DNA from: a virus
Lineage: Duplodnaviria > Heunggongvirae > Uroviricota > Caudoviricetes
Reading direction: 5' to 3' (one strand)
Virus record (IMG/VR): IMGVR_UViG_2690316166_000015
Length of the DNA stretch: 4,880 nucleotides
In this document: positions 1 to 4,880 of the stretch, piece by piece
Numbering within the stretch: position 1 is the stretch's first letter
Layout: each line of letters starts with the position of its first letter
Program-made: the position numbers and the translations under genes
Notes under the pieces: model-generated
What the model saw: the letters and a program-made list of their open reading frames with translations, nothing else
Databases searched by the model: none
Told to the model about the DNA's origin: nothing

Positions 1-48
1 AAGTCTGTGAATACGTTCAAGAACCCCGGCTGCCGCAATGTTTTTCAT
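1..48 (-). CDS. 5' end of a CDS running off the window start (ATG at 48; first residues MKNIAAAGVLERIHRL). Possibly a DnaC/P-like helicase loader, judged only from operon position and N-terminal style.
   Basis: ATG at 48..46 on the minus strand, preceded by GGGGGTGA (Shine-Dalgarno-like) about 7 nt upstream; begins 6 nt after the stop of the upstream initiator gene; open to the window edge. Only 16 codons visible, so product assignment is a guess. Confidence 0.35.
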   Translation of the reverse strand, partial: MKNIAAAGVLERIHRL

Positions 49-54
49 GCCACA

Positions 55-1119
55 TCACCCCCTGAATCCCGGCGGAATTTCGGTATCCGGTTCAGAAATA
101 TGATTCACACAACGCTGGTTGTTCGTGCCGCTTACCGGGAGCAACCAGGGGTTTTCAAAATTCCGGTCCGGCCCAAAAAACGTCGTCGCTCGCTGAACAA
201 ATTCCGTTCCCGCTTTCCCGGTCGCCGCCAGGTATCTCGCGTAACGCCTCACACCATCCAGCATGGTCTCTGGTGGCACCCCCTCGCGCAATCTGGCCTT
301 CCAGGCACTGAATGCGGATTTCTTCGGGTTTGCCCCGGCACGCAACGGGTATTCCCGCCAGACCTGTTCGAACACATCCGGATAATCCACTCGTCCCACA
401 GGCTGCCCGGTGTTTTCCGGGGCTACCCGATCGGCTTCCCGCTGAATGGCGGAATCGGCTTCAGGCTGCTGCAGTTGGAGTGATTGCTCCGGCCTTGCGG
501 TCATCACCTGCTGCACAGCGCCCGAATCGGCTTTCAGCGCATACGCTGAATCGGCTTCCGGTGTCGAGCCTGCTGGCTGACCAGGATTGACGGTCTGAAC
601 ATCCCCTGCCTGGTTCGTGGCGTTTTTTACGCCATGGACCATAGTGTTTTGATCTTCTTTATCTGTATCTTTATCTGTATCTGTCGTGACTCGTCGTGAC
701 ATGTGCGTGACATTTCGTGACGCGCCGTGACAATCGCCATTTTGTTCCCGCTTTCTTTCCCTCTCTCGCTGCGCCCTCTTGCGCTCTGCAGGAGATTTTG
801 CGGTTTGCGAAATATTGCCGTTGTCCTCTTTAAGCACCTGGCGTTTTTCCCATCCAGTGATTAAATCACCATCAAGTACCCGCCCCTGCATCGTCTGCAA
901 AATTGAATCAATTACCTCTTCTGTCACGTCGAGCGCACTTGCCAAATCTTCTGTCGTGACATCAATGTGACCTCGCGTGACATTTCGTGACGCGCTCACC
1001 AGGAGGTGGATATACACTGCCATCACTGTTGCAATTGGCTGCCCTGACACCCTGGCAATTGTTCGCCACTTAGGGTCATTTGGCATGTCATGCCATAATC
1101 TGAGCCAGGCGTTAGCCAT
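55..1119 (-). CDS. Phage replication initiator (lambda O-like / prophage replication-protein family), about 354 aa
   Basis: Long minus-strand ORF from the six-frame track (55..1125). I place the start at ATG 1119..1117 (MANAWLRLWHDMPNDPKW...) because GAGGTG lies 4-5 nt upstream; the GTG at 1125 sits inside that Shine-Dalgarno. Architecture: N-terminal domain, charged low-complexity linker (ERKRAQRERERKREQ, DTDKDTDKED), C-terminal domain with YPDVFEQVWREYP...KKSAFSAWKARL, which I recall from prophage replication proteins. Iteron-like repeats lie inside the gene. Family recalled from memory, not searched. Confidence 0.7.
   Translation of the reverse strand: MANAWLRLWHDMPNDPKWRTIARVSGQPIATVMAVYIHLLVSASRNVTRGHIDVTTEDLASALDVTEEVIDSILQTMQGRVLDGDLITGWEKRQVLKEDNGNISQTAKSPAERKRAQRERERKREQNGDCHGASRNVTHMSRRVTTDTDKDTDKEDQNTMVHGVKNATNQAGDVQTVNPGQPAGSTPEADSAYALKADSGAVQQVMTARPEQSLQLQQPEADSAIQREADRVAPENTGQPVGRVDYPDVFEQVWREYPLRAGANPKKSAFSAWKARLREGVPPETMLDGVRRYARYLAATGKAGTEFVQRATTFFGPDRNFENPWLLPVSGTNNQRCVNHISEPDTEIPPGFRG
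658..681. repeat. Perfect 12-bp tandem direct repeat TTTATCTGTATC x2 in an AT-rich stretch
   Basis: Read directly: 658-669 and 670-681 are identical. On the minus strand this encodes the DTDKDTDK part of the initiator linker. Confidence 0.9.
681..731. repeat. Iteron-like cluster A: five CGTGAC hexamers at about 10-11 bp phasing
   Basis: CGTGAC at 685-690, 695-700, 706-711, 716-721, 726-731 (spacings 10, 11, 10, 10). Contains a 21-bp block GCGTGACATTTCGTGACGCGC (705-725) repeated perfectly in cluster B. Confidence 0.8.
921..1000. repeat. Iteron-like cluster B: four phased GTGAC-containing units plus one inverted copy
   Basis: CGTGAC at 955-960, TGTGAC at 966-971, CGTGAC at 976-981 and 986-991; inverted copy GTCACG at 923-928. 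CTGTCGTGAC (951-960) and the 21-bp block (975-995) are perfect copies of 681-690 and 705-725, both offset by exactly 270 bp. Confidence 0.8.
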
Positions 1120-1190
1120 ACTCACCTCTTCTGATACCGAATCTTTTTACTCACGAGTTGCCGGGAGCGATTCGATATGGCTATTGTCAG

Positions 1191-1616
1191 TCAATGTACT
1201 GCCACAGCATTTCCTGCCGGGCCACCACGGTTCATCTGATTGAAACCGGCGATTGCCACTGCGACAAAATCATCAGCGTCTCTCACCAGTCGTTCATGCG
1301 TCTCCACCAGTTCCCGAAAATAAGCTGAACTGTGGCTGCGCATTCGAGCCACCAGCGGAGGTGGCATTGCCCTTTCGATCGCAGGTAACAACGCCTGAAT
1401 TTTTTCAACAGCGTCAGGGGTGTCTTTATCCAGCCAACGGAAAATCTTTTGGGTGTTGAGATAAAGCGTGTTGTGCTTGCTGTCGTTATGCAGAACCGGA
1501 AACGTCATTCCCAGTTCGAAATAAACCCTGGTTATTTCAGCTGCCGGAACTTTTTCACCGTCCGGATGCGCCCAGGCTTTCATCGCCATGCGGATGTGTT
1601 CATGCTTGATTTTCAT
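1191..1616 (-). CDS. ydaT: YdaT-like protein (prophage CII-like regulator / putative toxin family), 141 aa
   Basis: Complete ORF in the track; N-terminus MKIKHEHI matches my recollection of Rac prophage YdaT-family proteins; sits between an upstream regulator-side gene and the replication initiator as in Rac-type early operons; start overlaps the upstream gene stop (ATGA). Confidence 0.65.
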   Translation of the reverse strand: MKIKHEHIRMAMKAWAHPDGEKVPAAEITRVYFELGMTFPVLHNDSKHNTLYLNTQKIFRWLDKDTPDAVEKIQALLPAIERAMPPPLVARMRSHSSAYFRELVETHERLVRDADDFVAVAIAGFNQMNRGGPAGNAVAVH

Positions 1617-1781
1617 GAATCAACCCCCGCCGATGGTTGTGTGTTAGCCTGAAACTCAGCAGGCAAGCCGTCAGTTGGGTTGGGGTAGGTTTTACTGTCA
1701 ATCTCATGTGGGGTCACCACCCATCCCGTTGCTTCACACCAACGTAATATTTTTTCTCCTGTAAGTTTTGCACGCCCCGTT
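1613..1781 (-). CDS. 3' portion of a CDS whose 5' part is N-masked (visible C-terminus ...TGRAKLTGEKILRWCEATGWVVTPHEIDSKTYPNPTDGLPAEFQANTQPSAGVDS); function not recognised
   Basis: Open minus-strand frame from the mask boundary down to a TGA at 1615..1613 that overlaps the ydaT-like ATG (1616..1614). This coupling supports real coding. The 496-aa ORF in the track is an artefact of reading through N. Confidence 0.45.
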
Positions 1782-2926
1782 NNNNNNNNNNNNNNNNNNN
1801 NNNNNNNNNNNNNNNNNNNNNNNNNNNNNNNNNNNNNNNNNNNNNNNNNNNNNNNNNNNNNNNNNNNNNNNNNNNNNNNNNNNNNNNNNNNNNNNNNNNN
1901 NNNNNNNNNNNNNNNNNNNNNNNNNNNNNNNNNNNNNNNNNNNNNNNNNNNNNNNNNNNNNNNNNNNNNNNNNNNNNNNNNNNNNNNNNNNNNNNNNNNN
2001 NNNNNNNNNNNNNNNNNNNNNNNNNNNNNNNNNNNNNNNNNNNNNNNNNNNNNNNNNNNNNNNNNNNNNNNNNNNNNNNNNNNNNNNNNNNNNNNNNNNN
2101 NNNNNNNNNNNNNNNNNNNNNNNNNNNNNNNNNNNNNNNNNNNNNNNNNNNNNNNNNNNNNNNNNNNNNNNNNNNNNNNNNNNNNNNACACAAGGGGCGG
2201 TAAGTCACTANNNNNNNNNNNNNNNNNNNNNNNNNNNNNNNNNNNNNNNNNNNNNNNNNNNNNNNNNNNNNNNNNNNNNNNNNNNNNNNNNNNNNNNNNN
2301 NNNNNNNNNNNNNNNNNNNNNNNNNNNNNNNNNNNNNNNNNNNNNNNNNNNNNNNNNNNNNNNNNNNNNNNNNNNNNNNNNNNNNNNNNNNNNNNNNNNN
2401 NNNNNACCAGCAGACACAGAACAAACAGAGGATGANNNNNNNNNNNNNNNNNNNNNNNNNNNNNNNNNNNNNNNNNNNNNNNNNNNNNNNNNNNNNNNNN
2501 NNNNNNNNNNNNNNNNNNNNNNNNNNNNNNNNNNNNNNNNNNNNNNNNNNNNNNNNNNNNNNNNNNNNNNNNNNNNNNNNNNNNNNNNNNNNNNNNNNNN
2601 NNNNNNNNNNNNNNNNNNNNNNNNNNNNNNNNNNNNNNNNNNNNNNNNNNNNNNNNNNNNNNNNNNNNNNNNNNNNNNNNNNNNNNNNNNNNNNNNNNNN
2701 NNNNNNNNNNNNNNNNNNNNNNNNNNNNNNNNNNNNNNNNNNNNNNNNNNNNNNNNNNNNNNNNNNNNNNNNNNNNNNNNNNNNNNNNNNNNNNNNNNNN
2801 NNNNNNNNNNNNNNNNNNNNNNNNNNNNNNNNNNNNNNNNNNNNNNNNNNNNNNNNNNNNNNNNNNNNNNNNNNNNNNNNNNNNNNNNNNNNNNNNNNNN
2901 NNNNNNNNNNNNNNNNNNNNNNNNNN
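1782..2926. other. Unreadable: three N-masked blocks (1782-2187, 2211-2405, 2436-2926) with two short readable islands (2188-2210, 2406-2435)
   Basis: Sequence is N; no inference possible about content. Island 2406-2435 ends ...CAGAGGATGA and island 2188-2210 contains TAA and a minus-strand TAG, consistent with short intergenic spacers but not diagnostic. Confidence 0.99.
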
Positions 2927-3131
2927 CCTTCCAAGGTCGTTTTGCCTTACGATATTCGTCATAAACTTTGGGGTCGTACTGAAGTTCCCCGCCAGATGCC
3001 TCTTGCAGGCGCATCGCGCGACCTTCAGGAACCAGTTCCCCCCATGCAGCAATGCTTGCCAGCCTAACTCCTGCGGCATTGGCAAGCTTTGTTTTGCTGC
3101 CAAAAAACGCTATAGCATCAATTTTCAACAT
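2927..3131 (-). CDS. dicC: Cro-like small DNA-binding protein (DicC / P22-Cro-like); 3' end lies in the masked block
   Basis: ATG at 3131..3129 on the minus strand with AAGGAG Shine-Dalgarno 6-7 nt upstream (complement of 3137-3143). Visible 68 aa: MLKIDAIAFFGSKTKLANAAGVRLASIAAWGELVPEGRAMRLQEASGGELQYDPKVYDEYRKAKRPWK, which resembles P22 Cro/DicC as I recall them. Divergent from a DicA-like repressor. Stop codon not visible. Confidence 0.65.
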
Positions 3132-3207
3132 ATCGAGCTCCTTAGATTTTCCTAAGGAAACTAGATCGTAGAGAAACCTAAGTCAAGAAAAATTAGAATT
3201 CCCTAAT
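3132..3207. promoter_or_regulatory. Divergent promoter/operator region between the cro-like and dicA-like genes, with three operator-like palindromes
   Basis: CCTTAG-attttc-CTAAGG at 3140-3157; degenerate GTAG-agaaac-CTAAG at 3168-3182; ATTAG-aattcc-CTAAT at 3192-3207; centres about 25 bp apart. Candidate leftward promoter: -35 TTGACT (complement of 3181-3186), 17-bp spacer, -10 TAGTTT (complement of 3158-3163). Candidate rightward -10 TAGAAT at 3194-3199. Confidence 0.6.
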
Positions 3208-3615
3208 ATGAAAAACGAAACCTTCGGTGCTCGCCTCTTACATAGGCGTAAAAAATTAAAACTGTCTCAGGCCGCATTAGGTAAGCTGGTCAAAGTGGCT
3301 CACGTAACAATTTCTCAATGGGAAAGAGATGAAACACAGCCGGCGGGGAAAAGATTATTCGCACTGAGCCAAGCGCTTCAGTGCTCACCGACTTGGCTTC
3401 TTTTTGGGGATGAAGATAAACAACCAGGCGAACCGATCCCGGATAATCAGCCAGCCATTCTGACAGAAGATCAAAAAGAGTTACTTCAACTGTTCGACGC
3501 ACTGCCTGAGTCAGAGCAAAAGGCCCTGTTGTCAGAGATGCGTGCTCGAGTTGAAAATTTCAACAAACTTTTTGAAGAACTACTCAAAGCTCGCAAAAGA
3601 AGCGCAAACAAATAA
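3208..3615 (+). CDS. dicA: HTH XRE-family repressor, DicA-like (CI-functional analogue), 135 aa
   Basis: Complete ORF. Sequence ...LSQAALGKLVKVAHVTISQWERDETQPAGKRLFALSQALQCSPTWLLFGDEDKQP...MRARVENFNKLFEELLKARKR matches my memory of E. coli Qin prophage DicA closely. Divergent to a cro-like gene and followed by a ydfA-like gene, as in the Qin dicA locus. Confidence 0.8.
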   Translation: MKNETFGARLLHRRKKLKLSQAALGKLVKVAHVTISQWERDETQPAGKRLFALSQALQCSPTWLLFGDEDKQPGEPIPDNQPAILTEDQKELLQLFDALPESEQKALLSEMRARVENFNKLFEELLKARKRSANK

Positions 3616-3688
3616 TCCCCTTTTTTCTCCACACCCTGTAATAAAAAGCACAAACTTTCAAACACTTGTGTTTTTTACATCAAAAAAA

Positions 3689-3735
3689 CTTAGGTTTTTC
3701 TACACAAAAATCTTGACCGCCCACCTTAGGTTATT
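3689..3735 (+). promoter_or_regulatory. Candidate repressor-controlled rightward promoter downstream of dicA (two CTTAGG operator half-sites and a -35-like TTGACC); the -10 would fall in the mask
   Basis: CTTAGG at 3689-3694 and 3725-3730 (same half-site as the dicC/dicA operators); TTGACC at 3713-3718; the expected -10 position (about 3736-3741) is N-masked. Confidence 0.4.
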
Positions 3736-4326
3736 NNNNNNNNNNNNNNNNNNNNNNNNNNNNNNNNNNNNNNNNNNNNNNNNNNNNNNNNNNNNNNNNN
3801 NNNNNNNNNNNNNNNNNNNNNNNNNNNNNNNNNNNNNNNNNNNNNNNNNNNNNNNNNNNNNNNNNNNNNNNNNNNNNNNNNNNNNNNNNNNNNNNNNNNN
3901 NNNNNNNNNNNNNNNNNNNNNNNNNNNNNNNNNNNNNNNNNNNNNNNNNNNNNNNNNNNNNNNNNNNNNNNNNNNNNNNNNNNNNNNNNNNNNNNNNNNN
4001 NNNNNNNNNNNNNNNNNNNNNNNNNNNNNNNNNNNNNNNNNNNNNNNNNNNNNNNNNNNNNNNNNNNNNNNNNNNNNNNNNNNNNNNNNNNNNNNNNNNN
4101 NNNNNNNNNNNNNNNNNNNNNNNNNNNNNNNNNNNNNNNNNNNNNNNNNNNNNNNNNNNNNNNNNNNNNNNNNNNNNNNNNNNNNNNNNNNNNNNNNNNN
4201 NNNNNNNNNNNNNNNNNNNNNNNNNNNNNNNNNNNNNNNNNNNNNNNNNNNNNNNNNNNNNNNNNNNNNNNNNNNNNNNNNNNNNNNNNNNNNNNNNNNN
4301 NNNNNNNNNNNNNNNNNNNNNNNNNN
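3736..4326. other. Unreadable: 591-nt N-masked block between dicA and the ydfA-like ORF
   Basis: Sequence is N; content unknown. Confidence 0.99.
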
Positions 4327-4444
4327 CTGAACAGGGCTAAGTAGCCAGCCTGAGGCATACGAACATGACGGCAGGGTTCAATCTTTAACTATGCAGCAGG
4401 TTTTTTGTTCCGCCACCCCGGCGTTAAGGGGAAATGAGGTCAGC

Positions 4445-4597
4445 ATGGATACTATCGATCTTGGCAACAACGAATCTCTGGTGTACGGCGTGTTCCCCAA
4501 CCAGGACGGCACATTCACCGCCATGACGTATACCAAAAGCAAAACGTTTAAAACCGAATCTGGCGCGCGTTGCTGGTTAGCCAGAAACACTGACTGA
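4445..4597 (+). CDS. ydfA: YdfA-like small protein (DUF1391-type), about 50 aa
   Basis: ATG at 4445 preceded by GAGG (4436-4439) 5 nt upstream; MDTIDLGNNESLVYGVFPNQDGTFTAMTYTKSKTFKTESGARCWLARNTD matches my recollection of Qin YdfA. The track ORF starts at 4391, but that ATG has no Shine-Dalgarno, so I prefer 4445. Confidence 0.6.
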   Translation: MDTIDLGNNESLVYGVFPNQDGTFTAMTYTKSKTFKTESGARCWLARNTD

Positions 4598-4608
4598 TGA
4601 GGCTGACG

Positions 4609-4880
4609 ATGGAATTTAAAGATTTACCGTCTGATGTACAGAAAACAGCAGCTCATACATTGCATTCTGTGCTGCGAGAAATCGGGAAAGATATTGCAAG
4701 CGAGCCAGCAAAAGATCTGGCCCGGAAAATCAAGACCGCTTTCGTTGAGCTTTATAATGTTGGCACTGACTCTGAAACTGTCGAGACCAAGACCGTAAGT
4801 TCACCAATATTCTCACTTGAGCCAAGCGTATTATCAGGTGAAATATGCACCGAGATTTCCAGCGAACTGCTTCCGGTAAT
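4609..4880 (+). CDS. Hypothetical protein, 5' partial (runs off the window end); acidic, not recognised
   Basis: ATG at 4609 with GAGG (4599-4602) 6 nt upstream and 11 nt after the ydfA-like stop; in-frame and stop-free to 4880 (MEFKDLPSDVQKTAAHTLHSVLREIGKDIASEPAKDLARKIKTAFVELYNVGTDSETVETKTVSSPIFSLEPSVLSGEICTEISSELLPV...). Absent from the ORF track only because it has no stop in the window. Confidence 0.55.
   Translation, partial: MEFKDLPSDVQKTAAHTLHSVLREIGKDIASEPAKDLARKIKTAFVELYNVGTDSETVETKTVSSPIFSLEPSVLSGEICTEISSELLPV

Follow-up and report, generated by a model that had tools for sequence, protein, structure and literature searches.

GTCACG repeats within a prophage initiator gene: probable iterons of an embedded replication origin

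A replication origin embedded in the gene of its own initiator is the textbook case in lambda. Origins within initiator genes are known from lambda, P22 and L (gene 18 in P22 and L) (PMC8022706, PMC6022878) and from SPP1, where oriL lies inside gene 38 (PMC5737612, PMC6316719); ori-lambda and SPP1 oriL both combine iterons with an AT-rich tract (PMC6022878, PMC5737612). The window, the whole stretch of 4,880 nucleotides analysed here (Caudoviricetes, record IMGVR_UViG_2690316166_000015), contains a replication-initiator gene with two clusters of CGTGAC hexamers, which raises the question of whether these form such an origin. The features that we considered are the following.

1-48, minus strand: start of the gene of a DnaC-like ATP-binding helicase-loader homologue (MKNIAAAGVLERI...), continuing beyond the window
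55-1119, minus strand: replication initiator / replisome-organizer gene, 354 aa from ATG 1119 (phrog_3729)
58-387, minus strand: C-terminal DnaT-like domain, aa ~245-354, with the terminal SEPDxEIPPGFRG motif
611-641, no strand: imperfect 13-bp inverted repeat, TGGTTCGTGGCGT / ACGCCATGGACCA, beyond the AT-rich tract as seen from the arrays
641-684, minus strand: AT-rich purine tract of tandem 12-bp GATACAGATAAA units, 25% GC, putative DNA-unwinding element
685-731, minus strand: downstream (linker) array of putative iterons, five direct GTCACG spaced 10/10/11/10 bp, in three reading frames
742-798, minus strand: coding region of a predicted basic helix, aa ~108-126, AERKRAQRERERKRE, next to the linker array on its upstream side
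923-928, plus strand: single inverted copy of the putative iteron, CGTGAC in the coding sense, encoding D-V-T
955-991, minus strand: upstream (N-domain) array of putative iterons, four direct units spaced 10/10/11 bp
1191-1616, minus strand: YdaT / CII-like regulator, upstream in the same operon (PF06254, E 5e-9)

Three of these, the inverted copy at 923-928, the tandem tract at 641-684 and the inverted repeat at 611-641, were missed in the preliminary description of this DNA. The open-reading-frame listing starts the initiator frame at GTG 1125 (55-1125, minus strand); the likely start is ATG 1119, behind AAGAGGTGA. The protein matched phrog_3729, "replication initiation protein" (E 3e-250), and its close relatives are named "phage replisome organizer" by NCBI. 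The frame at 1-48 matched the "ATP-binding protein" WP_000788759.1, the next gene after the initiator in the related locus L001, and the product of 1191-1616 matched phrog_163, "CII-like transcriptional activator" (E 3e-40).

An exact search recovered nine copies of CGTGAC in the window, against 1.39 ± 1.13 expected, and none of 200 dinucleotide shuffles reached nine or more. All nine lay in the initiator gene, with exact plus-strand copies at 685, 695, 706, 716 and 726 and at 955, 976 and 986, and a single minus-strand copy, inverted relative to the others, at 923-928. The preliminary description had listed five CGTGAC hexamers in the first cluster and four GTGAC units (955, 966, 976 and 986) in the second, recurring every 10-11 bp, and the search bore this out: three of the latter are CGTGAC and the unit at 966 is the variant TGTGAC, so that GTGAC is still kept there, and the spacings in window order are 10/11/10/10 bp in the 685-731 cluster and 11/10/10 bp in the 955-991 cluster. 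It had also linked the clusters by two perfect direct repeats offset by 270 bp. The offset and the exact 21-bp repeat (705-725 = 975-995) stood; the shorter repeat measures 11 bp (680-690 = 950-960) rather than 10. In the coding sense, the upstream array consists of GTCACG at 991-986, 981-976 and 960-955 and GTCACA at 971-966, and its translation, SRNVTRGHIDVT, is the loop joining helices 1 and 2 of a predicted winged-helix domain, the inverted copy following 27 bp downstream. The downstream array is the coding sequence of a disordered linker, and the hexamers are spread over all three reading frames. In the relative phage Tritos (46 kb), GTCACG as a whole was at chance level (25 sites versus ~23 expected) and its only two clusters were both within the initiator gene; a third cluster, comparable to SPP1 oriR, was sought in the 46-kb genome and none was found.

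Relatives of the locus (62 distant and 80 close) were compared for selection on the DNA. Among 22 homologues from many genera with the peptide AS[RQ][NS]VTRGHxxVT, the codons lying in hexamers were Val GTC, Thr ACG, Gly GGT and His CAC in 22/22 each and Ser TCA in 21/22, counts that are not independent events because the loci share ancestry. Background usage is 0.22 for GTC, 0.23 for ACG and 0.14 for TCA, and in the same homologues the spacer Arg codon was free to vary at its third position. In the linker array, the 62 distinct close relatives varied at 0 of 30 core versus 6 of 26 spacer positions (Fisher p = 0.007). The inverted copy changes along with the type of iteron core: GTCACG-type relatives that keep DVT always encode its Val by GTG (background 0.32), and in the GTAACG-type locus L025 the copy reads GTT ACA, i.e. 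an inverted GTAAC. Judged from these codons, the conservation of the hexamers is purifying selection on DNA and not on protein.

The repeats might instead be a by-product of an internal coding duplication, with no function as DNA. The 21-bp repeat indeed falls twice in the same frame (270 bp being 90 codons) and encodes ASRNVT twice, but the remaining hexamers occupy the other two frames, and synonymous sites in the core codons stay constant from genus to genus, in contrast to the drifting spacers. Exact matches of 17-21 bp between the arrays are in frame in some relatives and out of frame in others, the long out-of-frame ones being those of L003, L005, L031 and L038. Loci L022 and L025 carry GTA for GTC, synonymous for Val, at most sites in both arrays, and the 10-bp phasing is kept in both, which a peptide repeat would not need. 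We regard this reading as extremely unlikely. It had been raised in the preliminary description together with its own test, a scan of related prophages for hexamers conserved at synonymous positions; the scan of the 22 homologues showed fixed core codons and a drifting spacer third position, and the by-product reading failed.

Directly beside the last iteron of the downstream array lies the AT-rich tract. Its GC content (0.25 over 641-680, versus ~0.55 in the flanks) is the minimum of the initiator gene, and 641-684 encodes DTDKDTDKED. The copy number of the 12-bp unit differs among close relatives, giving a length polymorphism, and a tract of the form (AGATAA/AGATAC/AGAGAA)n directly follows the linker array in 46 of 59 relatives by strict pattern, with any iteron type. 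Perfect inverted repeats of at least 7 bp were present within 70 bp after the tract in 30% of loci versus 4.4% of control windows, and the order iterons, AT tract, palindrome is conserved. By-eye inspection for DnaA boxes, or for a DnaA-trio-like reading of the GAT-AAA tract, gave no convincing match. A promoter scan over the arrays returned one weak match (707-734, plus strand) versus 1.1 expected; with this sole match at chance level, we dropped the idea that the arrays contain a promoter or give rise to an antisense transcript.

Different lineages of the initiator carry different cores, namely GTCACG, GTAACG and CGAACG/GAACGC. The two arrays of one gene carry a matching core, which changes in concert between lineages. 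We recovered an upstream array with the core of the linker array in ~45 of the 56 loci analysed. In those loci the 84-bp N-loop segment has 2-4 copies of the dominant linker hexamer, as against 0-1 in the remaining ~500 bp of the gene. About 10 of the 56 loci have no recognisable upstream array, which is thus not indispensable. Pseudomonas loci include more than one core type and so do enterobacterial loci, the core type tracking the initiator lineage and not the host. The helical register between the two arrays gave R = 0.42 (circular resultant length) at a 10-bp period over 45 loci, a value that we did not count as evidence since common descent, and iterons gained or lost as whole units, give the same pattern.

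These comparisons bear on the identity of the binding protein. The hexamers could be sites for another protein, such as the neighbouring CII/YdaT-like activator or a host factor. Lambda CII binds direct repeats, and here short direct repeats one helical turn apart lie in a gene with a YdaT/CII-like gene directly upstream and are overlapped by the weak promoter-like match on the plus strand. That match is at chance level, however, and the arrays, found in most loci, are always inside the initiator gene, whereas only 5 of 62 loci have a YdaT-like gene in the 2.5 kb upstream. We rejected CII/YdaT as the binder because its gene is absent from most array-bearing loci, and with a core type that follows the initiator lineage rather than the host, any other binder appears very improbable.

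The relatives also speak to the possibility that the repeats serve mainly recombination, protein binding being of secondary importance. Short stretches identical between the two arrays, or from phage to phage, would then be the junctions at which modules are exchanged or sequence is deleted or duplicated in frame. Iteron and 12-bp tract copy numbers do differ between relatives, and the initiator family is mosaic, the same N domain being joined to different C domains. Locus L041 is a natural recombinant that combines a winged helix of the GAACG lineage with a basic helix and linker array of the GTCACG type; in its upstream array every core is destroyed and the flanks are conserved. The L041 junction, however, lies between winged helix and basic helix, away from either array, and no 270-bp deletion variants were seen among the 62 distinct close relatives. 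Since recombination would also leave the fixed cores, the free spacers, the 10-bp phasing and the AT tract unexplained, we give this reading very little credence.

The AF2 model of the protein comprises a winged-helix-like N domain (aa 1-98), a basic helix (110-126), a disordered linker (131-241) and a C domain (245-332). The modelled N domain (pLDDT > 90) has the element order H-loop/strand-H-H-beta-hairpin, and its top Foldseek matches include the DNA-binding domains of CRP/FNR, MarR, ArsR and GntR, all at E > 0.4. Searches with Pfam, NCBIfam, Foldseek/PDB and hhalign gave sub-threshold hints only and demonstrated no homology between the N domain and proven origin-binding proteins. PF09681 (Phage_rep_org_N) scored 12.8 bits on the window protein, below its cut-off of 23.3, in an alignment spanning the whole profile (5-122 versus 1-118 of 121), and it matches 6 of 42 family members (best member E 1e-4). 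The hhalign probability for the N domain versus SPP1 G38P was 0.2%, a weak test, as it used a single G38P sequence. The lambda O family gave no Pfam match at E <= 1 for the window protein, and it was absent among the matches listed for the 42 members, the first 25 of 43 families. Residues of the basic helix vary with the iteron type (K..Q with GTCACG, A..W with GAACG, V..Y/F with GTAACG; exception L026), and this helix is a candidate specificity determinant, a lead and not a proof.

The last ~110 residues match structures of the C-terminal domain of E. coli DnaT, including the PDxxIPPGFRG tail. The family profile hit the PDB entries 6aep (E 8e-7), 2ru8 (E 7e-5) and 9zbt (E 3.5e-4), and PF17948 (DnaT C-terminal domain) is recorded on homologues; the window protein alone matched only NCBIfam DnaT, over its last 24 aa (E 0.0016). 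This similarity suggests that the C domain may bind single-stranded DNA and/or take part in the hand-over to DnaB-DnaC. DnaT acts in PriA-dependent restart, without sequence-specific origin binding, whereas here the DnaT-like domain is fused to an N domain predicted to be sequence-specific.

We consider it likely that the initiator gene contains a phage replication origin and that both hexamer clusters are its iterons, bound by the initiator encoded there. The preliminary description had proposed an embedded origin, and this is supported by the codon fixation, the use of three frames, the concerted change of cores and the combination of iterons with an AT-rich tract. As in the lambda-type embedded origin, the repeats are within the initiator frame and an AT-rich tract stands beside the iterons. 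From the sequence we infer that the initiator binds these units, that the tract unwinds and that the origin fires, as well as what the upstream array does. Derepression would lead to transcription of the rightward operon (minus strand here) and thus to synthesis of the initiator and the DnaC-like loader. The N-terminal winged-helix domain, probably with the adjacent basic helix, would bind the GTCACG units which, being one helical turn apart, would place the bound proteins on one face of the DNA. The duplex would then open at the 25%-GC purine tract (641-684), adjoined by the five-unit array (685-731), and the C-terminal DnaT-like domain may hold single-stranded DNA and/or recruit host DnaB via the phage loader. 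The array at 955-991, ~230 bp upstream of the linker array and in identical orientation, would form with the inverted unit at 923-928 a further group of sites, bound by the same protein and part of the same origin complex.

The upstream array could have another role. Only the linker array and the AT tract might be the origin, the upstream array and inverted copy being a regulatory operator at which bound initiator would shut off or dampen transcription of the initiator and loader genes, be titrated, or handcuff with the origin array to limit firing. In iteron plasmids, autoregulatory half-sites carry head-to-head inverted units, and here the upstream array, 130-165 nt into the coding sequence, has such a unit. 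The AT-rich tract is touched by the linker array only, and lineages without the upstream array fit an accessory control role. The arrangement would resemble the auxiliary arrays P1 incA and F incC, or SPP1 oriR, and the second initiator-binding region of SPP1 is not a firing origin (PMC6316719). Against an operator, there is no promoter at the upstream array (the scan was at chance level) and negative copy control has no obvious use in a lytic burst; the sequence also does not split an enhancer from a brake role. We hold the operator to be possible, if rather unlikely, and it refines the embedded-origin proposal rather than excluding it, as protein and sites are identical in both.

That the upstream array is more than a set of spare sites, with the site and its reader encoded in one stretch of DNA, seems improbable. 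If the N-domain loop reads the iterons or makes contacts along the array, site and specificity element would be inseparable by mosaic recombination and both would have to change together. In a weaker version, the origin may be bipartite, the initiator looping the two arrays and directing torsional stress onto the AT tract.

Two direct-repeat arrays served by one initiator are found in P1 (ori/incA), F (ori2/incC) and RK2 (oriV). As in these iteron plasmids, only one array here adjoins the unwinding element and the arrays co-evolve with initiator specificity; their Rep proteins, however, belong to another family, their iterons are 17-22 bp long and their arrays flank the rep gene instead of lying within it. 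In the plasmids the auxiliary array has a proven role in control, in the incA/incC type by lowering copy number through titration or handcuffing, a role that the upstream array here may share.

Like ori-lambda, the proposed origin lies in the initiator frame between the segments for the DNA-binding and recruiting domains, and has iterons followed by an AT-rich unwinding tract. A helicase-loader gene follows the initiator in the repressor-controlled rightward operon of a lambdoid prophage, as in lambda, P22 and L. The initiator, however, has no Pfam O-family match and its C domain is DnaT-like, not P-binding. Lambda has four ~19-bp inverted-repeat units bound by dimers, unlike the asymmetric 6-bp core repeated directly every 10-11 bp here, and it has no counterpart of the second array and inverted unit within the region encoding the DNA-binding domain. 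The two-cluster layout, called unusual in the preliminary description, is so relative to lambda, P22 and L; within this initiator family it is the rule. SPP1 G38P is similar in having direct repeats beside an AT-rich element within its own gene, which the present initiator would likewise bind, and a second, separate site set for the same protein (oriR); the NCBI and Pfam naming ("phage replisome organizer") also points toward the G38P family (PMC5737612, PMC6316719). Homology to it was nonetheless not demonstrable at the PF09681 score and hhalign probability given above, and the second site is ~13 kb away and intergenic in SPP1, as against ~230 bp away in the same gene here.

Literature on this initiator family, on GTCACG iterons and on the Eru replication modules of Stx phages held no description of this origin, no published description of the upstream array was found, and the 24 phage records that carry this N domain include no studied model of replication. 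For a common initiator family with no member found studied, the analysis yields a map of the proposed origin (two arrays, unwinding tract, palindrome), the shared core of both arrays as a family-wide rule (~45 of 56 loci) and a candidate specificity helix. Because the codons under the upstream array are those of Val, Thr, Ser and His, synonymous recoding could erase it with the protein intact, an unusually clean way to probe the role of an auxiliary iteron array. Further uses of the map could be the prediction of replication incompatibility among co-resident prophages, those in Shiga-toxin-producing strains among them, and the construction of origin/initiator pairs of narrow specificity. Relatives of the 1.78-kb region with the initiator gene were present in 3234 of 5426 complete E. 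coli genomes, and the N domain has ~2250 cluster representatives at 50% identity, in Proteobacteria and beyond.

The window is the immunity and replication region of a lambdoid prophage, with the rightward operon on the minus strand. Its genes include:

3208-3615, plus strand: DicA-like HTH repressor
end at 3131, minus strand: P22-Cro/DicC-like gene
1191-1616, minus strand: YdaT/CII-like gene
55-1125, minus strand: initiator ORF, after the YdaT/CII-like gene
start at 48, minus strand: DnaC-like loader gene

The initiator ORF matched phrog_3729, 'replication initiation protein' (E 3e-250), and its close relatives carry the NCBI label 'phage replisome organizer'. ORF calling placed its start at GTG 1125; the likely start is ATG 1119, which is preceded by a better ribosome-binding site (AAGAGGTGA and a 2-nt gap) and agrees with the N termini of database relatives (MANAW...). 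The only domain found in the DicA-like repressor was the HTH; a peptidase domain was not detected. A DUF1391 gene (4445-4597) follows it. In the relative phage Tritos (L064, 29083-29686), dicB and DicF lie beyond the corresponding DUF1391 region, and the element therefore belongs to the Qin/DicA immunity type.

The window contains nine copies of the hexamer CGTGAC (GTCACG in the coding sense) where 1.39 are expected; none of 200 shuffles reached nine, and all the copies lie within the initiator gene. Parts of the window are N-masked; the hexamer arrays are in unmasked sequence. An exact search bore out the two clusters of the preliminary description, namely five direct copies at 685, 695, 706, 716 and 726 (the linker array) and, in the upstream array, CGTGAC at 955, 976 and 986, the unit at 966 being the variant TGTGAC; the description did not include a further, inverted copy at 923-928. 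The 21-bp direct repeat said to link the clusters (705-725 = 975-995) is exact, with an offset of 270 bp, and its shorter companion has the same offset but measures 11 bp (680-690 = 950-960) instead of the 10 bp first given. The apparent 10-bp register between the two arrays is not independent evidence. The five linker hexamers are read in all three frames (C-H-G, S-R, V-T, M-S-R, V-T).

It had been proposed that, if the repeats were only a by-product of coding, homologues would keep the amino acids while losing the hexamers through synonymous changes. We retrieved 62 loci that code for relatives of the initiator, one genome per species, from Enterobacteria, Pseudomonas, Bordetella, Chromobacterium, Stenotrophomonas, Sphingomonads, Acidobacteria MAGs and others. 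The upstream array encodes AS[RQ][NS]VTRGHxxVT in 22 loci, with the codons fixed within the hexamers.

Hexamer codons of the upstream array in these 22 loci, with their background in the same genes where available
Val, GTC: 22/22 at both Val positions; background 0.22
Thr, ACG: 22/22 at both Thr positions; background 0.23
Gly, GGT: 22/22
His, CAC: 22/22; background 0.60
Ser, TCA: 21/22; background 0.14

The spacer Arg codon varied across the same loci (CGA, CGT, CGC and CGG in 9, 6, 6 and 1), and synonymous sites are therefore saturated except inside the hexamers. The linker array, compared over 62 distinct sequences from 80 close IMG/VR relatives, showed variation at none of 30 core positions versus 6 of 26 spacer positions (Fisher p = 0.007). 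Core codons are thus fixed and spacers free across homologues, and the explanation of the hexamers as a coding by-product failed the test.

The surroundings of the linker array are also shared by the family. In 46 of 59 loci (strict pattern, any core), three to six units spaced at 10 bp, occasionally 11, run straight into a purine tract, (AGATAA)n, (AGATAC)n or (AGAGAA)n, which encodes DK, DT or EEKR repeats. In the window, GATACAGATAAAGATACAGATAAAGAAGAT directly follows the five units in the coding sense, and the GC content of 0.25 at 641-680 is the minimum of the gene. The 12-bp tract unit GATACAGATAAA (641-684) varies from about 1.5 to 6 tandem copies among near-identical relatives (L067-L146), so that the initiator gene measures 1065-1107 bp and the protein linker holds a (DTDK)n stretch of variable length. 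After the tract comes an imperfect 13-bp inverted repeat (611-641, arms TGGTTCGTGGCGT and ACGCCATGGACCA) encoding the conserved peptide MVHGVKNATNQ; short palindromes are enriched at this place, with perfect arms of at least 7 bp in 30% of loci versus 4.4% of control windows. The 46-kb genome of Tritos contains 25 GTCACG sites against about 23 expected, as by chance, and its only two clusters are both within the initiator gene. On the plus strand, the 611-641 repeat was scored as terminator-like by a terminator scan; its position is taken by a different palindrome in other lineages, e.g. CGCGCACGTGCGCG in L003. Two core types are mixed within one array in the enterobacterial relatives L026 and L022/L025, whose linkers have overlapping units at 5-bp spacing (GTCACGTCACGTCACG and GTAACGTCACGTAACG, respectively).

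The two arrays change together. The core is GTCACG in most gamma- and beta-proteobacterial loci, GTAACG in L022, L025, L031, L035, L044 and L045, and CGAACG/GAACGC in many beta- and alpha-proteobacterial loci. For about 45 of the 56 loci that could be analysed, the CG-containing hexamer repeated most often in the linker recurs two to four times in the 84-bp loop-coding segment and only 0-1 times in the rest of the gene (~500 bp). The two arrays commonly share exact matches of 17-21 bp, which are out of frame in L003, L005, L031 and L038. The GTC to GTA switch in L022 and L025 is synonymous for Val, yet it is found at most units of both arrays. As for the inverted unit, GTCACG-type loci keeping DVT always use GTG for Val, giving GTGAC, and the GTAACG-type L025 has GTT ACA.

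An AlphaFold model of the initiator, built on 42 sequences, was confident (pLDDT > 90) for residues 11-90 and predicted the following elements:

residues 29-45: first helix of the N domain
residues 46-55: loop with a short strand
residues 56-63 and 67-77: further helices
residues 78-88: hairpin
residues 110-126: basic helix
residues 131-241: disordered stretch
residues 245-332: C domain

The modelled order of elements in the N domain is that of a winged helix, so the loop joining helices one and two of this predicted DNA-binding domain is the part encoded by the upstream array. The loop is length-variable in the family, with 7-codon insertions corresponding to two iterons. The linker array, AT tract and palindrome are encoded in the predicted disordered linker, and the C domain matches structures of the DnaT C-terminal domain (6aep, E 8e-7). 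No tie of the N domain to a characterised origin binder was found: PF09681 was below threshold, hhalign to G38P was negative, and Foldseek returned only winged-helix regulators, none significant. Eight relatives of ~180-190 aa (P0154, P0172, P0174, P0185, P0206, P0209, P0213 and P0232) combine the N domain with an HNH endonuclease domain (PF01844/PF14279), which replaces the linker and recruiting domain. Two other homologues, L048 (2501-3691) and L059 (2501-3802), have an inserted domain (YVYYVATTDGDVVRVGISRNPWAR...) in place of the linker, with only a sub-threshold Pfam match to MUG113, a GIY-YIG-related family (E 0.004), and no recognisable iteron arrays.

Across the loci compared, core type tracks the lineage of the initiator and neither host nor neighbour genes: Pseudomonas loci, like enterobacterial ones, have more than one core type, and a YdaT-like gene lies upstream of the initiator in only 5 of 62 loci. 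Leaving out the iteron-encoded loop, the columns tracking core type best fall in the basic helix (742-798, aa ~108-126), before the linker array. This helix carries K..Q in 26/27 loci with GTCACG, A/G/S..W in 13/16 with GAACG and V/A..Y/F in 6/6 with GTAACG, L026 being an exception. It may be the specificity determinant, a lead only, as the pattern is confounded by phylogeny. L041 is a natural recombinant: it and L054 (2501-3000 in each) are ~80% identical in nucleotides where the winged helix is encoded, and beyond codon ~98 the two sequences diverge. L041 combines the K..Q helix with a GTCACG linker array, and every core of the three CGAACG units of the L054 upstream array is mutated in it, with flanks conserved. 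The upstream array thus seems to be retained only if it matches the specificity of the initiator, and the case argues against the iteron-encoded loop itself as specificity determinant.

The best-supported reading is that of a putative replication origin lying inside the gene of its initiator. Bound side by side on one face of the helix, initiator molecules would occupy the five-unit array and melt the AT tract next to it, after which DnaB would be brought in by the DnaT-like domain together with the DnaC-like loader. The upstream array and the inverted unit, ~230 bp away, would bind the same initiator. Being missing from ~10 loci, the upstream array is accessory: it may help through cooperative loading or looping, or may restrain through autoregulation, titration, handcuffing or a fork barrier, the last a role proposed for SPP1 oriR (PMC6316719).

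Origins within initiator genes are already established. That of lambda has four ~19-bp dyad-symmetric iterons beside a 39-bp AT-rich tract (PMC6022878), those of P22 and L consist of one cluster in the middle of the gene, with six 11-bp repeats in L (PMC8022706), and gene 38 of SPP1 contains repeats and an unwinding element, a second site, oriR, lying at a distance (PMC5737612, PMC6316719). The putative origin described here would work like those and, as in lambda O, its linker array, AT tract and palindrome are encoded in a predicted disordered linker. It differs from them in four respects: the initiator belongs to another, unstudied protein family; the iterons have a short core and are repeated directly, one helical turn apart; recruitment falls to a DnaT-like domain; and a second, co-evolving array lies within the sequence coding for the DNA-binding domain. 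We found no description of this two-array layout for this initiator family in the searchable literature. Its interest comes mainly from its wide spread and from an upstream array that is cleanly testable by synonymous recoding.

Relatives of the left 1.78 kb of the window were present in 3234 of 5426 complete E. coli genomes (megablast, best identity ~96%), and tblastn found three IMG/VR contigs whose initiator protein is 100% identical. The N domain has ~2250 representatives at 50% identity; among deposited phage genomes it occurs in only 24, and none of these phages serves as a replication model. Copies 97-99% identical to the E. coli phage initiator gene are present on short contigs assigned to 'Collinsella sp.' (L061, a MAG) and 'Staphylococcus saprophyticus' (P0133); this Gram-positive assignment most likely reflects contamination or mis-binning.

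Follow-up and report, generated by a model that had tools for sequence, protein, structure and literature searches.

The 76-bp gap between two divergent genes in the 4,880-nucleotide stretch of DNA analysed here (the window) very probably serves as the right-operator region in the immunity switch of a lambdoid prophage, a switch of the P22-like Qin DicA/DicC type in a heteroimmune allele with the half-site CCTTAG. A switch of this kind has already been described at the dicA-dicC locus of Qin in E. coli K-12, and its basic architecture has been known since the 1980s; the window holds a variant with a slightly different DNA word. The feature itself is ordinary but unusually clear to read.

A preliminary description of this DNA had named the flanking genes cro-like and dicA-like and had the array occupy a 76-bp divergent region, and both statements proved correct. 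By direct reading, the gap (3132-3207) extends exactly from the ATG of the minus-strand cro-like gene (3131-3129) to the plus-strand ATG at 3208. The product of the cro-like gene matched the Pfam family P22_Cro (E 2.3e-13) and was 82% identical to K-12 DicC; in a 99.6%-identical record (L001), the same gene is annotated as encoding a 75-aa 'Cro/CI family' protein. The sole Pfam match of the dicA-like repressor was HTH_3 (E 7.8e-14). Its residues 2-69 matched the P22 c2 N-terminal domain structures 1ADR/2R1J with an E-value of 1e-21, and the P22 c2 recognition residues V33 and Q37 (Val33, Gln37) aligned identically. No peptidase S24 (LexA-like cleavage) domain was matched in the 135-aa repressor in the Pfam search. 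Identity to K-12 DicA was only 62%, and the functional roles proposed below, which are carried over from K-12 Qin, should be read as predictions by homology. The hairpin that follows the repressor gene is probably a terminator. Neither the ORF fragment that ends at 1613 nor the ORF at 4609-4878 had a Pfam match, and an Rfam scan of the whole window matched no RNA family.

The gap contains three nTTAG-N6-CTAAn inverted repeats (Table 1), which we call Oc, Om and Oa after the corresponding sites of the Qin gap, where the array has been termed lambda-OR-like (PMC10448788, PMC3441716). Their centres, at 3148.5, 3174.5 and 3199.5, are 26 and 25 bp apart, in agreement with the spacing of about 25 bp given earlier. 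The outer two sites had been placed correctly at 3140-3157 and 3192-3207, while the middle one, given as 3168-3182, was one base short of the symmetric 16-mer. The element common to the three sites is TTAG-N6-CTAA. The full CTTAG/CTAAG word, which had been ascribed to the array in general, is found only in both halves of Oc and in the right half of Om; it is absent from the left half of Om and from Oa, in which the outer base is A/T.

Table 1. Operators, promoter elements, genes and other features in and around the divergent gap.
Feature	Position	Strand	Sequence	Remarks
Oc, dicC-proximal operator	3140-3157		CCTTAG ATTTTC CTAAGG	perfect 6+6+6 palindrome; positional homologue of K-12 Oc
Om, middle operator	3167-3182		CGTAG AGAAAC CTAAG	right half a perfect cognate word; left half with one mismatch to CTTAG
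Oa, dicA-proximal operator	3192-3207		ATTAG AATTCC CTAAT	perfect 5+6+5 palindrome; TTAG core without the class-specific outer base
Shine-Dalgarno, dicC-like gene	3138-3143	-	AAGGAG	read from the sequence; 6 nt upstream of ATG
Candidate -10, dicC-like gene	3158-3163	-	TAGTTT	17 bp downstream of TTGACT; K-12 has TATCTT at the same position; putative
-35, dicC-like gene	3181-3186	-	TTGACT	read from the sequence
Candidate -10, dicA-like gene	3194-3199	+	TAGAAT	invariant in the class alignment; putative
Ob1	3688-3705		ACTTAG GTTTTT CTACAC	upstream of the dicB-type (PL-like) promoter -35; fourth pattern match
-35, dicB-type promoter	3713-3718	+	TTGACC	reads towards the DUF1391 (ydfA-like) gene at 4445
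Ob2	3724-3741		CCTTAG GTTATT (3724-3735)	over spacer and -10 of the dicB-type promoter; right half masked
dicC-like (Cro-type) gene, visible part	2927-3131	-		start codon 3131-3129; 3' end masked, expected near 2904
dicA-like repressor gene	3208-3615	+		135 aa; P22 c2-type HTH N-terminal domain; short helical C-terminal region
Hairpin flanked by A and T runs	3642-3677	+		inverted repeat I3; fold -9.6 kcal/mol, z -2.9
YdaT-family (CII-like regulator type) gene	1191-1616			Pfam; same operon as the dicC-like gene
DUF1391 (ydfA-like) gene	4445-4597			Pfam

We considered whether the palindromes could be chance products of AT-rich intergenic sequence. The pattern TTAGN6CTAA, with at most one mismatch, had four matches in the window against 0.62 expected; three were inside the gap and the fourth was at 3690-3703. 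A word-free test was also performed on dinucleotide shuffles of the 76-mer, in which the best of all 256 4-mers in the form w-N6-rc(w) was taken with at most one mismatch and without overlap between sites. At least three sites of one family were found in 5 of 3000 shuffles, and at least three sites with at most one mismatch in total, which is the quality observed, in none of the 3000. A looser version that permitted overlapping sites reached its statistic in 27 of 1000 shuffles, a marginal result which favours chance; it was superseded by the non-overlap version. Additionally, dozens of loci from different genera have these sites in the same places, and there the sites covary with distant downstream sites; these comparative data effectively refute an origin by chance. 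The three inverted repeats with 6-bp spacers reported earlier are thus real.

A generic sigma-70 scan of 2930-3735 called no promoter in the gap, and the promoters there were therefore assigned by homology to K-12; the thresholds of the scan leave out TTGACT-17-TAGTTT and -35-less TAGAAT promoters. The overlap with -10 and -35 elements in both directions, which had been proposed before, accordingly stands by homology to the mapped K-12 promoters and not by the scan. In particular, Oc abuts the downstream edge of the candidate dicC-like -10, spans the predicted +1 and overlaps the Shine-Dalgarno sequence of the dicC-like gene with its edge. Om overlaps the -35 of the dicC-like promoter together with the -35 region of the dicA-like promoter, and the GTCAAG/GTCAAT at the -35 position was conserved in nearly all related loci. 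The candidate dicC-like -10, TAGTTT, is a weak hexamer. The dicA-like promoter has a good candidate -10 but no good -35 (GAGAAA at 3171-3176), no Shine-Dalgarno sequence precedes the dicA-like ATG, and TAGAAT ends 8 nt upstream of this codon; the repressor mRNA is probably leaderless. Oa would cover positions -16 to -1 of this transcript.

The operator set extends beyond the gap, as two further sites, Ob1 and Ob2, were found within 3688-3741, where they bracket the -35 of the dicB-type promoter. Ob1 is 94% complementary to Om over 16 nt (inverted repeat I1). For Ob2, record L001 alone shows the right half, which reads CTAAAT there. The start-to-start distance between the two sites, 35-36 bp, is conserved in related loci, and in every related locus the site homologous to Ob1 carries the half-site of that locus. 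This recurrence of the cognate word at the downstream promoter supports the earlier view that the half-site can be read directly from the sequence. In K-12, an identical TTGACC is found at the same place upstream of ydfA; the operators of dicBp have been described there, and genetic evidence shows that dicBp is repressed by DicA (PMC10448788).

The array was compared with its homologues in a set of 25 non-redundant related loci, drawn from many genera of enterobacteria. All 25 kept Oc, Om, Oa and the two downstream-promoter sites, and the downstream sites matched the Oc of their own locus better than the Oc of other loci (mean 19.7 versus 17.4 of 24, permutation p = 5e-5). For three divergent loci (L016, L017 and L031), Oc was placed by positional homology, as automatic palindrome picking had mislocated it. 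All eight loci of the same repressor class, from seven genera, had CCTTAG in Oc, CGTAG/TGTAG..CTAAG/TTAAG in the almost invariant Om, and TTAG..TAAT in Oa. Within this class, the stretch from Oc to the ATG was about 87% conserved, with half-sites not clearly above spacers. Since the gap as a whole is conserved to this degree and half-sites and spacers are inseparable, we gave no weight to conservation within the class when judging the sites.

Oc is the main predicted repressor site. Its K-12 counterpart by position, TGTTAGTCATAACTAACA, binds DicA in vivo, and one base change abolishes the binding; K-12 Om and Oa, tested alone, showed no DicA binding, and only Oc has been shown to be bound (PMC3441716). 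The repressor occupancy of Om and Oa in the window is doubtful for this reason, and occupancy of all three sites is not established even in the K-12 model system. These findings raise an alternative in which Oc and the downstream Ob sites alone are regulatory and Om and Oa are bound by neither regulator, their palindromy being owed to the -35 TTGACT, the -10 TAGAAT and descent from an ancestral operator array. Part of the conservation of Om and Oa is indeed owed to promoter function, since the overlapping TTGACT and TAGAAT hexamers are kept in all specificity classes, and loci of the E. albertii type have no recognisable left half in Om (GCGCGGGATACCTAAG). However, differences in the local Oc core are mirrored in the Om right half and in both Oa halves: these read CTAAG and TTAG/CTAA in the TTAG-core classes, and TCAAG (TCAGG in some Om right halves) and TTAA/TAAA in the TTGAG-core classes. 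In GTTAG-class loci the right half of Oa is the exact cognate CTAAC, and in the window Oa is a perfect palindrome, which goes beyond the need of a -10 hexamer. The K-12 DicC ChIP-seq signal is also strongest over this region; its peaks flank dicA on both sides, with a palindromic motif, TT(A/C/T)G..C(G/A/T)AA, of the TTNG/CNAA form. We regard a single functional operator in the gap as unlikely and favour an array in which all three sites are regulatory.

A second alternative is that the main binder is another protein, such as a YdaT-type (CII-like) regulator or a host factor (YjdC, H-NS). A YdaT-family gene lies in the same operon, in the absence of DicA the host regulator YjdC reportedly represses DicA targets, and Cnu/H-NS modulates DicA binding (PMC3441716), to which the AT-richness of the gap may be added. 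In contrast, the half-site class went with residues of the neighbouring repressor at 24 of the 25 loci, and the operator core went with the recognition helix of the neighbouring Cro-type protein. With TTAG placed 4-7 bp from its centre, the 18-bp dyad fits the geometry of P22 c2, and direct genetic evidence links K-12 Oc to DicA. Taken together, these observations make another main binder very improbable.

The following mechanism is proposed for the DicA-like repressor and the DicC-like Cro. By homology, a repressor dimer would bind Oc, with each P22 c2-type N-terminal domain setting its recognition helix on TTAG, in a register that, as read from the sequences, is that of TTAA in the P22 operators, 4-7 bp from the dyad. 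Occupancy of Oc, which sits just downstream of the -10 and takes in the predicted +1 and the dicC-like ribosome-binding site, would therefore shut off the rightward early operon with the dicC-like, ydaT-like and replication genes. This has been shown in K-12, where DicA at Oc represses dicC and activates dicA and where Oc overlaps the -10 of the 5'RACE-mapped dicC promoter (PMC3441716). Transcription of the dicA-like gene would depend on a weak promoter that requires repressor at Oc, some 60 bp upstream of the start, and would give a leaderless mRNA; the K-12 dicA mRNA is leaderless (PMC4681348), and its promoter is weak and DicA-activated (PMC3441716). The covariation of the cognate words suggests that the same repressor also binds Ob1 and Ob2 at the dicB-type promoter, the leftward equivalent. 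Om, with one good half, and Oa, with the TTAG core only, would be weaker repressor sites, which a high repressor concentration may fill too. The DicC-like Cro probably acts on both. Its K-12 homologue binds this region in ChIP-seq, with a preference for TTNG...CNAA palindromes, and Cro at Om and Oa would block repressor synthesis, so that the switch would flip. Because the repressor has no autocleavage domain, induction would be expected through an antirepressor, as by Rem, which counters DicA in Qin, or through repressor instability.

A testable specificity rule for DicA-type repressors, with one residue matched to one base, also emerges from the comparison across genera. Tentatively, immunity specificity may depend in large part on a single outer base pair of the half-site, at position 8 from the dyad, which the third residue of helix 2 of the repressor would read in place of the recognition helix, while Cro may read the TTAG core only; we consider this possible, at rather less than even chances. 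Arg at this residue paired with G at position 8 in 13 of 14 loci, and Ala, Ser or Asn was found with a non-G base in 11 of 11. The CTTAG and GTTAG classes have the same repressor helix 3 (VAHVTISQW), and helix 3 of the Cro-type protein tracked the core, not the outer base. The DicC of the window was 85% identical to that of one GTTAG-class locus, the corresponding repressors 66%. If this is true, cross-reaction of Cro proteins would be expected among DicA-type prophages that are heteroimmune and share a host, and the derepression of one prophage could shut off the repressor gene of another; many E. coli genomes contain two or three DicA-type loci. Such cross-talk would bear on the silencing of cryptic prophages with dicB/dicF-type division inhibitors.

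With five sites, two or three promoters and a repressor mRNA that is probably leaderless, the operator map can be read directly for a prophage immunity allele that is very common in E. coli. The allele was matched in 1390 of 5426 complete genomes, with at least 80% query coverage in 751, and it is also present in ompW-integrated prophages of Shiga-toxin-producing E. coli (STEC). In the searchable literature (the PPompW paper and the DicA/DicC literature), we found no description of the operators of the CCTTAG allele.

The Qin dicA-dicC region was reportedly treated by Bejar et al. in 1986/1988, and it was also the subject of Yun et al. (2012) and Ragunathan et al. (2023). Qin and the window share the homologous gene pair in the same orientation, three dyads at homologous positions and the -35 TTGACT, followed by a TTGACC downstream promoter with two flanking sites and a DUF1391 (ydfA-like) gene, and their gaps are of near-equal length (76 bp here, 83 bp in K-12). 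The half-site is TGTTAG in K-12 and CCTTAG here, and heteroimmunity is therefore expected of the allele. The palindromes of Om and Oa are better in the window; K-12 Oa, at the homologous position, reads TTTAG CATTAG CTAAC. Oc is 7 bp nearer to the dicC start than in K-12 and overlaps the Shine-Dalgarno sequence, and the rightward operon contains a ydaT-like gene and a replisome organiser where K-12 has the remnants ydfX/ydfW. Two further marks of a Qin-type region, the dicF/dicB cell-division inhibitor genes of the downstream operon and a Rem-type antirepressor gene elsewhere in the prophage, would fall outside the window.

The P22 immC region has a repressor with a closely related N-terminal domain (c2), a P22_Cro-type partner and three sites between divergent genes. 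Both systems have an 18-bp dyad, but the P22 consensus ATTTAAGATATCTTAAAT has TTAA where the operator here has TTAG. T7, T6 and A5 from the centre are shared, whereas position 4 (G here, A in P22) and the outer bases are not; judged from these sequences, operator recognition here appears related but not identical to P22 c2 specificity. P22 c2 has a LexA-like C-terminal cleavage domain and is RecA-inducible, whereas the repressor here has no such domain in its 135 residues.

The preliminary description had likened the array to OR1-OR2-OR3 of lambda. The likeness holds for the layout, which is that of K-12 Oc/Om/Oa, while the wiring resembles that of lambda without being identical to it: an autocleavage domain is missing from the repressor, whose mRNA is probably leaderless. 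In particular, the DNA-binding domains are unrelated in sequence, lambda Cro is of another fold, and activation in K-12 is reported to come not from the middle site but from Oc, the OR1 equivalent about 60 bp upstream (PMC3441716). A strict lambda-type switch would also have its two cro-proximal sites filled cooperatively, whereas the K-12 data point to Oc alone. The centres are 23-24 bp apart in lambda versus 25-26 bp here, and the downstream set has three sites in lambda and two visible ones here. The lambda repressor undergoes RecA-stimulated cleavage, while an antirepressor route is expected for the DicA type; the S24 autocleavage domain of a strict lambda CI/Cro switch was not found in the repressor. 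In lambda, a weak, self-activated promoter gives rise to a leaderless repressor mRNA, and the K-12 dicA promoter and mRNA resemble their lambda counterparts in these respects. As in lambda, three operators lie within about 80 bp between divergent repressor and cro genes and overlap both promoters, a second operator set is located at the other early promoter, and the whole would form a bistable switch, as DicA/DicC does in K-12 (PMC10448788).

The divergent gap between the minus-strand start of the DicC-like, Cro-type gene (3131) and the plus-strand gene of the DicA-like repressor (3208-3615) was exactly 76 bp (3132-3207) and was unmasked; the N-masked parts of the window were 1782-2187, 2211-2405, 2436-2926 and 3736-4326. 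We found three dyads in this gap, named Oc, Om and Oa after the operators of the E. coli K-12 Qin prophage, which have the word TTAG-N6-CTAA in common and centers at 3148.5, 3174.5 and 3199.5 (spacings of 26 and 25 bp). Direct reading and shuffle tests thus bore out the preliminary description, which had proposed three inverted repeats with 6-bp spacers and centers about 25 bp apart. Its coordinates were right for the outer sites, but its middle site, started at 3168, was one base short of the symmetric dyad, and its CTTAG/CTAAG half-site was present in both halves of Oc and the right half of Om, with only TTAG/CTAA common elsewhere.

With at most one mismatch, TTAGN6CTAA occurred four times in the window against 0.62 expected, three times within the gap and once at 3690-3703. 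Because this word was picked post hoc from the sequence, a word-free test was also run on dinucleotide shuffles of the 76-mer, in which all 4-mers w were scored as w-N6-rc(w) with at most one mismatch and the best w was taken. Three sites were attained in 27 of 1000 shuffles when overlapping sites were permitted and in 5 of 3000 when non-overlapping sites were required, and none of 3000 shuffles had three non-overlapping sites at the observed quality (at most one mismatch in total). The three-dyad array was confirmed as real and beyond chance, and we regard pure chance as the least probable explanation, close to negligible.

Features of the immunity region and neighboring genes (window positions)
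Feature	Position	Strand	Sequence or remark
356-aa ORF	55-1125	-	"phage replisome organizer" by annotation in a related genome
YdaT-family gene	1191-1616	-	Pfam; farther along from the dicC-like gene
Ribosome-binding site, dicC-like gene	3143-3138	-	AAGGAG; after Oc, before ATG
Oc	3140-3157		CCTTAG-ATTTTC-CTAAGG; perfect 6+6+6 dyad
dicC-like promoter, candidate -10	3163-3158	-	TAGTTT; 17 bp after TTGACT
Om	3167-3182		CGTAG-AGAAAC-CTAAG; one mismatch, in left half
dicC-like promoter, putative -35	3186-3181	-	TTGACT; homology to K-12
Oa	3192-3207		ATTAG-AATTCC-CTAAT; perfect 5+6+5 dyad
dicA-like promoter, candidate -10	3194-3199	+	TAGAAT; within Oa, ends 8 nt before ATG
Hairpin	3642-3677		after repressor gene; 12 pairs, A-run/T-run flanks; -9.6 kcal/mol, z -2.9
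Ob1	3688-3705		ACTTAG-GTTTTT-CTACAC
dicB-type promoter, predicted	3713-3718		TTGACC; between Ob1 and Ob2
Ob2, visible part	3724-3735		CCTTAG-GTTATT, then mask; continued by CTAAAT in the 99.6%-identical record
DUF1391 (YdfA-like) gene	4445-4597		Pfam; downstream of repressor gene

The repressor matched Pfam HTH_3 (E 7.8e-14) and, weakly, Phage_CI_repr, and was 62% identical to K-12 DicA over its full length; a Pfam search of its 135 codons found no peptidase S24 domain. Residues 2-69 matched the N-terminal DNA-binding domain of phage P22 c2 (E 1e-21), for which operator complexes have been solved (1ADR, 2R1J, 3JXB). The minus-strand protein matched Pfam P22_Cro (E 2.3e-13) and was 82% identical to K-12 DicC. 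The K-12 Qin dicC-dicA gap had the same layout: TGTTAG-TCATAA-CTAACA adjoins dicC, the degenerate TGTTAA-CAAAAA-CATAGT lies over the TTGACT -35, and TTTAG-CATTAG-CTAAC stands just before the dicA ATG. As relayed in later reports, Oc, Om and Oa are three K-12 operators of a locus "similar to lambdoid immunity loci", and dicBp, which lies downstream of dicA, has additional operators (Bejar et al. 1988 cited in PMC10448788; PMC3441716). DicA binds K-12 Oc in vivo but no longer does so when a single A in the right half is changed to C; the site overlaps the -10 of the dicC promoter as mapped by 5'RACE, and dicA transcription needs DicA at Oc (PMC3441716). The dicA mRNA is leaderless (PMC4681348), the DicA/DicC pair shows bistable switching (PMC10448788), and the antirepressor Rem antagonizes DicA. 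The OR-like switch proposed in the preliminary description is essentially this published picture of the homologous locus, and the window locus showed every feature of a Qin-type DicA/DicC immunity region that the sequence could clearly test, namely the divergent gene pair, the three gap dyads and cognate sites at a downstream promoter; a description of this allele's own operators was not found in the searchable literature.

Om overlapped the -35 of the dicC-like promoter. In K-12 Qin the dicC promoter (TTGACT-17-TATCTT) likewise has Oc directly following, so in this order Oc covers the predicted dicC-like start site and, here, the ribosome-binding site as well. The dicA-like promoter had a poor -35 (GAGAAA), and no Shine-Dalgarno sequence was seen before the repressor ATG on reading the sequence, which would be consistent with a promoter that, like its K-12 counterpart, is weak, depends on an activator and yields a leaderless transcript. 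The proposed overlap with -10/-35 elements in both directions is supported by homology to K-12; a generic promoter scan called neither gap promoter, so both assignments are inferred. Downstream of the repressor gene, the hairpin is probably a bidirectional intrinsic terminator insulating that gene from the next promoter, and 3688-3741 is, as read from the sequence, a dicB-type (PL-like) promoter with two predicted operators; K-12 Qin is arranged likewise with its own word (TGTTAG-CTATAG-CATACA, TTGACC, TGTTAG-TCATGG-CTAATC). Unmasked 4327-4444 upstream of the DUF1391 gene (ctaagtagccagcctgaggcatacgaacatgacggca...) recurred in a Superficieibacter locus, where it also follows the Ob sites, and was absent from the closest E. 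coli relative, whose repressor-to-DUF1391 distance was ~600 bp shorter; together, the missing stretch and shorter distance point to an insertion or extra gene in masked 3736-4326.

A DicA-homologue profile search of one-genome-per-species contigs gave 48 loci, and exact protein look-up added five. The five-site layout was kept in 25 non-redundant loci with both genes, with the downstream pair always 35-36 bp apart. The half-site was CCTTAG in the window, Salmonella, Citrobacter, Cronobacter, Klebsiella, Pantoea and Enterobacter, TGTTAG in K-12, E. albertii, E. ruysiae, Citrobacter, Buttiauxella, Yersinia, Rahnella and others, and ATTGAG, TGTTGAG or ATTTAG in further groups. When every locus's Oc was scored against each locus's downstream region, mean matches were 19.7/24 for cognate and 17.4/24 for non-cognate pairs (permutation p = 5e-5). 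Across seven genera of the CCTTAG class, the entire stretch from Oc through to the ATG was ~87% conserved, so half-sites could not be separated from spacers by conservation alone. The main rival, which we consider unlikely, limits function to Oc and the Ob sites and takes Om and Oa for promoter-shaped relics, as the failure of DicA to bind K-12 Om and Oa cloned alone would suggest (PMC3441716). However, the right half of Om tracked the local Oc core (CTAAG with TTAG; TCAAG/TCAGG with TTGAG), as did the halves of Oa (TTAG/CTAA with TTAG; TTAA/TAAA with TTGAG), which argues that these are more than promoter hexamers, and the strongest K-12 DicC ChIP-seq signal is at the dicA-dicC locus, where the inferred sites flank dicA on either side (PMC11430063).

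P22 c2 recognizes the consensus ATTTAAGATATCTTAAAT, in which Val33 sits at the TpA step of TTAA, close to Gln37 (PMC5175364). Counted from the dyad, the P22 operator reads T7-T6-A5-A4 and Oc T7-T6-A5-G4, and both residues were conserved in the aligned repressor; given the shared T7-T6-A5 register and these residues, dimeric binding with the geometry of P22 c2 is most likely for the repressor. That another protein binds the sites is very improbable. The CCTTAG class and some members of the TGTTAG class had the same recognition helix, VAHVTISQW, whereas the start of helix 2 differed (S-Q-A-A versus T-Q-R-x). Where the third of these four residues (residue 22) was Arg, operator position 8 was G in 13/14 loci; where it was not Arg, the base was other than G in 11/11. 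This association, which held in 24/25 loci (Fisher p = 2.7e-6, uncorrected for phylogeny), makes residue 22, outside helix 3, a candidate for a single residue that determines immunity. Helix 3 of the Cro-type protein tracked the core (TTAG versus TTGAG) and not the outer base, and between the window and a TGTTAG-class E. albertii locus the DicC proteins were 85% and the repressors 66% identical. Together with the palindromic K-12 DicC motif TT(A/C/T)G...C(G/A/T)AA (PMC11430063), these observations suggest that the core is all that the Cro-type protein reads; Cro-type proteins of co-resident prophages might consequently cross-react.

The 809 bases around the gap were 99.6% identical to a prophage of E. 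coli FDAARGOS_943 and matched in 1390/5426 complete E. coli genomes, 751 of which had at least 80% of the query covered. Matching genomes had up to 3 matching places each, and several Shiga-toxin-producing (STEC) strains had 2, so a single chromosome often carries more than one related DicA/DicC immunity region. The region was ~95% identical to ompW-integrated STEC prophages, whose copies of the gene pair carry the annotations dicA and dicC. The window was a mosaic: 57-1628 (replication and ydaT-like genes) and 4332-4880 (DUF1391 region) were 93-96% identical to E. coli MSI001-type prophages, which bear a different immunity module, while the dicC/dicA region was of FDAARGOS_943/PPompW type; among the complete E. 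coli genomes of the collection no colinear match was found, the best covering 43%. The DicC-like protein and the Om-right/Oa part resembled the E. albertii/E. ruysiae type, unlike the repressor and Oc, which resembled the Salmonella/Citrobacter type; this split suggests a possible recombination joint inside the operator region. Between the ydaT-like gene and the dicC-like gene end lay ~1.29 kb (1617-2926), mostly masked, where additional genes or another regulatory module may lie; the closest relative of the immunity region differs from the window in that its dicC directly overlaps ydaT. No Pfam match was obtained for a minus-strand ORF that ends at 1613 (C-terminus visible as ...GEKILRWCEATGWVVTPHEIDSK...). 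Inside the 356-aa ORF, CGTGAC/TCGTGAC direct repeats formed two clusters (680-731 and 950-991, ~4-5 copies each) with two 39-nt blocks, 72% alike and 260 bp apart, which look like origin iterons within an initiator gene, as in lambda O.

Overall, the gap is very probably the right-operator region of a DicA/DicC-type switch. Oc would be the strong repressor site, shutting the dicC-like operon and supporting repressor transcription; the dicB-type promoter would be shut through Ob1 and Ob2; and Om and Oa would be weaker sites, chiefly the Cro-type protein's means of blocking the putatively leaderless repressor promoter. The proposed residue-22/position-8 rule and the possible Cro-type cross-reactivity are mildly new, and the remainder is ordinary. 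Although the locus resembles lambda OR in how it would work, it does not belong to that type in the strict sense: the cleavage domain was not found in its repressor, its DNA-binding proteins are P22-type, and in K-12 Qin, in contrast to lambda OR, activation comes from the cro-proximal site.

Follow-up and report, generated by a model that had tools for sequence, protein, structure and literature searches.

Which promoter, if any, follows the repressor gene in the immunity region of this prophage, and what does it transcribe? The window, that is, the whole stretch of DNA analysed here (4,880 nucleotides from a virus of the Caudoviricetes, IMG/VR record IMGVR_UViG_2690316166_000015), contains a dicA-like gene that is followed by a short visible interval and then by a run of masked letters. 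The original prediction placed in this interval a second set of operators and the −35 element of a rightward promoter under repressor control, analogous to the DicA-repressed promoter of the dicB operon (dicBp) of prophage Qin. The analysis below leads us to interpret the segment 3687-3742 as a probable early-left promoter of the PL type in a defective, Qin/Rac-like prophage, orthologous in position to dicBp and carrying two operators for the DicA-like repressor. We estimate the probability of this reading at roughly 85%.

Organization of the immunity region

The window corresponds to the immunity and early region of a lambdoid prophage that resembles Qin and Rac. Its main features are the following:

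55-1119, minus strand: O-like replication gene, with iteron-like GTGAC repeats inside
1191-1616, minus strand: YdaT-family gene
1782-2926: largely masked stretch
2927-3131, minus strand: visible part of the dicC/cro-like ORF, with its 3′ end under the mask
between 3131 and 3208 (76 nt): divergent region between dicC and dicA
3208-3615, plus strand: ORF of the dicA-like repressor gene (135 aa)
3616-3735 (120 nt): stretch from dicA to the mask, with the promoter site
3736-4326: mask of 591 N after the promoter
4327-4444, plus strand: 118-nt leader before ydfA, the 3′ part of a "long-leader" ydfA upstream region
4445-4597, plus strand: ydfA (Pfam DUF1391 at 7.8e-28), first gene of the early-left operon
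from 4610 to the end of the window at 4880, plus strand: ydfB-like ORF following ydfA

The product of the dicA-like gene matches Pfam HTH_3 (7.8e-14) and no other domain; an S24 peptidase domain is absent. The protein is 62% identical to K-12 DicA over its full length, and its N-terminal 68 residues (2-69) match structures of the P22 C2 repressor in the PDB with E = 1e-21. By its helix-turn-helix, its size and the lack of S24, this 135-aa protein is a repressor of the DicA / P22 C2 type without an autocleavage domain. The homologue of the dicC/cro-like gene in two related loci (L001 and L004) is annotated as Cro/CI and matches the Pfam family P22_Cro. The succession of dicC-like gene (minus strand), dicA-like gene (plus strand) and promoter site at 3687-3742 is the gene order of K-12.

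RNA folding of the segment 3600-3700 revealed a hairpin at 3642-3677 (plus strand), flanked by an A-tract and a U-tract, with a free energy of −12.1 kcal/mol and a z score of −2.1. The hairpin did not pass a scan for GC-rich terminators, and a different hairpin is found at this position in other genera; we consider it a candidate for a weak, possibly bidirectional intrinsic terminator between dicA and the promoter. An Rfam scan of the window returned no match. At the opposite end of the window, the O-like gene contains TCTTTATCTGTA twice in tandem and two clusters of GTGAC repeats (656-679, 693-731, 953-991), which resemble origin iterons such as those in lambda O.

Two predicted operators flank and overlap the promoter elements

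The sequences singled out in the original prediction, two CTTAGG half-sites at 3689-3694 and 3725-3730 and the hexamer TTGACC at 3713-3718, lie exactly at these positions, ahead of the mask that starts at 3736. The half-sites were correctly assigned to the motif of the dicC/dicA operators; their pairing as the two halves of one operator did not hold. Each CTTAGG begins an imperfect palindrome of its own, with the 16-bp form CTTAG-N6-CTAnA, and supplies its left half; the centres of the two palindromes are 36 bp apart. The elements of the site are:

3687-3706: distal, OL2-like operator aaCTTAGgtttttCTACAca, core CTTAGgtttttCTACA at 3689-3704, just upstream of the −35
3713-3718, plus strand: −35 hexamer TTGACC, visible in the window, between OL2 and OL1
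3723-3742: proximal, OL1-like operator; CTTAG (3725-3729) and gttatt (3730-3735) visible, CTAAA (3736-3740) predicted
3737-3742, plus strand: predicted −10 TAAATT, masked, deduced from homologues only, inside the right half of OL1

At 14 of 16 positions, OL2 agrees with the minus-strand sequence of the central dicC/dicA operator (CTTAGGTTTCTCTACG); its right half (CTACA) is poor. The missing part of OL1 can be read from relatives. Sixteen near-identical loci, eleven from E. coli and other public assemblies (L001, L004-L013) and five from viral contigs (L033-L037), share 98.6-99.9% identity with window positions 2927-3735; several of the assemblies appear again in the Shigella-type set described further on. 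All of them have CTTAGGTTATT up to the position of the mask edge and CTAAATTTCATTCATCAAGACACC past it. This continuation starts with CTAAATT, which would complete OL1 and generate the arrangement TTGACC-18 nt-TAAATT. OL1 is CTTAGGTTATTCTAAATT in all 16 loci; in one of them (L008) it was compared with the perfect palindrome CCTTAG-N6-CTAAGG and deviates from it by two mismatches. Thus, the second half-site would indeed sit between the −35 and the −10, as had been proposed, and the hidden −10 is most simply read as the TAAATT found at 18 nt in all near-identical unmasked relatives. Transcription is predicted to start near 3749. What can be seen of the promoter in the window is intact and does not differ from L008, L009 or L033.

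A consensus promoter scan of L008 recovered TTGACC-18-TAAATT with 9 of 12 matches. Scans of this kind return about one site per kb by chance, and a −35-like hexamer by itself is not significant; the real support for the promoter is its conservation, described below. A third operator was absent from the promoter of L008 at up to three mismatches, as well as from the listing of palindromes. With only two sites detectable, the promoter does not reproduce the three adjacent operators of a lambda-type OL.

The same motif in the dicC/dicA divergent region

The region between dicC and dicA contains three 16-bp sites, spaced by 26 and 25 bp, and a candidate promoter:

3139-3158: divergent operator 1, TCCTTAGattttcCTAAGGA; core CTTAGattttcCTAAG at 3141-3156, a perfect palindrome (extended TCCTTAG-N6-CTAAGGA)
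3167-3182: divergent operator 2, CGTAGagaaacCTAAG
3192-3207: divergent operator 3, ATTAGaattccCTAAT
3186-3181 (−35) and 3163-3158 (−10), minus strand: candidate dicC promoter

The first of these sites corresponds to the K-12 operator Oc (TTGTTAGTCATAACTAACAA) by its form and location. Binding of DicA to the inverted repeat Oc is indicated by in vivo assays, in which altering one base was enough to abolish the effect (PMC3441716). Two other K-12 operators predicted from the sequence, Om and Oa, gave no DicA binding in vivo (PMC3441716), so a sequence match alone is no proof of occupancy. At 3687-3742, inverted repeats of the same type as those of the divergent region overlap the promoter.

One could imagine that two AT-rich hexamers and a TTGACC resemble an operator-promoter by chance, with no regulatory role; the rate of about one consensus hit per kb and the masking of the −10 in the window speak for this idea. 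Motif counts point the other way. The window contains five copies of CTTAGG where 0.88 would be expected, a number that none of 200 shuffled sequences reached; four of the five copies are in the dicC/dicA region (3151-3156 and 3177-3182, minus strand) or at the promoter site. The longer motif CTTAG-N6-CTA, allowing at most one mismatch, gave seven matches against 0.96 expected (0/200 shuffles), all seven within the two regulatory regions. The exact motif is present six times, against 0.21 expected, in an unmasked 14.8-kb relative (L033), where again all copies except one fall in the two regulatory regions.

Conservation of the promoter site

The interval from the repressor gene to ydfA was aligned for the window and 14 loci, comprising E. 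coli and Shigella-type assemblies, phage PPompW, Pantoea stewartii, an Erwinia sp. and Enterobacter hormaechei. The invariant blocks of the alignment coincide exactly with OL2 and with OL1/−10, and the flanking sequences cannot be aligned between genera. The repressors of the Pantoea, Erwinia and Enterobacter loci show 74% identity. Among the 15 loci, the 16 nucleotides of OL1 exist in three versions and those of OL2 in four, against ten versions of the six-nucleotide spacer between the −35 and OL1. The −35 is TTGAC[CT] or TTGATC in most relatives.

The variability of this spacer (3719-3724) deserves separate mention: its ten versions occur in 15 loci whose surrounding sequence is otherwise 98-99% identical (L001-L013, L120 and L109-L111 compared). 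The six nucleotides could mark a hot spot or the junction between modules.

On a larger scale, the 18-mer spanning OL1 and the −10 is present in 78 viral contigs, 70 of which also have OL2 upstream and most of which have TTGAC at the −35. Among 5,426 complete E. coli genomes, 751 (about 14%) contain the 809-nt segment from dicC through dicA to the promoter with a coverage of at least 80%.

Relationship to dicBp of K-12

In MG1655, dicA is followed by TGTTAGctatagCATACA-aaatca-CTTGACC-gata-TGTTAGtcatggCTAATCtt. The resemblance to the window extends to the location directly after dicA, the identical −35 TTGACC, the 135-aa HTH-only repressor and the ydfA (DUF1391) operon downstream. In both cases one operator extends across the spacer and the −10 (in the window, the predicted −10), the −10 lying inside its right half-site, and another is found just upstream of the −35, at a distance of 35-36 bp. 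The two promoters differ in the −10, which is TAATCT at a 17-nt spacer in K-12 and TAAATT at 18 nt in relatives of the window type. The half-site is GTTAG in K-12 and CTTAG in the window (TTGTTAG and TCCTTAG, respectively, in the strongest site), and helix 2 of the repressor reads TQRSLAK in K-12 DicA and SQAALGK in the window protein. Finally, the window has an additional masked stretch and a long-leader segment between the promoter and ydfA.

The K-12 promoter has been described as PL-like; its activity increases 22-fold upon deletion of dicA, operators are reported between dicA and dicBp (three in K-12, by sequence inspection), and repression is relieved by the antirepressor Rem and by a DicC switch (PMC10448788). 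The regulatory databases on which Reg-Seq drew list a DicA site at dicB with low evidence and an unknown location (PMC7567609).

Operator sequence changes with the repressor

Palindromes of the form 5-N6-5 were listed in both regulatory regions of eleven DicA-type loci. The window type and the loci of Pantoea and Enterobacter have CTTAG...CTAAG between dicC and dicA, and at OL1 they have CTTAG...CTAAA. In K-12, E. albertii, E. ruysiae, Citrobacter and Buttiauxella, the divergent region has GTTAG...CTAAC, and the downstream sites of the same five loci are GTTAG...CTAAC and GTTAG...CTAA[AT]. The two downstream operators are separated by 35-36 bp in every member of the CTTAG type (n = 3) and of the GTTAG type (n = 5). 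A third group (L023, L030) has TTGAG...CTCAA at both places. Four loci with unrelated repressor types likewise carry a motif of their own, repeated at both places: TTTAGTGTTT in L002, AATAGCnnTGCTATT in L014, ACACA...TGTGT in L039, and a further one in L003. A motif that changes with the repressor type is what one would expect of downstream sites that serve the adjacent repressor as operators. As CTTAG-N6-CTAAG and the K-12 motif GTTAG-N6-CTAAC are one outer base apart, the window type would be a heteroimmune variant of the K-12 module.

Taken with the 62%-identical DicA homologue that precedes the site and the identical TTGACC, this tracking of the repressor by the motif supports the rightward, dicBp-like promoter that had been proposed. 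A fortuitous resemblance, which we now hold to be extremely unlikely, is effectively refuted already by the comparative data: the elements are invariant across genera while the adjacent spacer varies, they covary with the repressor type, and their positions are those of K-12 dicBp.

The recurrence of one motif on both sides of dicA, with only that gene in between, raises a different question, namely whether the downstream sites serve mainly in autoregulation and looping, or as sites for the Cro-like DicC. Looping between OL and OR is established in lambda. By analogy, the downstream set would pair with the divergent operators about 0.55 kb away, stabilise the repression of dicC and tune dicA. 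For K-12, DicC sites are reported at promoters from which dicB and dicF are transcribed (PMC11430063). Such a role would be an addition to control of the promoter rather than an alternative to it. In every relative, OL1 overlaps the −10 and the spacer, an arrangement typical of direct occlusion. In K-12, moreover, deletion of dicA strongly derepresses dicBp (PMC10448788). As the main function of the sites we judge it quite improbable.

The masked stretch and the possible target of the promoter

In every relative, a short conserved leader (CATCAAGACACCGCACGGTG...) follows the promoter, and the first gene is reached about 75 nt after OL1; the genes downstream are ydfA, the ydfB-like ORF, dicB, ydfD and an exonuclease gene. 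In the window, a leader of another, long type comes after the mask (80 nt, at 4327-4406), and only the last 38 nt or so of the short one (4407-4444) are present. The short leader (CCATCAA...CACCGCACGGTG...CTCAG...GTTCCGC...CCCCGGCGTTAAGGGG, around 4536-4611 of L008) is conserved across immunity types and genera, even in front of a different first gene. For a possible conserved two-hairpin RNA within it, RNAalifold gave four pairs only and almost no covariation, which makes no convincing structure.

The segment 4327-4406 was found only in prophages of other immunity types. In its carriers (L002, L003, L014 and 71 viral contigs) the long leader lies 60-75 nt downstream of a PL-type promoter belonging to such a different immunity type. 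The first 38 nt of the segment are identical to the 71 viral contigs, which have a repressor of 139 or 129 aa; from 4365 on, the sequence is of the Shigella type, except for six scattered differences at 4485-4516. This mosaic was not found elsewhere. The junction of promoter and long leader was absent from the 5,426 complete E. coli genomes (BLAST with 3600-4880 and with the whole window) and from viral contigs and metagenomes probed with window-specific 36- to 57-mers. Exact-protein look-ups with DicA, the O-like protein and YdfA, and a scan of genome contigs with DicA, likewise retrieved no sequence that joins the promoter to the long leader.

Eighteen Shigella-type loci, which have a different cro gene (cro87, 87 aa) and a 166-aa HTH repressor, match the left part of the window (1-1781, with the islands 2188-2210 and 2406-2435) at 100% identity. 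The window thus seems to hold the remains of two immunity modules in tandem (1613-2600 and 2927-3615), with both junctions inside masks. A BLAST search of the 5,426 complete E. coli genomes with a chimera of the 166-aa repressor gene and dicC/dicA did not find the tandem of cro87/166-aa repressor and dicC/dicA, nor did it appear in the other collections searched. The N-runs at 1782-2187 and 2211-2405 measure 406 and 195 nt, against 332 and 156 nt in the Shigella-type loci; the stretch between the islands is 156 nt long in nine viral contigs and in the assemblies, and none has 180-210 nt. The mask lengths (including those at 2436-2926 and 3736-4326) are therefore probably not true lengths, and the nominal 591 nt should not be trusted.

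Toxin-antitoxin pairs stand between the repressor gene and the PL-type promoter of two related prophages (relBE and PaaA2-ParE; L002 2350-2821 and L014 4128-4612). The idea that the mask hides such a pair was discarded: the distances do not fit, as about 672 nt would be needed from the repressor stop codon to the leader match, and in L002 and L014 the pair stands before the promoter, not after it.

The context of the long leader suggests a reading in which a masked recombination or insertion has orphaned the promoter. It would then drive a moron or the remnant of a repressor gene, or be a relic, and the ydfA operon would depend on a second PL-type promoter of another immunity type, located in the mask some 60-75 nt upstream of 4327. 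Three observations favour it: in all carriers, 4327-4406 is preceded at that distance by its own PL-type promoter and operators; a window-type promoter followed by a long leader occurs in none of more than 70 viral contigs and none of 16 assemblies, an arrangement absent also from the other database sequences searched; and the left part carries remains of a second immunity module, cro87 and the 166-aa repressor, with 100% identity to Shigella-type loci. Against it, the visible promoter elements show no decay with respect to L008, L009 and L033, and read-through would still reach ydfA unless a terminator intervenes. We consider an orphaned promoter rather unlikely.

As for the ydfA-like operon, which the original prediction named as the target, ydfA and the ydfB-like ORF are indeed downstream, with dicF and dicB falling beyond the window; the intervening 591 N and the foreign type of leader make this assignment less certain. 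The unusual context may be due to a rare recombinant, to an assembly chimera or to an effect of window preparation. It leaves the identification of the promoter unaffected, with the ydfA operon as a putative immediate target in this locus.

A more specific possibility, which we regard as improbable, is that the locus is a natural hybrid with cro87/166-aa repressor, dicC/dicA and perhaps a third promoter set under the mask, all in tandem. If so, the DicA-controlled promoter would read into an insert of about 0.5 kb ahead of a second, differently controlled PL-type promoter, placing the operon of the cell-division inhibitor under two repressors, or a new gene under DicA control.

Comparison with lambda, P22 and other prophages

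The identification of 3687-3742 as a PL-type promoter places the window alongside lambda and P22. As in these phages, a cro-like and a cI-like gene diverge, a second operator set for control of the early-left operon follows the repressor gene, and operators overlap the promoter; the N-terminal domain of the window repressor is moreover homologous to that of P22 C2. The window differs by having two clear operators at the promoter instead of three, palindromes of 16-20 bp with a 6-bp centre, and a repressor that would not be directly SOS-inducible for want of the S24 cleavage domain. No N/nut antitermination module was identified in it, unlike lambda.

In lambda, rexAB is found between the repressor gene and PL. 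The toxin-antitoxin pairs of the related prophages occupy the same position. Rfam matches to isrK and to C4 antisense RNA are found just upstream of a gene for an antirepressor of the Rha/Ash family in two related loci (L014 1701-1889; L039 10741-10942). Located in the early-left operon, this combination of isrK/C4 and antirepressor gene amounts to a c4/ant module like that of P1, embedded in a lambdoid early operon.

The PPompW phages and the loci of Pantoea, Erwinia and Enterobacter share both the architecture and the CTTAG operator type of the window; the Citrobacter, Buttiauxella and E. albertii loci share the architecture. The annotation of these alleles goes no further than "dicA: regulator for DicB", and the records and literature searched contained no annotation or study of their operators or promoters.

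A model for control of the early-left operon

The promoter-operator arrangement is of a well-known kind: the locus would be a heteroimmune DicA-type module, with no new mechanism. The repressor would act as a dimer, as suggested by its P22 C2-type helix-turn-helix and by the palindromic form of its sites. Bound to OL1, across the spacer and the −10, and to OL2, which abuts the −35, it would exclude sigma-70 RNA polymerase; OL2 may add occupancy or block upstream contacts. Upon inactivation of the repressor, transcription would proceed rightward from near 3749 into the early-left operon, which comprises ydfA and the ydfB-like ORF here and, in relatives, ydfC, dicF, dicB, ydfD and an exonuclease or antirepressor gene. 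As the repressor lacks an S24 domain, inactivation would presumably not involve RecA-stimulated cleavage; an antirepressor or a switch operated by the Cro-like DicC, as in Qin, is the presumable route.

The practical value of these findings is modest. They establish where the operators and the promoter lie, and what their sequence is, in a heteroimmune DicA module that is common, being carried by about 14% of complete E. coli genomes. The series of CTTAG and GTTAG operators provides sequence-level support for the site of DicA action at dicBp, adding precision to a principle that stays the same. It also leads to a prediction of which prophages are cross-immune, with a specificity that would depend on a single outer base in the half-site and on the residues of helix 2.
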